Shown here: positions 1 through 64,000 of the stretch, piece after piece
How the letters are laid out: each line of letters begins with the position of its first letter
How positions within the stretch are numbered: the stretch's first letter is position 1
Source: a virus
Taxonomy: Duplodnaviria > Caudoviricetes
Length of the DNA: 64,000 nucleotides
Virus record (IMG/VR): IMGVR_UViG_3300044652_000025
Location: 32,001 to 96,000 of that record
Reading direction: 5' to 3' (one strand)
Position numbers and translations under genes: made by a program
Notes under the pieces: model-generated
The model's input: only the letters and a program-made list of their open reading frames with translations
The model's database searches: none
Told to the model about the DNA's origin: nothing

Positions 1-321
1 CTGGCGGTAGATGTACCAGGTGACCTCGCCCTCCTCGCCCGTCTTGTAGTACCGGGCGGCCCGCAGGTAGAGGTCGTAGCCACCCAGGAAGCGCCCCTCC
101 TTGTCGAACTCGGCGGCGTAGCCGACGTGGGAGCCGTGGTAGCTGTAGCGGTTCGCGCTGGCGACGTAGGAGTGGTAGAGGTTGGCCACCTCGTCGATGT
201 CGATCACGCTGGCGACGACGTCGGTGCTGTAGCGGTAGCCGTCGGTGCCTTCGGCATAGGTCCAGCCGGTGGTGGCGGGGGCCATGGCCAGAGCGAACTT
301 CTCCAGGGACGTCTGCTTCAT
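1..321 (-). CDS. hypothetical phage protein (partial, runs off window start)
   Basis: Open frame from ATG at 321 (MKQTSLEKFALAM...) to position 1; ATGA overlap with upstream gene; GGGAG RBS. Confidence 0.75.
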   Translation of the reverse strand, partial: MKQTSLEKFALAMAPATTGWTYAEGTDGYRYSTDVVASVIDIDEVANLYHSYVASANRYSYHGSHVGYAAEFDKEGRFLGGYDLYLRAARYYKTGEEGEVTWYIYRQ

Positions 322-506
322 GATGGGCTCCCTGTAGTCGGGGCGGTGAGGGCCAGGAGGGCCTTCTCGACCTCGTCGGCGATGTAGCCCTTCGAGGCGT
401 TGTTGAGGTAGCTCTTGTGGCCGGTGGAGTCGGCACTCAGTTCGTCGCCGTCCAACTCGAAGGTGACCGAGTGGCCGCCGTAGGCCACCGTGACGGTGGC
501 GTTCAT
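318..506 (-). CDS. hypothetical protein, 62 aa
   Basis: ORF track; overlap coupling with neighbours; GC3-rich codons. Confidence 0.7.
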   Translation of the reverse strand: MNATVTVAYGGHSVTFELDGDELSADSTGHKSYLNNASKGYIADEVEKALLALTAPTTGSPS

Positions 507-649
507 ATGGCCCGCACCCGCTTCACGGTGGCGCCGGGGTGGCAGAGAGCGGCCCAGCGCTTGATGTCGCCGTAGGAGCCGGTCACCCCGGCGATCTCCA
601 GGAGGCGGTAGCGCTTGGTCTTGCCGATCGGGACGGCAGTGAAGGTCAT
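503..649 (-). CDS. small hypothetical protein, 48 aa (MTFTAVPIGKTKRY...)
   Basis: Read manually; fills the gap exactly with overlaps at both ends. Confidence 0.65.
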   Translation of the reverse strand: MTFTAVPIGKTKRYRLLEIAGVTGSYGDIKRWAALCHPGATVKRVRAI

Positions 650-951
650 CAGGCAGCCTCCACCTTGCCGGGGTCCACGACAGCGTTGATCTTGAAGCCG
701 CCGTTGGCGTAGGTGGCCACCAGGACCACCAGGTAGTCGTCGTGGATCTCGGTCAGCGTCCCGTAGACCCGGACGGCGAGCTTCTCCTTGCGGGTGGCCT
801 TGACGATCGCCCCGCCTTCGGTGGTGAAGGTGACCCAGGCCCCGCCGGTGCGGACACCGGTGACCTTGCCGCCGTCGACCAGTTCATCGCCGACCTTGAT
901 CTCCTTGGCGGCGGTCTTGGTGACGTAGCTGACCTTGGCGCCGATGTCCAT
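649..951 (-). CDS. hypothetical protein, 100 aa, beta-rich
   Basis: ORF track; TGATG coupling. Confidence 0.75.
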   Translation of the reverse strand: MDIGAKVSYVTKTAAKEIKVGDELVDGGKVTGVRTGGAWVTFTTEGGAIVKATRKEKLAVRVYGTLTEIHDDYLVVLVATYANGGFKINAVVDPGKVEAA

Positions 952-1148
952 CAGTTCACCCGCACCTTCGCCAGCACGGCGGCCATGGCAGCCTCGATCT
1001 CGGCGTCGGTCCCACCGGCCAGGGCGACGACCTCACCGGCCTTGTGGATGGGGATGAGGTCGAAGATGTCGACGACGACACCGTTGCCGACCTTGCCGTA
1101 GGCCGCGTTCAGCTTGGCGGCGAGGGCCTTCTTGCTCAGCTTGGCCAC
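951..1148 (-). CDS. hypothetical protein, 65 aa
   Basis: GTG start after AGGAAAGGAG RBS, downstream of promoter-like motif. Confidence 0.7.
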   Translation of the reverse strand: MAKLSKKALAAKLNAAYGKVGNGVVVDIFDLIPIHKAGEVVALAGGTDAEIEAAMAAVLAKVRVN

Positions 1149-1232
1149 TGCTCTCCTTTCCTGGAGGGGGACCATCCCGCTCCAACTACAGTCTACCCGC
1201 TCTACAAGGATTTTACACATCTTATAAGCAGC

Positions 1233-1733
1233 CTACAGCCCCGCCTTGTCGAGGAGGTCCTCCATGTCGGCGACGTCGAGGTGGTAGCCGCCGCTGGTGG
1301 CGTCGACCTTGAACCCACCGGCCAGGAGACGGCTCTGGATGGCGTGGATCCGGTCGGCGCGCTCCTTGCGCTGGCGGGCGACCTCGGCCTCGGCGGCCTG
1401 GCGGCGGGCCTCGGCCTCGGGGGTGGCCCAGCACTTGGCCTTCGGGCTCACGCCGTAGCCGCCGCGGTTGCGGACCTCCAGGACCAGCCCCTCGGCCTTG
1501 AGGGCCTCCAGCTGGCGCCGGACGGCTCCGGCGGCGATGGGGGAGTTCCGCTCGTAGACCTCGTTGGTGTAGGACAGCCCGACGAGACTGGCGACCTCCT
1601 GCTCCACCCGGCCGGTGTCGGGGGCCTTCAGGGCGTAGAGCAACTCGCCGTTGTACTTGGTGCGGTACTCCTCGGCGGCCCGGAGGGCCTTGAGGACCTC
1701 GTCCTTGGAGGGGCTGTAGCGCTTGGTCGTCAT
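1233..1733 (-). CDS. hypothetical protein, possible winged-helix DNA-binding protein
   Basis: VRRQLEALKAEGLV...GGYG resembles a wHTH wing. Confidence 0.6.
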   Translation of the reverse strand: MTTKRYSPSKDEVLKALRAAEEYRTKYNGELLYALKAPDTGRVEQEVASLVGLSYTNEVYERNSPIAAGAVRRQLEALKAEGLVLEVRNRGGYGVSPKAKCWATPEAEARRQAAEAEVARQRKERADRIHAIQSRLLAGGFKVDATSGGYHLDVADMEDLLDKAGL

Positions 1734-1736
1734 CGA

Positions 1737-2009
1737 TCAATGACCTCCGGAGGTGGCGTAGGGGTCCCAGTTGGTGCCGTCGGCGGCGACGAGGCGGACG
1801 CAGGTCCCCAGGCCGTGGATGGGGTTCGGGGCGCCGCCGAAGAAGTACTTGGGCTCGCCGTTGTCGACGCTGGTGTCCCAGACGCTCCAGTCCTCCTGCG
1901 CCCAGGAGGCCCGGGACTGGCTGGCGGCGAAGGCGATGGCGGACTCCAGCTTGGCGAAGGACCGGCGTCCCCCGCCGAGCTTGGCGACGCGGTACGGGAG
2001 CTTGGCCAT
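1737..2009 (-). CDS. hypothetical protein, 90 aa (MAKLPYRV...)
   Basis: C-terminal part of ORF 1737..2543; TGATG coupling at 2009. Confidence 0.7.
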   Translation of the reverse strand: MAKLPYRVAKLGGGRRSFAKLESAIAFAASQSRASWAQEDWSVWDTSVDNGEPKYFFGGAPNPIHGLGTCVRLVAADGTNWDPYATSGGH

Positions 2010-2404
2010 CAGTGACCCCACCCGTAGGCGGTCTCGTACTTGGGGGCGCCGCTCCAGCGGTGGGCGTTGGCGTAGCTCGCCACCTTGAAGTAGCTGTCCT
2101 TGGCCGGGTCGAAGTCGGCCCGCCACGAGGAGGCCTTGATCGTCTTGGTCATGACCTCGCCGAACTCGCGGGTCTTGTCGGGGCGGACGTAGTCGGTGCC
2201 CGACCCCATCTCGTCGCGGATCTTGCCGATCATCACGACCTTGACCCGGGAGGCCGTCTTGGCGACGACCTTGTAGAAGTCGACGTTGGTCTGGTCGTAG
2301 CCCCAGGAGGAGACGAAGACGTCGCCGACCTTGGTCGCCTCGAAGGCGGCCTTGTCGTTGGCGGCCCTGGCGGCCTTCACCTCGTCCCTTGTCATGTAGG
2401 TCAT
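2009..2404 (-). CDS. conserved phage hypothetical protein (SWGYDQTNVDFY motif)
   Basis: ORF track; GGAAAGGGA RBS; motif familiar from phage proteins. Confidence 0.8.
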   Translation of the reverse strand: MTYMTRDEVKAARAANDKAAFEATKVGDVFVSSWGYDQTNVDFYKVVAKTASRVKVVMIGKIRDEMGSGTDYVRPDKTREFGEVMTKTIKASSWRADFDPAKDSYFKVASYANAHRWSGAPKYETAYGWGH

Positions 2405-2442
2405 GCATCCCTTTCCGGTGGGGGACTCTCCCGCACCCAGTG

Positions 2443-2471
2443 ATCTTATACCCTCTAGGGATTCCTGTCAA
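2443..2471 (-). promoter_or_regulatory. sigma70/SigA-type early promoter TTGACA-N17-TAAGAT
   Basis: Near-consensus hexamers with 17-nt spacer ending CCCTAGAGGGTA; member of a repeated family. Confidence 0.85.
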
Positions 2472-2611
2472 ACCTGTGCTTGCCTGACCGCTTGTAGACC
2501 TTGCCCGAGGGGATCGTCCGCGAGCGCGTCGCCCGGTAGGCATCGATCAGGGCGCCGTCGGCCTTGAGGGCGGCGCGGCGCCCGGCGCGGATCGCCTTGA
2601 TGTCGGCCTTG

Positions 2612-2818
2612 CTAGGCATCGGCCGGGGCGAACATGGTCACGGCCTGGGCAGCCAGATCGAGGGCGGCCTCCAGGGTGTCGGCCTTGAAGAGGGGCCAGG
2701 GGTCACCAGTCACCGGGATAGCAGCCCAAGTGCCGTCCTCCAGGCGACCGATGTTCACGTTGGCGACCCGATAGGTGTCGGCGTCCAGCCGGGTGATGGT
2801 GATCGGCAGTAAGGCCAT
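2612..2818 (-). CDS. hypothetical protein, 68 aa
   Basis: ORF track; CCGACTACAGGAGG leader/RBS. Confidence 0.75.
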   Translation of the reverse strand: MALLPITITRLDADTYRVANVNIGRLEDGTWAAIPVTGDPWPLFKADTLEAALDLAAQAVTMFAPADA

Positions 2819-2866
2819 GGATCCTCCTGTAGTCGGAGCGGATGCCGGGGCGATCTCCCGACACTG

Positions 2867-2895
2867 ATGTTATACCCTCTAGGGTTCCTTGTAAA
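2867..2895 (-). promoter_or_regulatory. early promoter TTTACA-N17-TAACAT
   Basis: Same spacer family (AGGAACCCTAGAGGGTA). Confidence 0.8.
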
Positions 2896-2918
2896 CCTCA
2901 GTCCTCACTTGGCTCCGC

Positions 2919-3281
2919 TTACGCGTCGACCTCGACGTCGTCATGCCCGCACTTGGCGCAGGTCCGGTGGATCTCGGACCAGGCGTGCTGGACCTCGTCG
3001 TGGGGTTCGTGGGGACCGACGTCGAGCCCGCAGTCGGAGTAGTGGACGTCGTAGGTCTTGCCCCGGTACTCCTCGCCCAGGATGGCGATGAGCCCCTCGG
3101 AGTACTCCTCGGGGCTGGTGTGGTCGACCCCGTCGCAGTGGAGGACGTCCTCCTTGTTCTCGACCAGGGTCGGCTTGAGGGGCAGGAAGGCCCCGCAGTG
3201 GCCGCACTTGGGATGGGGCGGCGGCTCCCAGTCCAGGGAGCGGTCGGTGGTGAGCCAGGCATCGAAGCCTCGCAGCGACAT
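2919..3281 (-). CDS. Zn-binding hypothetical protein
   Basis: CGHC and CAKC pairs; GAGGAG RBS. Confidence 0.7.
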   Translation of the reverse strand: MSLRGFDAWLTTDRSLDWEPPPHPKCGHCGAFLPLKPTLVENKEDVLHCDGVDHTSPEEYSEGLIAILGEEYRGKTYDVHYSDCGLDVGPHEPHDEVQHAWSEIHRTCAKCGHDDVEVDA

Positions 3282-3460
3282 CGAAAATCTCCTCAGTGAG
3301 TAAGCCAACCGGAGGTCCGGCGGTAGGGCTCGGGGTCACGTCCCATGCGGACGTCCATCTTGGAGGCCGCCCGGTACGCCTGGTAGTGGGGGTGGCGGAA
3401 CGCCTTCTTCTCCTTGCGGAACCAGGCGGGCGGGTCCGCCTTGTAGGTACGGGCCATGCG

Positions 3461-3685
3461 TTACGCCTCCTTCTTTGCCAGCCAGCGACGGGCCTCTCCG
3501 AGGCTCCTAAAGTCGTGCCAGGCGATGACTGCGCCGTTGGGGTCGGTGACGCTCATCTCCCAGCCAGGAGCGGCGGCGTAGCCGTCGAAGTCATCATCCC
3601 GACTGAGGTGGTAGAGGGTGCCGTCCGTCGCCGTGAAGGTGTAGGCACCGTGCCCGGCCCGCTTCAGCTTGATCACTTGGCCCAC
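3461..3685 (-). CDS. hypothetical protein, 74 aa
   Basis: ORF track; phage-like composition. Confidence 0.65.
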   Translation of the reverse strand: MGQVIKLKRAGHGAYTFTATDGTLYHLSRDDDFDGYAAAPGWEMSVTDPNGAVIAWHDFRSLGEARRWLAKKEA

Positions 3686-3830
3686 CGCCGCTTGCGACCG
3701 GTGCAGCGGGCCGGGGCGCCGTGGGCGTCCTTGCAGTGGGAGTGGTAGCGGCGCTTGGCCGGGCGGCCGGAGCGGGTCATCGACTCGAACACCGGACTCC
3801 TTCCTGAGGAGGCCCTTCCTCCCTCCACCT

Positions 3831-3859
3831 TATTCATACCCTCACAAGAATTCTTGAAA
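3831..3859 (-). promoter_or_regulatory. early promoter family member TTTCAA-N17-TGAATA
   Basis: Spacer GAATTCTTGTGAGGGTA. Confidence 0.65.
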
Positions 3860-3860
3860 C

Positions 3861-4106
3861 CTACTCGGCACCTGCTCCCAGCAGCATGCGGCGGATGGAG
3901 GCGGCGGCCTCTTCGGCCGTGAAGGCGTAGGTGGTCAGGGCGTGGGCCAGGATGCCGTCCTCGGCCGCCTCGGCCTTCCAGGGGGCGTAGAAGCCCCGGC
4001 CATCCGGCGGGGTGTCGTTGTGCTTGAAGACCCGGATCTTGTAGTTGGCCTCCGGGTACTCCTCGCCGTCGTACTCACCGGCCGGGATCGTGACCTCGAA
4101 CTCCAT
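3861..4106 (-). CDS. hypothetical protein, 81 aa
   Basis: ORF track; CCGACTACAGGAG leader. Confidence 0.75.
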   Translation of the reverse strand: MEFEVTIPAGEYDGEEYPEANYKIRVFKHNDTPPDGRGFYAPWKAEAAEDGILAHALTTYAFTAEEAAASIRRMLLGAGAE

Positions 4107-4417
4107 GCGCTCTCCTGTAGTCGGAGTTTGGATGGGCGGCGCCGCTCAGTCGACAGCCGCCCGTCCCCTAGTCAGCCTTTCCGGTCGCTTCCCCCCAGAG
4201 CGTCACCGAGGTGACGAGTACGGGCTGGCAGTTAGTCCGGCGTGACCGTGCAGAGCGGGGAGCCGGGAGGAGGAGTTTCCTGCTCCCCCCGACACTCATA
4301 GATTACCCGCTACAAGAATTCTAACGCACCGATTACTCGGTCATATCGGGGCAGATCTACTGCCTCATCGAAAAATGATGGGTGGCCGAGACGAGGCCCG
4401 GCCACCCTGGTGCGACC

Positions 4418-4543
4418 TCAGCCCTGCGGCTGCGGCTGCGGCTGGTTGGGGTCCGGCTGGTTCGGCTGAGGCTGGTTCGGGTCCGGCTGCTGGGGCTGGT
4501 TCGGGTCAGGCTGGTTCGGCTGGTTCGGCTGCTGGGTGGCCAT
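4418..4543 (-). CDS. 41-aa Q/P/N low-complexity peptide
   Basis: ATG at 4543 with CAGGAGG RBS; QPNQP/DPNQP repeats. Confidence 0.55.
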   Translation of the reverse strand: MATQQPNQPNQPDPNQPQQPDPNQPQPNQPDPNQPQPQPQG

Positions 4544-4616
4544 ATATGCCTCCTGATCGGGGTTTCGCTCCAGGATTCCCCAGCTGACGCCAGTCATCAC
4601 TCCAAGTGATCGCCCG

Positions 4617-4742
4617 TCAATAGCAGTGGCAGTGCGAGGTGATGCTCTCGCTCCGGCACCACATGCAGTTTCCCCGGCCCGCCGGGTAGTAGTACCGCTT
4701 GCAGAACCCACACCAGACCTGTCCGTCCTTCTTCTTGGCCAT
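4617..4742 (-). CDS. 41-aa Cys-rich (Zn-ribbon-like) peptide
   Basis: MAKKKDGQVWCGFCK...CMWC...CHCY; starts 3 nt after thyX stop. Confidence 0.5.
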   Translation of the reverse strand: MAKKKDGQVWCGFCKRYYYPAGRGNCMWCRSESITSHCHCY

Positions 4743-4745
4743 GGC

Positions 4746-5552
4746 TCACACCTTCTTATAGTCGGGAGACCAAACCCCGTCTTCACTGCGCTTGAAATCG
4801 ACCATGAGGGCTGGGGCTTCCTCGGTCATGATGTGGGCCACCTTGTCGAAGACGAGGCGGATCTCCTCCTCGGCCCCGGCGTCGGTGCGCTGCTGGATGA
4901 TCCAGCGGATGGCCCGGATGTTAAAGGTAGCCAGGATCGAGGTTGCGACACCGTCGGGGGCGAAGCGCCGCATGAAGCTGGTCTTGGCCTTCTTCTCGTG
5001 GAAGGGTACCCCAGGCTCGTCGAGGCCGAAGTGCCCGGCCATCCACTGCTGGTGGTCCTCCATCAGCCGCAGGAGGTGTTCGGAGCGGCTCACCAGCTGC
5101 TCATCCTCCAGCGCCCAGTCCGGGAACCAGAAGGGGATGTCGGTAAGGCGCACGAATCTCATTGACTCTTGCGAATACGCGCAGCCCGCTCTATGACGAA
5201 TCAACTCATGCGTTAGAACTCTGGACACATCCTGGAACACGAAGCTGTAGTTGGCGTGCTCCACCACACTGCCGTGGAGGGACCGCAGGATGTTCTCCAG
5301 GTAGTCGTCGTGGTCCTCCCGGACCTTGGTGACGTTGGGGTTGAGGCCGGGCTCCCAGGAGCGGTAGCAGAGCCGTCCCCCAAACTCGGTGAGGTACTCC
5401 CCCGCCCGCCCGTCGATGTCGTGGTCGTCGCCATAGGCCCGGAGCCGGTCCATCCAGGCGTTGCCCCGGATGTCGGTCAGGTACTGGTCCACCGCCACCC
5501 AGTCGATCTGGGGCTTGGCGATGAGCCGGACCTTGGGGTGGACGCGCTTCAT
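4746..5552 (-). CDS. thyX: FAD-dependent thymidylate synthase ThyX
   Basis: HGSVVEH, THELIRHR-x-SQESMRF ThyX motif, AEEEIR; start at ATGA overlap 5552. Confidence 0.95.
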   Translation of the reverse strand: MKRVHPKVRLIAKPQIDWVAVDQYLTDIRGNAWMDRLRAYGDDHDIDGRAGEYLTEFGGRLCYRSWEPGLNPNVTKVREDHDDYLENILRSLHGSVVEHANYSFVFQDVSRVLTHELIRHRAGCAYSQESMRFVRLTDIPFWFPDWALEDEQLVSRSEHLLRLMEDHQQWMAGHFGLDEPGVPFHEKKAKTSFMRRFAPDGVATSILATFNIRAIRWIIQQRTDAGAEEEIRLVFDKVAHIMTEEAPALMVDFKRSEDGVWSPDYKKV

Positions 5553-5815
5553 TCGATCGGCTCCAAGTAGTCGCAACGGTCGAGGCTGCGGCGGGCGCCG
5601 CGCCGGGTGATCCCGAACCCGCAGCGGGTCATCTGGGGGCCGAGACTGGTGATCTTCCACTCGGTGACGTCCCACCGGAAGAGCGGCGCGATCGGGCTCT
5701 GGCCGCGGCGCTCGATGATGAACGACGACCCGGCCGGACGCTTCAGGGCCTGGCGGTACGCCTCGTCATAGGGCGGCTGGACCAGATCGCCCCGGATCCT
5801 GACGACCGCTGTCAC
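5549..5815 (-). CDS. hypothetical protein, 88 aa
   Basis: ORF track; 4-bp overlaps on both sides. Confidence 0.65.
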   Translation of the reverse strand: MTAVVRIRGDLVQPPYDEAYRQALKRPAGSSFIIERRGQSPIAPLFRWDVTEWKITSLGPQMTRCGFGITRRGARRSLDRCDYLEPIE

Positions 5816-6084
5816 TCCACCGCCTCGTAGGTGGCCTCGAAGACATCAGGCTTGCAGGGATACACCTCATCGGCCACTCCCCGGATGATCCAGTCGCCGA
5901 CCTCGGCGTGCATGGTCCCCTCCAGCGTGCGGATGTAGAGGTCGCCCGGGACCTGCCCGAATGACTGGCTGTCGGCGATGTAGCCGCCCCGGGTGCCGTC
6001 GAAGAGTCGCCAGACCTCCTGGCGGTTCTCGCCGGTCCACTGCACGGCCTCGATGACGACCGGCTTCTTGCGGTAGCGGCTCAT
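5812..6084 (-). CDS. conserved phage protein (YRKKPVVIEAVQ / TLEG / YPCKPDVF family)
   Basis: Widely seen phage hypothetical motif set. Confidence 0.85.
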   Translation of the reverse strand: MSRYRKKPVVIEAVQWTGENRQEVWRLFDGTRGGYIADSQSFGQVPGDLYIRTLEGTMHAEVGDWIIRGVADEVYPCKPDVFEATYEAVE

Positions 6085-6569
6085 GATCCATCACCGTCAG
6101 GGTGTGCGGCCTCTGGTCCTTGCCACATGCCGCAGGAGCCGCAGCGGTAGCCGTTCAGGGTCGAGCGTTCCCACTTGTCCGTCGCGCCGCATCTCGGGCA
6201 GGTGATGACCGGTTGCTTGGCCTCGGGGATGTACCAGTCAGCCTTCTCGGCCATGCTCTCTCCCGTCGGTTAGTGCGGGGTCGAAGACGACGTAGTTCCC
6301 ATCCGCCAAGCGGTCCACGACCCTGAACGGGTGGCGAATCTGCACGTCACCACGGCGTTCGATCCAGCCCGCCTCGTACTGGAGCGGCGTGAGGATGAGG
6401 TAGCGGGGTCGCACGTACTCGGCGTCCTGGCGCTCAGTCGGACTCATCCCAGCCCTCCTTGAACAGCTCTCGGGCTTCCTCGCCGCAGAGTCGGCAGACC
6501 GCACCCTCGGCCAGCGACGGGAGCCCCTGCTCGGCGCAGTTCGGGCACACAAACTCGGCGGGGAGTCGC

Positions 6570-6785
6570 TCAGAATCCACGGTCGATCTCCCTGGTCCCG
6601 GCCAAGCGCCGCACCACGGCGATGGCCTCCTCCCACGCCTGCTTCGGGGTGATCGGGAGGGCACCGACAGGCAGGCCGACAGCCTCCCGAAGCTGGGTGA
6701 TGAAGAAGAACTTGTCGGGCTCGTCGGTGTGACCGGGGGAGCGACCGGCGGCGACATCATCGGCGGTCGGTCGCTGCTCACTCAC
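6570..6785 (-). CDS. hypothetical protein
   Basis: ORF track, GTG start overlapping upstream gene end. Confidence 0.55.
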   Translation of the reverse strand: MSEQRPTADDVAAGRSPGHTDEPDKFFFITQLREAVGLPVGALPITPKQAWEEAIAVVRRLAGTREIDRGF

Positions 6786-7017
6786 CAGGGAGCTTCCCAT
6801 CGCGCTCGATCAACACCTGGGCCAGGTACTGGACGGCATCGATCAGTTCCTCGAAGAGGTCCCGCATAGCGTCGCGGCCGTTGTAGGCCTGAAGCGGGGT
6901 GCCGTAGCGCTCGATACCGACCTGCTTGCGACGCTCGATGTAGGCGATGACCTGATCCTGCACCGGCTCGGAGTCGTTCGCCGTCGGGAGGGCCTGGTCG
7001 CCCGGCCGGATCTTCAA
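6778..7017 (-). CDS. small all-alpha protein, possible MazG-like nucleotide pyrophosphohydrolase fold
   Basis: GIERYGTPL...DLFEELIDAVQY (EExxD) motif. Confidence 0.5.
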   Translation of the reverse strand: MKIRPGDQALPTANDSEPVQDQVIAYIERRKQVGIERYGTPLQAYNGRDAMRDLFEELIDAVQYLAQVLIERDGKLPGE

Positions 7018-7340
7018 GTGCGCCTCCTCTTCAGGGCCTTTACCATGACATCCTCGGAGGCGAAAACGCTCTTCTTCGCCCGGCGCACCGCCTCGTCCTT
7101 GAAGTCACCGCGCTTGGTGCCGGGCATGGCGTAGTCCTCGGGCTGGGTGTAGGCGTGCTTGGTCTGCCAGCCCAGGAGAGTGTCGTCACGCTGCATCCGG
7201 CACCGGACACAGCGGACCCTACGCTTCATCACCTGGCCGTGGCTGTCCCGGCCGTAGAAGTAGCCCAGCGTCCTCCAGGCATGGCCGAGATCGCGGCACT
7301 CCAGGTACCGGTCGTCGTAGTCCTCCATGGGGACGGTCAT
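7014..7340 (-). CDS. Zn-binding hypothetical protein
   Basis: CRDLGHAW...CVRC. Confidence 0.7.
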   Translation of the reverse strand: MTVPMEDYDDRYLECRDLGHAWRTLGYFYGRDSHGQVMKRRVRCVRCRMQRDDTLLGWQTKHAYTQPEDYAMPGTKRGDFKDEAVRRAKKSVFASEDVMVKALKRRRT

Positions 7341-7753
7341 GAGGGGAACTCGATCAGCTTCTCGTCTTCGGCCGGGTTGGCGGCCTGCCAGTCGATGAAG
7401 TCGAGGAAGAGCTTGAACTCGGCCTGGAGGTCGGAGCGGACCCGACCGCGCCGGGCCAGATGCTGCTTGAGGGCCGCGCCCCCGAGGTCTTGCTCCTTGG
7501 CCAGTTCGCCCTCGACGATGGCCAGTGCCCAGCTGATGGCCTTGGCCTCGGACTTCCAGTAGCCGTAGCCGGTGGCGTCGGGATCGGCCTTCATCCGGCC
7601 TTCGAGGTAGGCCAAACGGTCCCGCAGGGCCTCGAAGTGCTTGTTGAACGGGACGTACTCCGGCGACGGATGCCGGAGGTGCTCATGCTCGCCTTTCGGC
7701 TTCTCAGGTATCGCAGTCATTTTTCGATCTTCCTTCTCCGCTGGAGCGTTCAT
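7337..7753 (-). CDS. hypothetical protein
   Basis: ATGA overlaps on both sides. Confidence 0.7.
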   Translation of the reverse strand: MNAPAEKEDRKMTAIPEKPKGEHEHLRHPSPEYVPFNKHFEALRDRLAYLEGRMKADPDATGYGYWKSEAKAISWALAIVEGELAKEQDLGGAALKQHLARRGRVRSDLQAEFKLFLDFIDWQAANPAEDEKLIEFPS

Positions 7754-8832
7754 CGGCCCAGCACGATCACGGTGTCCTTCTCGTCGGGATTGCCGCCACC
7801 CTTGACGAAGGCATCGATCCACTTCGGCTTGTGGCGGCCCTCGGAGGGATACCACTGGTTCCGGAGGTGACCCCGGACCCAGAAGCTGTGGCTGTAGCCG
7901 CGGCCCTCTCCGTCGCCTCTGGGGCGGTCCCAGGTGTCGTGGTCGTACTCCCGGCGGAGCATGACGACCTTGATGTCGTTGGCCGGGCCGTTGGCCCGCA
8001 TAGCCCGCTTGCGGACGACGCGGTCGAGCCCCATGGACGGGGTGATGACGATCTTCTGGTTGCAGAGGGTCCAGAAGGTGGCGACGATCCGCAGAAAGGA
8101 CTCCGAGCCCAGAAGGTGGGGGTCATCGGGGTCGGGGATCCGCTGATTGAGCATCCAGGTCTGGACGTGGAAGAGGGACAGCTTGTCGGGACTGGCCGAC
8201 TTGGCCTCCAGGACCGACGCGTCGTCCTCGCCCCAGCCCTCGTCGTTGGGGTCCCACTTGTCGGAGTAGACGAAGAACCGGACGGCCTTGGCCAGGGATG
8301 AGCCGTCCTCCCGGACGACGACCGGCGTCTGGATGACCGCGGCGTCCTCCTCTACGGCCCCCTCCCGCGGCTCGTAGTCCAGGGCGTAGGCCTGCTCGGC
8401 CTCAGCCTGGGAAATGGGCGCCGGTCGGGTGCCCTGCGCCGCCATGATCATCACCTCGGTCTCCCACGAGAACGCGGTGATGTTGCAGCGCTTGCCGTGC
8501 CGGTCGACGATGTAGATGGGGTGGGCCAGGAGGCAGAAGCCCCGGCGCGACGGGATGTCGCTGGCCCGGAGTTCGTAGCTCGGGAGCCGCTGACGTTGCT
8601 CGTCGATCATGTCGACCATGGTCGGGGTGACCCAGTAGGTGTCGGCCCGGTCGAGGTTGTAGGCCTCCCGGGCGGCGAACTGCTCCTTGGTACCCAGATC
8701 GAGCGACGGGCCGCCGTCGTCCTCACCCCTGAGCATGTCGACCCAGTAGGAGGCCAGCGCCGGGCCGTAGCGGCCCTTCCACAGGCGGATGAGATCCAGC
8801 TGGGCGTCGAGAGCCTTCATGTAGGAGCGCAT
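7750..8832 (-). CDS. conserved actinophage hypothetical protein, 360 aa
   Basis: C-terminal WVRGHLRNQWY...WIDAFVKG motif; TGATG start at 8832. Confidence 0.8.
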   Translation of the reverse strand: MRSYMKALDAQLDLIRLWKGRYGPALASYWVDMLRGEDDGGPSLDLGTKEQFAAREAYNLDRADTYWVTPTMVDMIDEQRQRLPSYELRASDIPSRRGFCLLAHPIYIVDRHGKRCNITAFSWETEVMIMAAQGTRPAPISQAEAEQAYALDYEPREGAVEEDAAVIQTPVVVREDGSSLAKAVRFFVYSDKWDPNDEGWGEDDASVLEAKSASPDKLSLFHVQTWMLNQRIPDPDDPHLLGSESFLRIVATFWTLCNQKIVITPSMGLDRVVRKRAMRANGPANDIKVVMLRREYDHDTWDRPRGDGEGRGYSHSFWVRGHLRNQWYPSEGRHKPKWIDAFVKGGGNPDEKDTVIVLGR

Positions 8833-9023
8833 CAGACCTCGCCCCGCCCGACGTGGTACTCCAGGTGCCGGAAGAGCCGCTCCTCCATCTTGTCGAGCTT
8901 GGCCTCCAGCTTCGTCTCGACGCGGTCGATCTTGGAGTCGAGCCGCAGGATCAGCGCGGCCAGGAAGCCGATGGCGGGGACCATGATCACCGCCACGGCT
9001 CCGACCTCGTGCCAGAAGTCCAT
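8832..9023 (-). CDS. small membrane protein with coiled coil
   Basis: One TM helix then heptad repeat. Confidence 0.7.
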   Translation of the reverse strand: MDFWHEVGAVAVIMVPAIGFLAALILRLDSKIDRVETKLEAKLDKMEERLFRHLEYHVGRGEV

Positions 9024-9352
9024 CAGCCCTGGGCCTCGTAGGCCATGAGGGCAGCGGCCATGCGGCGGGTGGCGGCCGGGGTGCTGTCACGCACGCCGCT
9101 CCAGTCGTAGCCCTGCGGCGGGATGGTGCCCGGCTCCCCGTAGCCGTCGGCCAGCGCGTAGATCAGCGCACGCTTGGCCTTGTCACCGGAGAAGTAGGCG
9201 TCGTAGAGCGCCTTCATGAGCGGCCGCGTCTCGCAGTAGCCGCAGCCTGCCACATCACCGTCGGCCGGGTCGTGGTTGAGGTGTGCCAGCAACTCGTCGC
9301 GGTCGAAGTCACTCGACGGCGGGGCGATGGTGATCTCCAGGGGTTCATTCAT
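9023..9352 (-). CDS. hypothetical protein
   Basis: ORF track; AGAGGAG RBS; first gene after promoter. Confidence 0.75.
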   Translation of the reverse strand: MNEPLEITIAPPSSDFDRDELLAHLNHDPADGDVAGCGYCETRPLMKALYDAYFSGDKAKRALIYALADGYGEPGTIPPQGYDWSGVRDSTPAATRRMAAALMAYEAQG

Positions 9353-9391
9353 CGAAGCGGCTCCTCTGGCGGTAGGAGGGGTTCGGACACT

Positions 9392-9421
9392 AGATTACTA
9401 CCCTCTAGGAAAGCTTGTCAA
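9392..9421 (-). promoter_or_regulatory. early promoter TTGACA-N18-TAATCT
   Basis: Spacer contains CCTAGAGGGTA. Confidence 0.8.
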
Positions 9422-9565
9422 ACCGTTCGGTTTCGATACGGTCCGCTATGCGACGGATCTCGTCGGCGTCGTCCTGTCGGCCCTCTTGTTCGAGAACCGT
9501 GGCCGCTGCCCGCAGGTGGGACAGCGCATAGCTGATCTTCACCTGCGGCGGCTTCGGGGTCGCCG

Positions 9566-10024
9566 TCACAGGACGACGGCCTCCTCAGGGCAGCCGCCAT
9601 CCTTGCGGAGGTACACCGGCCGCACGTTGACGGCGGTGTTGCCTCGGTAGTCGACGTAAGCCGGAGCCATCTCCGGAGCCTCGTGGAGGCCCATCTTGGC
9701 CAGCTTCGAGCGCGGACCTTTCTTGAAGGCCCCGACGAACGTCCCGGTGAACTTGCCGTTGGCATCCATCAGCGCCCAGCTGGTGCCGTAGGCGGTGTCG
9801 ATCAGCTTGGCCTTGACGCGGGTCCCGTCGGCAGTGAAGAGCCCGGGGAAGGTCGAGACCCCACCGGCGTCGAGCAGGTCGGCCTTCATGCGCTTCTCGG
9901 CGGCGGTCAGGCCGCTGGCCCACTGCGAGAGGAAGCCGTCGGTGTCACAGCGCTCAAAGGACTCGTAGGCGGCCGCGGCGTGGGCGGCGGCCTCGGCCCG
10001 GAGTTCAGTGGCGGTGGCGGTCAT
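9566..10024 (-). CDS. conserved actinophage protein (SFERCDTDGFLSQWA motif)
   Basis: AAAGGAG RBS before ATG 10024. Confidence 0.8.
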   Translation of the reverse strand: MTATATELRAEAAAHAAAAYESFERCDTDGFLSQWASGLTAAEKRMKADLLDAGGVSTFPGLFTADGTRVKAKLIDTAYGTSWALMDANGKFTGTFVGAFKKGPRSKLAKMGLHEAPEMAPAYVDYRGNTAVNVRPVYLRKDGGCPEEAVVL

Positions 10025-10063
10025 CGGACTCCTTTCCCGGAGGGGGACTCTCCCGCTCCACAT

Positions 10064-10092
10064 CGTTTATACCCGATCAAAAATCCTTGAAA
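10064..10092 (-). promoter_or_regulatory. early promoter family member TTTCAA-N17-TAAACG
   Basis: Spacer ends GGGTA. Confidence 0.65.
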
Positions 10093-10270
10093 CCTAATCC
10101 CAGACGCCGTAGGTGGCGTAATAGGCCGTAGTGCATCCTCCGGTCGGTGATGTGATCGGTCATCCGCTCGATCAGCTTGTCGATTCGGGACATGGTCTGA
10201 AGGTGCAGCCCGACGATCGTCAGCAGGATCGTGAAGGCTGAGATGATGGTGGTGACGACGGCGGCGGTCA

Positions 10271-10612
10271 TCAGTTGCCTCCCAGCACGCGGTTGTCGCT
10301 GTCTTCGCAGGCCCGCTCGTAGCTGTCCACGAACCCTGACGGGGCACCGCCGGGAACGTTGCTGAAGTGCGCCTGGGCGGCCTCGGCGCAGTGGCTGTCG
10401 GGCAATGACGGGCTGGGGTCGAGCCCAGTGGCATGGGCGATGAAGCACACACCGAAGAAAGCGAAGATCGAGAAGACGACGATGGCGCCCTTACGGGCCG
10501 TCCTGCTGTCGGTCGGAGGTCCGTAGTGTCCACCGAGGCAGAGACGCCGGAACCCGAAGGCGGCCCCGGTACCGAGGAGCAAGGTGAGGATTCCAGCGAC
10601 CATCAGTCCCAC
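10271..10612 (-). CDS. membrane protein, 2 TM
   Basis: Two hydrophobic segments; GGAGG RBS. Confidence 0.65.
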   Translation of the reverse strand: MGLMVAGILTLLLGTGAAFGFRRLCLGGHYGPPTDSRTARKGAIVVFSIFAFFGVCFIAHATGLDPSPSLPDSHCAEAAQAHFSNVPGGAPSGFVDSYERACEDSDNRVLGGN

Positions 10613-10636
10613 ACCTCCACAGTGTAAGGTCGTTTC

Positions 10637-11047
10637 ATGTTCGAGTTCCGCTTCTGGTCGAAAGTGCTGATCGGGGACGGGTGCTGGATTTGGACGGCCT
10701 CGCTCGACGGCAAGGGGTACGGGCAGTATTGGCGAGGCGACAGGAAAGTCATCGCCTCACGCCACGCCTACGAGATTTGGTGCGGGCCGTTGTCCTCCGG
10801 CGTACAGGTACTCCACCGATGTGACACGCCAGCTTGTGTGCGCCCGGACCACCTCTTCGAGGGCAGCCAGCGCGACAACGCGCAGGACTGCGTTGAGAAA
10901 GGACGGCACTACCTCACCCAGCGGACTCATTGCCCGGACGGCCATGAGTACGACGAGGAGAATACCTACTGGTACGGCACCAGACGGCGATGCCGGAAGT
11001 GTCTGGCGAAACACCAGCGAGCGAGCTACCGACGACGCCATAGCTAA
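10637..11047 (+). CDS. HNH homing endonuclease
   Basis: RFWSKV..CWIW, GYG, VLHRCDTPACVRPDHL...DN, C-terminal THCPDGHEY..CRKC Zn finger. Confidence 0.92.
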   Translation: MFEFRFWSKVLIGDGCWIWTASLDGKGYGQYWRGDRKVIASRHAYEIWCGPLSSGVQVLHRCDTPACVRPDHLFEGSQRDNAQDCVEKGRHYLTQRTHCPDGHEYDEENTYWYGTRRRCRKCLAKHQRASYRRRHS

Positions 11048-11229
11048 TCCCAGACGCCGTAGGTGGCGTAGAAGGCGGTGCTGCCGCGCTCGCCGCCCAT
11101 CCAGGCGTAGAACCCCGGGATGTGGCCGTAGTGCTCGTTGGCGGCGACGTAGGCGTCGATCGGGGTCTCGGCCTCGACTGTGAAGGTCACCGGCCCGTTG
11201 GCCTCCAGCCGGAACGTGTAGGTGGTCAT
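11044..11229 (-). CDS. hypothetical protein, 61 aa
   Basis: ATGA coupling; GGAGGAG upstream. Confidence 0.65.
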   Translation of the reverse strand: MTTYTFRLEANGPVTFTVEAETPIDAYVAANEHYGHIPGFYAWMGGERGSTAFYATYGVWD

Positions 11230-11573
11230 CGATCCATCTCCTCCTTGCGCTCGATGGCGCAACGCTCGTACTCACTGGCGTTCCGCCAGGACAGGATCCC
11301 GGCCCAGTGACCGGGGCAGGCACCCTCACCGGCCTTGACCAGGCAGCCGCAGCGGCCGTCGGTCGGGCCGTCCTCGGTCCAGATCTCCACGATCTCCCCG
11401 CAGAGCACCGGGACGGAGTGGCCGCCCTTCGGACCGGTCACGTAGGCGTAGCCGCGGGGGCTGGCGTGGGCGAGCATCCCGGCCTCAAGGGCCGTCCCGA
11501 GGTGGTCGACCAGGACGCCGGTGCGCCATGAGGAGCCGTAGGCGCCGGTGAAGTCGTCGAGGGTCTTGGTCAT
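11226..11573 (-). CDS. hypothetical protein
   Basis: AAGGAG RBS before ATG 11573. Confidence 0.7.
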   Translation of the reverse strand: MTKTLDDFTGAYGSSWRTGVLVDHLGTALEAGMLAHASPRGYAYVTGPKGGHSVPVLCGEIVEIWTEDGPTDGRCGCLVKAGEGACPGHWAGILSWRNASEYERCAIERKEEMDR

Positions 11574-11726
11574 CGGAACGACGCTCCTTTGCAGCGGGGG
11601 AGGTGGCGGGCGGCCTCGGCGGCGGCCTTCTCGGCCCTGGCGTTGGCGGTGGTCCGCCATCCGCACTTCGGGCAGCTGACTCGCTCCATCGGTCCTTCCT
11701 GGGGGAGGCACTCCCTCCCTCCACTC

Positions 11727-11755
11727 AATCTATACCCTCTAGGGATTCTTGTAAA
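11727..11755 (-). promoter_or_regulatory. early promoter TTTACA-N17-TAGATT
   Basis: Spacer AGAATCCCTAGAGGGTA. Confidence 0.8.
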
Positions 11756-11756
11756 C

Positions 11757-12110
11757 CTAGATGTCCCAGTAGAAGGCGTCCCGCAGGCCGTACTCGGTGT
11801 TGTACTTCCAGCCCATCTCGTCGCAGATCTCAGCCAGGCGCTGGGCCACCCAGCCGTCGGGCTCGGTGTCGTGAATCTCGTTGTGCTCCTCGGCCACGGC
11901 CTTGAGGATCGGCGAGGCCGCCTTGAGCAGCCCGGCCTTGTTGCGGATGGTCAGGTCGGTCTCCACCTTGGCCTTGATGGCGGCGATGGCGGCGCGCACC
12001 GCGTCGTCGCCCTCGGTGGTGTACATCGAGGGGTTGTTGCCATTGAGGAAGATGTCGTTCTTCTCCTCGTCGGTCAGGCTCTCGAACCAGGCCTCGTCCT
12101 TGTCGGGCAT
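11757..12110 (-). CDS. hypothetical protein, acidic
   Basis: ORF track; GGAGG RBS. Confidence 0.75.
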   Translation of the reverse strand: MPDKDEAWFESLTDEEKNDIFLNGNNPSMYTTEGDDAVRAAIAAIKAKVETDLTIRNKAGLLKAASPILKAVAEEHNEIHDTEPDGWVAQRLAEICDEMGWKYNTEYGLRDAFYWDI

Positions 12111-12111
12111 G

Positions 12112-12381
12112 TCAGTTCACCTCCGGGCAGCGGCACGTCGTCAGGTAGCCGAGGATCTCGTCGTCGTCGCAGTCGGCGACGCGAGCGATGAGGATGGGCT
12201 TGACCTTGTAGGTCGGGTGGGGCGACAGGGTCGAGCGCAGCGTGGTGCGCGCCGTGCCCCCGGTGCCCTCGGCGAGGATCTCCATGATCACCCCGGCGTG
12301 GACGTCGCCGACACAGGCCCGGAAGATGCCATAGCGGCCATTGTCGAAGTCACCACTGGCGAAGCGGGAGGGGGTGGACAT
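12112..12381 (-). CDS. hypothetical protein
   Basis: ORF track; AAAGGAGG RBS. Confidence 0.65.
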   Translation of the reverse strand: MSTPSRFASGDFDNGRYGIFRACVGDVHAGVIMEILAEGTGGTARTTLRSTLSPHPTYKVKPILIARVADCDDDEILGYLTTCRCPEVN

Positions 12382-12523
12382 TGGGTGGCCTCCTTTAGTA
12401 GGGGCGGATGGTGGGCTTGAGCGGCGGCAGTTCCTTCGTCTTCTCGGCAGGCCGCGGCTTACGCACCCGGATCCGCACCTTGTTCATCGGAGTCCCTCCT
12501 GGCGGGGCCTCTCCCCACCAATG

Positions 12524-12552
12524 AGTTTATACCCTCACAAGAGTTCTTGAAA
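12524..12552 (-). promoter_or_regulatory. early promoter TTTCAA-N17-TAAACT
   Basis: Spacer GAACTCTTGTGAGGGTA. Confidence 0.75.
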
Positions 12553-12813
12553 CCGAGCCGGTGAGAGATGCTCGACGCGGGCGCCCAGCAAACCGGCGAC
12601 GCGCTCGGCGGTGGTGACCGATCGCTGCTGGCCCCAAGAGCAGCCGAAGGCGACCGTGGCCTCGGGATGATCCACCAGGTACGCCAGCGCGCGGCTGACC
12701 AGCGACCGGTACACCGGCCTCGGATGGTAGGGCTCCTCCAGCACCCGGCAGTCGACGACGAGGTCGGCCTCCGGCGGGCACTGGAGGTTGTAGGCGAAGG
12801 TCAGGATCCTCAC
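12535..12813 (-). CDS. RapZ C-terminal-domain-like protein
   Basis: ILTFAY..PPEADLVVDCRVL..PY and VAFGCSWGQQRSV echo RapZ-CTD (SFGF..AD.VFDVRFL.NP / IGCTGG.HRSV). Confidence 0.7.
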   Translation of the reverse strand: MRILTFAYNLQCPPEADLVVDCRVLEEPYHPRPVYRSLVSRALAYLVDHPEATVAFGCSWGQQRSVTTAERVAGLLGARVEHLSPARFQELL

Positions 12814-12814
12814 G

Positions 12815-13114
12815 CTATTTGACGGCCATGATGCGGGCCGTGCGCTCCAGATCGGTCAAGCTCTGGCACTCGTTCTCCAGGGCGACGGCTTTGTGGAGGG
12901 CACGCTCAAACAGCGCGTCGGCGGCGGCCTGCGCTTCCGGCGTCGCGTGGTCTTTCACCCGGTCGTAGTTAGCGGCGCTGGCGTCGCTGTCGGCTTGGTG
13001 CATGGCGGCGCAGACGGCGGCCGCGGTCGGCTTGGGATGTCCACCGCACCCGGCGAGGAGGACCGCGGTGACGGCCAGGGCGGCTAGATAGCGGGTCATC
13101 CTGGATGCCATCAC
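12815..13114 (-). CDS. lipoprotein
   Basis: Signal peptide with LAGC lipobox. Confidence 0.75.
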   Translation of the reverse strand: MMASRMTRYLAALAVTAVLLAGCGGHPKPTAAAVCAAMHQADSDASAANYDRVKDHATPEAQAAADALFERALHKAVALENECQSLTDLERTARIMAVK

Positions 13115-13317
13115 GCAGCTTTCCTCTCTCGTTCGATGAAGTTGGCGACCCCGGCGAGGTCGCCGAAGTAGGTGTTGGGCCGACGGGGGTGACTGACCGT
13201 GAAACGGCCCTCCCGGTCGGTCTCGAAGACCTCGAAGCCGTCCTCGGTGACGTGGAACGGCTCCCGCCCGGCAGCGCGGCCGGTGGTGCTCCAGGGCTTG
13301 AGGGGATCGCCGGTCAT
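13111..13317 (-). CDS. hypothetical protein
   Basis: ORF track; overlaps. Confidence 0.65.
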   Translation of the reverse strand: MTGDPLKPWSTTGRAAGREPFHVTEDGFEVFETDREGRFTVSHPRRPNTYFGDLAGVANFIERERKAA

Positions 13318-13667
13318 GCGCGCTCCCCGTCGAACCTGCGTACCTTCCGCAGTTTCTCGATGAGCGTGGTCATGGCCCGGGTGAACGCCCTGGCATCGGC
13401 GCCGTCGTAGGGGTCGTCGAGCATGTGCTCAGACATGACGATGCCGTCTTCGCACTCCTCGATGAAGTCGGCCAGCAAATGCGCCGGGACTGACAGGACG
13501 CCTTCTCGGATCGTGACGCCGACAGCCTCCCAGTCTCCAGTCCCCTGGTCGTGGCCGGGGATTTCCTCGGGGAGTGGTTTGCCCAACATCCAGTCTGCGG
13601 CGTCGAGTTGTCGGGGGCCACGCAGTTTCAGTGTGACCACCTCTCGGGTTTCGGCGGGGGTGCTCAT
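13314..13667 (-). CDS. hypothetical protein
   Basis: ORF track; ATGA overlaps. Confidence 0.7.
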   Translation of the reverse strand: MSTPAETREVVTLKLRGPRQLDAADWMLGKPLPEEIPGHDQGTGDWEAVGVTIREGVLSVPAHLLADFIEECEDGIVMSEHMLDDPYDGADARAFTRAMTTLIEKLRKVRRFDGERA

Positions 13668-13903
13668 CTCGATGTCTCCTCTCGCTTGGCCTTCTTCTCC
13701 AGGTACTCGGCCAGGTCGTTCTCGGCCCGCTTCAGGAGTGCCTGGCGCATCGGCAGGGTCTGCTTGGTGGTCTGCTCGATCTGGGCCTTGGTGGCGGGGA
13801 TCTCGCCCTCCTCGGCCATGTTCAGCCGGTGTTCCACCCAGGCCAGATCGGCCTTGGCTTTCTCGACGTTGGCCCGGAGTCTGTCTTCGAGGCTCATGGT
13901 CAT
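13664..13903 (-). CDS. coiled-coil hypothetical protein
   Basis: TGATG start at 13903. Confidence 0.7.
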   Translation of the reverse strand: MTMSLEDRLRANVEKAKADLAWVEHRLNMAEEGEIPATKAQIEQTTKQTLPMRQALLKRAENDLAEYLEKKAKREETSR

Positions 13904-14160
13904 CACCAAGCGAAGGGGGCAGGGACCCCGTTGAGGGTGGCCTTGCGGCTCATGGTCGAGCCGTAGTAGCCGACCTGCTCCAGGCAGTCGTAGAAGAAGT
14001 GGGGCGTCGCCTCCTCGGCGTACTCCTCGGGAATGGCGGCCTCGAAGGTGACCGTGCGGCCCTTCTGGACGATGTTGGTCTTCCAATGGCCGGGCTCGGC
14101 GATCTTCTCGGCGTAGCGCTTGGCGTCGGCCACGGTGAGGAACTTGGCGGTGTAGGTCAT
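13903..14160 (-). CDS. hypothetical protein
   Basis: ORF track; overlaps. Confidence 0.7.
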   Translation of the reverse strand: MTYTAKFLTVADAKRYAEKIAEPGHWKTNIVQKGRTVTFEAAIPEEYAEEATPHFFYDCLEQVGYYGSTMSRKATLNGVPAPFAW

Positions 14161-14399
14161 CGGTAGTCCTTCCAGTCGCCGTCGCGGGTGTTGACGTAGT
14201 CGCAGCCCTTGCAGGTCCGGTACTCGGTCACCGCGGTCCAGCCGGTGCGGGTGATCTCGCCGTCGAACTCCATCTCGACGTCGACACCGTGTTCGACGGT
14301 CCAGTCATTCGGACCCGTCCTGAGGAAGAGCCCGCAGTTCTCGCAGTGGAAGCGGCCGGTGGCGGCGCTCCCGCCGTCGATGATGGCTCCGGGCTTCAC
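14157..14399 (-). CDS. Zn-ribbon protein
   Basis: CENC...CKGC; AAGGAG RBS. Confidence 0.7.
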   Translation of the reverse strand: MKPGAIIDGGSAATGRFHCENCGLFLRTGPNDWTVEHGVDVEMEFDGEITRTGWTAVTEYRTCKGCDYVNTRDGDWKDYR

Positions 14400-14438
14400 G
14401 GCACTCCTTCCGGGGGAGACCTGCTCTCCCCTCCACCG

Positions 14439-14467
14439 TGTTTATACCCTAACAAGGATTGTTGAAA
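14439..14467 (-). promoter_or_regulatory. early promoter family member TTTCAA-N17-TAAACA
   Basis: Spacer ends AGGGTA. Confidence 0.7.
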
Positions 14468-14479
14468 CAACCCTTGCGG

Positions 14480-14690
14480 TAGCTGAGACGACAGGAATGC
14501 CCGTTTGGTCCAGGGCGTATCCTGTGAGCAGGTGAAACGGATGTCGTCGGGCTAACGTTGACCGTTTCAAGTGATCGTGAGCCGGGTGGCCGACGTCGGA
14601 CGAGACGGATCCACCGGCTCCACAGCGGCAGTGCCCGGTCGGATCCCGGCGGCCAGCTACGGCTCCGACCGGCACTGCCCCTCAAACTTA
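14480..14690. ncRNA. candidate structured non-coding RNA or UTR (four tandem hairpins)
   Basis: Stems 14491-502/14513-525, 14533-540/14562-569, 14579-589/14611-620, 14627-643/14664-679; no convincing ORF. Confidence 0.4.
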
Positions 14691-14719
14691 CCTCGTCGCT
14701 CGACCGATCGAGGCGATAC

Positions 14720-15097
14720 TCAGGCGTCAGCCCAGTAAATCTGAAGCGGATCGCTGAACTCGCTGGTGGCACCCCAGTAGTAGTGAACGATCGTTTCCGG
14801 ATCGAGCCTCTCCGCGGTCCAGTCGAGGGGTCCGAGCTTGGCCTCGACGCGGTCCTTGGCCTCCTGGAGCGAGGGCGCCCGGGTGAAGGGCTTGCCGTCG
14901 ACCCAGACCTCGAAGGTCCGGCGGCTCCCGGCCTTGTCGGTGGCGATGACCGCGTCGTGCTCGGTCCAGAAGAGTCGGCCGTTCTGGTAGGGCCTCCACG
15001 AGGGGAGTGCGGTCTTCCTCCAGGCAGCCCGGAGGTGGTTCACGTCTCGGGGTGGGCCAGGGTCATCGGCGGCGAGTCGTTGGGCCGGTTGGCCCAC
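14720..15097 (-). CDS. hypothetical protein (true start probably ~15043)
   Basis: ORF track; GTGA overlap candidate. Confidence 0.65.
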   Translation of the reverse strand: MGQPAQRLAADDPGPPRDVNHLRAAWRKTALPSWRPYQNGRLFWTEHDAVIATDKAGSRRTFEVWVDGKPFTRAPSLQEAKDRVEAKLGPLDWTAERLDPETIVHYYWGATSEFSDPLQIYWADA

Positions 15098-15351
15098 GCC
15101 TGCTCGGCCAGCTTCTGGATGAGACGCGGGTACTTACGGGTGACGCCCCAGGCGGGCTTGCCACCGGCCCGGACGTAGTGGTTGAGCAGGTCGTGGACGG
15201 CGTCGTGGGCCGTGCCGCAGAGCGGGACGATCTCGGGCTCGACCGGCTTGGCCCCCTGAGCCAGCCAGGACTGGGGGACGACGTGGTGGTGCTGGACGTA
15301 GGCGGGCCTCGGGGCGTGGTTCTTGACGCAGGCGCAGGTCTCGTCGGCCAT
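15040..15351 (-). CDS. HNH-family endonuclease
   Basis: CAC..HHHVVP...IVPLCGTAHDAVH. Confidence 0.7.
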   Translation of the reverse strand: MADETCACVKNHAPRPAYVQHHHVVPQSWLAQGAKPVEPEIVPLCGTAHDAVHDLLNHYVRAGGKPAWGVTRKYPRLIQKLAEQAWANRPNDSPPMTLAHPET

Positions 15352-15354
15352 GGG

Positions 15355-15588
15355 CTACTCCTCGTACTCGACCAGGGACACGCCGGTGGGTTCGTGACCT
15401 CCGGCGGCCACGATCTGCTCGGCGGTGAGCCGGGCGCCAGCGGGGTCATCCGCAGGCCAGTCGACGAAGACCCGGCTGTAGCCGCCCTCGACCTCACCCT
15501 CCTTGAGGGTGTCCTTATCGACGGCCCACATCACATCGAAGACCCAGCGGGCCGCCGCCCTGCGCCACTGACTCCTGAGATGCTCCAT
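15355..15588 (-). CDS. hypothetical protein
   Basis: ORF track. Confidence 0.55.
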   Translation of the reverse strand: MEHLRSQWRRAAARWVFDVMWAVDKDTLKEGEVEGGYSRVFVDWPADDPAGARLTAEQIVAAGGHEPTGVSLVEYEE

Positions 15589-15753
15589 CCCGCCTCACAC
15601 ATGGGCGACCCCGATCCCGGAGGATGGGGCGTCGCGTACGGCCGTGCGCGCCACCCGTTGACTCGACAGGATCGGGGTGCGTAGCCGATCCTTCCCGCTG
15701 GGTGATGCTCTCAACACTTTAAGTGGTCAAAGTGGGGACTGATGTTCCATCCC

Positions 15754-16176
15754 TTAGGGCCGTCTCCAGGCCCTCCAGGCAGCGATCAGCCGGTCCCGGA
15801 CCGTCGGACGGCTGATACGGATACGCGGCTGACCGTCGGGCAGGTACTCACCGCCGGGGCCGTAATGCCAGCAGCGATGGGCATCCGGCCAGTCGTCGTC
15901 ATCGGGGTCGTAGTCGTCGAAGTTCACCGTCCCGAGCCCGGGAAAGCCGTAACAGGCGTGCTGGTTGAACGCCACGACGGTGGCACCGTCCCGCATGGTC
16001 ACCGCGAAGCCGAGCGGGGTGTCGATCGGGCGTTCGTCGACCTCGACCTCGGGGGTGAAGAGCAGGACGACCTCAGCCACCAATTCGACGTTGCAGTGCG
16101 GACAGGCCCTGGTGATGGTGAAGGAGTAAGGCCCAGTATCGCTGTAGGGACCGAGCGGGATCCCGGCGACCTTCAC
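15754..16176 (-). CDS. hypothetical protein
   Basis: GTGA overlap start; CPHC. Confidence 0.6.
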   Translation of the reverse strand: MKVAGIPLGPYSDTGPYSFTITRACPHCNVELVAEVVLLFTPEVEVDERPIDTPLGFAVTMRDGATVVAFNQHACYGFPGLGTVNFDDYDPDDDDWPDAHRCWHYGPGGEYLPDGQPRIRISRPTVRDRLIAAWRAWRRP

Positions 16177-16391
16177 CCGATGATGTCCTCGATGCGCTTG
16201 ACGAATTCGATTGGGGAGCAGTCGGCCTCGATGAGCACCGACTCCAGGCCGACCTCGACCGACAGGAGAGCGAAGCCCTTGTGCTCGGGGTGCTGGCACT
16301 CGGCGATCCGCACGATGTGGTCGAAGCGGATCCACTCCTGACAGCCAGTATCGCGGTTGGTGAAGCCGATAAGGATGGGCTGTTCGCTCAC
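16173..16391 (-). CDS. hypothetical protein
   Basis: ORF track; overlaps. Confidence 0.65.
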   Translation of the reverse strand: MSEQPILIGFTNRDTGCQEWIRFDHIVRIAECQHPEHKGFALLSVEVGLESVLIEADCSPIEFVKRIEDIIG

Positions 16392-16693
16392 GTCGTGGGC
16401 ACCGGGGCGGCGGCGTAGGGATAGTCGGCGATGTAGCGGGCGACGTCTTCCGGGGCGGCGCCGACCGCGAGGGCGACTTCCTGGCCGGTGTGCATGTCAC
16501 CGCCCGGATCGACGCGGGTCCAGGCCCAGCCCTTGGGGTCTCCGGCGTTGGACCAGACGACCGTGGAGCCGTCGACCAGGGAGACCTCGATCCCGGTGTA
16601 GGTGTCGTTGCTGACCACCCTGGCGCCGATGTCCCCCGCGGTCAGGAGATGGGCGACGGCCTGGTAGTGGGGCCGCTCGTAGAAGTGGGGCAT
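16388..16693 (-). CDS. hypothetical protein
   Basis: ORF track; overlaps. Confidence 0.7.
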   Translation of the reverse strand: MPHFYERPHYQAVAHLLTAGDIGARVVSNDTYTGIEVSLVDGSTVVWSNAGDPKGWAWTRVDPGGDMHTGQEVALAVGAAPEDVARYIADYPYAAAPVPTT

Positions 16694-17112
16694 CAGGCGC
16701 GCTCCTTCACCCTCTCGGCCTCGCGTTCGGCGAGGTACTCCGTGTACTCCTCATCCCACTTGTACGGTTTCTCGAAGTAGTACAGGAGGTTGTCGCAGTC
16801 CGTGATGTGGAAGTTCTCGACCAGCCAGGATCCCATCGACCAGACCTCATCGGGGTTCTCCCACCAGTGCTGTCCCGGCGGCAGGGCGCGGGCGCGTTCG
16901 TCGAGGGCCTTACGGGCACGGCTCTCCAGCTGGGAGACGTAGGCCTGGGTCCAGCCCAGGATCCCGGCCACCTCGACCTGAGAGCGGTAGCCGCCCTCTG
17001 GTCGGTCCCAGCCCAGCCGGAGCGCCACCACGGCCCGCTCCTTGGGGTCGAGCTTGGCCAGCTTGCCCTCCCGGGCCAGCCTGGCGAGTTGGTTGAGTTC
17101 AGTGTTGCTCAC
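16693..17112 (-). CDS. sigma-70 region 4 HTH protein
   Basis: LAKLDPKERAVVALRLG...SQVEVAGILGWTQAYVSQLESRARKAL. Confidence 0.85.
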   Translation of the reverse strand: MSNTELNQLARLAREGKLAKLDPKERAVVALRLGWDRPEGGYRSQVEVAGILGWTQAYVSQLESRARKALDERARALPPGQHWWENPDEVWSMGSWLVENFHITDCDNLLYYFEKPYKWDEEYTEYLAEREAERVKERA

Positions 17113-17176
17113 GACCTGTCGTCTCCATCCGTTCTGCGTTCTAACCAGTCCACGGCGTCCCTGATCGTGTGGTCGG

Positions 17177-17389
17177 TCACGCCGCGTCCTCGATCTGACG
17201 TAGACGCAACCCCAGCGATCGCACCTCGTTCAGGAACGACGCCTCCATGACGCGGATCCGGTCCCTGAACTCATCGGAAAAGGCCTCGACCCGACGGTCG
17301 AGTTGAGTGATCCGGCGGTCCTGCTGATCCAGCTTGCCCTCGACAGAGTCGAAGCGGGCCATGATCTCGGCGAACTGCTCCTCGCTCAC
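17177..17389 (-). CDS. coiled-coil hypothetical protein
   Basis: ORF track; heptads. Confidence 0.65.
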   Translation of the reverse strand: MSEEQFAEIMARFDSVEGKLDQQDRRITQLDRRVEAFSDEFRDRIRVMEASFLNEVRSLGLRLRQIEDAA

Positions 17390-17658
17390 ACCGATACCTC
17401 GCAGCCCTCGCAGGCGCCCATGACGGTCTCGATCTCGCCGTGCTGGCGGAAGCGGTCGATGAGGATCTCGACAGCCCGGCCGACGGCCAGGAGCTTGGTC
17501 GCCGCGTCCTCGGCGTCGTCGAAGTGTCCGAAGCTGACCTCGACCGTGGCCTCGGCCTGGTCGCCGTAGCAGCAGGGGTTCTGGCGGTAGACGCGGAGGC
17601 CGTAGTAGGCGGGGTTGTCGGCGATATCCCGAGCCATCTGCTCGACTGCGTCGCTCAT
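17386..17658 (-). CDS. hypothetical protein
   Basis: GAGAGGA RBS before ATG 17658. Confidence 0.65.
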   Translation of the reverse strand: MSDAVEQMARDIADNPAYYGLRVYRQNPCCYGDQAEATVEVSFGHFDDAEDAATKLLAVGRAVEILIDRFRQHGEIETVMGACEGCEVSV

Positions 17659-18035
17659 TGTTCGATGATTCCTCTCACCTGGCGGGGTCGTTGAGAGGAT
17701 CATATCATGATCGCTTATGGTCTGCAACTTTTCTTAGCAGACATAGATGGCATTCGCACCACACCAGCCGTGGATCACATCGCTCGTGTTCCCCAGCCAC
17801 ACAGGCATCACACCAGCGCTTCCTCGGCTTCTGGTTCATCCACCGGAGCGTGCCATACCTCGCACCCACACCCCAGGGCTCGGCAACGGGTCTCGCCGTT
17901 CCCATGAAATGAGCGGGCGTGTCCACACTCGGTACAGCGCGGTTGCAGCTTGCGAGCCATCGCTTCTTCCTCTCGACTGCACTAAAGATCCTTGTAGATC
18001 AAAGTTTACCGGGTGTGTCGAGCCCCTAAACGCGG

Positions 18036-18079
18036 CTCAGCCCCACCAGACCGGTCGTGAGTCGTCTGGTGGGGCTGAG
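18036..18079. terminator. 16-bp perfect inverted repeat (terminator or RNA stem)
   Basis: CTCAGCCCCACCAGAC / GTCTGGTGGGGCTGAG in non-coding region. Confidence 0.5.
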
Positions 18080-18231
18080 AGAGAGGAACCCGATGCCCCA
18101 GGATGCACCTCGGAAAGCTGTCCTAGACCCCGCCAGAGATCAAGGACGGGTGCGTTGGATCGAGAGCCACTCGCTAGGGACACGATAAAGGTAGGCGCAA
18201 GGGTTTTCAAGCTGGGACTTGACAAGGGGCA

Positions 18232-18594
18232 CTATGTCCCAAGCTCTTCCTCGACTCCCGTCGCCTTCCGGAGTGCGGCGATCTCTTCGGCCGTACCCTC
18301 GAACTCCTCCAGGACGTCGGCTAGGGCCTCAGTCATGGCGTTCAATTTGATGTGGACCGCGTCCTCGAAACGCTGAGAGGAGTTCTGGAGCAGGGCTACC
18401 ATGAGGAAGGTGATGATAGTGGTGAGGGTGTTGATGATCAGCTGCCAGGTGTCGACCGTCAGGCCCAGGAAGATGGTCGGCGCCCAGAGGACCACCAGCG
18501 CACAGCAGGCGGCGAAGAACCACGCCCGGCTGGCCTCTCGGCTGGCCACCTCGGCGAAGCCGTCGAAGACACCGCGCTTCTTGGCCTCAGGCAT
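18232..18594 (-). CDS. low-affinity iron permease family (Fet4-like) membrane protein
   Basis: TWQLIINTLTTIITFLMVALLQNSSQR..A.HIKL signature. Confidence 0.85.
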   Translation of the reverse strand: MPEAKKRGVFDGFAEVASREASRAWFFAACCALVVLWAPTIFLGLTVDTWQLIINTLTTIITFLMVALLQNSSQRFEDAVHIKLNAMTEALADVLEEFEGTAEEIAALRKATGVEEELGT

Positions 18595-21500
18595 TGACCG
18601 CCGTCCTCTGCATCCTGACCGTCTTGAACGGCCCCCACTGCCAGCGGACCTGGTACGAACGTGGCCCCTCCCAGTAGCGCTTCCAATCCTCCTCGGTCGC
18701 CGTGTTGCGGTCCGGCTCAGGGTTGGCCTCGACGGCTCGCTGTTGAGCCCGATCGAGGGGGACGGCCTTGGCCTGCTTCCAGCCGGTCATGAGCAGCGGC
18801 GTCCCCTTGGGAATGTCGATCTCCTGCTCCGAGAGGTAGCGCCAGTCGTTCGACGTGTAGAGCGTGGCCGGGCTGTTCATGTCGATCTCGGCCCGGAGGA
18901 CCGTCGGGACGTAGGGCTTGCTGGGGCTGTACTGGCTGGGTCGCCCCGGGACGTTCTGACCCTCGAACCCCGCCATGCCCCGCTCGGCGATGGCCATGGC
19001 CGTCTTCTCGCTGGTCGACCATGAATAGCCGGTCCCGCCGGTGTCGGCGTGGGCCGCCGTCGTGGGATCGGCTCCCGGCGGCAGGCTGATGCCGCGGTAG
19101 ACGATGGCGATGTGCGGCGCGTTCGGCTTGGTCTGGAGCGTCGGCCACCGGTCGAAAGTGCCCGGCGTCTTCTCCGGCACGATGCGGGCCATGTTGACGG
19201 CGATCGAGTACCACATGCCCTCGTTGTCCCGCTGGCGCCAGGCGTCGTAGAACTCACGGAGCGGCTGATCGTGGCCGTAGCCCTTAGGCTGGCCCCACTG
19301 CATGTTGGCGTCGGGCGCGGTCATGAGGATCCACCCCTGATCGCCCCCACCCTTGAGATGGAAGGTGGCGTCGGACCACGCCGGAGGCTTGCCTGCCAGA
19401 TCGCGCTTGGCGGCCTCGGTGACCTCCTGGATCGCCTCCATCGGATCCACCGTGAAGGGGAGCTTGAGGGTAGCCAGCTTGAAGCCCCCGAGACCGCCCC
19501 CGGCGCCAGGTCGGGGCTCGATGATCACCTGGAAACTGGGGTTGGCGTAGTCCCACCTCTTCTCGACGTTCCAGTCGCCCCACTCCTTGACCTTGAAAGG
19601 GGCCGCCGTCTTCGCCGTGACCTCGCTCCAGGCCCGGCCCTGGTCACTGAGCGTCTTGGAGTGGTGGAGGTCCGGCTTGACCTCCTTGGCCCGGCGGAAC
19701 AACTCGGTGGCCAGGCCCATCCTCTGGTACTCCGGCCGGACGTTGATCTGCATGATCTCGCCGTCCGGGTACCAATAGATGCGTCCGATGGCCATCTTGG
19801 ACGCCTCCCGCACCTCAGGGAGGTAGGCCGACACCGTGTTCTTCTTCACCTCGAAGTAGAGGTCGGGGATCGTCTTCCAGGCGTCGGACGCCATGGCCGT
19901 CTTCGAGGCTGCCTTGGTGTAGTCGAAGGACCGCAGGTAGTTCCCAAACTCGGCCCGGGACCCGAAGCGCCGATGGTCGTAGGGCTGGCCGTCCTCGCGG
20001 TTCACGTCGCAGTAGAAGTCCTTGAGGTCGTACTCCTGGATGAGGGTGGCGATGGCCCGGCGCTGATTCGGGGTGGGGATGATGAAGTCCTCGTCCTCCG
20101 ACAGCCGCCACTCCAGGCCCAGGTAAGGGTTCGCATACATCGATCGCCGCGGCTGGACGACGAAACGGATGCTGCCCTCCCGCCAGGCTTGGCTGTAGGC
20201 CGAGCGCCCGGATCCTGAGGCGCCGTAGTCCTCATGGGCATCGACGGCGACGATCTGGCCGTCGGTCTTGATCCAGCCCGGGACGGTGTTCTCGGGGAAA
20301 TCGACCTGGCCATCGGCCCACTCAATCCACTGACGGGCGGGCATGGTGCCGTGGAGCGCCGACGTGAAGCCCTCGGGGTGCTCGTAGGTGTAGAGCTTCC
20401 GCAGCGTCTGGTGGACCTCGGTGGCCAGGTTGTAGAACCGGTCGTCGTGGGTTGTCTCATCCTCGTAGCGGCCTGCGCCACGGAGCACATGGTCGAGGTG
20501 GTGGGCGAACTCGTGGGCGATGAGCCCTTCCAGATTCGAGTCCCGGAAGTTGAAGATCTTGATCTCCGGCACCCGGATCACCCCGCCGGTCGCCGCCTCG
20601 CAGTCGTAGTTGGCGGCCTGGCCGATGTTGCCGAACGACATGGAGATCCGCGGCTCGGGGACGTGGTAGTGGTCGGCCAGCATCTTGACCATCTGGCGGG
20701 CGTACCAGTCGGAGTCCATCTTCTCGTGCCAGGACGGCTCCTCGTAGTCCCCCCAGGTGTCGGCGAAGTTGGTGCCGTGCCACTCCCGGAGCTTGGCCCG
20801 GTCCCATGGCCCGGCCGCGGCCTTGGAGAGCCGGAGCCGTGACGGTGGGATCGGGTCGGTGGTGTACCAGGAGTAACCCTTGATCCCGACGCGGTCGCGC
20901 TCCTTCTGGGCGACGTTGTTGGCCGGGTCGGGCATGAGGGTCAACCCGTTCAGGTCGACCTGCCAGATGTCGACGGGGACGGTGGAGCGGTCGACGACCC
21001 TCTGGGCATCGGCCAGGTCATCGAAGACGTAGTTCCCCGCCGGGAGGAAGTCCTCGTAGAACCCCTTGAAACGATCAGTGCCCCGCGAGCGGTCGAGACC
21101 GTGCTGGAGGATCGAGTCGCGTAGATCGCGGCGGGTGACGTGGTAGCCGACCTGAGCGGCGGCGATCTTGGCGTTCTGGGTCTTGATGTAGGCGGGTTGC
21201 TCCAGCATCTGGACCGACTCGACGTAGCGGACCATGTTGCGGCCCTGGGACGGCGACCATGAGATCCCGTCCTGGGTGATGTACTTGCCGGTGGTCAGCC
21301 ACTTCACCAACTCGTCCCAGGACATCCCGCCCTTGAACTTGTAGTAGCCGCCGTCGCGGGCGATGACCTCGTCGGCCTGGCGCAGCACCGACTCCGGGAC
21401 GTCGAAGGTGATGAGGACCGGCCCGCCGCCGCGCTTGAGGATCTGCTCCTTCAGCCAGGGATGGAGGCCCTCGACCGTGGCCCCGAAGAAGTCCTGCTTC

Positions 21501-23509
21501 ACCCGCTCGGGATAGAGCGTGAGGTAGGCCGCCTTGAGGGCGTCGTAGAGCGGGGCGCTCCCGGCGTAGGCGTAGCCCTCGGCCCGAGCACGGTCGGCGG
21601 TGAGGTAGAGGTTCCTGGTCGTCCCTTCCTTACGACGCTGCTTGGACCAGTTCTGCTTCTTCCAGACCGACCCCCGGGGCAGCTTGAACTCGTCCTCGAT
21701 CTGGTGGCAGAGCTTGAGAGGATCGATCGGCGGCACGAAGCCGTTGCGCTTGATCTGCTCCCAGGCGTTGAGCGTCGTGCCGTGGTACATGACCAGAGAC
21801 GGCTCGTCAGGTGACTCGATGGAGACGGCCTCGACCGATGCAGCCCGCCGGTTGAGGTGCTCGGCCTCGGGGATGTCCGACATCTCCCGCGGTCCCCAGT
21901 CGGAGCGGGCGCCAACCACTCTCGACCAGGCCAGTCCCGCAGGGGTGCGGTCCGACTCGGGGGCGTGCTCGACGTGGCCGAGGTCAGCCCTGGCCCGCTC
22001 CAACATGGCGGTGGCGATCCCCTGACGCTGGTACTGCGGGTCCACCACGGCCCTGTAGATCTCCCAGCCTCCATCGATCTCCCTGAGCCGGAGGGTCCCC
22101 ACCGGCTGATCGCCGATCGAGGCGACGTAGGCAACCCCGCCCTCCCAAGGCTTGGTGGCGATGATGAGGTCGGCGCGGGCGGCCGTCAGCTTCTGGGGCT
22201 TGCGGTACTGACCCCCGAAGCCGTTCGGCCCGCTGTTGACCCGATTCCACGACGGCGGCATCGACTCGGCCAGGCCCTGGCCCTCGGGCGACATGAAGGC
22301 GCTCCAGAGCAAATAGGTGCCCTTGTTGACCTTGGCGTCGGACTGGTCTTTGGCCCACTGCGCCATGGCCTGGGCGATGCCCTGGCCCCGGAGTGAGGGG
22401 TCCACCTGGACGTGGTAGACCGACCAGCCCCACCGGCCCATGTACCACTGCCGCCAGAGGACGAGGTGGCCGATGGCCTGGCCGTCCTTCCACGCCTCGA
22501 CCACCACCTGATCGACCTGTGGGTCGAAGGGCGGGGTGGCCTTGAACGTGACCCCCGCCGGTGCCGTGAGCTTGGCCGCCGCCCGCCGGTTGAGGTGGTG
22601 CTCCTCAGGGATGTCGCTCATCCGCCGCTCGGCCTCGTCGTAGTCATGCTCGGGCAGGACGGCGTAGACATGGAGGGTGCCGTCGACATGGGGGTAGAGC
22701 AGCAGCCGGGACGGCCCTTCCAGGCGCACCCCGTAGGTCCCGGCCAGCGGGCCGGTCTTGGCTTCGAGGTTCGCCCGGCCCGCCTCGATGGCCTCGACAG
22801 CCTGGCGGACCAGCTTCTGGAGGTGGGGGTCGGCCCGCTGGAGATCCTTCAGGCCGACGCGGTCGAAGTTCACCTTCCAGGGCTGGTGCATCTCTCTGGG
22901 CGTGAGAGCGTCGTCCTTGAACTCCCAGGGGATGACGCCAGAGGACGGACCTGCCGTCCTCTGGCTGATTTCCTGCCCGTCCAGACCATGACACGGCCCG
23001 CGTCGCCAGAGCCTGACTGAACTGGCCCCGACTCGCCCAGGCTCCTCCATCATACGGCTTGCCTTTGTAAGATCGATCACATCTACTTCCATCGATCTCA
23101 TTTGGCGCAATATGCACCCTTCTAGCCGATGATGGCCGTCCCACAAAAAGAGCTTGCCGTCCGGGGTTCGGATAGCGATGGGGATGTAGCCGGGCCGGTA
23201 CCAGGCGCTGTCGCGGTCGAGGCCGTGGATCACCGCCGCGACCGATGAGCGCTTGAGGTACTGCTTGGTGGCGATGATCGACTGGGTCGGGACCATCATC
23301 CGCTTGCGGGGTAGCCGGTCGAGTTCGGCCTCGTCGAAGTCGTCCCGGATGTCGTCCTCGAAGGGGGCCGACCCTCGGATCGCGTCGTCGACCCACTCGC
23401 CGTCGACCATCATCCCGCCCATGGTCGGCTTGGACTTGAGCCGGGCCAGAGCCGCGGCCTGCTGGTCGTTTTCGGGCTGCCAGCGGTCGACCTTGGGATT
23501 GGGCGCCAT
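18587..23509 (-). CDS. 1640-aa polyvalent multidomain protein (ParB/Srx, RelE-like, 3 GNAT-like, 3 ART-like, zincin)
   Basis: WDGHHR; VDPSLRGQGIA / VDPQYQRQGIA / VRPEYQRMGLA; YHGT, YHVT, VYRG..SWST..EQEI; AHEFAHHLD. Confidence 0.85.
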   Translation of the reverse strand: MAPNPKVDRWQPENDQQAAALARLKSKPTMGGMMVDGEWVDDAIRGSAPFEDDIRDDFDEAELDRLPRKRMMVPTQSIIATKQYLKRSSVAAVIHGLDRDSAWYRPGYIPIAIRTPDGKLFLWDGHHRLEGCILRQMRSMEVDVIDLTKASRMMEEPGRVGASSVRLWRRGPCHGLDGQEISQRTAGPSSGVIPWEFKDDALTPREMHQPWKVNFDRVGLKDLQRADPHLQKLVRQAVEAIEAGRANLEAKTGPLAGTYGVRLEGPSRLLLYPHVDGTLHVYAVLPEHDYDEAERRMSDIPEEHHLNRRAAAKLTAPAGVTFKATPPFDPQVDQVVVEAWKDGQAIGHLVLWRQWYMGRWGWSVYHVQVDPSLRGQGIAQAMAQWAKDQSDAKVNKGTYLLWSAFMSPEGQGLAESMPPSWNRVNSGPNGFGGQYRKPQKLTAARADLIIATKPWEGGVAYVASIGDQPVGTLRLREIDGGWEIYRAVVDPQYQRQGIATAMLERARADLGHVEHAPESDRTPAGLAWSRVVGARSDWGPREMSDIPEAEHLNRRAASVEAVSIESPDEPSLVMYHGTTLNAWEQIKRNGFVPPIDPLKLCHQIEDEFKLPRGSVWKKQNWSKQRRKEGTTRNLYLTADRARAEGYAYAGSAPLYDALKAAYLTLYPERVKQDFFGATVEGLHPWLKEQILKRGGGPVLITFDVPESVLRQADEVIARDGGYYKFKGGMSWDELVKWLTTGKYITQDGISWSPSQGRNMVRYVESVQMLEQPAYIKTQNAKIAAAQVGYHVTRRDLRDSILQHGLDRSRGTDRFKGFYEDFLPAGNYVFDDLADAQRVVDRSTVPVDIWQVDLNGLTLMPDPANNVAQKERDRVGIKGYSWYTTDPIPPSRLRLSKAAAGPWDRAKLREWHGTNFADTWGDYEEPSWHEKMDSDWYARQMVKMLADHYHVPEPRISMSFGNIGQAANYDCEAATGGVIRVPEIKIFNFRDSNLEGLIAHEFAHHLDHVLRGAGRYEDETTHDDRFYNLATEVHQTLRKLYTYEHPEGFTSALHGTMPARQWIEWADGQVDFPENTVPGWIKTDGQIVAVDAHEDYGASGSGRSAYSQAWREGSIRFVVQPRRSMYANPYLGLEWRLSEDEDFIIPTPNQRRAIATLIQEYDLKDFYCDVNREDGQPYDHRRFGSRAEFGNYLRSFDYTKAASKTAMASDAWKTIPDLYFEVKKNTVSAYLPEVREASKMAIGRIYWYPDGEIMQINVRPEYQRMGLATELFRRAKEVKPDLHHSKTLSDQGRAWSEVTAKTAAPFKVKEWGDWNVEKRWDYANPSFQVIIEPRPGAGGGLGGFKLATLKLPFTVDPMEAIQEVTEAAKRDLAGKPPAWSDATFHLKGGGDQGWILMTAPDANMQWGQPKGYGHDQPLREFYDAWRQRDNEGMWYSIAVNMARIVPEKTPGTFDRWPTLQTKPNAPHIAIVYRGISLPPGADPTTAAHADTGGTGYSWSTSEKTAMAIAERGMAGFEGQNVPGRPSQYSPSKPYVPTVLRAEIDMNSPATLYTSNDWRYLSEQEIDIPKGTPLLMTGWKQAKAVPLDRAQQRAVEANPEPDRNTATEEDWKRYWEGPRSYQVRWQWGPFKTVRMQRTAVNA

Positions 23510-23556
23510 CTCACTCCTTCAGAGGGGCGAGACCGCGTAGGGCAGGCCGTCCGGGA

Positions 23557-24057
23557 TTAAGGCTGGGCGGCCCCGGTTGGTCCATCCCCGGCGTGGAACG
23601 ACGACAGGCTGGATGTCCCGCTCTTGATGAACTCGTTGCAGAGGCTCTTGAGGGCCTGGGCCTGGGCCGGGGTGAGGGGGATCACGTCGGGCTGGTTGAT
23701 CTCGATGTGGTCGAACTCGGCCAGCTTGTCGTGGGCGTACTGGTTGGTGTGGCGGTGATCGTCCAAGTCGGCCAGGAGGCAGGCGATTCCGTCCTTCTGG
23801 ATACGGTCGTCGTGGGTCAGGATCCGACGGTCACTGGCCCGGACGAAGAACAGTGAAAAGATCAGGATCGTGTTGGCGATCAGCAGTCCAATCCCGACCG
23901 GATGACGGTGGGGCTGGGTCCCCGCCGCCGAGGCGCCACTGGCGGCGATCTGAGCCGATGCTTGCTCGATGACCCGGTCAATCATGTCGCTGGGCGGCAG
24001 CCCGGCCACCGGGATCACGACCTCCTTCTCGTCGTCGGGCGGGGGGATGTCGGACAT
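23557..24057 (-). CDS. single-pass membrane protein
   Basis: TM VGIGLLIANTILIFSLFFV; TGATG start. Confidence 0.7.
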   Translation of the reverse strand: MSDIPPPDDEKEVVIPVAGLPPSDMIDRVIEQASAQIAASGASAAGTQPHRHPVGIGLLIANTILIFSLFFVRASDRRILTHDDRIQKDGIACLLADLDDHRHTNQYAHDKLAEFDHIEINQPDVIPLTPAQAQALKSLCNEFIKSGTSSLSSFHAGDGPTGAAQP

Positions 24058-24377
24058 CAATGTCTCCCTGTGGCTTGGAGTACCTGCGTGATGATCGAGA
24101 CCAGCATGGTCAGGAAGGCCGCGATCAACATGAAGGTGAGCTTCGAGTTGGAAGATTCGAGCTTCGAGATGCGCTTCTCCTGAGCCTGGAGATTGGCGGC
24201 CACCGTCAACTCCCGCGCCTCGGTCAGCTTCTCGGTGGCGATCACTCGGTCCATGCAATTGCGCTCGACCGTCCTTACCTGCTCGACGGTGGCGATCCGT
24301 TCGTCCATCAGGTCTTCGACCCGCTGGACCCGGCGGGTGAGTTCACTGAGACTGGGGGATCCGTCGGGCGTGACCAT
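24057..24377 (-). CDS. coiled-coil protein with C-terminal TM helix
   Basis: Heptads plus LTFMLIAAFLTMLVSII. Confidence 0.7.
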   Translation of the reverse strand: MVTPDGSPSLSELTRRVQRVEDLMDERIATVEQVRTVERNCMDRVIATEKLTEARELTVAANLQAQEKRISKLESSNSKLTFMLIAAFLTMLVSIITQVLQATGRH

Positions 24378-24379
24378 GG

Positions 24380-24883
24380 CTACTGCTTCGGCGGGCTGGC
24401 CGCTGCCACGGCCTTGGTGACGCAGGCGTCGAGCTTGGCCTGGGTCCGCTGATCCACCGGCAGCGGGAAGACGCAGTTGAGGTAGGTGATGAAGAAGGCC
24501 GACTGGTTGAGGACGTCCCCGCACTCGGCGGTGATCTCGGCCGCCGTCATGCCATCCGTTCGTTTCTGGAGGCAGACCTTGACGTACTGGGCGCTAGTGC
24601 TGGCGTCCTGGGACAGCTTGATGATTGTCTTGTTCTGGTCGTGGTTCGCCCGGGACTGGGCCAGCCCGAAGGCACTGACGATAGCGGCCACCAGCACCGG
24701 GCCGATGACGGCGGCCAGGATCTTGATCCGGTCCCGCTTCTGCTCGTTGGCCACGATGGAGGTGAGCCGCTCCTCCGACAGGTTGGTATCCAGCCGCTCG
24801 GTCAACCGGTCGATGCTCTCGACGACGGCGGCCAGGACGGTGGGGTCAGGCTTGCGGCGCTCCGGTCCCTGGTAGGTCATCAA
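24380..24883 (-). CDS. single-pass membrane protein with Cys pairs
   Basis: YQGPERR N-terminus, TM helix, 4 Cys. Confidence 0.7.
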   Translation of the reverse strand: MMTYQGPERRKPDPTVLAAVVESIDRLTERLDTNLSEERLTSIVANEQKRDRIKILAAVIGPVLVAAIVSAFGLAQSRANHDQNKTIIKLSQDASTSAQYVKVCLQKRTDGMTAAEITAECGDVLNQSAFFITYLNCVFPLPVDQRTQAKLDACVTKAVAAASPPKQ

Positions 24884-25130
24884 CGCCCTCCTGTGGTGGC
24901 TCGGGCATCGCCTCGATCACTTGCTCCAACTCCTCGACGTCGCCGTAGATGTCATGGAGAGCCTCCTTCAGGCGCCGGGCCGCCGCCTGGGCCTGCGCCT
25001 TGACCGACGCCACCTCGATCGCCGTGGAAAGGGTCAGATCGACCGGGTCGATAGGTTGGCGGACCGAAGGCTTCGTAGCGGCCGACTTCTTCCGACGCAA
25101 ACGCACCTCGGCCCCTCCGTTCGTACTCAC
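24846..25130 (-). CDS. hypothetical protein
   Basis: ORF track; overlaps neighbours. Confidence 0.5.
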   Translation of the reverse strand: MSTNGGAEVRLRRKKSAATKPSVRQPIDPVDLTLSTAIEVASVKAQAQAAARRLKEALHDIYGDVEELEQVIEAMPEPPQEGVDDLPGTGAPQA

Positions 25131-25512
25131 CGATGATCCACTCCTGTCTCTTCATGACATCCTCGACCCGGGCGAGCGCCGGAGCGAGCCGCTTCTCGTA
25201 GTCGCCCAGGGTGGGCAGGATCTCGGTGTGGTAGACGGCCAGGAGGGTGTCGACCAGCGCCCGGAGCCGGGCCAGTTCGGCCTCGGTGCGTTGGCGTTCG
25301 GCCTCCAGGACGCCCTGAAGGCGGATCAGTTCTTCTTCGGCCTGCTGGCGCTCGAACTCGACCGACTTGTCGGAATGAATTCTGCCCGCCAGGAACATGA
25401 TGACCCAGATCCCGGCCACCCCCGCGCCACCGATGAGGGTCTGGGTGGGGTCGAAGCTGGAGAGATCGGCGAGCACCATCACCCCTTCAAGGGGCGATGC
25501 CCGATGCGGCAC
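24952..25512 (-). CDS. membrane protein with coiled coil (true start ~25480)
   Basis: N-terminal TM then coiled coil; C-terminus overlaps next gene. Confidence 0.55.
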   Translation of the reverse strand: MPHRASPLEGVMVLADLSSFDPTQTLIGGAGVAGIWVIMFLAGRIHSDKSVEFERQQAEEELIRLQGVLEAERQRTEAELARLRALVDTLLAVYHTEILPTLGDYEKRLAPALARVEDVMKRQEWIIGEYERRGRGAFASEEVGRYEAFGPPTYRPGRSDPFHGDRGGVGQGAGPGGGPAPEGGSP

Positions 25513-25530
25513 AGGTGATTTCGGTGTGCC

Positions 25531-25794
25531 CTACGATGCCCGGCGGCGCAGCCGTTTGCGCTCCCGCTCCGACAGGCCGCCCCAGATCCCGAAGTTCTCG
25601 GGCTTGGTGAGGGCGTAGTCGAGACACTGGGGCCGCACGGAGCATTCGCGGCACAGCGCCTTGGGGATCTCCAGATCCTCGCCGCGGGTGGGATAGAACA
25701 ACTCGGTCTGGCCGAGGCAGGCGGCCTCCCGCTGCCAGACGTTGAAGCCCGCTTCGAGGTGGTGGTTGAAGCGCAGGACCTGCCCCATCACCAC
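25531..25794 (-). CDS. whiB: WhiB-family transcription regulator
   Basis: WQREAAC...LFYP...CRECSVRPQCLDYAL...GIWGGLSERER. Confidence 0.95.
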   Translation of the reverse strand: MVMGQVLRFNHHLEAGFNVWQREAACLGQTELFYPTRGEDLEIPKALCRECSVRPQCLDYALTKPENFGIWGGLSERERKRLRRRAS

Positions 25795-25993
25795 TTCAAG
25801 CGGCGTCAGGGCGAGTTCGACAGGCCCCGGTCAGCCGCTGCGCTTCTGGTTCTTGTTGTTGCCGTAGATCCGTTGCGGCGCGGCCCGGGACCGGCGCTTG
25901 GCCTCGTTGTGGTACTGGCGCTTCTCCTCCGGGGTCATCTCGGAGTACTTCTTGCCCATCGCCATCATCCCCTCGTCCTGACTTCAAACAAGC

Positions 25994-26701
25994 TTATCGG
26001 GCAAAGATGAGGAGCACCTCCGCCTCGGCCCGGGACTCGTGGTTGGCACCGCGCCTCATCCTGGGGGTGACGATCTCGTGGCGGGCGATGAGCGTGAAGC
26101 CGATCGACTCGCAGATCGATCGATGGGTCTCGACGACGGGCTCTCTCCGGCGCTGACCGCGGTGGGTCCGGTAGCAGTCGCTGACGTTGAGGACGAACGT
26201 CCCCGACCGGGTGAGGGGATCGTAGGGCCGCAGTACCCGATAGACCTCCTGCCAGGCGGCGTCGTGGAAGCGCCAGTAGGCGGGCTGCCAGCAGTAGAGG
26301 GTGCCGCTGTTGGCGGGATCCAGGAGCCGGGTCTCGTCGCCGGTCATCCGCCGGAGGTCGTGGGTGTAGCTCCGGCGGTGGGAGCCGTCCTTGGCCATGT
26401 GGGAGTCGGACATCCTGTTGCCGAACACCGGGCTCACCATGACCGCGTCGATGCTCTCGTCCTCGAAGGGGAGGGCCAGGGCGTTGCCCACCCGGGTGTG
26501 GGGGTGACAGGCCGCCCACTCCGGCTCGATCTCGATACCGATGGTCTCCCGCCCGGCCTGGGCCAGGTCATGGACGCGTCCGATGCCCGCCATGGGGTCG
26601 AGGACGACGCCGGTGTCGGGGAGGATCTGGTGGTTCGCGATGAAGCGGAGGATGGCCTGGCTGTACGGCGCCGGGTGGATGGGCTTGGTGGCGGTCGTCA
26701 T
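25994..26701 (-). CDS. SAM-dependent DNA amino-methyltransferase-like protein
   Basis: VLDPMAGIG, GIEIE, GNALALPF, SPVF in place of SPPY. Confidence 0.75.
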   Translation of the reverse strand: MTTATKPIHPAPYSQAILRFIANHQILPDTGVVLDPMAGIGRVHDLAQAGRETIGIEIEPEWAACHPHTRVGNALALPFEDESIDAVMVSPVFGNRMSDSHMAKDGSHRRSYTHDLRRMTGDETRLLDPANSGTLYCWQPAYWRFHDAAWQEVYRVLRPYDPLTRSGTFVLNVSDCYRTHRGQRRREPVVETHRSICESIGFTLIARHEIVTPRMRRGANHESRAEAEVLLIFAR

Positions 26702-28719
26702 CGTCTCCTCCGGGCCGGTGACGTCGGCATCCCGGGCCTGCGCCTGCCCTTGCCGAAGCCCGAGAGGGCATCGTGGGTCTCGGTCTGCTGGCCACTGTGG
26801 GGCAGGCCACCCTGGGCGGTCCCTCCCACCGGTAGCTCGGCCAGGGTCTTGCCCAGGAAGGCCGCGATCTCGGTGCCGATGAGTTCGTAGGTGCAGATGG
26901 CCAGGCAGTCACTCACGTCTTTCGTTTGTACCGGTCCTGAGGTGGGGTGGTCAACCTTGTTTGTTCCCGCCTCCTGGAGGAAGGTCAACTCCAGGTCCGC
27001 CAGTTCGTGATACGGAGCATGGACGAGTCCCAATCCCAAGGCCGTTTTAAATGTTTCATACGTCTTCCAGTTCAAAGGACCAGTAGCGTCCCGCTCGTAG
27101 ATGGTAACCCGCTTCGGGTAGTTAGCGCTACGGGCGTGCTTACGGAGACGCTGGATCAAAGCCACAGAGTTCCACTGGTCGAAGGACAATTCGTTCGGCA
27201 TGAAGGCGTCCATGTCGACGATGATGTCGTCGGCGATGGCGTCGTAGTCGATCTCGTGGTTCTCGTAGTCACCCGGCAGCCAGGCGTGGATCTTGTCGAA
27301 GACGACGTGCGGGAGACCGCGGTCGTCGTGCCCGGCGACGTGGGCGATGGCCCAGCCGAAGTTGGCGCCGCTCTTGGACGGGTCGCCGTGGGCTCGGTAG
27401 GTCCGACTCAGGATCCCTTGGTGCTGCATCGTCAGGACGTCGCTCTCGGTCGGCCAGGGCTTCCACATGTCAGCGATCCGGTCCGGCCGGAGGTACGCGT
27501 CCAAGACGCTGGCCCAATGAGCGCGCCGCTCGACGGCGAACGTTTCAGGATTGGCAGCTTCTAACCGCTGCATCTCGGCGTCGAAGGTCTGGACCGCGTT
27601 GCGCAGGGCCGGGAAGAAGATCGGCCGCGACACCTGGGGGACGGCGTCGCGGATGTGGGCCGGGGGTGGGATCACCCGCTCCGGCCGGGCCTCCAGCCGG
27701 TGGTGAGGATCCGCGGTGCGCTCCCAGTCAACGTAGGTGTCCCAGCTTGCCAACTGGGCCATGAAGAGGGCCGGGAAGCTCGGCTTGCCGTCCTCATCGT
27801 GCTGGAGCGCCTTGCTGTAGTTGTCGAAGAACGCCCCCAGCCGCTGCCACGGCGACGACGCCTCCCACAGGAAGCCCCACTGCTGGAACTGGTCGAGGGA
27901 CGGGACGGCCGACTCGTAGACCTCGCTGGCGTCGGCCTTGGCCACGGCCCGGACGACGTGCGCCATCTCATCGAAGAACAACATCGCGCTGGCCGGGCCT
28001 CGGGCGGCCATCGTCGTTGCCTCTCTGGCCTCGATGATGAAGGTGGCCATGTCGGCCTCGGTCCCGATGCCTCGGTCGTGGCGGTCGAGCATCCTGATGA
28101 AGTCGTGCGGGGCGTAGACGGTGAAGCTCTCCCCCAGGACCCGGCTGATGTAGGGAGCGAAGCACGGCGCCCCGACGATGACGTTGTTCAAGTCCTTCCA
28201 CTGATGCGCTCGGGCCTGCTCCCGCTTACCGGCGAAGGCCATGGTGGCGATCTGCTTGTCGCGGTCGATTCCGAAGTGACCTTGCGGGTCTCCGAGCGAC
28301 AGGTAGTTCCACAAGACGTACGACCCGGCCAGGGCACCGAGGTAGCCCTTGCCGCCACGTCGACCGATGGGCAGGACCACCTCTCTGAACCACTTCCGGC
28401 CCTCGGCCTTGTTGATCTCGATCCGCTCGAAAATGTCAACAACGAGACCGTTGTTGCCCTCGCCCCGTTCGTCAGCCGACTCCCGGAACTTCGTCGTCCA
28501 TTCGTCAACGACCTCGTAGTCGTAGTCGGTCAGCAGGTCGTCACGAAGGAAAATCAACTTCAACAATGTGGCTTGCCTCGGGTACAGCGTCCGGCCCAAA
28601 TATGCGTCCGAGAGAATGAACTCAATCGGGTCCGGGACCTGAGCCTCAAATCCCGCGACGAGTTCAAAGACCCGCAGGGGGTCGAGGTCGGGCATGAATC
28701 GTCGGGTCCTGGCGGGCAT
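26698..28719 (-). CDS. terL: terminase large subunit
   Basis: YPRQ, GRRGGKG Walker A, LFFDE Walker B, HGDP / FDQWN / KDVSD RNaseH-type nuclease residues. Confidence 0.88.
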   Translation of the reverse strand: MPARTRRFMPDLDPLRVFELVAGFEAQVPDPIEFILSDAYLGRTLYPRQATLLKLIFLRDDLLTDYDYEVVDEWTTKFRESADERGEGNNGLVVDIFERIEINKAEGRKWFREVVLPIGRRGGKGYLGALAGSYVLWNYLSLGDPQGHFGIDRDKQIATMAFAGKREQARAHQWKDLNNVIVGAPCFAPYISRVLGESFTVYAPHDFIRMLDRHDRGIGTEADMATFIIEAREATTMAARGPASAMLFFDEMAHVVRAVAKADASEVYESAVPSLDQFQQWGFLWEASSPWQRLGAFFDNYSKALQHDEDGKPSFPALFMAQLASWDTYVDWERTADPHHRLEARPERVIPPPAHIRDAVPQVSRPIFFPALRNAVQTFDAEMQRLEAANPETFAVERRAHWASVLDAYLRPDRIADMWKPWPTESDVLTMQHQGILSRTYRAHGDPSKSGANFGWAIAHVAGHDDRGLPHVVFDKIHAWLPGDYENHEIDYDAIADDIIVDMDAFMPNELSFDQWNSVALIQRLRKHARSANYPKRVTIYERDATGPLNWKTYETFKTALGLGLVHAPYHELADLELTFLQEAGTNKVDHPTSGPVQTKDVSDCLAICTYELIGTEIAAFLGKTLAELPVGGTAQGGLPHSGQQTETHDALSGFGKGRRRPGMPTSPARRRR

Positions 28720-28740
28720 CGTTATCCACTCTAAGTGAAA

Positions 28741-28767
28741 CGGTCGAGGGCTTCATACCCTCGACCG
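28741..28767 (-). terminator. intrinsic terminator closing the RAMP-array operon
   Basis: 10-bp perfect stem CGGTCGAGGG/CCCTCGACCG followed by TTTCACTT on minus strand. Confidence 0.85.
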
Positions 28768-28778
28768 CTCCACCCATG

Positions 28779-29333
28779 ACTGCCATGCCGAACTCGAACC
28801 TGACGAGCATCGCCGCGCCAAGCCCCGCCGACCCACGCCTTGACTGCCGAGTCGAGACCAGCCTACGCCCGCCTAACCGCGGCGAACCCAGCCCTGACTG
28901 CCGAGCCATTCCACGTCCAGACACGCCGTGCCATGACTGCCGCGGCACGACCCGCCTCTCCTAGCCTACGCGTGCCTCACCTCTCCGAGGCTGCCGGGCC
29001 AGGCCCAACCATCGCTGGTCAAGCCCAGCCAAGCCGCACCCTGACTGCCTCGCCCTAACGGGCCATGCCTGTCCATGCACCTCCTCAACGGGCCGTACCT
29101 TGCCACTGCTGCCAGGCCAACGCCTGCCGTGATGTACCAAGCCCTGCCGAGACGAGACCGTCCCCTCCACACCGCTACTGCCCTGACCTACCGGGCCTAG
29201 CCTCTACACGCCCGTCCTAGCCATTGCTGGCGAGCCGAGCCGAACCGCTCCATGACCTTGCGCACTTGCCCTGCCATACCAAGACTGCCGAGCCTTGCCG
29301 CGGCCTGCCTAGCCTCACCAAACCGAGGCTGCC
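28779..29333 (-). ncRNA. guide-RNA array 2: 10 units of GGCA+(GGY-like NN)n
   Basis: Delimiter spacings (+ strand order) 64,54,39,54,54,64,69,49,58,44; 5-nt periodicity; no credible ORF. Confidence 0.85.
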
Positions 29334-29337
29334 ATTC

Positions 29338-29364
29338 ACCGGGGCCGGTGGCTCCGACCCCGGT
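29338..29364 (-). other. RNA hairpin between accessory gene and array 2
   Basis: 11-bp stem whose one mismatch is a G-U pair only on the minus-strand transcript. Confidence 0.7.
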
Positions 29365-29370
29365 CGCTGG

Positions 29371-29871
29371 CTAGACCGCCTCGGCCTCTCCGTCGTCGTC
29401 GTCGCGGTCGATGTCATCGAGCGCGGCCCAGACTCCGGCCAGAGCACTGAGGTGCCGGTACCGGCGCCGCAGAGCCTGGAGGGCGACCAACGCATCTTTG
29501 AGCATCTGATTTCTCAGATCCTCGCGGTCGACCACCGTCTGAGTGTTGGTGTAGCCACGGTCACCGTCCTTCCGGACCGAGACGAAGGCGACGATGGGTT
29601 CGTCACTGCCCTCGACCACGATGCGGATGTCTCTGATGATCCGGCGAGCCTGACTCAGCCAATACTGCTCGGCGGCGTGGTTTTTGTCCCACCCACGCCA
29701 GTCGGCCATGTTGTGCAACGGCGAGTTGCGCTTCTTGGCCTCGGCTACCAACGCGTGCGGGGTGCAGACACCGTCGCGGTCCTCGATCTTCTTGATCTCG
29801 CCGTAGACGATGTTGGCGTCGACACCATGGCTCTGCTTCCACGACACGAACGCTGTCGGTTCTCCACTCAT
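29371..29871 (-). CDS. accessory protein of the RAMP-array system, 166 aa
   Basis: AAAGGAGG RBS; TP..LV..A...SPLH...W....AAEQY.L.QARRII motif; sits between the two arrays. Confidence 0.85.
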   Translation of the reverse strand: MSGEPTAFVSWKQSHGVDANIVYGEIKKIEDRDGVCTPHALVAEAKKRNSPLHNMADWRGWDKNHAAEQYWLSQARRIIRDIRIVVEGSDEPIVAFVSVRKDGDRGYTNTQTVVDREDLRNQMLKDALVALQALRRRYRHLSALAGVWAALDDIDRDDDDGEAEAV

Positions 29872-29893
29872 TTTTCAATCACCTCCTTTCGAT

Positions 29894-30929
29894 CCTGCCG
29901 TGACAAGCCAAACCGATCCGGGCCAAGCCCAAACGGGCCTAACCGCGCCAAGCCACGACTGCCGTTACCAACCCGGACCTGCCTGGCCGAACCTGACCGG
30001 GACGAGCCTTGCCTGGACTGGCGAGGCTTGCCGGGCCGTAACACGACTAGACCGGCCTATCCCTGCCCTGACTGCCATGCCTAAACCTGCCCTGGCTTGC
30101 CATGACGACCTAGCCCTACCACTGCTGCCGTGACCAGCCTGGCCGGTCCACGACGCTCCTAGCCGAGCCGTACCTTGCCTCGTCTGCCACGCCCTGCGAA
30201 GCCATCGCTTGCCCATCCTGACCATGGCTGCCGAGCCGGGACCGTCCCAAGCCGGGCACACCTAGCCACTCCATGACTGCCAAACCGGGACCTGCCTGGC
30301 CTGGACACACCTGGCCGAGCCGACCCGCACCTTGCCACTGCTGCCATGACGAACCGCTCCATGCCGTTGCGTGCCGCGACCTGCCAAGCCTTGGCGAGGC
30401 TGCCGAGACCTGACTGGCGACGCCAAGCCGGGCCTGGACATCCCGCGCAACGCCCTGACTCGACTGCCCTGCCAAACCCATCCGGGCCGTGACATGCCAC
30501 CCGAGCCGTGCCTGGGCTGCCGTGCCGCACCTGACCTCGACGGGACCAGACCATCCTGGCCCAGCCAAGCGCAGACCCGCCTCGACTGCCCTACCTCGCC
30601 AAGCCCTGCCTCGGCCCGACCCGGAGATCCAGGCCGAGGCTGGCTGGCCACACCGTGCCTCGACGCTGCGAGACATGCACCGCCTAGCCCATCCTCTACT
30701 GCCATGACCGGCCATGCGTTGCCACGGCGAGCCTTGGCCGGACCGGACCTGACGATCCAAGCCCAACCATGGCTGCCGCTCCACTGCTGCCCTGACAAGC
30801 CTTGGCTCGACGTGCCCCTGCGGGAGTCGCCGGGCCAAGCCACTGCTGCCATGCCGTGACCCGCCATGACATACCGGGGCGCACACCGCCCATACATGAC
30901 CGGGCGAGCCGAGCCATGCCGTGTCTGCC
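29894..30929 (-). ncRNA. guide-RNA array 1: 18 units of GGCA+(GGY-like NN)n
   Basis: Delimiter spacings (+ strand order) 64,59,54,53,59,44,49,64,59,64,53,69,54,59,74,14,59,79. Confidence 0.88.
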
Positions 30930-30954
30930 AAGGGGTCACTTACTGCTCCGGGTC

Positions 30955-31593
30955 CTAGTTGCTGACCTGGAACATTCCGTACGAACCGGACGCCGACTTC
31001 GGCGCCGACGGCCGCCACTCACCAACCCCACCGAGACCGGCGGCGTCGACCAGAGCGAAGACCGACGAGGCGTCGAGCATGTGCGGCAGGTACGTGACCT
31101 TGAGGATGGCCGACCACGGCCAGAAGCCAGCCCGGTAGCGGATGTCAGCGACACCCGACTCCAACCTGACCATGTCCTCACGCATGTGAGGCTCGGCCGA
31201 AATCGCCACCAGGTCGGTCCCCTCCTCGGGGTTGATGAAGAGGGCGGCCTTGGCCTGGACCATGGTCAAGCCGTCGAAGTGCCTCACGGCGCCGACGAGA
31301 GCGGCCTTGAAGGCGGTGGCGGGGATGGCGCAGCGGCCGTCGGGGAGCCGGTAGATGGACGACTCGTAGTCGGCCTGCGGGTCCTTCGGCTCCTTCTTCG
31401 GCTTGGTGCCGCGAGCCATCTGGCTCTCCAACATCATTCTCTTGGCCTTCTCGGACCAGCGGTGGGTGATCAACTCGGAGGTGCCCTCGATCGGGACCTC
31501 GATGGTGACGCGCTCCAGGCGCTTCAGGACGACGGTGGGACCCTCGGTGACGCCAGCGACCTTCCCGGCGCCATTGGTTTTGGTCATTGCCAT
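30955..31593 (-). CDS. Cas7/RAMP-like RNA-binding protein (Vipr-like), 212 aa
   Basis: IEGTSELITH first strand, IPATAFKAAL helix, C-terminal Gly loop GLGGVGEWRP...GSYGMF; ATG 31593 with CAGGAG RBS. Confidence 0.8.
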   Translation of the reverse strand: MAMTKTNGAGKVAGVTEGPTVVLKRLERVTIEVPIEGTSELITHRWSEKAKRMMLESQMARGTKPKKEPKDPQADYESSIYRLPDGRCAIPATAFKAALVGAVRHFDGLTMVQAKAALFINPEEGTDLVAISAEPHMREDMVRLESGVADIRYRAGFWPWSAILKVTYLPHMLDASSVFALVDAAGLGGVGEWRPSAPKSASGSYGMFQVSN

Positions 31594-31633
31594 TGGTTCT
31601 GCTCCTGTAGTCGGAAGTGAACTGTTGCAAGTA

Positions 31634-31661
31634 ACCTTAGCACGTATAACGGGTCCGTCAA
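31634..31661 (-). promoter_or_regulatory. promoter of RAMP-array operon TTGACG-N16-TAAGGT with extended -10 TG
   Basis: 40 nt upstream of start codon; TGCTAAGGT shared with promoter at 37207. Confidence 0.7.
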
Positions 31662-31735
31662 CCGGGGTCCTTCGGACATATGGGCGCGAAAATGCCCCCT
31701 CCACTGGGGAAGGGGGCGAGATCCTGTCTTCTCTG

Positions 31736-32104
31736 CTAGGCGGCGTCAGCGAAGGCGGTGGCCATCGGGGTCCCGGCGTAGGCGGCGTTGGCGTCGTCGG
31801 TGCCGACCGTCACCCGGGGCGGATCGATCCCGCACGGCCACTCGGCGGTGATCCCCCAGGGGCGGCAGTCGCAGCCGCCGCAGCGGTAGTCGCCGTCCTC
31901 CCAGCCGCCGGTGTTGATGAAGTAGTGGGTCTTGCGGTTGGCCTCGATCTCCTCGGCGGTCCCGGGGAACGACATCGGCATGTTGACGGCCACAAGGCTC
32001 CTTTCGAGCGGGGAAGAGAAGGAAACCCCGGGACGCTTCTGATCCGAGCAGGAACGGGCGGCTTGGCCCGCACTTCCCCGGAGCTTCCTTCTCCCCTCCG
32101 ACAC
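31736..32104 (-). CDS. Cys-containing hypothetical protein (true start ~31990)
   Basis: CGGCDC..WPC; AAGGAG RBS. Confidence 0.65.
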   Translation of the reverse strand: MSEGRRKLRGSAGQAARSCSDQKRPGVSFSSPLERSLVAVNMPMSFPGTAEEIEANRKTHYFINTGGWEDGDYRCGGCDCRPWGITAEWPCGIDPPRVTVGTDDANAAYAGTPMATAFADAA

Positions 32105-32106
32105 TT

Positions 32107-32135
32107 GACTTATACCCGCTCAGGGATCTTTGAAA
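32107..32135 (-). promoter_or_regulatory. early promoter family member TTTCAA-N17-TAAGTC
   Basis: Spacer AGATCCCTGAGCGGGTA. Confidence 0.7.
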
Positions 32136-32194
32136 CACGCGTCGGAGCCCTCCCCCGAGGAAGTTGAAGGGGGAGGGCTCCGGGCGCCTGGCGG

Positions 32195-33175
32195 TTACTT
32201 CTTCTTGCGGCTCTTCGGGATCGGGAGCTTCTTGACGTCGCTCCCGGCGATGATCCCGGCGTTGTAGTGCTTGGCCAGGGCGTCGGCGATGGCCCGCGGC
32301 TTGCTGGTGTAGTGCTCCTTCGAGTTGCGGATCGGGTCGGCCAGCGCCGATGGCGGCCACTGCCGGAGCGTCACGATGAGGTGACCCTCGTCGAACAGCG
32401 GGGTCTTGACCAGGCCGCCCTGCTCGTCGACCGACAGCTTGGTGTAGCGCCGGACGAACTCCCCGACGGACTGGAGCGTGAGGTACGCCCAGGCGTCCGG
32501 ATACTGCTGCTGGACCCAGGACTTGTTGATGACCCGGAAGACCGTGGCCAGCCCGTCCTCGCCGATGGTGGCGTACATCTTGCGGAGCGCCTTGACGGCG
32601 GTGATGCCACCGAGACCCACGGTCAGGCCGTTGTCGGAGGCGATCCGGTCGACGGCCACCGCCTCGGGGTCACCGGCCTTGAGGTCGGTCTTGTAGAGGT
32701 CCGTCGGCGAGAAGCTCGTCCGGCCCCGGTGGATGGTGCCGGTCTGGTTGGCCTCGGCACCGACGCTCATACCCTTGTGGACCCAGCAGGGCACCTGCAT
32801 GTCCGGGTTGATGATCTGGGCCACGATGGTCCGGTGCTGGCCCTCGGGCGACCAGAGGCTGGCGTCGGGACGCTCGTTGACGTCGATGGGCTCGAAGGCG
32901 TAGGGGTCGAAGTTCCTGATCAGATCCTTGGCCTTCTTCAGGTTGATTCGCCGCTGGTAGCTCTTGTCGACGTTGATGTCCCCGGCCCGGACGTAGCGGA
33001 GTTCGCCGGTGAGCTTCATCTCCGCCAGTTCCTGGCGGCGCTCCTCGGGGATCTCCTTCTCGTACCAGTCGCGCAGGGCCTTGAGCTTGTCCTCCTCGGA
33101 CAGTTCGGTCCGGGGGCGCCTCGGGGTGGGAGTCTCCTCCTCGTCCGCGAGGTCGAGGTCGTCGTCTTCACTCAT
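32195..33175 (-). CDS. ParB/Srx-like N-terminal domain protein
   Basis: VDKSYQR..., IDVNER, EGQHR motif. Confidence 0.8.
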   Translation of the reverse strand: MSEDDDLDLADEEETPTPRRPRTELSEEDKLKALRDWYEKEIPEERRQELAEMKLTGELRYVRAGDINVDKSYQRRINLKKAKDLIRNFDPYAFEPIDVNERPDASLWSPEGQHRTIVAQIINPDMQVPCWVHKGMSVGAEANQTGTIHRGRTSFSPTDLYKTDLKAGDPEAVAVDRIASDNGLTVGLGGITAVKALRKMYATIGEDGLATVFRVINKSWVQQQYPDAWAYLTLQSVGEFVRRYTKLSVDEQGGLVKTPLFDEGHLIVTLRQWPPSALADPIRNSKEHYTSKPRAIADALAKHYNAGIIAGSDVKKLPIPKSRKKK

Positions 33176-33479
33176 TTTTCTATCCTTTGTTAGCGGTTGC
33201 TCTATCGATCAGATGACGGGTCGTCCCCTGGCGTGGAATCCACCGTCGGTCTGGGGCATCGGATGAACCGGTGCTGCAAAACTTTATACGGCACGCGCCG
33301 CCGCGATTGCAAGCACTACGAGGCTCGTGGCGTTCAAAAATTTTTCTAGGCGTACACCGTAACGATCGTTTGAAGATTGGTGGCGGGGAAACAGCCTCTG
33401 ACCTGCACTTTTAGCAATCTGGATAACCGAGGAGGCCGAGATAATTTTATCTCGGGGCATGTCAGGGCACTCCCAGCGG

Positions 33480-33827
33480 TCAGTGATGGTGGTGATGTGT
33501 CTGTATCGCGGTGGTGTCAGTCGAGATTACACCAGCCTCACCAAGCTCAAGAACATCGTGGGTCGCCTCCCACACGGCCTTGTCCTGGTCGAATTCCCCG
33601 GCCAAGCGGTCGACGATGTCGATGTCGAAGGCGACGACGCCCTCCTGGTCGGTCTCGTAGGCCCGGACGGCCACCTTGAAGCCGATGGCCGCGAACCGGT
33701 CCATCGCCTCCTGGCGAAACCCTTCGAGGTTCACCCCGGCCTGGCCCTGACGTCGGCGCAATATCTCCAGGACTTTTTCGATGCCGATGATCTCGGAGTC
33801 ATGGATCTCGATGAGGGCTTCAGCCAT
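33480..33827 (-). CDS. hypothetical protein, acidic
   Basis: ORF track from MAEALIE. Confidence 0.7.
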   Translation of the reverse strand: MAEALIEIHDSEIIGIEKVLEILRRRQGQAGVNLEGFRQEAMDRFAAIGFKVAVRAYETDQEGVVAFDIDIVDRLAGEFDQDKAVWEATHDVLELGEAGVISTDTTAIQTHHHHH

Positions 33828-33873
33828 AGGTATGATCCTCGCCTTAGATGGGACGAACGATGAGGAGACGATC

Positions 33874-34239
33874 ATGAAGAAGATCTTGGTTGCCGTCGGG
33901 CTCTTCGTCCTGGGGACGGCCCCAGCCTACGGCACGGCGGCGATGTACCACCACGGCCACCGCCACCGCGGCGAGACCCCTCGCTGCTACCGCGACGACA
34001 ACGGCTGCAACGACAACGACGGCACCCAGGGCGGCGGCAACGGGAACAAGGGCCGGGACGGGGACGAGCAGCGGGGCGACAGGAACTGCCACTCGTTCTG
34101 CGGCAACACGATCATCGTCCCGACTCCGTTCGGATCGTCGACGACGACCACGACGCGCCCGAAGGGGGCCGAGGACGAGGAGGCGGATTCGATCGCCTGC
34201 CTCGTCCCGGTCCCCTACCACTGCGACCCCCGCCGCTAG
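33874..34239 (+). CDS. secreted low-complexity protein
   Basis: MKKILVAVGLFVLGTAPAYG signal peptide; GAGGAG RBS. Confidence 0.65.
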   Translation: MKKILVAVGLFVLGTAPAYGTAAMYHHGHRHRGETPRCYRDDNGCNDNDGTQGGGNGNKGRDGDEQRGDRNCHSFCGNTIIVPTPFGSSTTTTTRPKGAEDEEADSIACLVPVPYHCDPRR

Positions 34240-34496
34240 GGCATCAACCCCCGGGCGAGGACGATCCCCGCCTCCTCCAACGCGGTGAGGACGAGATCGG
34301 CCATCTGCATGCCCATCGAGGTGAAGATCTGCGCCAACTCGATGGGCATCTGGAGGAACTGCTCGATCTGGGTGCCGAGCGAACCGGCCAGGCCACCCAG
34401 CGGATCAGTCGTCTGCCCCTGGATGGCGTGGCCGAGGTTCCCGAAGGTCTGGCCGAGGACGGCTCGGGCCTCGTCACGGACCCCTGAATCGCTCAT
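34236..34496 (-). CDS. hypothetical helical protein
   Basis: ORF track; ATGA overlap. Confidence 0.65.
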   Translation of the reverse strand: MSDSGVRDEARAVLGQTFGNLGHAIQGQTTDPLGGLAGSLGTQIEQFLQMPIELAQIFTSMGMQMADLVLTALEEAGIVLARGLMP

Positions 34497-34699
34497 TGAC
34501 CGCCGCCGCCGCCGATCCGGTTCCGGAGGTCGTTGACCTTGGCGGCCAGCTGCTCCTCCAGGGAGCCCAGCCGCTCAACCTGCTCACCGGCCCAGCCGGT
34601 GCCGTCGCCGATGGCGTCGAGGACCATGGAGAGGGCCTGGAGAACCACGTCGGGTCCGGCCTCTGCCAGGTTGCCGAGTTCGCCGAGGACGTTCGTCAC
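34493..34699 (-). CDS. hypothetical helical protein
   Basis: ORF track; GGAGG RBS. Confidence 0.65.
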   Translation of the reverse strand: MTNVLGELGNLAEAGPDVVLQALSMVLDAIGDGTGWAGEQVERLGSLEEQLAAKVNDLRNRIGGGGGQ

Positions 34700-35004
34700 G
34701 GCGTACCTCCCGGAGCCGGAGCCGGGGCCGGTCCAGCGCCACCACCCGACTGGGCCTGGAGGATGTCCCGGATCTGGGTCAGGAGGTCGATCAGCTGCTG
34801 GAAGTCCTGGCGCATCTCGGCCTGCATCCCGCTGAAGTCGGGGAACATCCCGCCCCGGGCCGGGTCGTTGGGGTTCGCCGCACCCATGGCCGGGGCGTTG
34901 GGGGTCGTACCCTGCGGCTGGGCGTTGGGATCATTCGGATTCGGCTGCGGCTGACCGGCCTGATTGGCCTGCTGCTGAGCCTGAGCCTCCTGAGGATTGG
35001 CCAT
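34696..35004 (-). CDS. Q/P/N-rich hypothetical protein (MANPQEAQ...)
   Basis: AAGGAGG RBS before ATG 35004. Confidence 0.7.
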   Translation of the reverse strand: MANPQEAQAQQQANQAGQPQPNPNDPNAQPQGTTPNAPAMGAANPNDPARGGMFPDFSGMQAEMRQDFQQLIDLLTQIRDILQAQSGGGAGPAPAPAPGGTP

Positions 35005-35398
35005 CGTTGCCTCCTTGTCCGTCCTGATATCCATCTCGGTAACCGTCGCGGTAGCCCTGTCGGTAGTCGCCACCCTGGTCGGATACCGTGTCTCCGTCGC
35101 TCGGACTGGTCGTCGTCGTACTGCCTTCGTCGTATCTCGGGGAGGGGGCGGGGTAGTAGTAGTACCGGTCTCCGCCTTGGTAGGAGTGGTGACCACGGCT
35201 CTGACCACTATTCCCAGACCGACCAGACCCGCGACCACCGCTGCCAGACCGACCGTGATGGCCTGCGTTTGATCCGTCGTGGCCGCTATGAGCGCCGCTG
35301 TGACCGCCACTGTGGCCTCCTCCGCTCCGGCTGGCCGCCAGGGCCGGGGTGGGGGCCAGGACCATCAGGAAGGCCACCAGGGCCGCTCTACGCCTCAT
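34931..35398 (-). CDS. secreted Gly/Ser-rich protein
   Basis: Signal peptide; GGHS and GYRD repeats; GGGAGG RBS. Confidence 0.6.
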   Translation of the reverse strand: MRRRAALVAFLMVLAPTPALAASRSGGGHSGGHSGAHSGHDGSNAGHHGRSGSGGRGSGRSGNSGQSRGHHSYQGGDRYYYYPAPSPRYDEGSTTTTSPSDGDTVSDQGGDYRQGYRDGYRDGYQDGQGGNDGQSSGGSGSAAGQSGRSAAAESE

Positions 35399-35618
35399 CG
35401 GATTCGCCCTCCCTGATCATCACGTAGAGGTGGACGCCACGGCGCTTCTGGTGCAGCCGCTGGTACCGCACCATCGGGTGATGCGGTTCACCGGTGTTCG
35501 GATCGACGGTGGGGACCGGCATCACAGGGCGTTCGATCTGATCGGGCAGATCCCGGATGTCGATCTGTTCGCCGTCGAGGGCTCCGCCCCAAAGCTCGAC
35601 CTTCGGCATGACCATCAC
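35388..35618 (-). CDS. hypothetical protein (GGALDG motif)
   Basis: ORF track; GGAGG RBS. Confidence 0.65.
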   Translation of the reverse strand: MMVMPKVELWGGALDGEQIDIRDLPDQIERPVMPVPTVDPNTGEPHHPMVRYQRLHQKRRGVHLYVMIREGESDEA

Positions 35619-35761
35619 CTCCCACCCCTTCGAGGTGCTCCGAGGGTCTGTGGCAGGGCCTTACCCGCAGGTCAGCGGCCTGATCCTTTGAAACGGTCTT
35701 CGTCCCTTTTGGGGCATTGTCTGGAGCGATGAGGTGGGAGTTCCTGGGGTAAGCCAGGACC

Positions 35762-35929
35762 ATGGTCATCGGACTGATTCCCCTGATCCTCATCATCCTG
35801 CTGGTCCTCTGGCTCACCGGCTACGCCCGGCCCTACGCCATTGGGCCGCTCGGGATCATCCTGGTGATCCTGATCATCCTGTGGCTGGCCGGGGCCTTCA
35901 GCGGCAGCTGTAGCGGTCCGAACTGCTAA
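35762..35929 (+). CDS. small 2-TM membrane protein, 55 aa
   Basis: Read manually: MVIGLIPLILIILLVLW...GIILVILIILWLAG. Confidence 0.6.
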   Translation: MVIGLIPLILIILLVLWLTGYARPYAIGPLGIILVILIILWLAGAFSGSCSGPNC

Positions 35930-36136
35930 GGCCGGTAGCCCCGCAGCCAGTACCAGGCCCGGACGACGCGGTTCGGGCGGGGATGACGTCCCCAGACCCA
36001 GGGCGGCACCTTGAACGTCCGGGCCAGCCGGTCTGCTTCGCGCTGGCGCTGGTAGTCGTGCATGGCCCCCTCAGGAACAGCCCCGGCCCGCTCGACCGGT
36101 GGCTGGGGACACCGGGAGCGGGCCGGGGGACTTGGG

Positions 36137-37162
36137 TTAGTTCAACCTCGACTGGCAGTGGGCGCAGCGGGTGGCGTGCTCGTGGATCAGCGATCCGCCC
36201 GTCTGCTCCAGGATCCGCCGCGCACCGGACCGGCGGACGGCGGGGTTGTTGGCCTCGTTGGTGATCAGGTTGGTGAGGTCGAACATGGTGGTCGTCCCGT
36301 CGTCGCCGGTGATCTCCGGCACCCGGCGGACCAGGCCCATGAGGATCCGGTCCGAGAGGCCCTGCTCCTGGCCCATCCGCAGGAGAGCCTGCTCGGGGTG
36401 TTCGACCCGCTCCTGGCGCATGGCGTAGAACGCCTCGATCTCGGCCTCGGCCCGAGCGAACATCCGGTCGGCGATCCCCTCGAACTCGGTGAGGATCTCG
36501 TCGACGGTCTGACCCCGGGCGTCGATCCGCTCGCCCTCGTTCAGCCGCTCGTAGCCGTTGGTGCAGGCCAGGCGGTAGAGGAGGAGGCTGGCTGAGGGGG
36601 CGTAGAACTGCGTCCCCTGCTTGAGATTCTGGGTGAAGCGCAGCCCGGCGCCGGTGAGGTCACCGACCTGACGGTCGCCACCCCAGCCGCGGTCGAAGTC
36701 CGTGGGGACCAGCACGTCGAGGCGGAACTCCCGGGACGGCTCGTTCCAGAAGTCGATGACCGGGGCCTCGGGGTCGATGACCCGGGCGGCGACGTCGACG
36801 AGGCGACGGGGGTCGATGTGGCGGGACTGCTGGCTCCGGATGTCGAGCAGCCCGGAGTCGGAGAGCTTGACGGCGTGGACGTCGGCCGCGTTGGTGGTCT
36901 GGAGCATCCGCTGGAGGATGGTCTCGGTGAGGTCGTCCGGGGTCCGCTCCAGGAACTTGGCCGGGATGTCGAGGCGGGCGGCCAGGGCGGCGATGCCGTC
37001 CTTGGTGGCGGGAACCTCGCGGTCCTTGACCCGGATGCTGGGGACGTCGGCGGTGAGGTTCACGGTGATCTCGGACGACCGGGCCGAGATGACCTCACCG
37101 CCGACGTCCAGCCGCTCCCTTACGTCAGGGAGAGTCAGTGTCGGGGGTTCACGAAGGAACAT
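36137..37162 (-). CDS. DUF932-like phage protein
   Basis: LYRLACTNG motif; TMFDLTNLIT; CAGGAGG RBS. Confidence 0.8.
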   Translation of the reverse strand: MFLREPPTLTLPDVRERLDVGGEVISARSSEITVNLTADVPSIRVKDREVPATKDGIAALAARLDIPAKFLERTPDDLTETILQRMLQTTNAADVHAVKLSDSGLLDIRSQQSRHIDPRRLVDVAARVIDPEAPVIDFWNEPSREFRLDVLVPTDFDRGWGGDRQVGDLTGAGLRFTQNLKQGTQFYAPSASLLLYRLACTNGYERLNEGERIDARGQTVDEILTEFEGIADRMFARAEAEIEAFYAMRQERVEHPEQALLRMGQEQGLSDRILMGLVRRVPEITGDDGTTTMFDLTNLITNEANNPAVRRSGARRILEQTGGSLIHEHATRCAHCQSRLN

Positions 37163-37206
37163 GCTGGCGGGTACCTCCTGGGTAGATGCTGCGGGCTACG
37201 AGTTGT

Positions 37207-37235
37207 ACCTTAGCAAGGTTCCTTGATGAAGGCAA
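37207..37235 (-). promoter_or_regulatory. promoter TTGCCT-N17-TAAGGT with extended -10
   Basis: Upstream of DUF932-like gene. Confidence 0.65.
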
Positions 37236-37254
37236 GTAGTTTCACGAGATTTTT

Positions 37255-37536
37255 CTATGATCCTCTTCCTTGGCTCCAGAACCAGTCGTGAGCGCACTCG
37301 ATGAGGAGGATGGCGATCGAATGGTCGATGGCGAAGCGGAGCCGCTCGTCGTCAGGTCCGACGGCGACGTGCTCGCAGGCGAAGCTGCCGTCCTCGAAGA
37401 AGGACAGCTGGCCGGTGCAGGTCAGGGGATGGTGCGGGGCCGGGGTATGGGCGTCGTACCCGCCCGGCCCGTAGGACGACGCCGACAGCGTCGCCTGGAG
37501 GCTGATCTCGCTCCGGTTGTGAATGGGACCGTTCAC
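37255..37536 (-). CDS. hypothetical protein
   Basis: ORF track. Confidence 0.55.
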   Translation of the reverse strand: MNGPIHNRSEISLQATLSASSYGPGGYDAHTPAPHHPLTCTGQLSFFEDGSFACEHVAVGPDDERLRFAIDHSIAILLIECAHDWFWSQGRGS

Positions 37537-37733
37537 GAAGCGATAGGGGCGCCGGGGACTAGTGGTCGTGGGGCTCCAGCTTGTCGCTGGCGTCGGGGAG
37601 GGCCGACCTCGGCAGCGTCAGGATGCTCTTGCCGTGGAGGCAGACGTGGGGGAACCACCAGTTGTCGGCGTCCCACTCGCAGTAGAGGAAGTCCTTCTTG
37701 CAGAGCGGGCAGGTGGCCGTGCGCTCCCCGGGC

Positions 37734-38894
37734 TCAGATGTCATACGATTCGAGTTTGTTCGAGACCCAGGAGTACCTCCAAGAACTTGGGTCACTCGGG
37801 TTACCACGGAAGTAGGCCCCGGCGACGCGGTGGATCCCGGCCTTGTACTCGTCGGCGAACTTCGCGTACGTCCCGTTGAAGGGGGCGTCCCCGAAGGCGA
37901 ACACTCCGCCGTCCTCCCCGAAGAGCCAGTAGCCCTTGCCGGTCGGCGTCGGCAGGAAGGCGGCGATGGGAGCGTTGAGTTGGATCCCACCCAGGCTGCC
38001 GTAGAAGTTGGACGGCGCCTTGGTGTAGATGCCGCCGGACTTGGTGACCAGCCAGCCGCCGTCGGACGTCGGGTCGTCGATGAAGCCGATGGCGTCGGGG
38101 AGCGCGGTGGTGAGCACGACACCTCCATTGGGGCTGGGCTGGGGAGCGATAGGCGACGGGGCCGGGCTGTAACCCGCCGGAGGAGCCAGACCGGCCCGGA
38201 CCCAGTTACGGACGATGTCCCCGGGACAGGCCGTGGCGAACCAGTCGGAGTGGACGTGGGTCTCCTGGGTGGCCCCGGCGTGCTGGGTCATGAGCAGCCG
38301 GGCGTCGAGGAGCCCGGCCTTGGCGGCGTCGGAGAGCGGGTCGCCCACACCGGCGATGAAGCAGACGGCGTAGGACGAGCCGTTGGAGGCGTTGGTGCCG
38401 TTGGCCGCGGAGCGGTTCCAGTAGCCCCGGCCCTCGTAGATCGAGCCGTGGATGCAGACCAGCAGGTTGTAGGCGATGTCGATCCAGCCGTTGTGATCCA
38501 TGTGGTACGCCTGGATCCCCTGGACGATGCCGACGCACCTGGAATGGTCGTAGGCGCCCATCGTCGGCCCCTCGTAGTGGAAGGTGACCGAGCACCCCGC
38601 TGGCATCTTGAGGTAGGCCGAAGTCGGCTGGCGGGCACCCCACTGGGCTCGGGTGATGAAGGGCGATGCCCCGGCCACCTTCATCGGGCCGGTCAGCGCC
38701 AACCTCTGCTTGGCCTCCCGCTTGAGGCGGGTGACGTGGGGCATGACCTTGTGCAGCACCTCGCCGACGAGGCCCTCGCCCGCCGGGCTGTGGTCGTTCC
38801 CGGCGTCGACCGGTTCGGTGGGCATGGTAAAGACCGCCGGAGTGATGCCGTCGGCGGGCGGGTCCATGTTGGGGGTGAAGGTCTGGTCAGCCAT
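37734..38894 (-). CDS. endolysin, N-acetylmuramoyl-L-alanine amidase (PGRP-like)
   Basis: ITRAQWGA, GWIDIAYN, IYEGRG, HSD..TACPG; C-terminal GYWLFGEDGGVFAFGDAPF repeat domain. Confidence 0.92.
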   Translation of the reverse strand: MADQTFTPNMDPPADGITPAVFTMPTEPVDAGNDHSPAGEGLVGEVLHKVMPHVTRLKREAKQRLALTGPMKVAGASPFITRAQWGARQPTSAYLKMPAGCSVTFHYEGPTMGAYDHSRCVGIVQGIQAYHMDHNGWIDIAYNLLVCIHGSIYEGRGYWNRSAANGTNASNGSSYAVCFIAGVGDPLSDAAKAGLLDARLLMTQHAGATQETHVHSDWFATACPGDIVRNWVRAGLAPPAGYSPAPSPIAPQPSPNGGVVLTTALPDAIGFIDDPTSDGGWLVTKSGGIYTKAPSNFYGSLGGIQLNAPIAAFLPTPTGKGYWLFGEDGGVFAFGDAPFNGTYAKFADEYKAGIHRVAGAYFRGNPSDPSSWRYSWVSNKLESYDI

Positions 38895-39567
38895 GGGCGG
38901 CCTCCTCGTCGACGTCGATGGCGCTGGCCTTCTGGAGGTAGCCCTTCACCACCGGGTTGGAGGAGATGAGGGCGCCGATCTCCTTGACCTGAGCGGGCGT
39001 ACAGACCTTGGCGACGGCCTGCATGTACGAGAGGAAGCCCCGGAGGACGACCTGGTGGTCGAGGTTGCCGCCGTCCCCGGCCAGTTCCTCGGCCTTCATG
39101 ATGAGCTTGGCGAACTCGATCCCATCCTTGATGTCGGGCTGGATCTCGCCGGTGGCGACGCGCTCCAGCACCCGCTGGAGGCCGATCCGGGCGAAGCCGA
39201 GGTAGTCGATGATGCTGGTCTCGGCCTCTTCGATGCTCTTGCCGACCTGACGGGCGTGCTCCTCCATGATCCCCCGTCGGACGGCGAGATCCATGGGGAG
39301 GTGCTGGTTGCGGACGTGCTCAGCGACGTTCTGGGTGGTGAGGCCCTCTTCCTCGCCGTAGTTGCGGGCTACCGGGGCGTAGCCGTAGCCCTTGAGGAGG
39401 GCCTCCTCGATCTGCGCCCGGTGCCGGGAATTGCACACCCGGCAGTGGGTCGCCATTCGCATGGGGTACTCCCTACCCCCGACGCGGTAGACGATGGTCG
39501 AGGTGGGGCTCGTCCCAGGCCGGGTGATCGAGACCACCTCGGCGACGCGGTCGTCGTCGTTAGGCAC
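38887..39567 (-). CDS. Zn/HTH DNA-binding phage protein
   Basis: CRVC..HRAQIEEALLKG...EHVRNQH. Confidence 0.7.
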   Translation of the reverse strand: MPNDDDRVAEVVSITRPGTSPTSTIVYRVGGREYPMRMATHCRVCNSRHRAQIEEALLKGYGYAPVARNYGEEEGLTTQNVAEHVRNQHLPMDLAVRRGIMEEHARQVGKSIEEAETSIIDYLGFARIGLQRVLERVATGEIQPDIKDGIEFAKLIMKAEELAGDGGNLDHQVVLRGFLSYMQAVAKVCTPAQVKEIGALISSNPVVKGYLQKASAIDVDEEAAHG

Positions 39568-39888
39568 CTAGTCCTCGATCTCGCCGCCATGCTCGGCCAG
39601 GAAGCCCGACAGGCTCCCCATACCGTGGCGGGCTCGGGCGATCCCCTCGCGGCTGTTCAATTCCGGGCGGACGGGGTTGAGCGCCCGATGGAACATGCCC
39701 CGCCGCACCGCCGGGTCGGGGGAGCCGGACGCGGTGTAGACCTCGCGGCGATGCCGGTCGGCCTCTTTCCAGGGGGTCAGGATGTCAGCCTTGGCCGAGT
39801 GCTTGGTGACTCCCTGGAGTGACTCTCGGATCAGGCGGTTCGCTTCATCTTCAAGTGGCCGGTGGACTCCTCGTCGAATTGGCGGCAC
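39568..39888 (-). CDS. hypothetical protein (start uncertain)
   Basis: ORF track; fills gap. Confidence 0.55.
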   Translation of the reverse strand: MPPIRRGVHRPLEDEANRLIRESLQGVTKHSAKADILTPWKEADRHRREVYTASGSPDPAVRRGMFHRALNPVRPELNSREGIARARHGMGSLSGFLAEHGGEIED

Positions 39889-40298
39889 GGCTGCTCCTCT
39901 GTCACATCCACCAGGTGAGGTTCGACGGTGACGTCGATCGTGATTTCCATTCCAGCTTCGTAATCGGGCCTGAATCGGGGAAACCGCCCGGCCTGGATCA
40001 TAGAGATCAATTTGGTCAAACCATTGTTGGCGTAGATGGAGACAGGATTGGTGAACGACACACCCATCGCCACAGCAGCCTCTGCCTCTTTCATATTTTG
40101 GACGAAGCAGAGTTCAATGGCCTGATGCTGGCGTATCGGTAAGAGCGGCAGTTGCTCGTACAGGTACTCCAGATCCCAGAGCGTCCACTCGACCCCGTCA
40201 GGGTCGGTGAGTGTATCGATGCCCTCGGTCTCGTAACAGGCCCGAAAGGCCTGGAGGTTCCTGAGGAGCGACCTCAGCGTCGCCACGTCGAGCGCCAC
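39831..40298 (-). CDS. sigma-factor region 4-like HTH protein
   Basis: LPIRQHQAIELCFVQNMKEAEAAVAMGVS. Confidence 0.75.
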   Translation of the reverse strand: MALDVATLRSLLRNLQAFRACYETEGIDTLTDPDGVEWTLWDLEYLYEQLPLLPIRQHQAIELCFVQNMKEAEAAVAMGVSFTNPVSIYANNGLTKLISMIQAGRFPRFRPDYEAGMEITIDVTVEPHLVDVTEEQPCRQFDEESTGHLKMKRTA

Positions 40299-40433
40299 GG
40301 ACCACCTTCCCGCTGGCCTCCGCATGGCGCCCTGTAACCGGACGGCCGGGAAGAAGCGGCCCGGCTCCGCAGGGTCATACCCTACATTGTCTCCACCGAA
40401 CCACTTGGAGTGATGGTCGTCAAGAGGATCGTG

Positions 40434-41120
40434 TCACTGGTACCCGGTGAGCGAGTCCTTCAGTCTCTGACCGAGCCTCTCCATGGCCTTCACGAGAGCG
40501 TCGGCACGGTGACTCAAGGCGCTGAGGTAGATGGCGAAGTAACGCTCTTCGCGAGCCTCCAGATTGCCAGCTGCCCTGCGGTCATCGACGGTGCCCGTCA
40601 CCGGGGCATCGAACCCGATGGCAAACTGCTCCTCGAATTGGCCCCGGGCCATGGTGGCTTCCATGCGGATGTCAGCGGCGCGCTGATCCCAGTCGAAGAG
40701 GCGGTGGGTGATCGCGAACAACAGGTGCTCGCGCTGGGTCCGGGACAGGCGCGTGAAGTCCTCGTCGAACTGGCCATTTGGCAATCTCTTCCAGATGACG
40801 AAGCCGTGCTGGTTCCGTTTGATCTCACCGGTGATCTCGTCGACCTCCGGCGTTCGGACGGCTTCGAGAATCTCGTTCATGACCTCAAAAGCGTCCGGGA
40901 ACTCCATCAGGATCTTGCCCTCGACCGCGGCCTTGGCCCGCTGGATGACCGGGCGATCCTCGGAACGCCAGTCGAGGCGCATTCGGGCGAATCCCGGCGA
41001 CCGCATGGGGTGTTCCGTGGGCACATCGGCGGGCTGATCGATGGTCTTGCTCTCCTCGTCGGCTACCGCGTCGGCGGCGGGTTCCTGGCCGTACTGATGG
41101 CCTTGCGGGATGCCCTTCAC
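40434..41120 (-). CDS. helical hypothetical protein
   Basis: GTGA overlap with ruvC; GGAGG RBS. Confidence 0.75.
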   Translation of the reverse strand: MKGIPQGHQYGQEPAADAVADEESKTIDQPADVPTEHPMRSPGFARMRLDWRSEDRPVIQRAKAAVEGKILMEFPDAFEVMNEILEAVRTPEVDEITGEIKRNQHGFVIWKRLPNGQFDEDFTRLSRTQREHLLFAITHRLFDWDQRAADIRMEATMARGQFEEQFAIGFDAPVTGTVDDRRAAGNLEAREERYFAIYLSALSHRADALVKAMERLGQRLKDSLTGYQ

Positions 41121-41683
41121 GTCGCCTCCCTGGCGGCGACCCAGGCCAGGGCCACCGCGTCGATGATCGCCTCGTTGAGCGGTTTGAGCAGCGCCAGACC
41201 GGGGACGAGGTGGAGCAGGCACGTCTTGACGTCGTACTTCTTGGCGTTGCCGTTACCGGTGATGACCTTCTTGGCGTGCTGCGCCCCCACCATTTTGATC
41301 GGTATCTCCCGGGCGTGGGCCGCGGTCCGCAACGCCGTCGCCGAGACGAGCGACGACTCCGGCCGGGCCATGTGGTTCCCAACGGGCGGTAGCTCGTGGA
41401 CGATCACGTCGGGGCGGTACTCACCCAGCAGACGCATGTACTGCCGGAAACACTCGACGGCGCGCTGGAGGGTGTCCTCGTGGCCCTTGTCGATCGGATC
41501 GGTCTTGAGGTTGCCACCTGCCTCGACGCGGAAGGTGTCCCGGTCGCTCCAGACGTAGGCCCAGCCACTGTTGGCGATCGACTGGTCGACGGCCAGGATC
41601 CAGCCCTCGTAGCGGTACTCCTCCTCGATGTTGCGGAGGGGCTTCGGTTCCTCCCGGAACTGGGCCAGCGCATCGAGGCTCAC
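41117..41683 (-). CDS. ruvC: RuvC-like Holliday junction resolvase
   Basis: ILAVDQS..SGW, IVHE, KKVITGNGNAKK, DAVALA. Confidence 0.88.
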   Translation of the reverse strand: MSLDALAQFREEPKPLRNIEEEYRYEGWILAVDQSIANSGWAYVWSDRDTFRVEAGGNLKTDPIDKGHEDTLQRAVECFRQYMRLLGEYRPDVIVHELPPVGNHMARPESSLVSATALRTAAHAREIPIKMVGAQHAKKVITGNGNAKKYDVKTCLLHLVPGLALLKPLNEAIIDAVALAWVAAREAT

Positions 41684-41922
41684 GGTTCGGAGACCAAGGG
41701 TCGCAGCAACAATCCGGTACCGGTGCAGGGACGACACGGCCACGGACCACAGGACGTGGACACGAAGGTGGGCTGGTCACCTGCAACTCCCGGCGGGCGG
41801 CTGACGAGGCCGGTGCCGTCGCAGATGGGGCACCGCTGCCAGAGCCCGTAGTCGGCTGTCACTTTCTCCCGGAACCACACCTTACCCTCACCGATGAGGA
41901 AGTCCTGCGGACGACCACTCAT
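41680..41922 (-). CDS. Zn-finger protein with CxxCxGxG repeats
   Basis: CPICDGTG...CRPCTGTG. Confidence 0.7.
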   Translation of the reverse strand: MSGRPQDFLIGEGKVWFREKVTADYGLWQRCPICDGTGLVSRPPGVAGDQPTFVSTSCGPWPCRPCTGTGLLLRPLVSEP

Positions 41923-42222
41923 TTCTGGACCAGCATGTGGTAGCAGAACGCCGAGATGGTGCCGCCGATCAAGAAGGTCACGACCGCGGCCCAGGCCGGG
42001 GACCGGAGGGCCTCCCGGACCTCGGTGGTCAGGAACTCATGACCGTGGCGATCGAGCCATAGGTCCATCAGGATCCACTCCACGTTCGTCTGGACGATCA
42101 GGATGACCCAGAGCCAGATCCCGATGTTGGACTCGTCGGGCGGCTTGCTCACGGCCGGTGCCACCTCCACACCATCAGGCAACCCATGAGGAGCAGGACG
42201 AGGATCCAGAACAGCAGAGTCT

Positions 42223-42987
42223 TCATGCCGAAAGTCCCGCACCCATGGGACAGACCAGCCTGGCAGGGCAGGCCTGCGATTCCTTGGAGCCCGGACCGCA
42301 GCACGGCAGCGGCGGGACGAGGTCGGCGGCGGCCTGACGGACCCGGAGGTACTTCTCCCGGACAGCATGGGCGAAGTAGTCGTCGGCGTTGAGGACGATC
42401 TCCCGCATCTCGTAGGGCCAGTCGAGGGACAGCAGGAGCGTCCGGTGGCGCCGATAGCCCGAGAGTCGCATGTACTCCTGGGCCTGGGCGACGTAGACCG
42501 GCTGGAAGAGCCGGTACCACTCGGCCAACTCCGGATCCTCCGGAGAGAGCCGCGGCACCTTGGCCACCTTGGCGGGGCGCATCGTCTTGAACTCGAAGAC
42601 CTCGTCGGAGAGCGTGCCGTCCATGTGGCCGCGGGCGCCGGTCTCCTTGTCCTCGACGGCGACCTCGGTTCCGGTAAAGAGCCCACAGTCGGTGCCGACC
42701 TTCTCGATGAAGCTGTGCCAGAACTTCCCCTGGGTGACAGCCATGACGCCGTGGGGATCGAAGTCCTCGCCGACGAGACGCTCAGGCTCGGTGAGGTACC
42801 AGTAGAGCATCCGCTCTTCCCAGAGCGGGTGGGTGGAGGGGTGGAAGTAGCCGTCCGGCGGCCGGGCCTGGAAGCCCCCGACCTTGACCTGGAACGACTT
42901 GAAGCTGGGGTCGAAGAGAGCGGCCCGGATCACCGGGATGACGACCTCTCCTTTGTCGACCGCCGACAGCACCTTCCTGAAGTTCAC
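42223..42987 (-). CDS. Cas4/RecB-like PD-(D/E)xK exonuclease
   Basis: HPS, GKFWH, GHMDG, EFKT, QAQEY, C-terminal Cys cluster. Confidence 0.8.
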   Translation of the reverse strand: MNFRKVLSAVDKGEVVIPVIRAALFDPSFKSFQVKVGGFQARPPDGYFHPSTHPLWEERMLYWYLTEPERLVGEDFDPHGVMAVTQGKFWHSFIEKVGTDCGLFTGTEVAVEDKETGARGHMDGTLSDEVFEFKTMRPAKVAKVPRLSPEDPELAEWYRLFQPVYVAQAQEYMRLSGYRRHRTLLLSLDWPYEMREIVLNADDYFAHAVREKYLRVRQAAADLVPPLPCCGPGSKESQACPARLVCPMGAGLSA

Positions 42988-43442
42988 GGAATGCCGGGCT
43001 CTGGGAGACAGGGGGATCCACCTGGATCCTTTCCCTGGCCGTAGAACAACTCGTGGGCTCGCCTGTATGCGGCGAGTTCCTCGGTGAGGGTCTCGATCGT
43101 GTCGAGCATTTCCTGGAGGTCGGCCATCTCGATGACCACCAGATCGGGATCCACCTCGGTCAACCGGTCGTTGCGGTAGAAGCGGATCGGGATACAGGGG
43201 CGTTCGCCACCGGCCTGATGGACCGCCTTGGCCCACATCCGTCGGCCCACCCCGATGCTCTCGCCGCGGGTGGCCTTACAGTCCCAAGCAAATGCAATTG
43301 CGGTTGATTCGCAATAACGATCTTGGCGCCCATCCATGGGACCGTTCCACTGGTTGCCGGAGCCGCGACTCTGGCGGCCCCCGAGACGGTCGGTGACATC
43401 AGCCTCATGGTGCTTGCTCATAGCCCGGTTGAGGTCAGCCAT
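42984..43442 (-). CDS. PD-(D/E)xK nuclease, Hjc-like resolvase
   Basis: HE...GSGNQW..DG...DCKAT. Confidence 0.7.
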   Translation of the reverse strand: MADLNRAMSKHHEADVTDRLGGRQSRGSGNQWNGPMDGRQDRYCESTAIAFAWDCKATRGESIGVGRRMWAKAVHQAGGERPCIPIRFYRNDRLTEVDPDLVVIEMADLQEMLDTIETLTEELAAYRRAHELFYGQGKDPGGSPCLPEPGIP

Positions 43443-43769
43443 CGCACGCGGTCCCGTCGGACTGTCGCCACCAGTGGACCCGGTACATGCCGTCCCAGTA
43501 CATGAACTTCCAGTGCCAGCCAAGGATCTTGCCCTGGCGAACCCGGATCGTCGTTCGCACAGGATCGGCGTCCCGTAGCGGCTGGTCCGTCATTTGGCAC
43601 ACCCTTGCCGTAGGAACCAAGCTCGTAGGCCGCCCACCGTTTTGCGGCTCACGGATTTCCCGCATCGGCACATGCCGTACCACCCGGACTTGGGTCCGTA
43701 ATACGTCGCCCAGATGGCATGGTCGCCCGCGACAGTATCGGCGACCTGTCGCTCAGGCATGGACGACCC

Positions 43770-44054
43770 TCATGTGCTCGAAGAGCCGTCGCTGGAGGAC
43801 GGCAAAGACGATGGGCTCCCGGCCTCGGAGGACGGCCGACCACTCGCACTGCTGACATCCGATGCGTGCGCCCCGAACGGGCGGCCCTCCAGGACGTCGC
43901 GCGCCGACATCAGATAGCCCTGGGCTTCCTGAAGCATGGACCGGGCGTGCTCCCCATCCATCAGCGTGGTCCGGTCGTGATCCCGTTTTGCCACCTCCAG
44001 CATGTTCGAGCAGGCCGACAGCACCTGCTCGGCCGTCGTAAGGATGCCGCTCAC
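43770..44054 (-). CDS. hypothetical protein
   Basis: GTGA overlap with recA. Confidence 0.55.
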   Translation of the reverse strand: MSGILTTAEQVLSACSNMLEVAKRDHDRTTLMDGEHARSMLQEAQGYLMSARDVLEGRPFGAHASDVSSASGRPSSEAGSPSSLPSSSDGSSST

Positions 44055-45148
44055 GCGATCTCTCCCTCCCGGCCGGTCCGGAACTGCGGTCCCTCCGGGT
44101 CGGGCCGCTCCTCGGCGTAGACCTCCGACGCCCGAGTGGCCAAGACGGCGGTCCGGACGGCGTCGACGGTGTCGGGCTGGGTCCGCATGGCCTCGACCAT
44201 CTTGTCCCGGCCGTTGAACCGCTCGCCGGTGCCCGGCACGGTGTACCAGGCGCCGTCCCGGGAGATGACGCCCAGCTTGAGGCCCAGTGTCACCGCTTCG
44301 TCGACCTTGTCGACCCCGAGCGGACCGTACTTCTCCGTCGACTGGTTGAACAGGGAGATGAAAGCGGCCCGTCCCGGCGGGGCCACGTTGTTGCGCTCCA
44401 GCTTGATGGCCAGTTCGTGGCCGACGAGCACCTTGTTCTCACCGGAGCCGAGCGTGAAGGGCTCCCGGCTGGTCCGCTTGAACTCCATCTTCATGGTGGT
44501 GACGTGCTTGAGGGCGAAGCCGCCGCCGGTGGTGGTGGCCTTGCCGTAGCCGGAGACATTGGCCCGGACCTGGTTGATGACGATGACCGCGGTCCGGGAC
44601 CGGTCGGCCGCCGGGGCGGCCATCTTCACCATGCGGGTGACCACCTTGGCCTGGGCGGCGACCACGGCCTCGTCGGCGTCCTTGTCGATCTCCTTCTGGG
44701 GGATCATCGCCCCGATGGAGTCCAGCACCACCATGGAGAATTGCGGCAGAAGCATGTCCTTCAAGATGTCGGCCGTCTCCTCGGCGACGTCGGGCTGGAT
44801 GATGTAGCACCGCGTCATGTCGACACCGTGGTCCCGGACCCAGGCCAGGTCGATCTTGTGTTCGACGTCGATGTAGCCGACGACCTTGTCGGGATGCTTC
44901 TTCTGGGCCTCGGCCAGCCCAAGGATCGCCATGGTCGACTTCCCGATCCCATCGGCGCCCCAGTACTCGTGGAGGCGGCCCTCCACCAGCCCGCCGACGC
45001 CAGTGGCGTAGTCCAGAGCCAGCGACCCGGTCGAGATCACTTTATAGGGGGTAATCTCCGGCGACTTGATCAGCGCGGCGGCGCCGTATTTCTTTTGAAA
45101 TTTTTCCTCAAACGCTTTGAGGGCTTTGACATCCGGTCGTTCGGCCAT
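44051..45148 (-). CDS. recA: RecA/UvsX recombinase
   Basis: ISTGSLALD, GADGIGKST, YIDVEH, VVLDS, INQVR, TTGGG.ALK. Confidence 0.95.
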   Translation of the reverse strand: MAERPDVKALKAFEEKFQKKYGAAALIKSPEITPYKVISTGSLALDYATGVGGLVEGRLHEYWGADGIGKSTMAILGLAEAQKKHPDKVVGYIDVEHKIDLAWVRDHGVDMTRCYIIQPDVAEETADILKDMLLPQFSMVVLDSIGAMIPQKEIDKDADEAVVAAQAKVVTRMVKMAAPAADRSRTAVIVINQVRANVSGYGKATTTGGGFALKHVTTMKMEFKRTSREPFTLGSGENKVLVGHELAIKLERNNVAPPGRAAFISLFNQSTEKYGPLGVDKVDEAVTLGLKLGVISRDGAWYTVPGTGERFNGRDKMVEAMRTQPDTVDAVRTAVLATRASEVYAEERPDPEGPQFRTGREGEIA

Positions 45149-45166
45149 TGGCTCCCCTGGGATGAG

Positions 45167-48100
45167 TCAGCATGGCTGGTACTTCTTGAGTTGGCATCCT
45201 CGCTCGTTCTTGGCCAGTAAGGCGAGGGCCATCTCGTTCTGGCGGATATCCCGATGGTACTTCTCCCACGCCTCGTGGAACACGACCACGTCGATGTCGC
45301 CGTCGCGGGCGTAGAGCGTCATGAAGGCCATCTTGCGTCCGTACCTGTCCTGGGTAGGGCGCAGCCGTGACACCACCGCTAGGACGAGGTATTCCCCGTC
45401 GTCTCCGTTGCCGACTTCCTCGGCGGTGTGGCAGTCCTCCAGGATCGAGGGGTGGACGGTGTCGAACGGGGTCGACGAGAGGGCGATCCCGAGTAGCCGC
45501 TCTTCGATGGTCCGGATCTCGGCGTCGCTGTAGCGCGCTCCGACGGCCACACCCTCCCGGGGGGCGTACTGACGGCAGGCCCGAGAGCACTTGGCCGGGA
45601 GACCGGGCTGGTTCTTGAGGGGTCTGCCACTCTTGCCGAGCTTGGGCGGCTCCGTGAACCAGTCGAAGGTGCAGGGCAGCCCGGGGACATCGGCCCACCA
45701 CCGGCAGTCGGCCGAGGGGATCGGTTTGTTGGCCTGGAAGTCGAGATGGTCCACCAGAGCGCGGCGGTTCTCGATGAGCCGGTCGAAGGCTCCGACCTCG
45801 ACCAGGGTCCGGGTGACCCCGGAGTTGGCGGCGCGGCCTTTCCTGGCCAGGTAGTCGTCCCAGGAGGTATAGGGCTGCCCGGCGACGATGTCCTTGACCG
45901 CGGCGTCGCCGATGCCCTTGATCTGGTCGAGCCCGTAGCGGATGCCCCGGGGTGTGACCTTGAAGCCCACCCCGCTCTCGTTGATGTCCGGCGGCAGGAT
46001 CCGCAGCCCCATCCGCCGGGCCTCCTGGATCACCTCCGGGAGACGGCCCTTCTCCTCTGTGGACAATAGTGCGGTGAAGAATTGCAAGGGATAGTGGAAC
46101 TTTAAGTAGGCTGTCCAAACGCCCAAGATTGCATAGGCCCATGCGTGGCTTCTATTGAAACTATATTTTGCAAATTCGGCCAGCTGCTCCCAGAGCGCCG
46201 CCATGGCCTGACGGTCGTGACCGCGTGCGAGACAGCGGGTGATGAACCGCTGGCCCTCCTCGGGTATCCGGCTGGTCTTCTTCTTGCCGAGGATCCGGCG
46301 GACCTCGTCGGCCTCCTCCGAGGTGTAGCCGCCGAGGATCATGCAGGTCTGCATGACCTGCTCTTGGTACAAGATGCAGCCGAACGTGTCGCCGAGGTAG
46401 TGCTCCAGCGACGGATGGGGGTAGGTCACCGGCTCCAGCCCGGCCCGACGCTGGAGGTACATCTTCATCAGCCCGGAGTTCTTGGGGCCGGGTCGGCCGA
46501 TGGTGATGAGGTCGGCCAACTCCCGGAGTGACCGCGGTCTGAACTCCTTGGCGATCTTGGTGTTGGCCTTGGTCTCGATCTGGAAGATGCCGAGGGTGTG
46601 GCCCTTTCCGATCTCCTCCCACATCAACGGATCGTCGTACTCATTTTTCCATGAGTAGACGTCGATCTCGACGCCCTCCTGCTCCCGGATGAGATCGACG
46701 GTCTTCTGGATCGTGTCCAGATTCCGAAGATTCAAAAGATCGAACTTGACCAGACCCAGGGACTCCAGGGCCTCCATGTCGAACTCGGCCACCAGCTGGC
46801 CGTCCTTGGCGGCCCACAGCGGCAGCCGGTCGATGAGCGGCTCGTCGGGGGAGATCACGAACCCGGCGGCGTGACGTCCGTAGGACTTGAGACGGCCCAC
46901 CATCCGGTCGGCGTAGGCGAAGAGCGTGGGGTACTTCTCCCGGTAGGGGTTCAAGGTCTCGGCGTGGGCCTCCCACATCTCGTCCCATGGCATCCCGAGG
47001 CCCGCGGTGCTGGCCTCGATATCGTCGATGTGCTTCGCCACCAGGTCCATGTCGGGGTAGAGCCGGGGGTTGTCGATGGCCTTGTTGAGCACCCTGGTCA
47101 GATCCCGGATGACGCCCTTGTTCTTGAGCCGGAGGTGGGTGCCGACCCGGACGACGCGGTCGGCGCCCCAGCGCTCGACGGCGTAGGCGGCCATCCGGTC
47201 TTTCTCCGAGGACGGATAGTCGACGTCGAAGTCGGGCAGGGCGGCCCGGCCCTCGGTCAGAAAGCGCTCGAAGAGCAGGCCGGTATCGACGGGGTCGATC
47301 TCCGTGATGCCCATGAGGTAGGCGACCAGCGAACCCGACCCCGAGCCCCGGCCCGGCCCCACCAGGATCCGGTTGCGCTTGGCGTAGTCGACCTGGTCGT
47401 GGACCATCAGGTAGTAGCCGCAGAACCCCTTGTCGATGAGGAGCTTCATCTCCCGCTCGAAGCGGGCCTCGTAGACCTCCTGGCCGCTGCTCTTACCCAG
47501 CGTCTTGGCCCAGTTGCCGAGGCAGATCCGCAGCAGCCGGTCGACATCGGCCGCCGGACCACCACTGCGCGAGAACACCGGCGGGTCGGCCCGTCCGACC
47601 ATGGAGGCGGTGCAGCGCTCGGCCACGGCGACGGTATTGGCCATGGCCTCGTCGATCACCGCGGCCGGGAGGTAGCCGAGGGCTTTGGTGACTTCACCGG
47701 CGGTCATCAGGTGGTAGTCGTGACCGCCGGAGAACAATCCGGTGTCCTCGGCGATGCCGTCCTTCTTGGGGATCTGGACAGCCAGCCAGGTGGCGTGGGC
47801 GTCCTTGTCGTCGGGACAGGCATAGTGGCTGTCCACCGCGGCCACCAGGGGCAGAGAGTACTGGCGGGCCAGATCGACCAGGAGGTCGTTGACCTTGCGC
47901 TGCTCGTCAAGGGCGTTGGTGTGGATCTCCACATAGAGTCGGTCCCGGAAGATGTCGTTCAGCCGGGCGAGGTTGGCCACCGCCAGGTCGTAGGCTTCGT
48001 GCTTGAGCAAGGGGTGGGCCAGCGGGCCGCGGAGGCAGGCAGTGGAGGCAATGACGCCGTCGCTGAGCCGCGACAGGGTGTCCCAGTCCATCCGAGGCTT

Positions 48101-48727
48101 GCCGTAGAAGCCATCACGGTAAGCCTCGGTGCTCATGGCCCAGAGGTTGCGGAGTCCGGCGTCGGTCTCGGCCAGCAGGATCAGGTGGTAGTAGTCGAGG
48201 CTCTCCCGGTCGAAGCGGTCGTGGACGAGATAGGCCTCGATCCCGAAGAGGGGCTTGATCCCGGCCTTGGCCGCCTTGGCCGCCAGGTGAGGGTGAGCGG
48301 CGCAGGCACCGTGGTCGGTGACGGCCAGGGCGGGCTGTCCGTCGGCCACCACCGCGGCGATCATCTCGTCGATGGTCGAGTAGCCGTCCAGGGCCGAGTG
48401 TTCGCTGTGGGCGTGGAGGTGAACGAAGCCGGTCGTCCGTTCGGCCTTGGCCGCCCGGCGTAGCTGCCGGTAGGACGGCGTCGGATGCGGGCAGGGCCGG
48501 AGGTCAGGGATCTCCACCTCGGCCCCACCGAAACGCGACGGCGGGTCGCCGTCCACCAGCCAGTAGCTGTCGCCGACGATGACCGCGGCGATCGAGTGGT
48601 TCATGGCGTTGTCGTAGACCCAGGACGGGAACCGCGCCTCGGGGACGAGGAGCATCCGGATGCCGTCATCATCCTCGACGACCGTGACCCCCGGGAAGTA
48701 CTCCTCTGCTATTCGATATTGGCCCAC
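45167..48727 (-). CDS. dnaE: DNA polymerase III alpha subunit
   Basis: PHP FVHLHAHSEHS, GRGSGSGSLVAY, PDFDVD, KFDLL, ILYQEQ, FNRSH, C-terminal OB fold. Confidence 0.97.
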   Translation of the reverse strand: MGQYRIAEEYFPGVTVVEDDDGIRMLLVPEARFPSWVYDNAMNHSIAAVIVGDSYWLVDGDPPSRFGGAEVEIPDLRPCPHPTPSYRQLRRAAKAERTTGFVHLHAHSEHSALDGYSTIDEMIAAVVADGQPALAVTDHGACAAHPHLAAKAAKAGIKPLFGIEAYLVHDRFDRESLDYYHLILLAETDAGLRNLWAMSTEAYRDGFYGKPRMDWDTLSRLSDGVIASTACLRGPLAHPLLKHEAYDLAVANLARLNDIFRDRLYVEIHTNALDEQRKVNDLLVDLARQYSLPLVAAVDSHYACPDDKDAHATWLAVQIPKKDGIAEDTGLFSGGHDYHLMTAGEVTKALGYLPAAVIDEAMANTVAVAERCTASMVGRADPPVFSRSGGPAADVDRLLRICLGNWAKTLGKSSGQEVYEARFEREMKLLIDKGFCGYYLMVHDQVDYAKRNRILVGPGRGSGSGSLVAYLMGITEIDPVDTGLLFERFLTEGRAALPDFDVDYPSSEKDRMAAYAVERWGADRVVRVGTHLRLKNKGVIRDLTRVLNKAIDNPRLYPDMDLVAKHIDDIEASTAGLGMPWDEMWEAHAETLNPYREKYPTLFAYADRMVGRLKSYGRHAAGFVISPDEPLIDRLPLWAAKDGQLVAEFDMEALESLGLVKFDLLNLRNLDTIQKTVDLIREQEGVEIDVYSWKNEYDDPLMWEEIGKGHTLGIFQIETKANTKIAKEFRPRSLRELADLITIGRPGPKNSGLMKMYLQRRAGLEPVTYPHPSLEHYLGDTFGCILYQEQVMQTCMILGGYTSEEADEVRRILGKKKTSRIPEEGQRFITRCLARGHDRQAMAALWEQLAEFAKYSFNRSHAWAYAILGVWTAYLKFHYPLQFFTALLSTEEKGRLPEVIQEARRMGLRILPPDINESGVGFKVTPRGIRYGLDQIKGIGDAAVKDIVAGQPYTSWDDYLARKGRAANSGVTRTLVEVGAFDRLIENRRALVDHLDFQANKPIPSADCRWWADVPGLPCTFDWFTEPPKLGKSGRPLKNQPGLPAKCSRACRQYAPREGVAVGARYSDAEIRTIEERLLGIALSSTPFDTVHPSILEDCHTAEEVGNGDDGEYLVLAVVSRLRPTQDRYGRKMAFMTLYARDGDIDVVVFHEAWEKYHRDIRQNEMALALLAKNERGCQLKKYQPC

Positions 48728-49002
48728 CGACGCTCCCCCGTCAGGATGTCCCGCGCCTGCTGCAACCGTCGCATGTCCTCCTCGATGGAGGCGATGCACT
48801 GCTTGATCTCCTCCGGCCCGGCCAACCGCCACCGGCTCACGTCGAGCGGTTGGGTGACCTCGTCGCACACCAGGCACTTCGTCAGCTGAAGGCCACCGGG
48901 GTCGGGGTCGGAGAGCACCTCATAGATATGCTCCCGACAAGCGAGACGGTGAGGAGCCAGCAATCGACTCCCCACCGTCCAGGTCCGCCGATTAACGGAC
49001 AT
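48709..49002 (-). CDS. hypothetical protein
   Basis: ORF track. Confidence 0.55.
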   Translation of the reverse strand: MSVNRRTWTVGSRLLAPHRLACREHIYEVLSDPDPGGLQLTKCLVCDEVTQPLDVSRWRLAGPEEIKQCIASIEEDMRRLQQARDILTGERRWANIE

Positions 49003-49007
49003 CGCTG

Positions 49008-49979
49008 TCAGTCGTAGTTTTTGATCCCTCCGGACGTTGCCTCATTGGCGTGCTCGCCCGGCGTCTCACCACCGGTGCTGTAGCTCCGGACGCGGCTGGC
49101 GAGATCCTTGAGGCGCTCTTCGTCGACGTCGTTCTGGGCCTTCGGCTCGGGAGCGGCGCCGGTCTCTTCGACCTTGCCCTCCTTGCCGACCTTGATCCGG
49201 GGATCGAAGAACAGGCCGTAGAACCGGTCCGACGCCTGGTCGGTGATGATTTCGGCGAGGTCGTAGACGCCGTCGTAGCGCTTCCCCCACTCGGTGAAGG
49301 AACCGTCCGGGGTGGTCACGGCCAGCTTCTCGTTGCTGCGGTCGTCTTTGATCGGGTCCAGCGGGATGATCCGGTACTCGGTGTCCGTCGTGGACCCCTT
49401 CCGAGTGATCTTGTAGTCCCGGTCGGTGATGGTGCCGTAGTGCCCGGCGAAGCCCTGGAGCGCGCCCCAGAAGTTCTTCCAGCCCTGGGAGACGACGACG
49501 ATGTCCTTCTCCTTGACGACCTCGGTCTGGTCCGAGTCCGGCCGCTTGCGCTCGACCTCACGGATCTTGTCGCGGATCCCCACGACCTTGCCGTCTTCGA
49601 TGACCTGCTCCCGGAGGCAGGCGAGCGCCCAGGTCCGGGGACTGGCCTTCTTCACCTGCTTGTCCTTGCCGACGAGGAACTCGCAGATGTAGCAGTCGGG
49701 AAACATCCGCTTGCCGGTGGGCTCGACGAAGGCGGGGTCGTTACGGCAGATGGCACCCATCCGCTCGGGCCAGTTACCAGTGTGACCGTCGGGCTTGCCC
49801 TTGGTCGGCACCTGGGTGTGCTGGTCGACAGTGATCCAGTCGGTCGCCTCGGTGATGAAGCGGAGGATGGCAGTCTCGCCATCCTTGATGCCGAACCACT
49901 GGGTGCGAGCGAAGTTGGGGGATGCCTTCTTGGCAGCCTCCTCCGCGACGTCGCCACCCTTACGGAATGCAGGACTCAT
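49008..49979 (-). CDS. ssDNA-binding protein, gp32-like
   Basis: IKDGETAILRFI, C..CYIC Zn site, DRDYKITRKG...TEY, location in replication module. Confidence 0.75.
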   Translation of the reverse strand: MSPAFRKGGDVAEEAAKKASPNFARTQWFGIKDGETAILRFITEATDWITVDQHTQVPTKGKPDGHTGNWPERMGAICRNDPAFVEPTGKRMFPDCYICEFLVGKDKQVKKASPRTWALACLREQVIEDGKVVGIRDKIREVERKRPDSDQTEVVKEKDIVVVSQGWKNFWGALQGFAGHYGTITDRDYKITRKGSTTDTEYRIIPLDPIKDDRSNEKLAVTTPDGSFTEWGKRYDGVYDLAEIITDQASDRFYGLFFDPRIKVGKEGKVEETGAAPEPKAQNDVDEERLKDLASRVRSYSTGGETPGEHANEATSGGIKNYD

Positions 49980-49997
49980 GGCTCTCTCCGTTCTCAG

Positions 49998-50855
49998 TCA
50001 TTGAAAAATGTTGGCGATCTGATCTGCTGTCAATGGGTTAGGGATGTTCAGCGGGTTCAGGAAAATGACGGTCCGGCGGCCGACGGACTTGACCATCCAC
50101 GGCTCAGGCTGGTTGTACCACCCGACGGCGAGCCGCCGCGTGATACCTCGGTCGGAGAAGGCCTTGGCCAGCAGGCCTCTCCATTCGTCGAGGCGGTACC
50201 GACCCGACACCGCGGTGCCCCATCGGTACCAACCCCAACGACCCTCGGGTAGGGTACGTCCATCCTCACCGCTACAAGATCTCTTGTCAAGAGAAAACTC
50301 TCGATTGATGAGGTGCGTCAGGTCGACCTCTACCAAAGGTTGAGCGTCATCCACCGCCGCCAGACGGGACTGGCGGACCTCCTCGGCGATCCGGCGGCGG
50401 ACCTCGGCCTCCACCTCGGCGTCGAAAAACACCGAGCCCACCGGCGTGGCGTCGTAGCGGGCGCGGATCTCGTCATTGAGCAGCTGCTTGAGGACGTAGG
50501 TCAGCCGCGGCGACTCCGGGCCACCTCGGGCAATGTAGGCCTCGCGCAGCTGGGCCTTCGTGGCCCAATGGTGGACCCCGAGATCACGGTAGTAACGGTT
50601 GACGTCCCACACGACAGGACGGTACGGCTCGACCGTGACAGAGGTCGTGAACTCCGGCCAGCTGGGATCGCCCTCCAGGCGCGGGTCGTTGGCCCTGGGC
50701 AGGAGGACATGCCAAGCCTCCCAGGAATCGCACCGGCTGCACGGCGCCTCCTGGTCGAGCGCGCCGACGTACCACCGCCGGTCGGTCTCGACCAGGCAGG
50801 CGTCACACAAACGGACGGAGTCGAGGTCAGTCCTCGGAGCCGTCTTCGTCGGCAT
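49998..50855 (-). CDS. protein with degenerate J-domain
   Basis: YYRDLGV..ATKAQLREAY...LLNDEIRARYD; lacks HPD. Confidence 0.65.
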   Translation of the reverse strand: MPTKTAPRTDLDSVRLCDACLVETDRRWYVGALDQEAPCSRCDSWEAWHVLLPRANDPRLEGDPSWPEFTTSVTVEPYRPVVWDVNRYYRDLGVHHWATKAQLREAYIARGGPESPRLTYVLKQLLNDEIRARYDATPVGSVFFDAEVEAEVRRRIAEEVRQSRLAAVDDAQPLVEVDLTHLINREFSLDKRSCSGEDGRTLPEGRWGWYRWGTAVSGRYRLDEWRGLLAKAFSDRGITRRLAVGWYNQPEPWMVKSVGRRTVIFLNPLNIPNPLTADQIANIFQ

Positions 50856-50965
50856 CGGACTGTTCGGCCGCCAGTTCGTCCTTGTCCTGGTCGGTCCACT
50901 CGCTGTCGGTCTTCTTGTCCCGCAGGATCCGGCCATCGCCGGAGCCATACTTAGTCAGTCCCATA

Positions 50966-51973
50966 TCAGGCTGCCCTCCAGATCTTGACCTGCTTCGGCC
51001 GTGACCACAGCGACCACGGTATTGCGGTGCGGACGAGTTCGGCGACCACCTCATCCGGTAGCCCGGCCACGTCCTCGTTCCAGGGGTTGTCGGCGACGCG
51101 CACATCGCAGTAGGCCTGGAGGGCCTCGCCGACCTTCTCGGTGGCCGTCCAGCCCGCCTCGTCGTTGTCGAAAAACAGGGTCACCCGGGGATGATGACTG
51201 AGGTAGCGGATCTGCTTGGGTGTCACCGCGTTCCCGAAGGTGGCCTCCAGCGGGAGGACATGAGACTTGGCCACCACGCTCATGGGGGACTCGACGATCA
51301 CGGCGTAGTCCCGGGCCGGGTCGTAGTCGAAGATGGTCGACTCCCGCGGCAGGTCCGGGCTGGCCTTGTACTTCGGGCTGCCGTCCTTGAGGAGCCGCCG
51401 GGTCTGCCAACCGACGAGGCTGCCCTTCCAGAAGTGGGGGATGACGATGCGGTTGGCGTCGGGATCCCAGCCGACGCGGTAGCGGACGACGTTGGCTTCG
51501 GGGATGCCGCGGATTTCGGTCAGGTAGGGATGGATGTACGCCCACCGGTCGAGGACCGCGACCGACATCTTGGGCATCGGCGGCGCGGTGCAGAGCTTCG
51601 GGCTGTAGATGGCGTCGAAGTAGGAGAGCAGTGCCGACAGGCTCATGCCGTCGGCCCCCATCCCGGTCTCGGAGTCGAGCCACTTCCGAGCTTCATTCCC
51701 CGACGTCCCACGGCAAAGCCCGATGAACCACAGGAGCCCGCCCCCGGCGTCACAGGAGCCCAAGCACTTGTAGACGAGCTTCTTCCAGTTGAGGCTGGCG
51801 GTCGGCTCGGCATCCTGGTGCTGGTGCTTCCCGAAGGGCAGGACGCAGCCGTGGATCAGTTCCTCGCCATCGCCGCCGACCCGGATCCGGGTGACTCCGA
51901 ACTCGGCCAGGAGCGACCGACACAGCCGCTCCTTGTCGGCGTCGGGCAGGAGGGCCGCTTCAAAGGCTGGCAT
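50966..51973 (-). CDS. dnaG: DNA primase (Zn-binding + TOPRIM)
   Basis: C..H..YKCL..C Zn motif, RIVIP, PKY, IVES, FDNDEAG. Confidence 0.88.
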   Translation of the reverse strand: MPAFEAALLPDADKERLCRSLLAEFGVTRIRVGGDGEELIHGCVLPFGKHQHQDAEPTASLNWKKLVYKCLGSCDAGGGLLWFIGLCRGTSGNEARKWLDSETGMGADGMSLSALLSYFDAIYSPKLCTAPPMPKMSVAVLDRWAYIHPYLTEIRGIPEANVVRYRVGWDPDANRIVIPHFWKGSLVGWQTRRLLKDGSPKYKASPDLPRESTIFDYDPARDYAVIVESPMSVVAKSHVLPLEATFGNAVTPKQIRYLSHHPRVTLFFDNDEAGWTATEKVGEALQAYCDVRVADNPWNEDVAGLPDEVVAELVRTAIPWSLWSRPKQVKIWRAA

Positions 51974-52391
51974 CGCACACCCCGCCGTCGATCTGTATCG
52001 AGGCAAGTAGGGCGCTGTAGATCTGGAAGAGCTGGTCGGGGCTGAGGTGTCCTGGTGGCATGCTCTCTCGAAGAGCCGTCTCGGCAACCACCTGGACGGT
52101 CGTGCCCTTCAGGATTCCTTGATCGGCCAAGACCACTCTCCAGAGGGCATCTCTCAGCCGCGCGATCTCCTCATTCCGCTGCCAAATCTCGGAGCAGAGG
52201 AACTTCTCCTGCGCCTCCATGATCTTGAACACAACATCCGCCACCCTCAGCGTGTCAGCGTTCACTCGTCCCTCCTCGAAGTGGTCCTCACCACCCATTA
52301 TCGAGACGGAAGCCGGAAACTGACACTTGGCCAGATTCGGCGACCTGTCGCTCAGGGTCAGCCATCGAGAGCATCCTGACGAGCCCACCAT
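51960..52391 (-). CDS. hypothetical protein (start probably ~52265)
   Basis: ORF track. Confidence 0.5.
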   Translation of the reverse strand: MVGSSGCSRWLTLSDRSPNLAKCQFPASVSIMGGEDHFEEGRVNADTLRVADVVFKIMEAQEKFLCSEIWQRNEEIARLRDALWRVVLADQGILKGTTVQVVAETALRESMPPGHLSPDQLFQIYSALLASIQIDGGVCDASL

Positions 52392-52410
52392 CCCAGGGCC
52401 TCCACGGTGT

Positions 52411-52917
52411 TCATGAGCGTCTCCTCGCCATCGCCGCCTCGAACGCCTCGTTATGGGCGTGCTTATCGAAGTCGGTCAGGGTGCCGTCGCGGTCCATGTA
52501 CTGCCACACCCGCTGGCGGCGGCCGACGAAGACCAGGGTCCAGGTCGGGGTTCGGTGGAGCCGCTCGATCCAGTGGAGGGCGTCCATCGGCATCCAGTTC
52601 AGGAACCGCACCCGGTGGCGGTAGGCATAGCCGATGATCTTCCGGTCGGCGTCCCACCACTCCTCGCTGATGTCGTGGGTACGGCGGCGCATCTCGTCGT
52701 AGCCGCCGCGCAGCACGATGCTCACAAAGGGCCAGGGATGATCGTGAAGCGTGTCCCTGGGGTCAGGCGTGCCCAGCTTGTGGAGGTAAACCCCGAAGAG
52801 CGGAGTCTGGACGATCCGCAGGCGCCAGAGGTAGGTGTCGTCGGAGTCGTAGTCCGGGACGGCGAACGGCTGCAAGAACGCCCAGTTGGGGGAGCGGTTC
52901 CCGGCCAGCTTCTTCAC
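52411..52917 (-). CDS. cupin-fold protein
   Basis: LHDHPW.F.SIVL.GGY.E...HWI...WTLVF.G. Confidence 0.8.
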   Translation of the reverse strand: MKKLAGNRSPNWAFLQPFAVPDYDSDDTYLWRLRIVQTPLFGVYLHKLGTPDPRDTLHDHPWPFVSIVLRGGYDEMRRRTHDISEEWWDADRKIIGYAYRHRVRFLNWMPMDALHWIERLHRTPTWTLVFVGRRQRVWQYMDRDGTLTDFDKHAHNEAFEAAMARRRS

Positions 52918-53228
52918 GTCCGCACCACCCCGTCGTGAGGGTTGCGGATGGCCTCACCGTCCCGCTTGAGCCACTCCCGGACCTCATGGGTCTCGATCCG
53001 GCTGAGGCGCCAGATCAGCCACTCCTCGATGGCCGTCTCGTCGGCGAAGGGCGGCAGCGGCGACTCGATCTGGAGGTCGGTCATCTCGCCCGGCCGGTAG
53101 GCGTTCTCCAGGCGGCAGCGGATGTGGAGATGGGTGCCCTCGTAGGGGGTCCAGACGACGACGAACTCCCACCCCGGCTTGTAGGTGAACCGGGCGAAGG
53201 CGTTGGCCACCTGGGCGTGGGTCAGCAC
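52914..53228 (-). CDS. conserved actinophage hypothetical protein
   Basis: YKPGW...ETHEVREW...NPH. Confidence 0.75.
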   Translation of the reverse strand: MLTHAQVANAFARFTYKPGWEFVVVWTPYEGTHLHIRCRLENAYRPGEMTDLQIESPLPPFADETAIEEWLIWRLSRIETHEVREWLKRDGEAIRNPHDGVVRT

Positions 53229-53441
53229 TCAGCCCCCTCGCTCCCGGTCGTGGGTCAAGGCCGCCTGCATGGCATTGGCGAACCAGCTGATCATGAGACT
53301 CTGGTCGACCACACCCGCCGGGCCGTCATTCTCGTTGACCACGGTCCAGCCATCGAAAGTCCGACAGAACTCCTCAGCCCAGATCACGACGTCTGTCGTC
53401 GAATGGAGCTTGCGGGCGACCGAGTCGGGCTGGTCAGTCAT
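53229..53441 (-). CDS. hypothetical protein (WAEEF / WFANAM motif)
   Basis: ORF track; ATGA overlap. Confidence 0.7.
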   Translation of the reverse strand: MTDQPDSVARKLHSTTDVVIWAEEFCRTFDGWTVVNENDGPAGVVDQSLMISWFANAMQAALTHDRERGG

Positions 53442-55453
53442 CGGAGTTCCGTCGGCCGGGGCATCTCACACACATCGTTGCTACAGAAACGATCGCCCTC
53501 GGGATCGACTCCATTCTGGTAGATGGGAGCCCACTCGATGCGTCTTACACCCTGGGTCGCCACCTCGAAGGCATCGGCGGTGATGGCCTCGTAGGGCATC
53601 TGGGGATAGGCCCCACCGTCATGCATGGGCAGAAAGGACATCGTCTTCAGCTGGCCGTCGAAGGCGTGGAGCAGCGGCCCGATCTGGTCCTTCTCATGGG
53701 CCTGGAAAGTGAAGGTGGCGCTGACCATGTTGTCGGCCCAGTGGTTCTGGAGAGTGGCCGCCAGGGCCACCTTCTCCCAGACGACGACCTCGCGGGTCGA
53801 ACGCACCTGCGGACCCATGGTGGGGAAGCTGACGACCACGGAGTTGGTGTCGGCCACGTCGGGCTCGACCCAGTAGCCCGCCTCCTCGAAGACCTGGACC
53901 ATCGGGTCGGCCTGCCGGAAGCGCATCCGGCGGATGTACGTGTCGTGCTCCGGCCAGTGGGCGCCGGGGGTGACCCCGGCCAGCAGGCTCACCGTACCGG
54001 AGGGCTTGACCGACGTCTTCTTGATGGACTCCCGGACCCCGAGCCACTCGGAGTACTGCCGGTCGCGGCGAGTGATCTCGGCGTAGCCCATGTCCAGCCA
54101 GTCCCGGAGCTTCGTCCAGCCGTGGCGCTCCACGAACTGGGCGACCCCCGACACCGAGCAGCCGATGCGCCGGTTGCGGGTCATGACCTCATTGGACTCC
54201 GGCCAGTGGGTACTCATGAGGGTCACGGCCTTGCCGTAGAGGTAGGCGCACTTGAGCGTCCGCAGGAAGTCCTCGACGGTGTCGTGGTGGATCGGGTACG
54301 TCTCGACCAGGGTGCAGAGTTCGTTGTCCTCCAGGGTCTGCTCGGCGCATGGGTTGCAGCCCTTGGCCCGGTAGTCCCGGTTGTTGGGCGGGTCACCCAG
54401 ACGGCCGTGGGAGCGCATGAGGTCGAGGTACACCAGCCCCGGCTCGCCGTTGACGGCGATCTGCTCCACAAGGTCGTCGTAGTTACCGCCGACCTCGGCC
54501 TGGATGGAGTTGTTCGACATCCAGCCCCAGCCGTCGTGACCCATCCGGTCCGCGTTCACCGCCGGGTCCTTGAGGAGGAGGAACGCCTTGTCGTCGGGCT
54601 GGCCGAGAGCAAGCTCGGCGCTCCGGCGGACGTTCCCGGCCACCACGCAGCGGCCGATGAGGTTCATGATGTCCACGATGTCGGTCGACGTGATCGGCTG
54701 GCCGCCGCGGTCGGCCAGGAGACCCCGGAGGCTGCCGTGGAGCTTCCGGAGTGGACCTGGTCCGGCCGCGGTGCCCCCGAAGCGCTTGATGGGCTCCCCG
54801 GCCGGGCGGATCTCGTCATAGAGGAAACGGACGGAGCGCTGGCCGGGGAGGAGGTAGGACCGCAGCAGCCGATCGACGGAGTCGCACCAGCCCTCTCGGC
54901 TGTCGTGGATCATGACCTCATCGAAGGCGCTCTGGGGGTGGTGGATGGTCAGCCGTCCGGCGCCCAGGGTGTCGAAGCCGACGCCGACGCCCAGCATGGA
55001 CATCTCCATCAGCCGGGCGAAAGGCAGGGCGGGGTTACGCGGTCCCAGGCTCTCGGTGCTCAAAAAGGCGCAATTCTGAAGGGCAGCTGAACCTTCCTCC
55101 CAGACGAAGGGCACGCCCATCATCCAGATGCCTCGGCCGGGCGGGGTCCACTTGAAGGTGAACATCCGCTCGTACATCTCCTCGGCGGCCCGGTGGGCCT
55201 TGGGGTGGTACCACGGCGTCCGCTGGCGCTGGCAGTGGTCCTTGAGGATCGAGTAGGTCCCCTCGACGACGCGGCGGCAGGCTTCGTGCCAGCGCTCCTT
55301 GGTGCCGTCGGGCTTGACCCGGGAGTACTTGGTCAGGAACGTAAGCTCCCCGAGGGAGTTACCACCGCCGCAGTCGAAGCCCCAGGGGACGGGCCGGTCG
55401 ACGTAGGTCGCCACGAACTCGTCGGCCAGTCTGAAGCTCAGATGGTCAGTCAC
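53438..55453 (-). CDS. nrdJ: class II (B12-dependent) ribonucleotide reductase
   Basis: KYSR, PPGRG, ALQNC, GNVRRSA, NPCAEQ..ELCTL, VKPSGT, C-terminal CSNDVC. Confidence 0.95.
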   Translation of the reverse strand: MTDHLSFRLADEFVATYVDRPVPWGFDCGGGNSLGELTFLTKYSRVKPDGTKERWHEACRRVVEGTYSILKDHCQRQRTPWYHPKAHRAAEEMYERMFTFKWTPPGRGIWMMGVPFVWEEGSAALQNCAFLSTESLGPRNPALPFARLMEMSMLGVGVGFDTLGAGRLTIHHPQSAFDEVMIHDSREGWCDSVDRLLRSYLLPGQRSVRFLYDEIRPAGEPIKRFGGTAAGPGPLRKLHGSLRGLLADRGGQPITSTDIVDIMNLIGRCVVAGNVRRSAELALGQPDDKAFLLLKDPAVNADRMGHDGWGWMSNNSIQAEVGGNYDDLVEQIAVNGEPGLVYLDLMRSHGRLGDPPNNRDYRAKGCNPCAEQTLEDNELCTLVETYPIHHDTVEDFLRTLKCAYLYGKAVTLMSTHWPESNEVMTRNRRIGCSVSGVAQFVERHGWTKLRDWLDMGYAEITRRDRQYSEWLGVRESIKKTSVKPSGTVSLLAGVTPGAHWPEHDTYIRRMRFRQADPMVQVFEEAGYWVEPDVADTNSVVVSFPTMGPQVRSTREVVVWEKVALAATLQNHWADNMVSATFTFQAHEKDQIGPLLHAFDGQLKTMSFLPMHDGGAYPQMPYEAITADAFEVATQGVRRIEWAPIYQNGVDPEGDRFCSNDVCEMPRPTELR

Positions 55454-57762
55454 GATCCTCCCAGTTGGGTCTCGCCCCGGACGATGAAGTGAGCACTCTC
55501 AACTTCCCAGATCATCGAAAAATGTTTGAAGTCTTCCCGGCGGGCGGCGAGGGTATGGAACAGCGCCTGCGGTGGTATGGCGGCGCGCTGATCCATCGAC
55601 TGGTAGAGACCGAACACCCAGTCAGCCCCTCGCTCCACTCCGGCGGAATCAGCCAGGTCGCTCATCTCGTAGTAGCCGCGTCGGAAGGCGGCTTTCACCC
55701 CTTCTCGGTTGATCTGGTGAGCGAGCAGGCAGGGTATGCGGCGACGGCCGGTGCCAATGAGGTCACTGAGCGTCCGGATCGAGTCCGAGATCTGGAGGTC
55801 GTAGCGCAGCTTCGGGTTCTCGTGGACGACGTGGCTCAGCTGGTCGATCAGCAGGCTCTCGGTGTCGCGGACCTGGGCGTCCCGGACGAGAGCGGCGACG
55901 CGGCGCTTCTCGATCGGAGGGTGCAACACATGGAATGGCGCCCCGGCACCCGGCAGATCATTGATCCATGACCTGACACGGTCGACCTCGACGTCGGAGC
56001 ACGTCCCGCACTGCCAGCCGCGGTAGGACACCCCAGTCGCCAGGCAGGCGATCCGGTCGAGGGTCATCTCGACCGAGTTCTCCAGGGTGTAGAGCGTCAC
56101 GCACTTGCCCCGCTCCCACTCCCGGAGGGCGACGAGGTCGAGGAAGAAGCTGTTGTGCGTGACAAGGAAGTCCTCTGTCACATAGAGGCCATCTGCCGCC
56201 GCGACTTGGATGCAGACGGTATCTCCCCGTCCTGCCGGAGTGACCTCCACGATGCGCCTAGAAGGACGGCGGGCACGCAAGCTCGGACGCTCGTCGTAAT
56301 CCCGGCGCTTTCGCGGAAGACGGAATGGGCACTCAGGCAATCTCAGTCTGATGATCCAGGCCGGACGCCCGGCGCCGCCTTGATGCGATGGCTCCGGCTT
56401 GTACTTGACCCGGGCCGTGCCCCCCAGAGAGAGCACAAGTTCCCTCACGGCCAAAGCCAACCGCTCCGAAGTGGAGCAGAAGGTGATGCCCTTGCCATCC
56501 ACACCGCCCTCGGTGTCCAGCAGGCCGGAAAGGAGTTGACGACGCTCGTTGATAGTGGCCCGCAGGTACCGATCAGGGATGAACTTCTCCCAGGACCGGC
56601 ATCCCATGAGGCCCATCTCCCGAAGTGCCGCCGTGGTCCGGCCTCCGACGATGGATGCCAATCCACGGCGCTCCTTGATCCAATGCCGCTCGTCACCCTG
56701 GGGAAGCAGCCGGTCGATCTCACCATGAAGCCATGGCTCCGGCTTACAAAAGGTCGGCGTACAGACCGTCAGCGAACCGTCTCCGAGCAACAGCCCGAGC
56801 AAGTAGGGATGGAGCGGGAGCGGACCGAGATCCTCATAGCGCACCGGGGCCACCATGGGCAGGTAGGCGAAGCGCCGATTGGTCTGGATCTTTCGGGCCA
56901 GCGTCTCGGTGTCCACCGTCTGCACCTTCCCGCCGTGACTGTGGGGATGCACCGTCCAATCATGAGCGACATCGACCACCACCGACCCGCCGTCGTCGGT
57001 CGTCACCCTCATGAGGGGACGATCCGACCATCTCCGCATGGCGATGACGGCCGTGGCGCGACCATCACTTCCGATCACCGCGTCCCCGGGCCGGAGCGAG
57101 CCGATCTGACGCCATCCTCCAGGCGTGAGTACCAGACTGGTCACCGCCTCGGCCTTCCCCACCTTCGGCCCGGCGGCCAGGACGGCAAGCTCCCCCGGCT
57201 TGATGCCGTTGGTGTAGGCGTCGATCGGGGTGAGCCCGAAGGTCATGCCCTCGATGACACCGCGGTTGGCGGCGCGGGCGTCGTAGCTCCGCATCCTGTC
57301 GGCCAGCGCTTCCCGGGCGTCGACGGCGTCATCCTTACGGGTGACCTTCATGGCCAGTGTGACCAGCTGGTCGGCGGCTTCGGAGACCACGGCCGGGCGC
57401 TCCTCGAACGTCGCCTCACGCACCGACATGGCGAACTGCCGGTTGAAGTGGTCGGCCTCCTTGATGAGGTAGGTGCCCTTCAGATCCTGGAGCGCCCACT
57501 CGATGGAGTCGTCGGGCTCCTCGTCGATGTCGATCTCGGCGTCGTTGAGGGCGTCGGCGTAGATCGGCTCGGCCAGGAAGGCGGCGACGGATGGGGCCTT
57601 GGTCTGGCCGCTCTGGTGCCAATAGTCGACCGCGAAGGCCACCAGGGGACGGAGGGCCTCGTCGGGGACGATCTCGGGCTCCAGCCCCTGACGGGCGATG
57701 ACCGCCACCGAGTCGGCGTCGGTCAGATGCTTGATGAGGCAGGCCAGCCCGGCGGCGCTCAT
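55450..57762 (-). CDS. dnaB: DnaB-like replicative helicase containing an intein
   Basis: GIKPGELAVLAAGPKVGK|S split P-loop, TLEN, LLIDQL, HQINR, LADS..VER.AD. Confidence 0.9.
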   Translation of the reverse strand: MSAAGLACLIKHLTDADSVAVIARQGLEPEIVPDEALRPLVAFAVDYWHQSGQTKAPSVAAFLAEPIYADALNDAEIDIDEEPDDSIEWALQDLKGTYLIKEADHFNRQFAMSVREATFEERPAVVSEAADQLVTLAMKVTRKDDAVDAREALADRMRSYDARAANRGVIEGMTFGLTPIDAYTNGIKPGELAVLAAGPKVGKAEAVTSLVLTPGGWRQIGSLRPGDAVIGSDGRATAVIAMRRWSDRPLMRVTTDDGGSVVVDVAHDWTVHPHSHGGKVQTVDTETLARKIQTNRRFAYLPMVAPVRYEDLGPLPLHPYLLGLLLGDGSLTVCTPTFCKPEPWLHGEIDRLLPQGDERHWIKERRGLASIVGGRTTAALREMGLMGCRSWEKFIPDRYLRATINERRQLLSGLLDTEGGVDGKGITFCSTSERLALAVRELVLSLGGTARVKYKPEPSHQGGAGRPAWIIRLRLPECPFRLPRKRRDYDERPSLRARRPSRRIVEVTPAGRGDTVCIQVAAADGLYVTEDFLVTHNSFFLDLVALREWERGKCVTLYTLENSVEMTLDRIACLATGVSYRGWQCGTCSDVEVDRVRSWINDLPGAGAPFHVLHPPIEKRRVAALVRDAQVRDTESLLIDQLSHVVHENPKLRYDLQISDSIRTLSDLIGTGRRRIPCLLAHQINREGVKAAFRRGYYEMSDLADSAGVERGADWVFGLYQSMDQRAAIPPQALFHTLAARREDFKHFSMIWEVESAHFIVRGETQLGGS
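56152..57153 (-). mobile_element. class 3 intein with LAGLIDADG homing endonuclease, 334 aa
   Basis: Starts Ala (AEAVTSLVLTPGGW), HDW, TVCIQV, ends VTHN|S; LLGLLLGDG and LSGLLDTEG. Confidence 0.92.
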
Positions 57763-58589
57763 CCGATCATCACCGGCCGCGTGAGTCCCAGATCCTCCTC
57801 CTCGTCGAGGCGGTCCTGGAGGCGGGCACGGAAGCTCTCGGCCACGAACTCGATGCCCCGGGACCGCTCGCCGAGCAGATCGAGGATGCTGTCGCCGTAG
57901 CTCTCCCTGGCCTCTGAGGGCATCAGGTTGGTGGTGACGATGGTCGGCTTCGCCGATGCCACCCGGTGTCGCAGGACGGCGTCGAAGGCCGCTCCGGCCA
58001 GCCCCGAGCCGCGGGCACCGCCGTGCTCCTTGCCGGGGTCGTCCAGGACGAGGAAGGTGACGTTTCTGATCCGGGCGTCGAACCAGGCCCGCTCCTCGTC
58101 GTCCCGCCAGGTCTGGGTGTAGACGGCGATGAGGTCGATGAAGGAGGTGAAGTAGCCGCTGTAGCCCTCGGCCAGGAGGGCCTTGAGCAGGAGGGCGGCC
58201 AGCATCGTCTTGCCGGTGCCCTTGTCGCCGTAGAGGATCAGCCCCCGGCCGTTGTGGACCTTGGCCGCCGCCCGCTCCAGGTACGTGGAGACGGCATCCC
58301 GGGTGGAGGGGGCGACGTTGGTGACGTCGTCCCAGCCGAGTTGCTGGTAGCCGATGGGGATCCCGGCGTTGAGCAGGTAGCGGTGGAGGATCCACTGGTC
58401 GCCGCAGTTGCACTTCCAGTCGGCGGGCTCGGTGCGGTCCTGGTTCCACCACCGGAAGGCGCCGGTACCGCCGCAGGTGATGCAGTCGGTCGGCGAGCGC
58501 GGCAGGTCGGGGTGCTTGGCCTGGAGCCGGATGACCTCGGGGTTGGTGAGCAGCCGGATACCCGGCGGCAGGGGTGGCATCTCGATCAT
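57759..58589 (-). CDS. DnaC/IstB-like AAA+ helicase loader
   Basis: CITCGGTG..CNC, GDKGTGKT, LVLDD, TIVTTN. Confidence 0.9.
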   Translation of the reverse strand: MIEMPPLPPGIRLLTNPEVIRLQAKHPDLPRSPTDCITCGGTGAFRWWNQDRTEPADWKCNCGDQWILHRYLLNAGIPIGYQQLGWDDVTNVAPSTRDAVSTYLERAAAKVHNGRGLILYGDKGTGKTMLAALLLKALLAEGYSGYFTSFIDLIAVYTQTWRDDEERAWFDARIRNVTFLVLDDPGKEHGGARGSGLAGAAFDAVLRHRVASAKPTIVTTNLMPSEARESYGDSILDLLGERSRGIEFVAESFRARLQDRLDEEEDLGLTRPVMIG

Positions 58590-58639
58590 CGGTATGTCCT
58601 GGGGCAGGGGTCGGCCGCTGGCGGGCGGCCCTTGGACGT

Positions 58640-59029
58640 CTAGACGAGCCGGTCGGCGATCGGCTGGGCGAACCAGGAGTCGCAACCGCGGCAGAAGCTC
58701 TCCACGGTCACCGGGCGACCGTGCCATTCCCCGCCACAGACCTCGAAGGCATGACGGGCGATGGCCGGACCCCGCGATCCCCAGCGGGACATGAAGGACT
58801 TGAAGATGCCGTACTCCTTGGTCACCGTGCGGGCGAACGATCCACGCTTCGATTCGATCTGATGGACGACGTAGTCCTGCAAGTCATTCCAGGACCATTC
58901 CTCGTCGGACTTCCCGACATAGGACATGCGCTGCGATCGAGGTGTCGGATGGGGAGTGACTGTGACCGTTTGTGTGATGACCAGGCGGCTCACGCCCGCC
59001 AGGTCGAGTTCGTCGTCGATGTTCCTCAC
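58640..59029 (-). CDS. hypothetical replication-module protein
   Basis: ORF track; GTGA overlap. Confidence 0.7.
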   Translation of the reverse strand: MRNIDDELDLAGVSRLVITQTVTVTPHPTPRSQRMSYVGKSDEEWSWNDLQDYVVHQIESKRGSFARTVTKEYGIFKSFMSRWGSRGPAIARHAFEVCGGEWHGRPVTVESFCRGCDSWFAQPIADRLV

Positions 59030-59379
59030 GCTGTTGCCCTTTCACTGCTGGCGGACGCGGGTCGCCGTCCGAAGTACGCCTCGGACACGAACCGCCGGAA
59101 AGGACCGATGACCTCCTCCATCTCGTCGCGGCGGGGCTCGGAGTCGTAGGAGTCCGTATCGGCCAGGGTGATGACGCTGGCGCTTCCTTTGTGGATCAGG
59201 TGTTTCTGGCAGTCGGCAGTGACGACCATCCAGTGGAAGTCGTCCATCCCGCACAGGTAGCCGGTGATGTCCTCGCCAGAGGGGAACCGGAAGGTGATGG
59301 CGCGGCCGTGCATCACGGTCCGGGCCAGTTGCTTGCTGCTCATGTCCGAACCGCGGGCTCGGTCGTCCCGTCGGGACAT
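59026..59379 (-). CDS. Hfq/Sm-like RNA-binding protein
   Basis: ITFRFPSGEDITGYLCGMDDF...HLIHKGS resembles Sm1/Sm2 motifs. Confidence 0.6.
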   Translation of the reverse strand: MSRRDDRARGSDMSSKQLARTVMHGRAITFRFPSGEDITGYLCGMDDFHWMVVTADCQKHLIHKGSASVITLADTDSYDSEPRRDEMEEVIGPFRRFVSEAYFGRRPASASSERATA

Positions 59380-59482
59380 GGATCGACCCCCTGTAGGCGA
59401 GGAAAGCCCCCGCCCGCTACTGGCCAGTAGGTAGCGGGACGGGGGTGACGGATCGTGTGAAGCGATCCAAAGGTTCACCAGG

Positions 59483-59511
59483 AGGGTACGCCGGGCACCT
59501 CACTGGGTCAA
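59483..59511 (-). promoter_or_regulatory. promoter TTGACC-N17-TACCCT for replication operon
   Basis: Hexamers with 17-nt spacer in intergenic region. Confidence 0.55.
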
Positions 59512-59551
59512 GTGATGAAACCCTTGCCATATATAGAGGGTTGGTATGGCT

Positions 59552-59953
59552 TCAGGCCCGCAACATGGCCCGGATCATGCTGAGGGCGCTGCGGGCCTCC
59601 AGCGCCGAGTCCGGGATCCCGTTCTCGATCTCGTCCAGAAGCAGACCGATCTCCGTCCTGGCCGACATCAACGCGTCGATCTGGTTCAGGGCGTCGGCCA
59701 GCGCCTGGCGGGCGTCGTGCAGGGTGTCGTTGGGGAGCGGAACCTTCAGGTCGACCTCGATCTCCCTCGGCGGGATCGTCAGCACGGTGGCTTCGGTCGC
59801 CGCCTGCGACGGATGCTGCGTCTCCTCCCATATCCGGCGCTGTCGGACGCTGGGGGCGTTCTCCTGGGCCATACAGGGGCCGTCGTGGCCCTTCTCAAGG
59901 GTGCAAGGGTAAACCACGAACGACTTGCCGACATGCGAGCCGCACTCGCCCAT
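59552..59953 (-). CDS. hypothetical protein
   Basis: ORF track; CTLEKGHDGPC motif. Confidence 0.65.
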   Translation of the reverse strand: MGECGSHVGKSFVVYPCTLEKGHDGPCMAQENAPSVRQRRIWEETQHPSQAATEATVLTIPPREIEVDLKVPLPNDTLHDARQALADALNQIDALMSARTEIGLLLDEIENGIPDSALEARSALSMIRAMLRA

Positions 59954-59954
59954 C

Positions 59955-60446
59955 TCAGGCGACCTGGGTCTTGCGGTGGCTGTGCTCGCCGATGAGGTGG
60001 GTCACCAGCGCGTCACTGGAACTGAAGACCTGGCGACAGTCGGGGCACTGGGCGCCGCTCTCTTCTTCGTAGACCTCGAACTCCGGCGCCAGGTGGCCGT
60101 AGATCCGGCCCTGGACCTGGACGATGCGAAGGGCGTTGAGTAGCTGCTCGCCGGTGATGCCGCCGTTCATAGCCAGAGCGTGGGCCATCCGCTCGACGTC
60201 GACCAGGGAGTAGGTCCTGGCGCCGGACTTGGACCGGGACGCCCCCACCGGCTCGCCATCGAGGATGAGCCTGCCCTTGCGCTCGTTCCACCGGATCCAA
60301 TGGCTCGACCGGCCGAAGAAGACCTTGGCCAGTTCGCCGACGGAGAAGCGCGGCTCTTCTTCGATGGCGGCGGGATCCACGTCGTCGAAGAGATAGCCGT
60401 CGGTAGGCAGATCGTCGCTGATCACGACGCGGGCGGGGGAGTCCAT
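59955..60446 (-). CDS. MerR-type HTH regulator with C2H2 zinc finger
   Basis: FSVGELAK...IRWNERKG...GARTYSLVDV; CPDCRQVF...LVTHLIGEH. Confidence 0.85.
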   Translation of the reverse strand: MDSPARVVISDDLPTDGYLFDDVDPAAIEEEPRFSVGELAKVFFGRSSHWIRWNERKGRLILDGEPVGASRSKSGARTYSLVDVERMAHALAMNGGITGEQLLNALRIVQVQGRIYGHLAPEFEVYEEESGAQCPDCRQVFSSSDALVTHLIGEHSHRKTQVA

Positions 60447-60545
60447 GGGTGTCCTTTGCTCAGTGGTAGTGGTTGCGGAACAGGCCGCTGGCACCGGTCC
60501 AAACGAGACAGCCCCCCTGACGCTCTCCTCGACCCCAGAGCCGAT

Positions 60546-61286
60546 TCACCGGTTGTACGCGTTCCGGAGGTAGAGCGCGGCCGACGGTTCGGAGCGCTCG
60601 GTCGCTTCTCGGATGGCGTTGATCAGGGAGGGCTTGCGCTTGAGGGCCAGCATGACCTTGTGTTCGTCCACCACGCGGGTCTGGGTCGTCATCTCCAGGT
60701 AGTCCTCGTTGGTGAAGTCCAGGTCGGGCCGGTCGATCAGACTCTTGAGGGTGTCGGCGTTGAGGGTGCAGCTACCCTCCCGGACCTCCCGGGTGAACTT
60801 CTTGCCGGTGCCCGGTGCCCCGAGGCATTCGCCCCGCACGATGAAGTGACCGCGCTTGTCGAGGTGGGCGGTAGCCGTCAGCCCGGCCTCTTCGGCCTCG
60901 ATGTCGAGGTGGGTGAAGATCGTGGTCCGCATCCCCTCGTGGCGGTCCTCCACGAGCTTCTTCAGCTGATCGAGGACCTGCTTCTCCTCGACGAGCGCGG
61001 TCACCTCGACCGGCTGGAGCTTGCGCCGCTCGGTCGGCACCACCTTGCCGAACACCTCGGGCAGACGCTCGATGGCCTGGCGCTGGGCGTGGGTGATGAC
61101 CGCCACCGACGGCTCCGGCCGGGGCTGGTCGAGCGGCACCGGCTCCTGCGGGGTGATGGTGCGGAGCAGGTCAGTGAAGGCGATGGCGCCGGTGTTGATC
61201 TTGCCGACGACGAGCCGGACGATCTCGTCGAGGGCGGCGGGCTGCTGGTCCTGTGCCGGGTCTTCCCGAGTCAGGTCTTCAGTCAT
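60546..61286 (-). CDS. conserved actinophage hypothetical protein
   Basis: ATG 61286; long open frame with typical codon usage. Confidence 0.75.
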   Translation of the reverse strand: MTEDLTREDPAQDQQPAALDEIVRLVVGKINTGAIAFTDLLRTITPQEPVPLDQPRPEPSVAVITHAQRQAIERLPEVFGKVVPTERRKLQPVEVTALVEEKQVLDQLKKLVEDRHEGMRTTIFTHLDIEAEEAGLTATAHLDKRGHFIVRGECLGAPGTGKKFTREVREGSCTLNADTLKSLIDRPDLDFTNEDYLEMTTQTRVVDEHKVMLALKRKPSLINAIREATERSEPSAALYLRNAYNR

Positions 61287-61340
61287 TTTTCGATCTATCC
61301 CCCGGGTGCGTGTGTCAACAATTCTTGAGACAGAATAGCA

Positions 61341-61374
61341 GAGGCCCCCAGGCCTTGGGAACCCTGGGGGCCTC
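61341..61374 (-). terminator. terminator hairpin after dinG
   Basis: GAGGCCCCCAGG / CCTGGGGGCCTC 12-bp stem then TGCTATTCT. Confidence 0.7.
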
Positions 61375-61398
61375 GCCTCCACCCGGTGCATGACGCCA

Positions 61399-63378
61399 TC
61401 ACGGCCGGGCGAAGAACTCCTCGACGTCGTCGAGGTTGCTGGTCAGCGGCGCCGGGGGCAGCGACCGGACGATCGCCTTCCCGTAGCCCTTGGTCTTGAC
61501 CCGGGGGTCGAGCAGGGCGAACACCCCGGTGTCGTTACGGTGGCGGATCAGCCGCCCGAAGCCCTGCTTGAGCACCAGGCTCATCTCCGGGATGGTGTAC
61601 TCGGCGAAATCGTTCCGGCCCGCCCGCTTGATGGCGTCGGTCCGGGCCTCCACGATCGGGTCGCTCGGCACCGGGAAGGGCAGCTTGTCGATCACCACCA
61701 GGGAGCAGGTCTCGCCCTGGAAGTCCACCCCGGTGAAGAACGACGCCGTGGCGAAGAGCACGCTGTGGACGTCGGCCTTGAACTCCTCCATGAGGGCCTT
61801 GTTGGGACGCTCGCCCTGGATCATCGTCCGGTGGGGGATCCGGTCGGCGATGGCCTCGTAGCACGCCTTCATCTCCCGGTTGGAGGTGAAGAGCAACAGC
61901 GCCCGGCCGTCGGAGTGCGTCACCAGTTCCAGCGCCCGAGCCGCCATCAGGGAGGACCAGGCCGCCCGGTTGGCCGGAGTCGGCTCCGGCAGGTCGGTCG
62001 GGACGTAGAACCGGGCCTGCGAGGCGTAGTCGAACGGGGTGCCCACGTCGATCGAGTCGAAGGCGTCGATGCCCAGCCGACCGGCGATGTAGTCGAACTT
62101 CCCGCCCACCGCCAGGGTGGCCGAGACCAGGACCGCCGTGACCCCCGCCTCGAAGAGATTCTCCCGCAGGTACGGGGCCACCGTCACCGGGGCGGTCTTG
62201 AGGACCAGGTTGCCGCGGTTGTCACGCTCGATCCAGCGGACCAGGTCGTCGAAGCTGGCCAGGATCATGGCCTTGAAACGGGCCACGGTGGAGGCCGTCC
62301 GCCGGGAGAGCCGCGTCCGGCGCTTGGCCACGTCGCCGTAGGAGTCGACCGGCACGCTCTGGAGGAGCGTGACGTCGGCCACCGCGGCGTGGAGGTCGTC
62401 GAGAGCGTTGGCCATGCCGACGAAGGCGTCGCCGTGCTCCAGGAGCACCGCCTCCCGGATCCGTAGCTTGTCGGTACGGGCGGCCTCGAAGGTCCGCTCC
62501 AGGTCCGAGAAGAGAACCGTCATCGCCGTGAGCACCGCGTTCCCGGCGGCCTCCAGGTCGTCGGCCCGAGCCGGGACGTGACGGCGACCGAAGTTGCGGA
62601 CCTCGCTCACCAGGTGGCTCACGCCACCGGTCTTGAACTCCGACCCGAGCGTCGAGGAGGCGTACTTCTCCACCTCGTGAGCTTCGTCGAAGATCACCAC
62701 GGAGTACTCGTCCAGCATGCTGGCGGCCCCGCCGGTGACCTCCCGGACGACCAGGTCGGTCAGCAGGAGGGCGTGGTTGACGACCACGACCTGCGCCGCC
62801 TTGGCCCGGACCCGAGCCCGCTGGGCGAAGCACAGGCCGACCTTGGAGCACTCAGCCGCCGTGCAGTCCTCGGAGTCGGCCGCCACCCGGCGCCACTCGG
62901 CGTCGGTGAGGGAGAACGGGAAGGACTCCCGGTCGCCGATGAACTCGGGATCGGTGGCCAGGTCAGTGGCCCGAGCGATGAACCCGGCGATCCCGGGGAA
63001 GTCCGCCGGGTCGACCGTCGCCGCCCGGTTGAGGCAGGCGTAGTTCGAGCGGCCCTTGAGGAGGGCGAAGGCGAAGGGGACGCCCAGGTGGTCCTGGAGG
63101 AACGGGACGTCAAAATTGGCCACCTGGTCCTGGAGGGCCTTGGTGGCCGTCGAGACGACGACCCGCTTGCCAGCCAGGATGGCGGGGATGAGGTAGCCGA
63201 GGCTCTTGCCGGTGCCACAGCCAGCCTCACCGAGGAGGTGACGGCCGGAGAGCACGGCGGCCTCGACGGCCGCGGCGAGCGCCTGCTGGGGCGGACGGCT
63301 CTCGTAGCCGGGGAGCGTCGCGGCGAGGACGGCCTCGGCCTCCGCGAACGTCCTGGGTCGTACTGCCGAGTCGGGCAA
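61399..63378 (-). CDS. dinG: DinG/YoaA-family helicase
   Basis: ESRPPQ, EAGCGTGKS, KGRSNYAC Fe-S Cys, DEAH, SATL, LFTS, GVD, QGFGRLIR. Confidence 0.95.
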   Translation of the reverse strand: MPDSAVRPRTFAEAEAVLAATLPGYESRPPQQALAAAVEAAVLSGRHLLGEAGCGTGKSLGYLIPAILAGKRVVVSTATKALQDQVANFDVPFLQDHLGVPFAFALLKGRSNYACLNRAATVDPADFPGIAGFIARATDLATDPEFIGDRESFPFSLTDAEWRRVAADSEDCTAAECSKVGLCFAQRARVRAKAAQVVVVNHALLLTDLVVREVTGGAASMLDEYSVVIFDEAHEVEKYASSTLGSEFKTGGVSHLVSEVRNFGRRHVPARADDLEAAGNAVLTAMTVLFSDLERTFEAARTDKLRIREAVLLEHGDAFVGMANALDDLHAAVADVTLLQSVPVDSYGDVAKRRTRLSRRTASTVARFKAMILASFDDLVRWIERDNRGNLVLKTAPVTVAPYLRENLFEAGVTAVLVSATLAVGGKFDYIAGRLGIDAFDSIDVGTPFDYASQARFYVPTDLPEPTPANRAAWSSLMAARALELVTHSDGRALLLFTSNREMKACYEAIADRIPHRTMIQGERPNKALMEEFKADVHSVLFATASFFTGVDFQGETCSLVVIDKLPFPVPSDPIVEARTDAIKRAGRNDFAEYTIPEMSLVLKQGFGRLIRHRNDTGVFALLDPRVKTKGYGKAIVRSLPPAPLTSNLDDVEEFFARP

Positions 63379-63464
63379 AGGATCCTCCTGGTCGGGAGAG
63401 AGATGGAGCGGCGGGACGGGGGACTGGGGATCCCCCGCCCGCCACTTATAGCTTACCCTATCTC

Positions 63465-63565
63465 TTAGAAAGTATTACAGTCCATCTGGGCAAATCTGTC
63501 AAGGTAAGCGATAGCCCCTCGAAGCCGTTCGGGATCATCACGGCACTGCCGACAGGCGATCTGCT
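63465..63565 (-). pseudogene. possible endonuclease VII C-terminal remnant
   Basis: RDDPERLRGAIAYL resembles the Endo VII tail; no upstream catalytic part in frame. Confidence 0.35.
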
Positions 63566-63877
63566 TCACCCAGTCTTCTCCCAGAGGACGTAGGGGCTCG
63601 CACCCCGCATCTGCCGGAGGCGATTCTTCTCGTCCAGCCAGTGCCGCGGCTCGCGCTCGTGGTAGCCCGGATCGGTCTGCACGATGGTGATGACCACCCG
63701 GTCCCTGGCGTGAGCCCGCACGATGATCCCGCCGCGGCGGTAGCAGTCCATCCCGTCCTTCTGGGTCCACGTCGCCTCGGGATCCTCCAGGGCCTCGACG
63801 ACCGCGGCCCGGGTCAGACCCATCTCCAGCATCCGGAGGTAGGCGTGCCGGTGAATGAACCAGGGGGCCTCACCCAT
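63566..63877 (-). CDS. hypothetical protein, RelE/DUF4258-like
   Basis: HAYLRMLEMGLT...EALEDPE...VVITI. Confidence 0.65.
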   Translation of the reverse strand: MGEAPWFIHRHAYLRMLEMGLTRAAVVEALEDPEATWTQKDGMDCYRRGGIIVRAHARDRVVITIVQTDPGYHEREPRHWLDEKNRLRQMRGASPYVLWEKTG

Positions 63878-64000
63878 CGAGCGCCCCCTCCCGCATCAGC
63901 TTCTCGGCCAGAGCCGCCCCGGCAGCCGTGAAACGCTGCTGGGTGATGTCGATCCGGTAGCGAGCGATGGCCTCCCTGGCCAGCATGGTGCCGATGCCCT

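What the first reader, a model, noticed from the sequence alone, without database searches (positions are those of the whole stretch)
28779..30929. Gapped, wobble-skipping code: NN dinucleotides spell conserved protein motifs
Seen by manual decoding (+ strand NN as codon positions 1-2, ambiguous residues chosen by me). 30792-30850: L-N-F-S-V-P-G-S-G-K-T (helicase Walker A). 30077-30129: I-Y-L-L-F-I-D-Y-L-T (DnaB-like Walker B). 30233-30281: D-G-R-H-R-T (ParB/Srx). 30522-30590: ends W-H-N-H-P-S (JAB/MPN-like). 30023-30076: E-L-G-V-T-Y-R-Y-L and 29183-29231: L-L-G-Y-S-T-R-Y-I (HTH). 29964-30022: V-H-R-L-C-E-W-G-E-L (excisionase-like HTH). 30591-30644: L-S-K-L-S-P-P-E-R-E (sigma-r4-like). All read in one orientation, so the RNA is complementary to the coding strand. 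Inference: pairing two bases and skipping the third makes targeting immune to wobble mutations; likely targets are rival phages, mobile elements or host defence genes.
Basis: partly seen in the sequence, partly recalled or inferred. Interest (0 to 1): 0.95.

Follow-up and report, generated by a model that had tools for sequence, protein, structure and literature searches.

The report
Phage VIPR gapped guide-RNA arrays

Summary
Window 28785-29333 and 29900-30929 are two non-coding arrays with a strict 5-base period. They hold 31 units of N-N-G-C-C pentamers, each unit closed by a 4-base TGCC. They sit in a minus-strand operon with a Cas7-like gene and a small partner gene.

This matches the published VIPR system (Vipr protein plus vrRNA of GGY/NN pentamers). 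In that system the NN dinucleotides pair with DNA and skip every third base, usually the codon wobble base.

In the phage's own genome only a target period of 3 gives outliers. They fall in its terminase, vipr and vap genes, in frame, and relatives' copies match better.

Of the eight decoded motifs:
- One holds: the helicase Walker A.
- Two hit other families than proposed: a GHKL ATPase beside Druantia DruA, and Vsr on the opposite strand.
- Five found no support.

All three cellular targets lie in restriction or defence-type gene clusters. That hints at counter-defence, which is unproven.

This scan has already reported VIPR loci in at least 108 other genomes. Verdict: a new member of a known kind.

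The parts
30955..31593 (-). vipr: Cas7-like RAMP protein. It is 212 aa from the start used by the database protein P0001; the longest ORF runs to 31704 (249 aa).
   Evidence: The family has 5437 homologues. The AlphaFold2 model has pLDDT 85.8. Foldseek against PDB gives 92 hits at E<=1e-3, and every row listed is a Cas7-type RAMP (Csm3, Cmr4, type VII Cas7), with E about 3e-6 and TM 0.45-0.49. In 55 of 60 IMG/VR loci with a homologue, a co-oriented G-rich pentamer array lies beside it.
29900..30929 (-). vrRNA array 2: 20 staggered units lying between vipr and vap. The RNA sense is the minus strand, as GGY-NN pentamers.
29371..29871 (-). vap: the accessory protein, 166 aa.
   Evidence: It matches phrog_15946. 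A homologue sits directly downstream of vipr in mycobacteriophages, Gordonia phages and at least 27 fetched loci. The model has pLDDT 88. There is no significant PDB match; the weak rows are mostly winged-helix DNA binders.
28785..29333 (-). vrRNA array 1: 11 staggered units lying downstream of vap.
28742..28766 (-). Perfect 9-bp stem-loop between array 1 and the terminase start codon (28719). It may mark the 3' end of the array transcript.
   Evidence: Read directly from the sequence. It fails the terminator consensus scan because it has no T-run.
30851..30929 (-). Guide unit of 15 NN that matches the conserved VPIxGxPxMREDMV motif of vipr genes.
   Evidence: It scores 24/30 on the phage's own gene at 31168-31212, in frame, and 26/30 on L050. 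It fits 13 of 15 residues in P0027, P0057 and P0102 against 10 of 15 in the phage's own protein.
29900..29963 (-). Guide unit of 12 NN that resembles the phage's own vap at 29542-29577.
   Evidence: It scores 19/24; 8 of 1000 shuffles reach that value. By coordinate arithmetic the hit is in the ORF's frame: 29871 minus 29577 is 294, a multiple of 3.
28785..28848 (-). Guide unit of 12 NN that matches the conserved large-terminase motif M-x-RLE-x-ANPETF.
   Evidence: It scores 21/24 on the phage's own terL at 27538-27573, in frame. It scores 22/24 on a relative's terL in L121. It fits 11 of 12 residues in five homologues.
30023..30076 (-). Guide unit of 10 NN that matches DDFGVTYRYLL of a GHKL ATPase gene.
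   Evidence: There are 24 exact hits in genome contigs, all in frame and all in one family. The family carries HATPase_c_3 and is MzaB-like. The gene order GHKL, orf216, GHKL, DruA recurs in 8 of the 24 loci. Viral contigs holds no exact hit.
30522..30590 (-). Guide unit of 13 NN whose reverse complement matches DGCFWHxCPEH of vsr genes.
   Evidence: There are 22 hits with at most 3 mismatches in 21 of 401 Actinomycetota genomes, the best at 25/26, and the backwards control gives 0. The hits are in frame in 140-238 aa ORFs on the other strand. Two of these ORFs scanned (L109, L112) match PF03852 Vsr. The neighbours include a C5 methylase, a restriction endonuclease and an HNH endonuclease.
30792..30850 (-). 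Guide unit of 11 NN that matches the Walker A motif of an SNF2-family helicase.
   Evidence: It scores 20/22 (10 of 11 dinucleotides) on ANFSVPGSGKT, in frame, in G038. The protein matches PF00176 and is ZorD/DpdE-like. It lies in an operon with a DUF1156-type methylase and a NOV_C nuclease-like gene, beside an integrase.

Best explanation
The region is a VIPR (Viral Interference Programmable Repeat) locus of a 151 kb actinophage-like virus. The operon runs on the minus strand in the order vipr (Cas7-like RAMP), array 2, vap, array 1.

Inferred from the published VIPR mechanism, not shown here:
- The arrays are transcribed and cut into vrRNAs of roughly 7-15 pentamers, 5'-GGY-NN-3'.
- Vipr protomers polymerise along each vrRNA, hold the GGY triplets and present the NN dinucleotides.
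- The NN dinucleotides pair with one strand of double-stranded DNA while every third target base is skipped. The bound gene is then silenced.

Because the skipped base usually falls on the codon wobble position, a guide spells a protein motif and synonymous mutations do not let the target escape.

In this phage the units abut. A 4-base GGCA takes the place of a pentamer, so the register slips by one base per unit. This is the published 'staggered' array form, with no 3' tail.

Shown here:
- The periodic anatomy.
- The RAMP fold of the neighbouring protein.
- The conserved vipr-array-vap linkage.
- The period-3, in-frame matches.

Likely targets are the terminase, vipr and vap genes of related phages, and conserved motifs of restriction or defence-type genes (GHKL ATPase, Vsr, SNF2 helicase).
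For: - Anatomy.
- RAMP fold of the 212 aa protein.
- Linkage: 55 of 60 loci holding a homologue carry a co-oriented GGY-NN array, and TGCC is the delimiter in 379 parsed units. The vipr-vap pair is conserved in mycobacteriophages and Gordonia phages, each with an array nearby.
- Skip rule at this locus: in the phage's own genome only period 3 gives outliers, reached by 0 of 1000 shuffles for two units, and the hits are in frame.
- Outside targets: 24 exact in-frame hits for unit 30023, and 22 hits against 0 for the control for unit 30522.
- Published mechanism and the staggered array form: bioRxiv 10.64898/2026.04.26.720920 and .720927.
Against: - There are no RNA data for this phage, so transcription, processing sites and the true unit boundaries are inferred.
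- Most units found no target. Of those tested outside the phage's own genome, 30704, 29964, 30591, 29183, 30077 and 30233 gave nothing or only random hits.
- In a 1.09 Mb set of related loci the excess at period 3 is modest: 23 units reach 85% or more, against 9-11 at other periods.
- The published type II 3' tail is absent.
- Three guides match the phage's own genes at 79-88% of NN bases. The discovery paper reported no self-hits at 80% or above in the clades it analysed.
Confidence: 0.92

Rival explanations
1. The three guides that resemble the phage's own genes (terL, vipr, vap) are autoregulators. Partial pairing would let the VIPR complex damp or time its own operon and the terminase gene, rather than attack relatives.
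For: Each self-like unit sits at an array end beside the gene it resembles. The self matches reach 79-88% of NN bases, which is at or above the 80% cut-off the discovery paper used to call a target.
Against: Relatives' genes fit better than the phage's own. The vipr guide scores 26/30 on L050 and fits 13 of 15 residues, against 24/30 and 10 of 15 on its own gene. The terL guide fits 11 of 12 dinucleotides in L121 against 9 of 12 on its own gene. The phage's own copies differ at exactly the positions that break pairing. The preprints report vrRNAs aimed at other VIPR systems, and say that perturbing NN pairing abolishes silencing.
Confidence: 0.2
2. The matches to GHKL, Vsr and SNF2 genes do not mean that host defence is silenced. 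The real targets would be homologues carried by rival mobile elements, or the matches reflect only that any guide spelling a very conserved motif collects many database hits.
For: - The SNF2 operon lies next to an integrase.
- The 24 GHKL hits are homologues of one another and so do not count as independent events. They come mostly from Alphaproteobacteria, whereas the phage's relatives are actinophages.
- The host is unknown.
Against: - All three cellular targets sit in restriction or defence-type clusters.
- The GHKL pattern is absent from viral contigs.
- The Vsr match occurs in 5% of the actinobacterial genomes sampled, with 0 control hits.
Confidence: 0.45
3. The arrays are not guide genes at all. 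They would be a pentanucleotide satellite, a G-quadruplex-prone structural DNA element, or a mis-called coding region.
For: GenBank annotates the equivalent array of Mycobacterium phage Donkeykong as a protein gene, gp48. GG runs every 5 bases could in principle form G-quadruplexes.
Against: - There is no 3-base periodicity.
- The two variable positions carry almost no information while three positions are conserved, which is not how a satellite looks.
- The arrays are strictly linked to, and co-oriented with, a RAMP gene in 55 of 60 loci.
- The NN strings hit real genes only at period 3 and in frame.
Confidence: 0.02

Closest known systems
VIPR systems (Vipr + vrRNA + vap): bioRxiv 10.64898/2026.04.26.720920 (discovery), 10.64898/2026.04.26.720927 (cryo-EM, triplex), 10.64898/2026.10.15.759431 (satellite competition)
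   Same: - A lone small RAMP protein of about 20 kDa with an accessory gene, encoded by a phage.
- Guide RNAs built of GGY/NN pentamers with hypervariable NN.
- Targets fit a one-base skip aligned to the codon wobble position, on either DNA strand.
- Some guides are aimed at other VIPR systems.
- The 'staggered arrays with 1-nt overlapping vrRNAs' of fig. S18 fit the n*5+4 units seen here.
   Different: - There is no conserved 3' tail or pseudoknot, unlike the characterised type II systems (SUSP1, P. fulva).
- The repertoire is very large, 31 units in two arrays.
- The setting is actinophage-like, which the main texts do not discuss. I found no 'Mycobacteri', 'Actino' or 'Gordonia' in the discovery paper, and its tables are not held.
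- Three guides lie within 79-88% of the phage's own genes.
- The type (I-VII) could not be assigned without the paper's data files.
Class 1 CRISPR-Cas backbone (Cas7: Csm3, Cmr4, type VII Cas7) with crRNA
   Same: The RAMP fold is shared (Foldseek E about 3e-6). A protein filament meters the guide at a fixed period and keeps some bases out of pairing.
   Different: - There is no repeat-spacer array, no cas1/cas2 and no other cas genes.
- The guide period is 5 with only 2 pairing bases, and the target period is 3.
- CRISPR uses a period of 6 in both strands, with 5 bases pairing.
TIGR-Tas tandem interspaced guide RNA arrays
   Same: These are short-period, non-CRISPR guide arrays found in phages. 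The 2026 language-model survey recovered them together with VIPR by their periodicity.
   Different: The period is 18 nt and the effector is a Nop-domain Tas protein with contiguous dual spacers. There is no RAMP protein and no gapped code.

Membership tests
VIPR | A Vipr protein, that is a small stand-alone RAMP (RRM core, G-loop, thumb), encoded next to the RNA genes | tested here: met
   The 212 aa model has pLDDT 85.8. All top Foldseek PDB hits are Cas7-type RAMPs, with probability 1.00 and E about 3e-6. There is no sequence match to any PDB chain. A direct comparison with a published Vipr structure was not possible.
VIPR | vrRNA built of tandem pentamers with a conserved GGY and a hypervariable NN | tested here: met
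   Read in RNA sense the pentamer is G(94%)-G/U(62/24%)-Y(83%)-N-N, and the NN positions carry 0.04-0.05 bits. The lag-5 periodicity is specific to the arrays.
VIPR | About 9-16 repeats per vrRNA | tested here: met
   Of the 31 units, 24 have at least 7 pentamers and 22 have at least 8, with a maximum of 15. The short ones (2-6) may be degenerate or mis-split. Processing sites are unknown.
VIPR | Targets follow the 1-nt skip rule, with the skipped base mostly on the codon wobble position | tested here: met
   In the phage's own genome only period 3 gives outliers among periods 2-6. All six identified targets are in codon frame (the vap site by coordinate arithmetic). This is computational evidence only.
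VIPR | An accessory vap gene in the locus | tested here: met
   A homologue of ORF166 lies directly downstream of vipr in at least 27 loci and in the annotated phages. Its fold is unassigned; the weak structural hits are winged-helix-like. Which of vap1-6 it is could not be determined.
VIPR | Linkage of the array to vipr holds across homologues | tested here: met
   In 55 of 60 IMG/VR loci a co-oriented G-rich array lies beside the gene, in most cases within about 1.5 kb.
VIPR type II (SUSP1 / P. fulva) | An invariant structured 3' tail (pseudoknot) after each repeat tract | tested here: not met
   The units abut, separated only by a 4-base GGCA. This fits the 'staggered' architecture of fig. 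S18 instead.
VIPR | vrRNAs are expressed, co-purify with Vipr, and the ribonucleoprotein binds dsDNA and represses transcription | not testable with these tools
This needs small-RNA sequencing, pull-down and reporter assays.
CRISPR-Cas | A repeat-spacer array with direct repeats of 20-40 nt, plus adaptation genes | tested here: not met
   Tandem Repeats Finder reports no long-period repeats. Rfam has no hit in the window. The neighbours are a terminase, a ParB-like gene and a methylase.

The most novel reading that the evidence does not exclude
Part of this phage's vrRNA repertoire may serve as RNA-guided counter-defence. These guides would spell invariant catalytic motifs of host restriction or defence genes and silence them during infection. 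The candidate targets are the first GHKL ATPase of a GHKL-orf216-GHKL-DruA cluster, Vsr within C5-methylase/restriction modules, and the SNF2 helicase of a DUF1156-methylase operon. The held VIPR preprint texts do not describe this target class. Earlier follow-ups of this scan have raised the same idea for other VIPR loci.
Probability: 0.3. Interest if true: 0.65.

Novelty: new member of a known kind. Interest (0 to 1): 0.35.

Why it matters
The finding adds a large staggered VIPR locus (31 units) from an actinophage-like virus. It also shows that the same vipr-array-vap module sits unrecognised in sequenced mycobacteriophages and Gordonia phages. In one of these, Donkeykong, the array is annotated as a protein gene.

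The locus gives concrete, testable guide-target pairs:
- Guides against relatives' terminase, vipr and vap genes, with the phage's own copies diverged at the pairing positions.
- Guides matching conserved motifs of restriction or defence-type genes.

If the second group is functional, VIPR would serve as a programmable anti-defence tool as well as a weapon between phages. The basic code is already published, so the finding confirms and extends it rather than discovering it.

Tried and rejected
**Annotation and similarity searches**
- Rfam found nothing in the window.
- Megablast of the locus against the phage collection found no match.
- No promoter or terminator consensus sites were found.
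- The search for related loci with ORF166 alone found no relative, and the search for homologous proteins with ORF166 found only itself. Its homologues were recovered by local tblastn instead.

**Exact-pattern scans that gave nothing useful**
- Unit 30522, 10 NN, in viral contigs: 0 hits.
- Unit 30792, 8-NN seed, in viral contigs: 19 hits, about the chance number, the best at 20/22 lying in no ORF (L009) and the best in a helicase gene 19/22, in a UvrD-like helicase.
- Unit 30233: one out-of-frame hit.
- Unit 29183: 0 hits.
- Unit 30077: one hit in an AT-rich contig, lying in no ORF.
- Units 29964 and 30591 in metagenome contigs: 0 hits each.

**Mismatch-tolerant searches of Actinomycetota genomes that gave nothing**
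- Unit 30704: 0 of 401 genomes.
- Unit 29964: 0 of 151 genomes, with 1 control hit.

**Other tests**
- No other unit matched the 8 kb around the GHKL targets.
- The cross-target test on 1.09 Mb of related loci gave only a modest period-3 excess.

**Readings rejected**
- That the arrays are coding sequence or a pentapeptide-repeat gene: there is no lag-3 signal.
- That the RNA acts on mRNA: the published mechanism binds dsDNA.

**Not available**
- The discovery paper's supplementary tables are not held, so the VIPR type could not be assigned.

One 3-mismatch Vsr hit lies in the unpublished genome G023. No claim in this report rests on it.
Full report
**What is there.** The window lies at 32001-96000 of a single-contig virus record of 151,490 bases. 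Between 28785 and 30929 there are two stretches, 28785-29333 and 29900-30929, with a strict 5-base period. Lag-5 autocorrelation is 0.44-0.46. There is no lag-3 signal, although the flanking genes show the usual lag 3, and no other place in the 64 kb has this signal.

An HMM parse gives pentamers N-N-G(68%)-C/A-C(94%) on the + strand. The first two positions carry almost no information. The pentamers group into 31 units of 2-15 pentamers, each closed by a 4-base TGCC or TGGC, so the register slips by one base per unit.

All neighbouring genes are on the minus strand. Their order is:
- a ParB-like gene;
- ORF249 (30955-31704);
- array 2;
- ORF166 (29371-29871);
- array 1;
- a perfect hairpin (28742-28766);
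- the large terminase (26698-28719).

Read in gene sense, the arrays are runs of GGY-NN.

**What it is.** A literature search on the anatomy found the answer. VIPR systems were described in 2026 preprints and consist of a small stand-alone RAMP protein (Vipr), an accessory gene (vap) and vrRNAs of 9-16 GGY/NN pentamers. The NN dinucleotides pair with double-stranded DNA while every third target base is skipped. That base is usually the codon wobble base, so synonymous mutations do not let the target escape. Cryo-EM shows Vipr protomers holding each GGY and presenting the NN. The paper lists seven types, among them 'staggered arrays' whose vrRNAs overlap by one base. That form fits the n*5+4 units seen here.

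**Membership tests.**
- ORF249, probably 212 aa in reality, belongs to a family with 5437 database relatives.
- Its AlphaFold2 model (pLDDT 85.8) matches Cas7-type RAMPs. These are Csm3, Cmr4 and type VII Cas7, with Foldseek E about 3e-6 and 92 hits at E<=1e-3.
- Of 60 IMG/VR loci encoding a homologue, 55 carry a co-oriented G-rich pentamer array beside the gene. TGCC is the delimiter in 379 parsed units.
- ORF166 homologues lie directly downstream of vipr in at least 27 loci and in annotated phages. Examples are Mycobacterium phage Donkeykong gp49/gp50 and Gordonia phage ODay gp19/gp20.
- In Donkeykong the array is annotated as the protein gene gp48. In ODay it fills the gap between gp19 and gp20.
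- ORF166 folds confidently but has no significant PDB match. The weak rows are mainly winged-helix DNA binders.
- The type II 3' tail is absent.
- Expression and binding could not be tested.

**Does the gapped code hold here?** I compared each unit's NN string with the phage's own genome, arrays masked, at target periods 2-6 and against shuffles. Only period 3 gives outliers:

| Unit | Score | Shuffles reaching it | Site in own genome |
|---|---|---|---|
| 28785 | 21/24 | 0 of 1000 | terL, 27538-27573 |
| 30851 | 24/30 | 0 of 1000 | vipr, 31168-31212 |
| 29900 | 19/24 | 8 of 1000 | vap, 29542-29577 |

All three sites are in codon frame on the sense strand, and each unit is the array-end unit next to that gene.

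Relatives' genes fit better than the phage's own:
- The vipr guide fits 13 of 15 residues of other Vipr proteins against 10 of 15 for its own. It scores 26/30 on L050.
- The terL guide fits the conserved M-x-RLE-x-ANPETF motif in 11 of 12 residues of five homologues. It scores 22/24 in L121.

[quoted passage not shown] It also suggests attack on related phages, with the phage's own copies diverged at the pairing positions. Autoregulation remains possible, because the self matches reach the 80% cut-off used in the paper.

**The eight decoded motifs.** The arithmetic of all eight decodings is correct. The database tests gave these results:
- **30792-30850 (Walker A).** One actinobacterial genome has ANFSVPGSGKT, 10 of 11 dinucleotides, in frame in an SNF2-family helicase. 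The claim is supported.
- **30023-30076 (proposed HTH).** The 10-NN pattern has 24 exact matches in one-genome-per-species contigs. My own estimate of the chance expectation is about 1, from collection size and uniform base composition. All hits are in frame on DDFGVTYRYLL of a GHKL ATPase carrying HATPase_c_3 and resembling MzaB. In 8 of the 24 loci this gene heads a GHKL-orf216-GHKL-DruA cluster. The motif is real, but it is not an HTH.
- **30522-30590 (proposed JAB/MPN).** With up to 3 mismatches it hits 21 of 401 Actinomycetota genomes, and the backwards control hits none. The real gene lies on the other strand. The reverse complement spells DGCFWHxCPEH of Vsr endonucleases, in frame. Three of the five vsr loci examined lie beside a C5 methylase; one of those also holds a restriction endonuclease, and a fourth locus holds an HNH endonuclease. 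An NNx pattern is still NNx when reverse-complemented. 'All in one orientation' is therefore not a rule, which fits the published targeting of dsDNA on either strand.
- **30077, 30233, 29183, 29964 and 30591.** These gave no hit or only random hits. A further unit, 30704, found nothing in 401 genomes. These assignments remain guesses.

**Reading of the targets.** Three targets are phage genes of relatives (terL, vipr, vap). This is the published theme of warfare between phages. The three cellular targets all sit in restriction or defence-type contexts:
- the DruA-linked GHKL cluster;
- Vsr within methylase/restriction modules;
- an SNF2 helicase in an operon with a DUF1156-type methylase and a NOV_C nuclease-like gene, beside an integrase.

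The GHKL pattern is absent from viral contigs. This hints at RNA-guided counter-defence, which the held preprint texts do not mention.

The caveats are serious:
- The host is unknown.
- The GHKL hits are homologues of one another and come mostly from Alphaproteobacteria, while the phage's relatives are actinophages.
- Such genes also travel on mobile elements.

I give this reading about 0.3.

**Verdict.** It is, however, the published VIPR code, and this scan has already reported VIPR loci in at least 108 other genomes. The locus is a new member of a known kind: a large staggered VIPR locus in an actinophage-like virus. It offers useful, testable guide-target pairs and shows that related modules are mis-annotated in public actinophage genomes.

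Noticed in passing
L001 5480-5866 (NC_051648.1 36870-37256, Mycobacterium phage Donkeykong gp48): A CDS annotated as 'hypothetical protein' is in fact a GGC-NN pentamer array lying immediately upstream of the vipr homologue gp49. The other mycobacteriophage records hit probably carry the same unrecognised VIPR module.
   Followed up: partly
L002 6583-6795 (MW534375.1, Gordonia phage ODay, gp19-gp20 gap): A small GGC-NN array fills the 213-base gap between the vipr homologue (gp19) and the vap homologue (gp20). This is the same gene order as in the window.
   Followed up: partly
window 29334-29370: A GC-rich inverted repeat (ACCGGGG ... CCCCGGT) lies between the stop codon of ORF166 and the first unit of array 1. 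It may be a processing or attenuation signal between vap and the second array.
   Followed up: no
L084 291-6849 and 7 further loci (L085, L087, L094, L098, L100, L103, L105): A conserved cluster in the order GHKL ATPase, 216-aa ORF, second GHKL ATPase, DruA (PADLOC DruA1, E 1.8e-281) recurs in Alphaproteobacteria and, in L094, a Comamonadaceae MAG. Weaker DruA-like matches lie near the target gene in a Tepidiformaceae MAG (L086), an Acidobacteriaceae MAG (L089) and an Actinomycetes MAG (L097). It looks like a Druantia-related defence module with two GHKL genes.
   Followed up: partly
window 25994-26701 and 32195-33175: A DNA methyltransferase gene lies beyond the terminase, and a ParB-like/DUF6551 gene lies upstream of vipr. 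It was not tested whether they belong functionally to the VIPR locus.
   Followed up: no
window 27547-27549 (within 27538-27573): In the phage's own terL target site the conserved Leu is encoded by TTA, while relatives L121 and L120 use CTC and TTG. This breaks one guide dinucleotide. It fits escape from its own guide, but it is a single case.
   Followed up: partly
L120 13539-13841: A relative sharing the terminase clade encodes a WhiB-family protein. This supports an actinobacterial host for this phage lineage.
   Followed up: no

Follow-up and report, generated by a model that had tools for sequence, protein, structure and literature searches.

We analyzed a 64,000-nt stretch of a viral genome (the window) and found that P0001, a small protein encoded between two guide arrays, is very likely a functional accessory protein of a VIPR system. 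VIPR was first described in 2026 as a CRISPR-like RNA-guided DNA silencer (10.64898/2026.04.26.720920), composed of a minimal Cas7-like protein (Vipr), vrRNAs that consist of GGY/NN pentamers and skip 1 nt in reading DNA, and an accessory gene, vap (10.64898/2026.04.26.720920; 10.64898/2026.04.26.720927). These preprints distinguish seven VIPR types and six vap classes, among which are predicted DNA binders (WH-like or HTH-like) as well as nucleases and helicases (10.64898/2026.04.26.720920; 10.64898/2026.04.26.720927); the vap of types II, VI and VII are among the predicted DNA binders (10.64898/2026.04.26.720920). P0001 is the Vap of a non-type-II, staggered-array VIPR clade. Taken as a whole, the best explanation is that it is a VIPR Vap acting as a nucleic-acid-binding partner that strengthens silencing, a reading to which we give slightly better than an even chance. 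The category to which P0001 belongs was already published in 2026, and what we add is mainly descriptive: the definition of a very large Vap family, phrog_15946, with its motif and a predicted winged-helix-like fold; its reciprocal linkage to Vipr and its association with staggered GGCA|G arrays; and its distinctness from SUSP1 Vap1, the sole Vap studied experimentally. The role of VIPR accessory proteins is treated as an open question in the 2026 VIPR preprints.

The window is part of a 151-kb virus record judged complete, and DNA near-identical to it was found in soil metagenome runs. The features of the locus are collected in Table 1. The open frame of the vipr gene extends back beyond the tabulated start to a GTG at 31704. 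Its product matched phrog_4652 (E 1.9e-35), the same PHROG that is matched by SUSP1 agp039 (E 1.4e-96), and a profile made from relatives of the window vipr product also matched agp039 (E 2.4e-18). The AlphaFold model of the window Vipr (AF2; pLDDT 92.0) resembled the structures of Csm3, Cmr4 and type VII Cas7 by both Foldseek and VIA-align. Foldseek gave 82 matches at E <= 0.001, with Csm3 at E 1e-6, while VIA-align reached Z 11.1 to Cmr4/Csm3 and its best 30 rows were all CRISPR RAMPs. The relatives of Vipr share a conserved glycine-rich motif, GxGGVGEWRP. A sequence search of the PDB returned zero matches for either Vap or Vipr.

Both array stretches are non-coding and carry GG on the minus strand with a period of 5 nt (lag-5 autocorrelation of 0.38 for 29872-30954 and 0.31 for 28720-29370). 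Each unit starts with GGCAG and has a length of 5k+4 nt (49, 54, 59, 64 and so on), and therefore neighbouring units are shifted by one base, so that the register slips 1 nt at each GGCA|G junction. The two arrays are of the published "staggered" GGY-NN type, a layout included among those of fig. S18 of the VIPR description (10.64898/2026.04.26.720920). Since 5-nt GG-period staggered arrays occur here together with a phrog_4652 gene whose model is Csm3/Cmr4-like, we conclude that the locus around P0001 is a VIPR system. The staggered layout was also common in loci linked to the P0001 family: adjacent phase changes were present in 126 of 157 array-bearing loci, 339 of 391 phase changes were of -1 nt, and GGCAGG was enriched ~30-fold within the arrays.

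Table 1. Features of the VIPR locus in the window
Feature	Position	Strand	Basis or remark
vipr, 212-aa Cas7-type RAMP	30955-31593	(-)	ATG at 31593, AGGAG upstream
vrRNA array 1, between vipr and vap	29894-30929	(-)	~18 staggered GGY-NN units, GGCA|G junctions
vap ribosome-binding site AAAGGAGGTG	29880-29889	(-)	read directly from sequence
vap gene, 166-aa P0001, family phrog_15946	29371-29871	(-)	ORF, profile match, model
Stable stem-loop across the vap stop codon, leading into array 2	29322-29385	(-)	folding
vrRNA array 2, downstream of vap	28779-29333	(-)	~10 staggered units
Terminator-like GC-rich hairpin, then UUUCACUU	28735-28773	(-)	end of array 2, just before the terminase-large-like gene

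The original prediction, made from the DNA letters, had described a gene of this size between two guide arrays, with its own strong ribosome-binding site and a strand-specific hairpin behind it. The setting was as described: the 166-codon frame has no internal stops on translation, G-rich minus-strand arrays of 5-nt period flank it on both sides, and the GGAGG within AAAGGAGGTG is spaced 10 nt from the vap ATG at 29871. The hairpin was also found, folding as minus-strand RNA at -44.2 kcal/mol (z -5.2), but its strand specificity held only in part, as the opposite strand still folded, less well, at -37.2 kcal/mol (z -3.4). The region after vap folded no better than control regions in 126 related loci (z below -2 in 6% versus 10%), and because of this the post-vap hairpin is a lineage-specific feature and not a trait of the phrog_15946 family. 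The terminator-like hairpin at the end of array 2 is stable (-46 kcal/mol, z -6.1) and was not called by a consensus terminator scan. A simple promoter and terminator scan saw neither element within the VIPR locus, and an Rfam search of the window matched zero families.

The same prediction had taken the protein for an accessory partner of the RAMP system and had named co-occurrence with the RAMP gene as the way to check this. Among 50,697 GenBank phage records, the same 33 carried both a P0001 relative and a Vipr relative, and in all 33 vap followed vipr on the same strand at a distance of 30-400 nt. These carriers were 27 Mycobacterium cluster F phages, 5 Gordonia phages and the cyanophage Cy-LDV1; in Mycobacterium phage Pippy, gp48 is 56% identical to the window Vipr and gp49 is 36% identical to P0001. 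When IMG/VR loci were chosen by the Vap motif PLHxxFEWD, 75 of 80 had a same-strand vipr homologue, and GG-periodic arrays lay on the same strand in 66 and on the opposite strand in 2. Species-representative genomes gave a further set of 80 loci, from which we counted the 54 with at least 1.5 kb of flank on both sides; vipr was present in 53 of these complete loci and same-strand arrays in 52, with no opposite-strand arrays (0/54). The Vap carriers among the species representatives included Alphaproteobacteria, Actinomycetes, Acidobacteriota, Bacillota, Chloroflexota, Planctomycetota, Bacteroidota and Methanosarcinales contigs. In the reverse direction, among complete loci chosen by Vipr alone, a phrog_15946 Vap lay no more than 2 kb from vipr, and on its strand, in 54 of 58 cases. 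Linkage is thus near-absolute both ways and the linked neighbour is a Cas7-type RAMP, which bears out the predicted partnership; such a partner is what the published category vap denotes. The prediction's narrower roles (a cap or small subunit, an RNA-processing factor or a target-loading partner) stay candidates. Four Vipr-selected viral loci with enough flank (L211, L218, L227 and L230) had no phrog_15946 Vap within 2 kb; these may have a different accessory gene, or lack one.

We also compared the pairwise-distance matrices of Vipr and Vap, which were correlated with a Mantel r of 0.62 (maximum 0.15 in 999 permutations). As far as sequence distances go, this correlation shows inheritance of the two genes as one module and is not evidence of contact between their products. 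The order of the elements varied among loci. In about half, vap begins directly at the vipr stop or overlaps it (ATGA/GTGA), with the arrays behind vap, while in ~40% an array lies between vipr and vap, as in the window. The cyanophage Cy-LDV1 (L005:2069-3648) has the order vipr-array-vap-array, the same as that of the window, and therefore the architecture spans very distant hosts. On two Methanosarcinales MAG contigs (L121 and L133) the vap and vipr homologues are adjacent, and one of them, L121, also has arrays.

Given these findings, VIPR systems are present in cluster F mycobacteriophages and in several Gordonia phages; no actinophages are named in the main text of 10.64898/2026.04.26.720920. 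Both groups of phages can be grown on laboratory strains, and presence of the module in them makes its function open to direct testing. Two annotated genes of such phages coincide with arrays. The CDS of Pippy gp47 (L001:3994-4182) lies almost wholly on a GG-periodic staggered array at 4035-4231, and that of gp40 of Gordonia phage UmaThurman (L003:2647-2970) lies almost wholly on a staggered array at 2629-2959; both are annotated as 'hypothetical protein' and both are probably vrRNA arrays mis-called as genes. In the Gordonia phages ODay (L004:1289-3830) and Ecliptus (L006:1240-3677), the module consists of two HTH genes, vipr, an array, vap and one more small gene, positioned between the tail assembly chaperone and tape measure genes, and it looks like a mobile cassette inserted in a structural operon.

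P0001 matched phrog_15946 (E 3.7e-23), with residues 25-146 aligned on profile positions 14-135 of 151, and all 129 relatives taken from linked loci matched this PHROG and no other. An ordinary homologue search with the P0001 sequence recovered only P0001 itself, and an exhaustive search was needed; it identified at least 7,147 cluster representatives at E <= 1e-3, with 1,166 at E <= 1e-10. A search for related loci with P0001 as a single sequence found none, while small alignments retrieved loci. Judged by the phrog_15946 match and by this number of matching representatives, the ORF is a real gene. Relatives are nearly all 140-190 aa long. Five residues are invariant in the family (P51, L52, H53, W61 and D62) and seven more are at least 90% conserved (F56, E57, A66, R71, Q74, A75 and Y107); the family motif, PLH..(F/A)(E/D)W..WD, lies within an insertion at residues 46-64. 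P0001 is a divergent member whose best relative is 47% identical, and it departs from two near-invariant columns (F56 to A and R71 to W). With a median pI of 6.2, the family is mildly acidic. P0001 ends in an acidic C-terminal tail, which is not a family trait, since a net charge of -3 or lower there was found in 26% of members. We found neither the PLHxxFEWD insertion nor a family of this size (at least 7,147 cluster representatives) in the accessible text of 10.64898/2026.04.26.720920.

The AlphaFold model of P0001 (pLDDT 93.2, pTM 0.83) is alpha/beta, with 4-5 strands and six helices. The protein had earlier been called helical; the helices are there, but it is not all-helical. By DSSP, the model runs from a strand (7-11) through H1 (19-33), a bridge at residue 36, H2 (38-45) and the 19-residue PLHxxFEWD loop to H3 (65-81), which is followed by strands at 82-86, 96-101 and 104-109 and by helices at 117-137 and 142-165. 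These elements form a winged-helix-like domain (~7-115) and a C-terminal helical hairpin (117-165), and their topology in the model fits the winged-helix order H1-b1-H2-H3-b2-wing-b3. H3 would be the putative recognition helix and has a conserved Arg and Gln in the family. The canonical short turn between H2 and H3 is absent, and the conserved 19-residue insertion at 46-64 stands in its place. VIA-align of the model against 48,161 chains gave Z values of 4.1-5.6, a range (under 8) that may reflect a common arrangement alone and not kinship, and most of the 50 matches listed were winged-helix domains, including those of IdeR, Zur/Fur, MecI, FoxP, ArgR, SelB and Z-alpha as well as the WH domains of cullin and ESCRT-II. 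Foldseek returned the same winged-helix theme weakly (E at least 0.4), and in BFVD the clear matches were uncharacterised phage proteins only.

We compared the model with the winged-helix domains of four bacterial regulators, IdeR/DtxR (4o6j), Zur (7vo0), MecI (1okr) and ArgR/AhrC (2p5k). P0001 shares with them an H1-strand-H2-H3-beta hairpin arrangement (VIA Z 4.7-5.2 over 62-71 aligned residues), but unlike these regulators, which have a tight H2-H3 turn, the P0001 family has the 19-residue loop and is acidic overall. With Z values this modest, a loop in place of the canonical turn and a slightly acidic family, we call the N-terminal domain winged-helix-like and not a proven winged-helix member. 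Neither a nuclease fold or RNase nor, for the whole model, a Cas11-type small subunit was among the Foldseek and VIA matches listed, and a Pfam search of P0001 matched no family, nuclease families included. This agrees with the earlier remark that no nuclease motif is recognisable, and P0001 is probably not a nuclease.

The published vap1-6 are described as small genes in an operon with vipr and vrRNA arrays, mostly borne by phages or prophages, as is the gene of P0001 (10.64898/2026.04.26.720920), and the WH-like/HTH-like prediction for the Vaps of types II, VI and VII agrees with the predicted P0001 fold (10.64898/2026.04.26.720920). We compared P0001 directly with the type II protein of SUSP1, for which we took agp039 to be Vipr and agp038 to be Vap1, a presumption based on how the locus was described in print. 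agp039 is a RAMP-sized gene flanked by GG-periodic tracts, agp038 (NC_028808.2 28031-28471; 146 aa; phrog_5926 only) lies directly after it, and the two together fit the published 1,114-bp vipr-vap1 deletion. SUSP1 Vap1 and P0001 are of similar length (146 versus 166 aa) and occupy the same place, downstream of a phrog_4652 Vipr and beside vrRNAs. However, agp038 had no detectable similarity to the phrog_15946 family (hmmsearch E 0.06, hhalign probability 0.1%, different PHROGs), and each SUSP1 guide forms a unit of its own with a pseudoknot tail, whereas the P0001 locus has staggered GGCA|G arrays; no GGCAGG junctions were found in the SUSP1 locus. Homologues of SUSP1 Vap1 for a profile were limited to near-identical relatives, and a search of 400 genomes of the class that has a Paraburkholderia vap carrier gave no credible match to Vap1-like proteins. 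Of the residue numbers given in a figure legend of 10.64898/2026.04.26.720927, only H17 agrees with SUSP1 agp039, and the numbering in that legend may belong to another construct.

In type II systems, RNP assembly, vrRNA production and DNA binding require Vipr and vrRNA alone, while Vap1 boosts protection in vivo (10.64898/2026.04.26.720920; 10.64898/2026.10.15.759431). Deletion of SUSP1 vap1 lowered plaquing on satellite lysogens by ~10^4, and anti-satellite protection requires Vap1 together with Vipr (10.64898/2026.10.15.759431). Since Vap1 is dispensable for RNP assembly yet needed for this protection, P0001 might by analogy be an enhancer of silencing; the analogy is weak, as SUSP1 Vap1 is not detectably related to the P0001 family. 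That P0001 would enhance Vipr-guided silencing by binding is a tentative mechanism, to which we give slightly less than an even chance. From phylum to phylum, the loop and the putative recognition helix (R71, Q74, A75, R76) hardly vary, from which we infer that Vap would bind a constant nucleic-acid or protein feature of the VIPR system; the recognition helices of sequence-specific repressors are not near-invariant across phyla. Candidate targets would be the Vipr-vrRNA-DNA R-loop or triplex, flanking DNA, the GGY repeats, or Vipr or its filament itself, and Vap bound there may stabilise or extend the RNA-guided silencing of rival phages. Several points weigh against an enhancer that binds nucleic acid. 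The winged-helix similarity of the model is modest (Z under 8) and the inserted domain could mediate protein contacts instead; an acidic family (median pI 6.2) is unusual for DNA binders, and P0001 itself has lost F56 (to A) and R71 (to W); and the linkage and co-divergence of Vap and Vipr can be explained by co-inheritance alone. Prediction of a Vipr and Vap complex gave a score of 0.00, which is below the mark and speaks neither for nor against binding.

We weighed four other explanations against this one. Vap could be a maturation or loading factor of the staggered arrays, with a Cas6-like job: it would read the GGCA|GG junction or the GGY repeats, and would then cut at that place or fix the register in which Vipr assembles. 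The family does go with staggered arrays and GGCAGG junctions, which SUSP1, with its different Vap, lacks; the P0001 gene sits between two arrays; and the conserved polar residues H53, D62, R71 and Y107 resemble the His/Tyr/Arg-Lys sets that metal-independent RNases have. Guide maturation is also a real need, as hammerhead ribozymes are described between the guides of other VIPR types (10.64898/2026.04.26.720920). Nevertheless, neither a nuclease fold nor a nuclease motif turned up in the Pfam search or among the Foldseek and VIA matches listed, type II vrRNAs are reported to mature and load with Vipr alone (10.64898/2026.04.26.720920), and no dedicated enzyme would be needed if the filament halted where the register slips and host trimming came after, so we consider this role unlikely. 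In its most specific form, the PLHxxFEWD loop (H53 and D62, with R71 and Y107) would read GGCA|GG and cleave it or nucleate Vipr in phase; we think this quite unlikely, but if it were true, the phrog_15946 Vap would be a functional analogue of Cas6 on an unrelated fold. A distinctly unlikely alternative, to our judgment, is that Vap regulates transcription of the VIPR operon, or helps transcription to pass the G-rich repeats by binding the DNA of the arrays. A winged-helix-like fold is typical of repressors, the C-terminal hairpin of the model could dimerise as in a repressor, and vap lies within the very operon to be controlled. However, the near-invariant putative recognition helix suits a constant target over diverse operators (one that GGY repeat DNA could provide), separate HTH regulator genes are part of the ODay and Ecliptus cassettes, and vap1, though of a different Vap family, still enhanced defence when expressed heterologously from separate promoters (10.64898/2026.04.26.720920).

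The original prediction had also considered a cap or small subunit, and a structural part of the filament that docks on Vipr-vrRNA would account for the tight linkage, for the frequent overlap of start and stop codons, which suggests coupled translation, and for the co-divergence of Vipr and Vap; winged-helix domains often dock proteins, and those of cullin and ESCRT-II are among the matches listed. Cas11-type small subunits (Csm2, Cmr5 and Cse2) are likewise small proteins encoded beside Cas7-family backbone genes, but they are all-helical bundles, whereas the P0001 model contains a beta sheet. No Cas11-like helical bundle was among the VIA matches listed, a search that families absent from it would escape. 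SUSP1 and P. fulva RNPs purify as complete filaments, with vap1 co-expressed for P. fulva, and Vap is not mentioned among the modelled components in the accessible text (10.64898/2026.04.26.720927). A filament subunit therefore seems very unlikely to us. Finally, Vap might be an unrelated phage early gene and only a chance neighbour of the arrays, given that in cluster F mycobacteriophages the pair is surrounded by early genes of unknown function. Vap and Vipr occur together in 93-100% of cases in both directions, over actinophages, a cyanophage, many bacterial phyla and Methanosarcinales contigs, which makes this scarcely credible, and on account of the linkage counts we regard it as effectively refuted.

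We noted several further features of the arrays. The guide unit at 29900-29963 finds its best 1-nt-skip match in the window inside vap (29540-29575), where the conserved GY107 region lies; 17 of 24 informative positions agree there, and the best match elsewhere in the window is 16 of 24, a small margin. Among the guide units of relatives, 2 of 4 matches at >=18 positions fall within vap genes. The pattern is suggestive, though such cases are too few to carry weight. DNA contigs of four soil or rhizosphere runs were compared with the window and proved fragmentary and of low depth. Contigs from other soil or rhizosphere metagenomes skip 87 nt (30242-30330) and 127 nt (30476-30604) of array 1; each skip was seen in a single contig, at low depth, and the skips may mean that related phage populations have gained or lost guide units.

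The genes around the operon were also inspected. A 673-aa gene right after array 2 (26698-28719, minus strand) is weakly terminase-large-like (phrog_9, E 2e-4) and had no Pfam match. A terminase small subunit flanked by pac repeats had been a candidate identity for P0001 and was dropped once the linkage to Vipr and VIPR appeared. Downstream of the terminase-like gene lies a DNA methyltransferase-like gene (25994-26701, minus strand), and upstream of the VIPR operon a ParB-like DUF6551 gene (32195-33175, minus strand). The window also encodes a 1,640-aa protein (18587-23509, minus strand) with GNAT acetyltransferase domains, which is unusually large for a phage gene.

What the first reader, a model, noticed from the sequence alone, without database searches (positions are those of the whole stretch)
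29900..29963. Guide unit next to the accessory gene decodes to a homolog of that gene
Seen: NN = GT AA AA GA GG AA CA GG TA GC AA AC, giving V-K-K-D-G-K-Q-G-Y-A-N-T, versus the accessory protein's VRKDGDRGYTNT at 29542-29577 (8/12 dinucleotides, 19/24 nt, in codon phase). It is statistically weaker alone but concordant with the other two self-like matches. Inference: it targets the accessory gene of a rival system.
Basis: partly seen in the sequence, partly recalled or inferred. Interest (0 to 1): 0.8.

Follow-up and report, generated by a model that had tools for sequence, protein, structure and literature searches.

The report
VIPR guide RNA resembling its own accessory gene
The 64-base unit is one guide RNA of a phage VIPR system (a CRISPR-related, RNA-guided DNA silencer first described in 2026). 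It really does spell, two letters per codon, a near-copy of a site in the neighbouring accessory gene, most likely to hit sibling phages' versions of that gene, although no such version has been found.

Summary
Unit 29900-29963 is 12 pentamers (NN plus a GCC-like triplet) and a TGCC delimiter. Its NN string matches codon positions 1-2 of codons 99-110 of the adjacent 166-aa gene (29543-29577, minus strand) at 19/24. This is the unit's best hit in the whole 151-kb genome. Chance of such an in-frame hit in that gene is 2.5e-6 to 4.5e-5.

The system is already published. It is a VIPR locus: Vipr (a Cas7-like RAMP), vap (the accessory gene) and vrRNAs made of GGY/NN repeats that read DNA while skipping every third base (bioRxiv 10.64898/2026.04.26.720920, .720927, 2026.10.15.759431). 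This scan has met VIPR on other DNA before.

The interpretation, a guide against a rival's vap, is plausible but unproven:
- Self is the best match among about 45 vap homologs; the next best is 16/24.
- Exact-pattern scans of IMG/VR and JGI metagenomes found nothing.
- Indirect support comes from two sister guides that match relatives' alleles better than their carrier's own: 27/30 against 24/30, and 19/24 against 16/24.
- The phage's own terL site uses a TTA codon (0.4% of Leu codons) exactly where its guide reads CT.

One pattern may be new. Near-self guides sit at array ends, next to the gene they resemble, both here and in a second phage (L019).

The parts
29900..29963 (-). The vrRNA unit in question. 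It is the last (RNA 3'-most) guide of array 1. RNA sense is GGCA followed by 12 G-N-Y-NN pentamers.
   Evidence: Parsed. The NN string matches vap codons 99-110 at 19/24.
29872..29899 (-). Closing GGCAG delimiter of array 1, followed by the vap ribosome-binding site (AAAGGAGGTG) and spacer up to the ATG at 29871.
   Evidence: Read directly from the sequence.
29371..29871 (-). vap, the VIPR accessory gene (166 aa, phrog_15946). The predicted fold is winged-helix-like.
   Evidence: PHROG hit 3.7e-23. A homolog lies in 51 related loci (some duplicate records), mostly just downstream of vipr. AF2 pLDDT 91. Winged-helix DNA-binding domains are the top fold matches, but only at Z about 5.
29543..29577 (-). 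Near-self target site in vap: codons 99-110, VRKDGDRGYTNT. It lies in the predicted beta-hairpin (the 'wing').
29900..30929 (-). vrRNA array 1: 20 units of 5n+4 nt, in the staggered format.
30955..31593 (-). vipr, a stand-alone Cas7-like RAMP (212 aa, phrog_4652).
   Evidence: More than 5400 homologs and no Pfam family. AF2 pLDDT 85. Foldseek top hits are Csm3/Cas7 of type III and VII, probability 1.0, E about 1e-5.
28785..29333 (-). vrRNA array 2: 11 units.
30851..30929 (-). First unit of array 1, a near-self guide to vipr (31169-31212). It scores 24/30 on self and 27/30 on the 89%-identical relative L073.
28785..28848 (-). Last unit of array 2, a near-self guide to the terminase-like gene (27539-27573) at 21/24.
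26698..28719 (-). 673-aa terminase-large-subunit-like gene directly downstream of array 2.
   Evidence: Weak phrog_9 hit, E 2e-4. It holds the sites matched by the G000 and L074 terminal units.

Best explanation
The unit is one vrRNA of a phage-encoded VIPR system.

How the system works, from the 2026 preprints and not tested here: Vipr protomers polymerise along the vrRNA, bury each constant G-G-Y triplet and display the NN dinucleotides. These pair with double-stranded DNA while every third target base is skipped. The complex forms an R-loop triplex and silences transcription.

This particular guide sits at the very end of array 1, abutting the vap ribosome-binding site. It reads a near-copy (19/24) of codons 99-110 of vap.

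Most likely reading, which is inference: it is aimed at the vap alleles of closely related, competing VIPR-carrying phages. The phage's own allele is spared by five NN mismatches, which put it at 79%, just under the 80% level the preprints use to call a target. The guide stays next to its 'immune' allele because a recombinant that inherited one without the other would silence itself.
For: Shown here:
- The match is real, in codon phase, and is the genome-wide best hit.
- The locus meets the VIPR definition. Vipr has a Cas7-like fold. The arrays are GGY/NN-type pentamers on the gene strand. vap is a conserved neighbour. The same array grammar appears in 54 of 67 related viral loci and in Mycobacterium and Gordonia phages. 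Only a 1-nt skip gives outlier hits.

Support for a non-self aim:
- The vipr-directed guide decodes to IVPIIGAPHMREDMV. That is closer to the family consensus LVPIxGEPxMREDMV and to the 89%-identical relative (27/30) than to self (24/30).
- Strain L074 carries a different terminal unit that matches G000's terL allele at 19/24 but its own at only 16/24.
- The own terL site uses TTA, 9 of 2273 Leu codons, exactly where the guide reads CT.
- The residues this guide decodes to at its mismatches (K, K/N, Q/H, A) all occur at those columns in vap homologs.

From the literature: vrRNAs targeting other VIPR systems, and self scores lower than non-self scores, are published.
Against: - For this unit, self is the best match known. 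Of about 45 vap homologs the next best is 16/24.
- The sister strain L074 has the same NN at the site.
- The site is poorly conserved across the vap family, so any target must be a very close relative, and none has been sampled.
- None of four near-self guides tested has an exact match in IMG/VR: three from G000 and one from L019.
- Mismatch tolerance of this VIPR type is unknown, so a 79% self match might still bind.
- Across 322 guides of related loci there is no general excess of hits on vipr or vap genes.
Confidence: 0.5

Rival explanations
1. Autoregulation. The guide is deliberately only partly complementary to the phage's own vap, and the sister guides likewise to vipr and terL. The VIPR complex would bind weakly and tune or time expression of the flanking genes, as crRNA-like regulators with partial matches do in some CRISPR systems.
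For: - Self is the best match known for this unit.
- Near-self guides sit directly beside the genes they resemble. This holds in three of four array ends here and again in L019, where 3 of 4 guides match the adjacent capsid gene at 75-85%.
- No perfect non-self target was found for any of them.
- VIPR acts by repression, not cleavage.
Against: - In both cases where a relative's allele can be compared, non-self matches better than self. That is the opposite of what co-evolving regulator-target pairs should show.
- The own terL allele carries a very rare codon that lowers the match.
- Most related loci show no self-locus matches: 8 of 322 guides reach p<=0.01 against about 3 expected, and 6 of the 8 come from G000 and L019.
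Confidence: 0.22
2. Relic. The guide once matched an ancestral vap allele, its own or a rival's, and is now drifting without function.
For: - There are five mismatches spread along the guide.
- No current perfect target was found.
- NN positions do change between sister strains: 3 of the 4 array differences that could be classified (5 in all) fall on NN.
Against: - The unit keeps perfect pentamer grammar and delimiters.
- The mismatches decode to residues actually used by vap homologs, with no stop-type dinucleotide introduced.
- Array 1 is identical between G000 and L074, with 0 differences in about 1 kb, while vap has 12.
Confidence: 0.2
3. Chance resemblance with no biological meaning.
For: 19/24 alone has a genome-wide expectation of 0.0275 per unit. 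That is about 0.7 such hits somewhere in the genome across 26 units.
Against: - The hit lies in frame in the adjacent 166-codon gene, with P 2.5e-6 to 4.5e-5.
- The three strong hits are all array-end units hitting their flanking genes in frame. Four of 26 tested units are terminal, so all three being terminal has P about 0.0015.
- The pattern repeats in L074 and L019.
Confidence: 0.02

Closest known systems
VIPR systems (Vipr + vap + vrRNA). The type II exemplars are Escherichia phage SUSP1 and a Pseudomonas fulva prophage. Sources: bioRxiv 10.64898/2026.04.26.720920 (PMC13142463) and 10.64898/2026.04.26.720927.
   Same: - A small stand-alone Cas7-like RAMP with one accessory gene.
- Guides built from 9-16 constant-triplet/NN pentamers on the gene strand.
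- Target read with one skipped base that falls on the codon wobble position.
- Phage-encoded.
   Different: - An actinophage-type lineage. tblastn of Vipr finds only Mycobacterium, Gordonia and one cyanophage, not SUSP1.
- No 3' tail or pseudoknot between guides. Units of 5n+4 nt are joined by GGCA|G, which fits the 'staggered, 1-nt overlapping' arrays that the paper mentions only in a supplementary figure legend.
- 31 guides in two arrays that flank vap.
- The VIPR type (I-VII) could not be assigned from the text held.
vrRNAs that target relatives' VIPR systems: solo and VIPR+ SUSP1-family phages (bioRxiv 10.64898/2026.10.15.759431, section 8) and P. fulva clade guides (first paper).
   Same: - Guides directed at vipr-locus sequences of competitors.
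- Self score lower than non-self score, read as avoidance of autoimmunity.
- The vipr-directed guide in this window behaves this way (27/30 non-self against 24/30 self).
   Different: - The published cases hit vipr codons or vrRNA/tail junctions. Here the site lies inside vap itself.
- For this unit no better non-self allele is known.
- The papers report no self hits at 80% or more in their sets. This phage has self hits at 79%, 80% and 87.5%.
Class 1 CRISPR Cas7 filaments (Csm3/Cmr4/Cas7).
   Same: The fold of the protein, and periodic protein-imposed interruption of guide-target pairing.
   Different: - No CRISPR repeat-spacer array.
- 5-nt guide period with only 2 informative bases, against a 3-nt target period, instead of 6/6.
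Poison-antidote / free-standing homing-endonuclease logic in phages (e.g. T4 seg/mob genes). This is recalled knowledge and an analogy only.
   Same: An agent that attacks relatives' alleles lies next to a resistant own allele, so the two are co-inherited.
   Different: VIPR is reported to silence, not cut. No gene conversion has been shown here.

Membership tests
VIPR system | Vipr: a small single-domain RAMP related to Cas7, with a G-rich loop | tested here: met
   The protein is 212 aa. AF2 gives pLDDT 85. Foldseek PDB top hits are Csm3/Cas7 of type III and VII, probability 1.0, E 1e-5 to 1e-4, TM 0.35-0.49. A GxGGVGEWRPS glycine-rich motif is conserved.
VIPR system | vrRNAs made of tandem pentamers: a constant GGY-type triplet plus hypervariable NN, about 9-16 per guide, beside vipr | tested here: met
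   There are 291 pentamers in 31 units. Positions 3-5 are G/C/C-dominated, with position 5 being C in 275 of 291. NN is near-uniform. A period-5 signal is found only at this locus in the genome. The same grammar occurs in 54 of 67 related loci, nearly always on the gene strand.
VIPR system | Target read by the 1-nt skip rule, with the skipped base on the codon wobble position | tested here: met
   Outlier matches appear only at target period 3. All significant hits are in frame with NN on codon positions 1-2. In L019 the skips fall on the wobble positions of the capsid gene on both strands.
VIPR system | Adjacent accessory gene (vap), predicted to interact with DNA | tested here: inconclusive
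   The conserved neighbour is shown. The fold resembles winged-helix DNA-binding domains, but only at Z about 5. No Pfam family was found.
VIPR system | Vipr-vrRNA ribonucleoprotein binds dsDNA and represses transcription | not testable with these tools
   Known only for SUSP1 and P. fulva systems. No RNA run is listed for this DNA.
VIPR type II (SUSP1-like) | Each vrRNA ends in a conserved structured 3' tail (pseudoknot) | tested here: not met
   Units follow each other directly and are separated only by the 4-nt TGCC (RNA GGCA) phase shift. This fits the 'staggered' array class instead.
CRISPR-Cas (type III-like) | Array of identical direct repeats separating unique spacers | tested here: not met
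   Tandem Repeats Finder and parsing show no 24-40 nt direct repeats, only pentamer periodicity.

The most novel reading that the evidence does not exclude
Near-self vrRNAs and the mismatched ('immune') alleles of their target genes form tightly linked poison-antidote modules. Guides against sibling phages' vipr, vap, terminase or capsid alleles are kept at array ends, directly beside the carrier's own resistant allele. Array ends are where units turn over and where recombination between strains breaks. VIPR would then drive allele-specific exclusion among close relatives, not only defence against unrelated elements.

For this unit, that would mean an as yet unsampled vap allele (about VKKDGKQGYANT) circulates in the same soils.
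Probability: 0.3. Interest if true: 0.7.

Novelty: new member of a known kind. Interest (0 to 1): 0.45.

Why it matters
VIPR was described only in 2026, from E. coli and Pseudomonas phages.

This locus shows the same code at work in a 151-kb soil actinophage-like genome. Through its relatives it also shows the code in well-studied Mycobacterium and Gordonia phages, where the arrays are currently annotated as hypothetical proteins.

The specific point is that guides nearly match their carrier's own flanking genes at 79-87.5%. They sit next to those genes and fit relatives' alleles better. The preprints' main text and methods, as read here, do not report this. It bears on how VIPR avoids autoimmunity, how much mismatch it tolerates, and whether it mediates competition between sibling phages.

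The cluster F mycobacteriophages offer a tractable bench system to test this.

Tried and rejected
- **Exact pattern, this guide.** The gapped pattern gave 0 hits in IMG/VR and 0 in JGI metagenome contigs.
- **Relaxed pattern.** A pattern keeping only the 19 bases shared by guide and self gave 0 hits in IMG/VR. It gave 2 hits in 596 Gb of genomes, where about 4 are expected by chance. Neither lies next to a vipr gene, and the better one scores 19/24, no better than self.
- **Protein search.** The search for related loci with Vap on metagenome contigs found no relative. The word-based protein search found only the protein itself.
- **Exact patterns, other near-self guides.** The terL guide, the vipr guide and the L019 capsid guide each gave 0 hits in IMG/VR.
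- **Sequencing runs.** No RNA holder is listed. Contigs of four soil runs were laid on the locus. Cover of the vap site was thin (one run, depth about 2.6) and no variant was listed there, so this says nothing about rival alleles.
- **Early ideas dropped.** These were a TRAP-like RNA-binding array, G-quadruplex/i-motif DNA, a type III toxin-antitoxin RNA, quintuplet decoding, and the third pentamer base acting as a wobble base. On the last one, position 3 is G regardless of the target codon (and reading).
- **Donkeykong.** Its guides show no significant self hits.
- **Related loci.** Across 322 guides there is no general excess of hits on a 1.9-Mb set of related loci or on vipr/vap genes.

Full report
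**1. What is at the coordinates**

Two intergenic tracts, 28785-29333 and 29900-30929, carry a strong 5-nt periodicity. It is found nowhere else in the 151,490-bp genome.

On the + strand they parse into 31 units. Each unit is n pentamers of the form NN-[G/A/T]-[C/A]-C followed by a 4-nt TGCC (rarely TGGC or GACC), so each unit is 5n+4 nt long. Across the 291 pentamers, position 5 is C in 275 and position 3 is G in 200. The two NN positions are close to uniform, with a composition like codon positions 1 and 2.

All flanking genes lie on the minus strand. In RNA sense the arrays therefore read GGCA followed by (G-G/U-Y-N-N)n. Gene order in RNA sense is:
- a 212-aa gene (30955-31593)
- array 1
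- a 166-aa gene (29371-29871)
- array 2
- a 673-aa terminase-like gene (26698-28719)

The unit in question, 29900-29963, is the last unit of array 1. After it come only a closing GGCAG and the ribosome-binding site of the 166-aa gene.

**2.

The NN string is GT AA AA GA GG AA CA GG TA GC AA AC. It matches codon positions 1-2 of codons 99-110 (VRKDGDRGYTNT) of the 166-aa gene at 19 of 24 bases and 8 of 12 dinucleotides.

I scanned every unit against the whole genome on both strands with a target period of 3.
- For this unit the vap site is the best hit in the genome. Only 2 of 100 order-shuffles reach 19 anywhere.
- A random unit expects 0.0275 sites at 19 or more genome-wide.
- The chance of such a hit in frame in this one gene is 2.5e-6 with random NN draws and 4.5e-5 with shuffles of the unit itself.

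- 28785-28848 on the terminase-like gene at 21/24.
- 30851-30929 on the 212-aa gene at 24/30.

All three are in frame, and all three are array-end units hitting the gene they abut. Four of the 26 tested units are terminal, so all three hits being terminal has a probability of about 0.0015. Target periods of 2, 4, 5, 6 or 7 give no outliers.

**3. What the system is**

*The 212-aa protein.* It has no Pfam family but more than 5400 homologs and belongs to phrog_4652. Its AlphaFold model (pLDDT 85) matches Csm3/Cas7 subunits of type III and type VII CRISPR complexes, with Foldseek probability 1.0 and E about 1e-5.

*The 166-aa protein.* It belongs to phrog_15946. A homolog lies in 51 related loci (some are duplicate records), mostly just downstream of the Cas7-like gene. 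Its model (pLDDT 91) resembles winged-helix DNA-binding domains, but only weakly, at Z about 5.

*The arrays elsewhere.* Arrays with the same grammar lie next to the gene in 54 of 67 IMG/VR loci, nearly always on its strand. They also occur in Mycobacterium phage Donkeykong and in Gordonia phages UmaThurman and ODay. In Donkeykong and UmaThurman the array is annotated as a hypothetical protein gene.

*The literature.* A search identified the system as VIPR.
- Vipr is a minimal RAMP, vap is an accessory gene, and vrRNAs are 9-16 GGY/NN repeats.
- The NN bases pair with double-stranded DNA while one base is skipped, and the skip falls on the codon wobble position.
- The complex silences transcription. 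[quoted passage not shown]
- Cryo-EM work shows that Vipr protomers bury each GGY, display NN and form an R-loop triplex.
- A follow-up paper reports guides against relatives' vipr genes and vrRNAs, with self scores lower than non-self scores.

*Format.* The 5n+4 unit joined by GGCA|G fits the 'staggered arrays with 1-nt overlapping vrRNAs' named in a supplementary legend. It does not fit the tailed type II format.

So the general 'gapped, wobble-skipping code' is already known, and this scan has met VIPR loci on other DNA several times.

**4. Is this guide aimed at a rival's vap?**

Direct tests gave no rival target.
- I aligned about 45 vap homologs from related loci and scored the guide at the homologous codons. 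Self scores 19/24, the next best 16/24, and most 8-14. The site is poorly conserved in the family.
- The sister strain L074 is 99.4% identical across vipr, array 1, vap and most of array 2. Its only change in the site is at a wobble base, so it scores the same.
- Exact-pattern scans of IMG/VR and JGI metagenome contigs found nothing.
- A relaxed pattern found only chance-level hits.
- Laying contigs of four soil runs on the locus gave almost no cover of the site.

A better-matching allele has therefore not been seen.

**5. Indirect evidence favours a non-self aim**

a) The vipr-directed guide decodes to IVPIIGAPHMREDMV. The family consensus is LVPIxGEPxMREDMV, and self reads LVAISAEPHMREDMV. 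The 89%-identical relative L073 reads LVPIVGTPHMREDMV and scores 27/30, against 24/30 for self. That relative carries a different first unit.

b) L074 lacks G000's last two units of array 2. In their place it has a unit whose NN string hits G000's terminase allele (codon 170, RAHQWKDLNNVI) at 19/24, in frame, but its own allele (KQHQWRDLNNVV) at only 16/24. Identity between the two strains drops from 99.4% to 86% exactly at this array end.

c) At the terminase site, the own allele has TTA where the guide reads CT. TTA makes up 9 of 2273 Leu codons in this genome.

d) The four mismatched dinucleotides of the vap guide decode to K, K/N, Q/H and A. All of these occur at the same columns in vap homologs.

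e) A second, unrelated locus repeats the pattern. In L019, three of four guides match the adjacent major capsid gene (PF05065) at 75-85%. The skips fall on that gene's wobble positions, and the hits lie on both strands.

**6. Reading**

The guide is real and is not a chance match.

The most likely function is silencing of vap in closely related competing phages, with the own allele spared by five NN mismatches. That puts the self match at 79%, just under the 80% level the preprints use to call targets.

Keeping guide and spared allele adjacent makes sense. A recombinant carrying one without the other would silence itself. This step is inference.

Three readings remain open:
- Autoregulation by deliberate partial self-match is a serious rival. 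Self is the best match known, the guides sit beside their genes, and VIPR represses rather than cuts.
- A drifting relic cannot be excluded.
- Chance can be excluded.

Two caveats apply.
- Mismatch tolerance for this VIPR type is not known. An earlier checked note of this scan warns that hosts can live with 80% matches.
- Across 322 guides of related loci there is no general excess of hits on vipr or vap genes. Anti-VIPR guides are therefore not a general habit of this clade.

**7. Novelty**

The system and its code are known, so this is a new member of a known kind. What I did not find in the main text and methods of the preprints that I read is the combination seen here:
- guides that nearly match the carrier's own flanking genes at 79-87.5%
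- their position at array ends next to those genes
- unit turnover and a recombination break at an array end between sister strains

Their analyses report no self hits at 80% or more. Their supplementary tables could not be read.

Noticed in passing
L001:3480-3866 (Mycobacterium phage Donkeykong gene 48); L002:4598-4921 (Gordonia phage UmaThurman gene 40); L003:4583-4795 (Gordonia phage ODay, unannotated gap): In Donkeykong and UmaThurman, 'hypothetical protein' genes in isolated actinophages are in fact vrRNA arrays next to a vipr-vap pair. In ODay the array lies in an unannotated gap. In Donkeykong the cassette sits in the early/immunity region. In ODay it lies between the tail chaperones and the tape measure gene.
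   Followed up: partly
L019:7308-7401 and 8676-8789 (arrays); L019:8827-9756 minus strand (capsid gene): Three of the four guides of this 57.7-kb viral contig match its own adjacent major capsid gene (PF05065, E 7e-39) at 19/24, 17/20 and 18/24. The hits lie on both strands, and the skipped bases fall on the capsid gene's wobble positions.
   Followed up: partly
window 28785-28902 versus L074:2756-2819: Sister strain L074 is 99.4% identical through vipr, array 1, vap and most of array 2. It then swaps the last two units for one different unit and drops to 86% identity in the terminase-like gene. This marks unit turnover and a recombination break at the array end.
   Followed up: partly
window 29488-29502 (vap codons 124-128, LKDAL): Six of the 12 differences between G000 and L074 in vap cluster within 15 nt, and all six are synonymous. 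They include reciprocal Leu swaps (CTC/TTG at codon 124, TTG/CTC at codon 128). Such swaps change the NN reading without changing the protein and could be a signature of escape from some VIPR guide.
   Followed up: partly
window 27538-27573 (terminase-like gene, MQRLEAANPETF): The site matched by the terminal guide of array 2 has only 6 of 12 G/C-ending codons, against 86% genome-wide. It contains TTA, which is 0.4% of Leu codons.
   Followed up: partly
window 30591-30644: An internal unit matches terminase-like codons 418-427 (MWKPWPTESD) at 15/20 in frame. p is 0.003 within the flanking genes, but the hit is not significant genome-wide.
   Followed up: partly
L009:7383-7940, L022:1426-1907, L042:9319-9646: The constant triplet and the delimiter differ between related loci. 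Antisense forms are NNGAC, NNGGC with a TGGC delimiter, and NNTCC. Only the last C (the RNA's first G) and the 5n+4 format are constant.
   Followed up: partly
window 30242-30330, 30476-30604, 29314-30459: Contigs from other soil metagenome runs join across these intervals. This suggests that strains differ by whole-unit deletions or replacements within the arrays.
   Followed up: no
window 32195-33175 (minus strand): A 326-aa ParB-like / DUF6551 gene lies just upstream of the VIPR operon. A DNA methylase gene (25994-26701) lies just downstream of the terminase-like gene.
   Followed up: no

Follow-up and report, generated by a model that had tools for sequence, protein, structure and literature searches.

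Does a guide-like repeat unit that lies immediately beside the gene for its presumed protein partner address that same gene, the equivalent gene of a competitor, or neither? The question is raised by a 64,000-nt window (the whole stretch of DNA analyzed here), in which the first unit of a non-coding pentamer array partially matches the adjacent gene. The original prediction, made from the letters of the sequence, took the unit for a guide RNA addressed to a family of RAMP genes, used either to silence the RAMP gene of a competing system or to autoregulate its own gene through a partial, seed-only match.

Organization and identity of the locus

The locus belongs to a single virus record of 151,490 bp with 66% G+C. 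On the minus strand, a gene for a 212-aa protein (P0001, 30955..31593; vipr) is followed by a first array of approximately 20 units (29895..30929), a gene for a 166-aa accessory protein (P0002, 29371..29871; vap), a second array of approximately 11 units (28785..29333) and, directly downstream of array 2, the gene for a 673-aa large terminase (26698..28719; terL). By tblastn, this terminase is approximately 31% identical to the TerL proteins of Gordonia, Rhodococcus and Mycobacterium phages of 135–165 kb. The arrays were delimited by period-5 autocorrelation and by parsing into pentamers: throughout non-coding positions 28785–29333 and 29895–30929 the autocorrelation is 0.41–0.53 at lag 5 and about 0.2 at lag 3, and the flanking genes show the opposite pattern. 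No other such arrays occur in the 151,490-bp record. On the plus strand the pentamers consist of two variable bases and GCC, GAC or ACC, and they are grouped into units of 2–15 pentamers (15 being the longest, not the rule) that are split by a 4-nt TGCC with a 1-base shift of phase. The neighboring genes all have the minus strand as their sense strand, and there the same units read as GGCA followed by G[G/U][C/U]NN repeats; they abut one another through a 1-nt phase slip at GGCA, without long tails.

The arrays have no match in Rfam, including its CRISPR entries, and a consensus promoter and terminator scan of the locus made no call. The gap from array 2 to the start of terL holds a perfect 9-bp inverted repeat, GGTCGAGGG..CCCTCGACC (28744–28768), which has no T run and was therefore missed by a simple terminator scan. 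Upstream of vipr is a ParB-like gene (32195–33175; DUF6551, phrog_1033), and one array unit (30233–30277) decodes to the ParB-type motif D/E-G-R-H/Q-R; its match to the phage's own ParB-like gene is not above chance.

Arrays with this periodicity are known from VIPR (Viral Interference Programmable Repeat), a CRISPR-like form of RNA-guided gene silencing presented in 2026 preprints. As set out in the discovery preprint, the phage-borne protein Vipr is proposed to be an ancestral RAMP, its guides (vrRNAs) alternate GGY with NN and read double-stranded DNA by a '1 nt skip rule' in which the skipped bases are codon wobble positions, targets lie on both strands, and the effect is transcriptional silencing (10.64898/2026.04.26.720920). 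In the solved type II complexes, Vipr protomers bury GGY and present NN, and a gapped R-loop triplex is seen (10.64898/2026.04.26.720927). Binding of double-stranded DNA and repression by the VIPR RNP are known, in the literature, only for the systems of Escherichia phage SUSP1 and a Pseudomonas fulva prophage.

Pfam has no family for the product of vipr or vap. The 212-aa protein falls in phrog_4652, where its function is unassigned, and has 3585 homologs in a large protein collection. Its AlphaFold (AF2) model, built from 40 homologs, has a mean pLDDT of 86, and the best PDB matches found by Foldseek are all backbone proteins of the Cas7 family, namely Csm3, type VII Cas7, Cmr4 and Cas7-11 (E from 3e-6, probability 1.00, TM 0.4–0.5). 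A profile of the family aligns with SUSP1 Vipr in the C-terminal G-loop region, GGVGEWRP/GVGDWRP (hhalign 96.6%, E 6e-10). The vap product (phrog_15946) yields a model with a pLDDT of 91 whose fold matches are weak though consistently winged-helix-like, and BLASTP revealed no similarity between it and SUSP1 vap1. Pentamer arrays were present in all of the homolog loci examined first, comprising Mycobacterium phage Saal, four IMG/VR contigs and a Logan contig (array of 2.2 kb). In a larger set, a GGY/NN pentamer array accompanies vipr in approximately 150 of 170 homolog loci, the G-rich strand nearly always being that of the gene, and a vap homolog follows vipr in 88 loci.

We assign the locus to VIPR because of the Csm3/Cas7-like fold of its protein, the profile match to SUSP1 Vipr and the recurrence of arrays in homolog loci, and it is best explained as the VIPR locus of a 151-kb actinobacteriophage. 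Further features agree with this assignment: GGY-like/NN tandem pentamers lie beside vipr on the vipr strand; the three strong matches found in the window and a further one in a related array, L007, are in frame and follow a 1-nt skip on the codon wobble; vap lies beside vipr; and the locus is virus-encoded, with a TerL gene adjacent. The locus is a VIPR system of a large actinobacteriophage, and it widens the range of VIPR beyond the phages of Escherichia and Pseudomonas in which it has been studied so far.

The type II systems of SUSP1 and the P. fulva prophage likewise pair a Vipr RAMP with vap in a phage-borne locus and carry GGY/NN pentamers on the gene strand that skip one base onto the wobble position of targets on either strand. 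Type II guides, however, are each followed by a conserved, structured pseudoknot tail of approximately 40–60 nt at the 3′ end, as is evident in the SUSP1 arrays, whereas the window units abut at GGCA without a tail; the locus is therefore not type II. Its scaffold, G[G/U][C/U], is looser than the type II GGY, its hosts are actinobacterial rather than Escherichia or Pseudomonas, and its arrays are much larger, with approximately 30 units in the window and approximately 45 in L007 as against four in SUSP1. The discovery preprint distinguishes seven VIPR types and mentions, without characterizing them, 'staggered arrays' with a 1-nt overlap between vrRNAs (10.64898/2026.04.26.720920). The window arrays match this staggered architecture, for which the literature offers mention only. 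Type III CRISPR-Cas backbone proteins of the Cas7 family (Csm3/Cmr4) share with Vipr, a single-RRM protein, the RRM-based RAMP fold, G-loop and thumb, and likewise form a helical filament on a guide RNA with periodically displaced bases. Unlike type III loci, the window locus has neither CRISPR repeats nor spacers, and cas genes (Cas10, Cas6 or Cas1-Cas2) are missing from its neighborhood; VIPR moreover uses a 5-nt register rather than one of 6 nt, pairs only two of every five guide bases, and silences by binding double-stranded DNA where type III cleaves RNA.

VIPR also extends to the well-known cluster F mycobacteriophages, among them Saal, ByChance and Brocalys, in which the vipr and vap homologs are genes 51 and 52, both annotated as hypothetical. 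In Saal (L001, NC_023580.1, approximately 36.6 kb), about 250 nt of GGY/NN array lie at 4452–4710 between genes 50 and 51, in what GenBank presents as an intergenic gap; the NN complexity of this array is lower than that of the window array. The known picture of VIPR is unchanged by these loci, and what is gained is a tractable example in phages of Mycobacterium smegmatis.

The match between unit 1 and the adjacent vipr gene

Unit 1 of array 1 (30851..30929, minus strand) was defined by the pentamer parse. Read on the plus strand from position 30851, it consists of 15 pentamers of the NN+GCC/GAC type closed by a 4-nt TGCC at 30926–30929; in the RNA sense its 79 bases form 15 GGY/NN-type pentamers and a 4-nt GGCA junction. 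The variable dinucleotides are AT GT CC AT AT GG GC CC CA AT CG GA GA AT GT, exactly as the original prediction had listed them. The near-cognate site that it had placed in the RAMP gene is also borne out. Codons 128–142 of the phage's own vipr (LVAISAEPHMREDMV; 31168..31212, minus strand) read CTG GTG GCG ATT TCG GCC GAG CCT CAC ATG CGT GAG GAC ATG GTC from 31212 to 31168, and their first and second positions equal unit 1 at 10 of 15 dinucleotides and 24 of 30 read bases. The last eight dinucleotides, which come nearest the 5′ end once the unit is read as minus-strand RNA, form an unbroken run identical to the gene. The site is in codon frame (31593 − 31212 = 381 = 127 × 3) and the match falls on the sense strand of the adjacent gene; unit 1 would be predicted to pair there with the vipr coding strand.

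This site is the single best gapped match of unit 1 on either strand of the 151,490-bp genome. Among shuffled guides, 0 of 300 reached 10/15 anywhere in the genome, and in a second run 4 of 2000 did so (p ~0.0025). Every unit of at least nine dinucleotides was scanned against the window and the whole genome, on both strands, with the target spacing varied from 2 to 6. Matches above shuffled guides arose at spacing 3 alone, which corresponds to a 1-base skip, with spacings 2, 4, 5 and 6 giving noise at 6–7/15, and only three units gave outliers, namely unit 1 and the closing units of arrays 1 and 2. The 10/15 match of unit 1 to vipr is thus confirmed as a real and statistically sound observation. 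Several other proposals of the original prediction gain support as well: the guide role of unit 1 agrees with published VIPR, the Cas7-like fold supports the RAMP identity of the neighboring gene, and the reading of codon positions 1 and 2 with the wobble base skipped is supported by the in-frame matches and by the success of period 3 alone. The original prediction had thereby arrived at features of published VIPR from the sequence by itself. The system to which unit 1 belongs is not an unknown one, VIPR and vipr-directed guides having already been described.

Other functions considered for the arrays were a TRAP-like RNA-binding array, a terminase packaging (pac) site, G-quadruplex or i-motif DNA, a Rho-loading site, and a translated or tRNA-templating RNA; all were dropped, as they fail to explain the in-frame matches at codon positions 1 and 2.

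The probable target of unit 1

Decoded as codon positions 1 and 2, unit 1 reads [I/M]VP[I/M][I/M]GAPHMR[D/E][D/E][I/M]V, and the aligned Vipr segment in 120 close homologs has the consensus LVPIxGEPHMREDMV; within the Vipr family this is the internal motif with the highest conservation. At Pro position 3 and Gly position 6, unit 1 follows this consensus and not its own gene, which upholds the proposal that its address is the RAMP gene family. The match rises to 12–13 of 15 dinucleotides in homologs. Scored by read bases, unit 1 agrees with the vipr of L006 at 28 of 30, with those of L169 and L167 at 27 (L167, at 89% aa identity, is the only close relative available), and with those of L170 and L168 at 25 and 24, respectively. 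Unit 1 therefore matches its own gene at 80% of read bases versus 90–93% for L167, L169 and L006, which makes the locus a ready-made test of how VIPR distinguishes self from non-self. The own-gene score is exactly the 80% cut-off used for targets in the literature, and the margin between self and non-self is just 3–4 bases. Among all window units, unit 1 alone has a significant non-self match in 1.19 Mb of other VIPR loci.

A perfect target, which the original prediction envisaged in RAMP homologs, was not found: in IMG/VR the exact 15/15 pattern of unit 1 returned no matches and no 29/30 match was seen, under a scan whose gapped positive control worked. The full and relaxed patterns also returned nothing from JGI metagenome contigs, but L167, a JGI contig that fits the relaxed pattern, was missed there, and these two negatives carry little weight as evidence of absence. 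With up to three mismatches allowed, unit 1 had no match in 401 genomes from the class to which the L091-bearing Mycobacterium szulgai genome belongs. Exact scans of IMG/VR with the terL-like and vap-like units described below and with a P-loop-like unit gave no matches either. When 779 units were compared with 1.19 Mb of vipr-flanking DNA, seven one-mismatch matches were obtained versus one in shuffles, a slight excess; vipr-flanking DNA holds few targets.

The favored reading, to which we assign a probability of roughly 60%, is a VIPR locus whose unit 1 binds vipr in close relatives, whether co-infecting or resident, and silences it. It is favored because unit 1 fits the family consensus and the genes of relatives better than its own gene. 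Following the published mechanism, Vipr protomers would polymerize on each vrRNA, burying the GGY-like triplets and exposing NN; the NN dinucleotides would pair with one strand of double-stranded DNA with every third base skipped, and the bound filament would block transcription. Unit 1 would be a 15-protomer guide reading the conserved internal Vipr motif, and its main job would be to silence vipr in closely related phages. The five mismatched codons of the own gene (L, A, S, A and E), which face the 3′ half of the vrRNA, would lower binding to self, such that the own allele would be partly protected. The type II structures show protomers and R-loop growing from the tail in the 3′ to 5′ direction (10.64898/2026.04.26.720927), and by analogy the self mismatches of unit 1 would sit where pairing begins. 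The same directionality leaves unsupported the proposal that the eight perfect dinucleotides constitute a seed at the RNA 5′ end. We infer that, in this phage, the arrays are transcribed and processed, and that the resulting RNPs form, bind and silence.

Targeting of a rival's vipr has the strongest support, and the same behavior has already been reported for Pseudomonas and enterobacterial phages. According to the discovery preprint, some vrRNAs of the P. fulva clade aim at other VIPR systems (10.64898/2026.04.26.720920). A preprint of October 2026 describes, in SUSP1-family phages, solo vrRNAs that target vipr and are mostly wobble-aligned, as well as vrRNAs that target other vrRNAs and score lower on self than on the vrRNAs of other phages (10.64898/2026.10.15.759431). 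The better fit of unit 1 to relatives is close to this last pattern. Like the published anti-VIPR vrRNAs, unit 1 takes as its predicted target the effector gene of a rival VIPR, in wobble alignment and with a self score below the non-self score. Unlike the solo vrRNAs of the SUSP1 family, it sits in a VIPR-positive phage, directly after the phage's own vipr, and unlike published vipr-targeting guides, which address early or late codons, it reads an internal conserved motif and has a self score that reaches 80% of read bases.

The other option put forward in the original prediction, autoregulation, is unlikely. Vipr carrying unit 1 would bind the own vipr through the eight perfect units and damp vipr, the arrays, vap and perhaps terL, and the vap-like and terL-like terminal units would act likewise on their own genes. 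Eight contiguous units supply 16 read bases and a 23-bp footprint, which might suffice given that SUSP1 vrRNA4 is described as covering 18 bp of its natural target with just six units (10.64898/2026.10.15.759431). All three self-like units adjoin their cognate gene, a unit of L007 agrees with its own vipr at 18 of 20 read bases, and across 779 units there are 18 self-locus matches at p<=0.01 versus 7.8 expected, or about twice as many. A self-regulator should nevertheless track its own gene, and unit 1 tracks the family consensus where the own gene differs. Its mismatches, moreover, occupy the 3′ half, from which the solved complexes assemble; self-matching units are rare in the clade, with 2 of approximately 650 units at >=90% against vipr; and the discovery preprint reports no self matches of at least 80% in types II, III and V (10.64898/2026.04.26.720920).

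Quite doubtful, too, is the idea that unit 1 once fitted a rival or ancestral vipr allele and is now drifting without an effective target, its resemblance to the own gene merely reflecting shared family conservation. The exact target is absent from the collections searched, the JGI scans being subject to the miss noted above, and several scaffold triplets of unit 1 depart from GGY (GAC, GUA, UGU and GCC), a type of change that, according to the discovery preprint, abolished SUSP1 silencing (10.64898/2026.04.26.720920). G[G/U][C/U] scaffolds are, however, the norm in this clade, and the preprint describes internal degeneracy of vrRNAs as frequent. The lineage has also barely been sampled, the closest vipr in IMG/VR being only 56–57% identical to that of the window, and the one known close relative, L167, already reaches 27/30. 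As for chance, by which a non-coding repeat array would happen to resemble a gene close by, 10/15 was attained somewhere in the genome by the 4 of 2000 shuffled guides; but the match lies in the adjacent gene, on its sense strand and in codon frame, it climbs to 12–13/15 in homologs, and two more terminal units match vap and terL in the same manner, which together make coincidence highly improbable. Silencing of a rival's vipr thus remains the favored reading of unit 1.

Terminal units, leucine codons and related arrays

The other two outliers of the scan also resemble genes of the locus. The last unit of array 1 (29895..29959, minus strand) matches the own vap at 29542–29580 (SVRKDGDRGYTNT) at 8 of 13 dinucleotides and 19 of 26 bases, and the last unit of array 2 (28785..28848, minus strand) matches the own terL at 27538–27573 (MQRLEAANPETF) at 9 of 12 dinucleotides and 21 of 24 bases. 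Both matches are on the sense strand of the gene and in codon frame, with genome-wide p values, from 2000 shuffles, of approximately 0.03 and 0.001, respectively. When the vap-like unit was compared with distant vap homologs, a comparison that included no close relatives, the own gene was its best match. All three self-family units are terminal in their array and adjoin the cognate gene, at the start of terL, the start of vap and the stop of vipr, and no internal unit of the window arrays resembles vipr, vap or terL. The adjacency might reflect a need to keep each guide linked to the resistant allele of the gene that it targets.

The terL site contains the sole TTA of the gene (1 of 56 Leu codons) at precisely the position where the guide reads CT, and 6 of its 12 wobble bases are A or T in a genome of 66% G+C. 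A comparable situation is found in L007, whose first unit after vap (9140–9189) corresponds to codons VEYLPTMLTE of its own vipr (8517–8546) at 18 of 20 read bases and at 10 of 10 positions on the amino-acid level. Both mismatches fall on Leu, where the guide has CT and the gene TTG. The RNA of this unit has the sense sequence, such that the template strand would be predicted to be bound. The L007 self match exceeds the 80% level at which the discovery preprint reported none (10.64898/2026.04.26.720920).

To a code that skips the wobble base, synonymous changes are visible only at Leu, Arg and Ser codons. Because these six-fold degenerate codons can change synonymously at the bases that are read, they could provide an escape route, which hints at a loophole in the 'escape-proof' wobble-skipping code. 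We tentatively propose that, in this clade of tail-less long arrays, guides against the phage's own gene families (vipr, vap and terL) may be kept beside a resistant allele as a linked 'poison-antidote' pair, with resistance that is partly synonymous (Leu CTN to TTR), as exemplified by the sole terL TTA and the two TTG codons of L007 vipr. Such near-cognate guides may, in addition, adjust the activity of the operon in which they lie. The adjacency of guide and gene for three units, the self matches of 80–90% and the mismatches at synonymous Leu codons may be new.

Among the other loci, a unit of L010 (~4450) matches L016 and a unit of L165 (~2659) matches L074, in each case at the Vipr G-loop motif WRPSAPK in the vipr of another phage. 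These matches, from two unrelated arrays, are in frame and reach 80% of read bases, a level at the edge of the shuffle null; they hint at recurrent targeting of conserved Vipr motifs.

The arrays of the window and of the distantly related L007, whose vipr genes are 57% identical, also have two units in common. One lies at 30792–30846 in the window (CT AA TT TC GT CC GG TC GG AA AC) and at ~10320 in L007 (TC AA TT AG GT CC GG TC GG AA AC); it decodes to the P-loop-like xxFSVPGSGKT, with Ser written as TC in one array and as AG in the other. The second pair, at 30346–30400 in the window and ~10101 in L007, shares AT GT GT GC CT AA TT GA.
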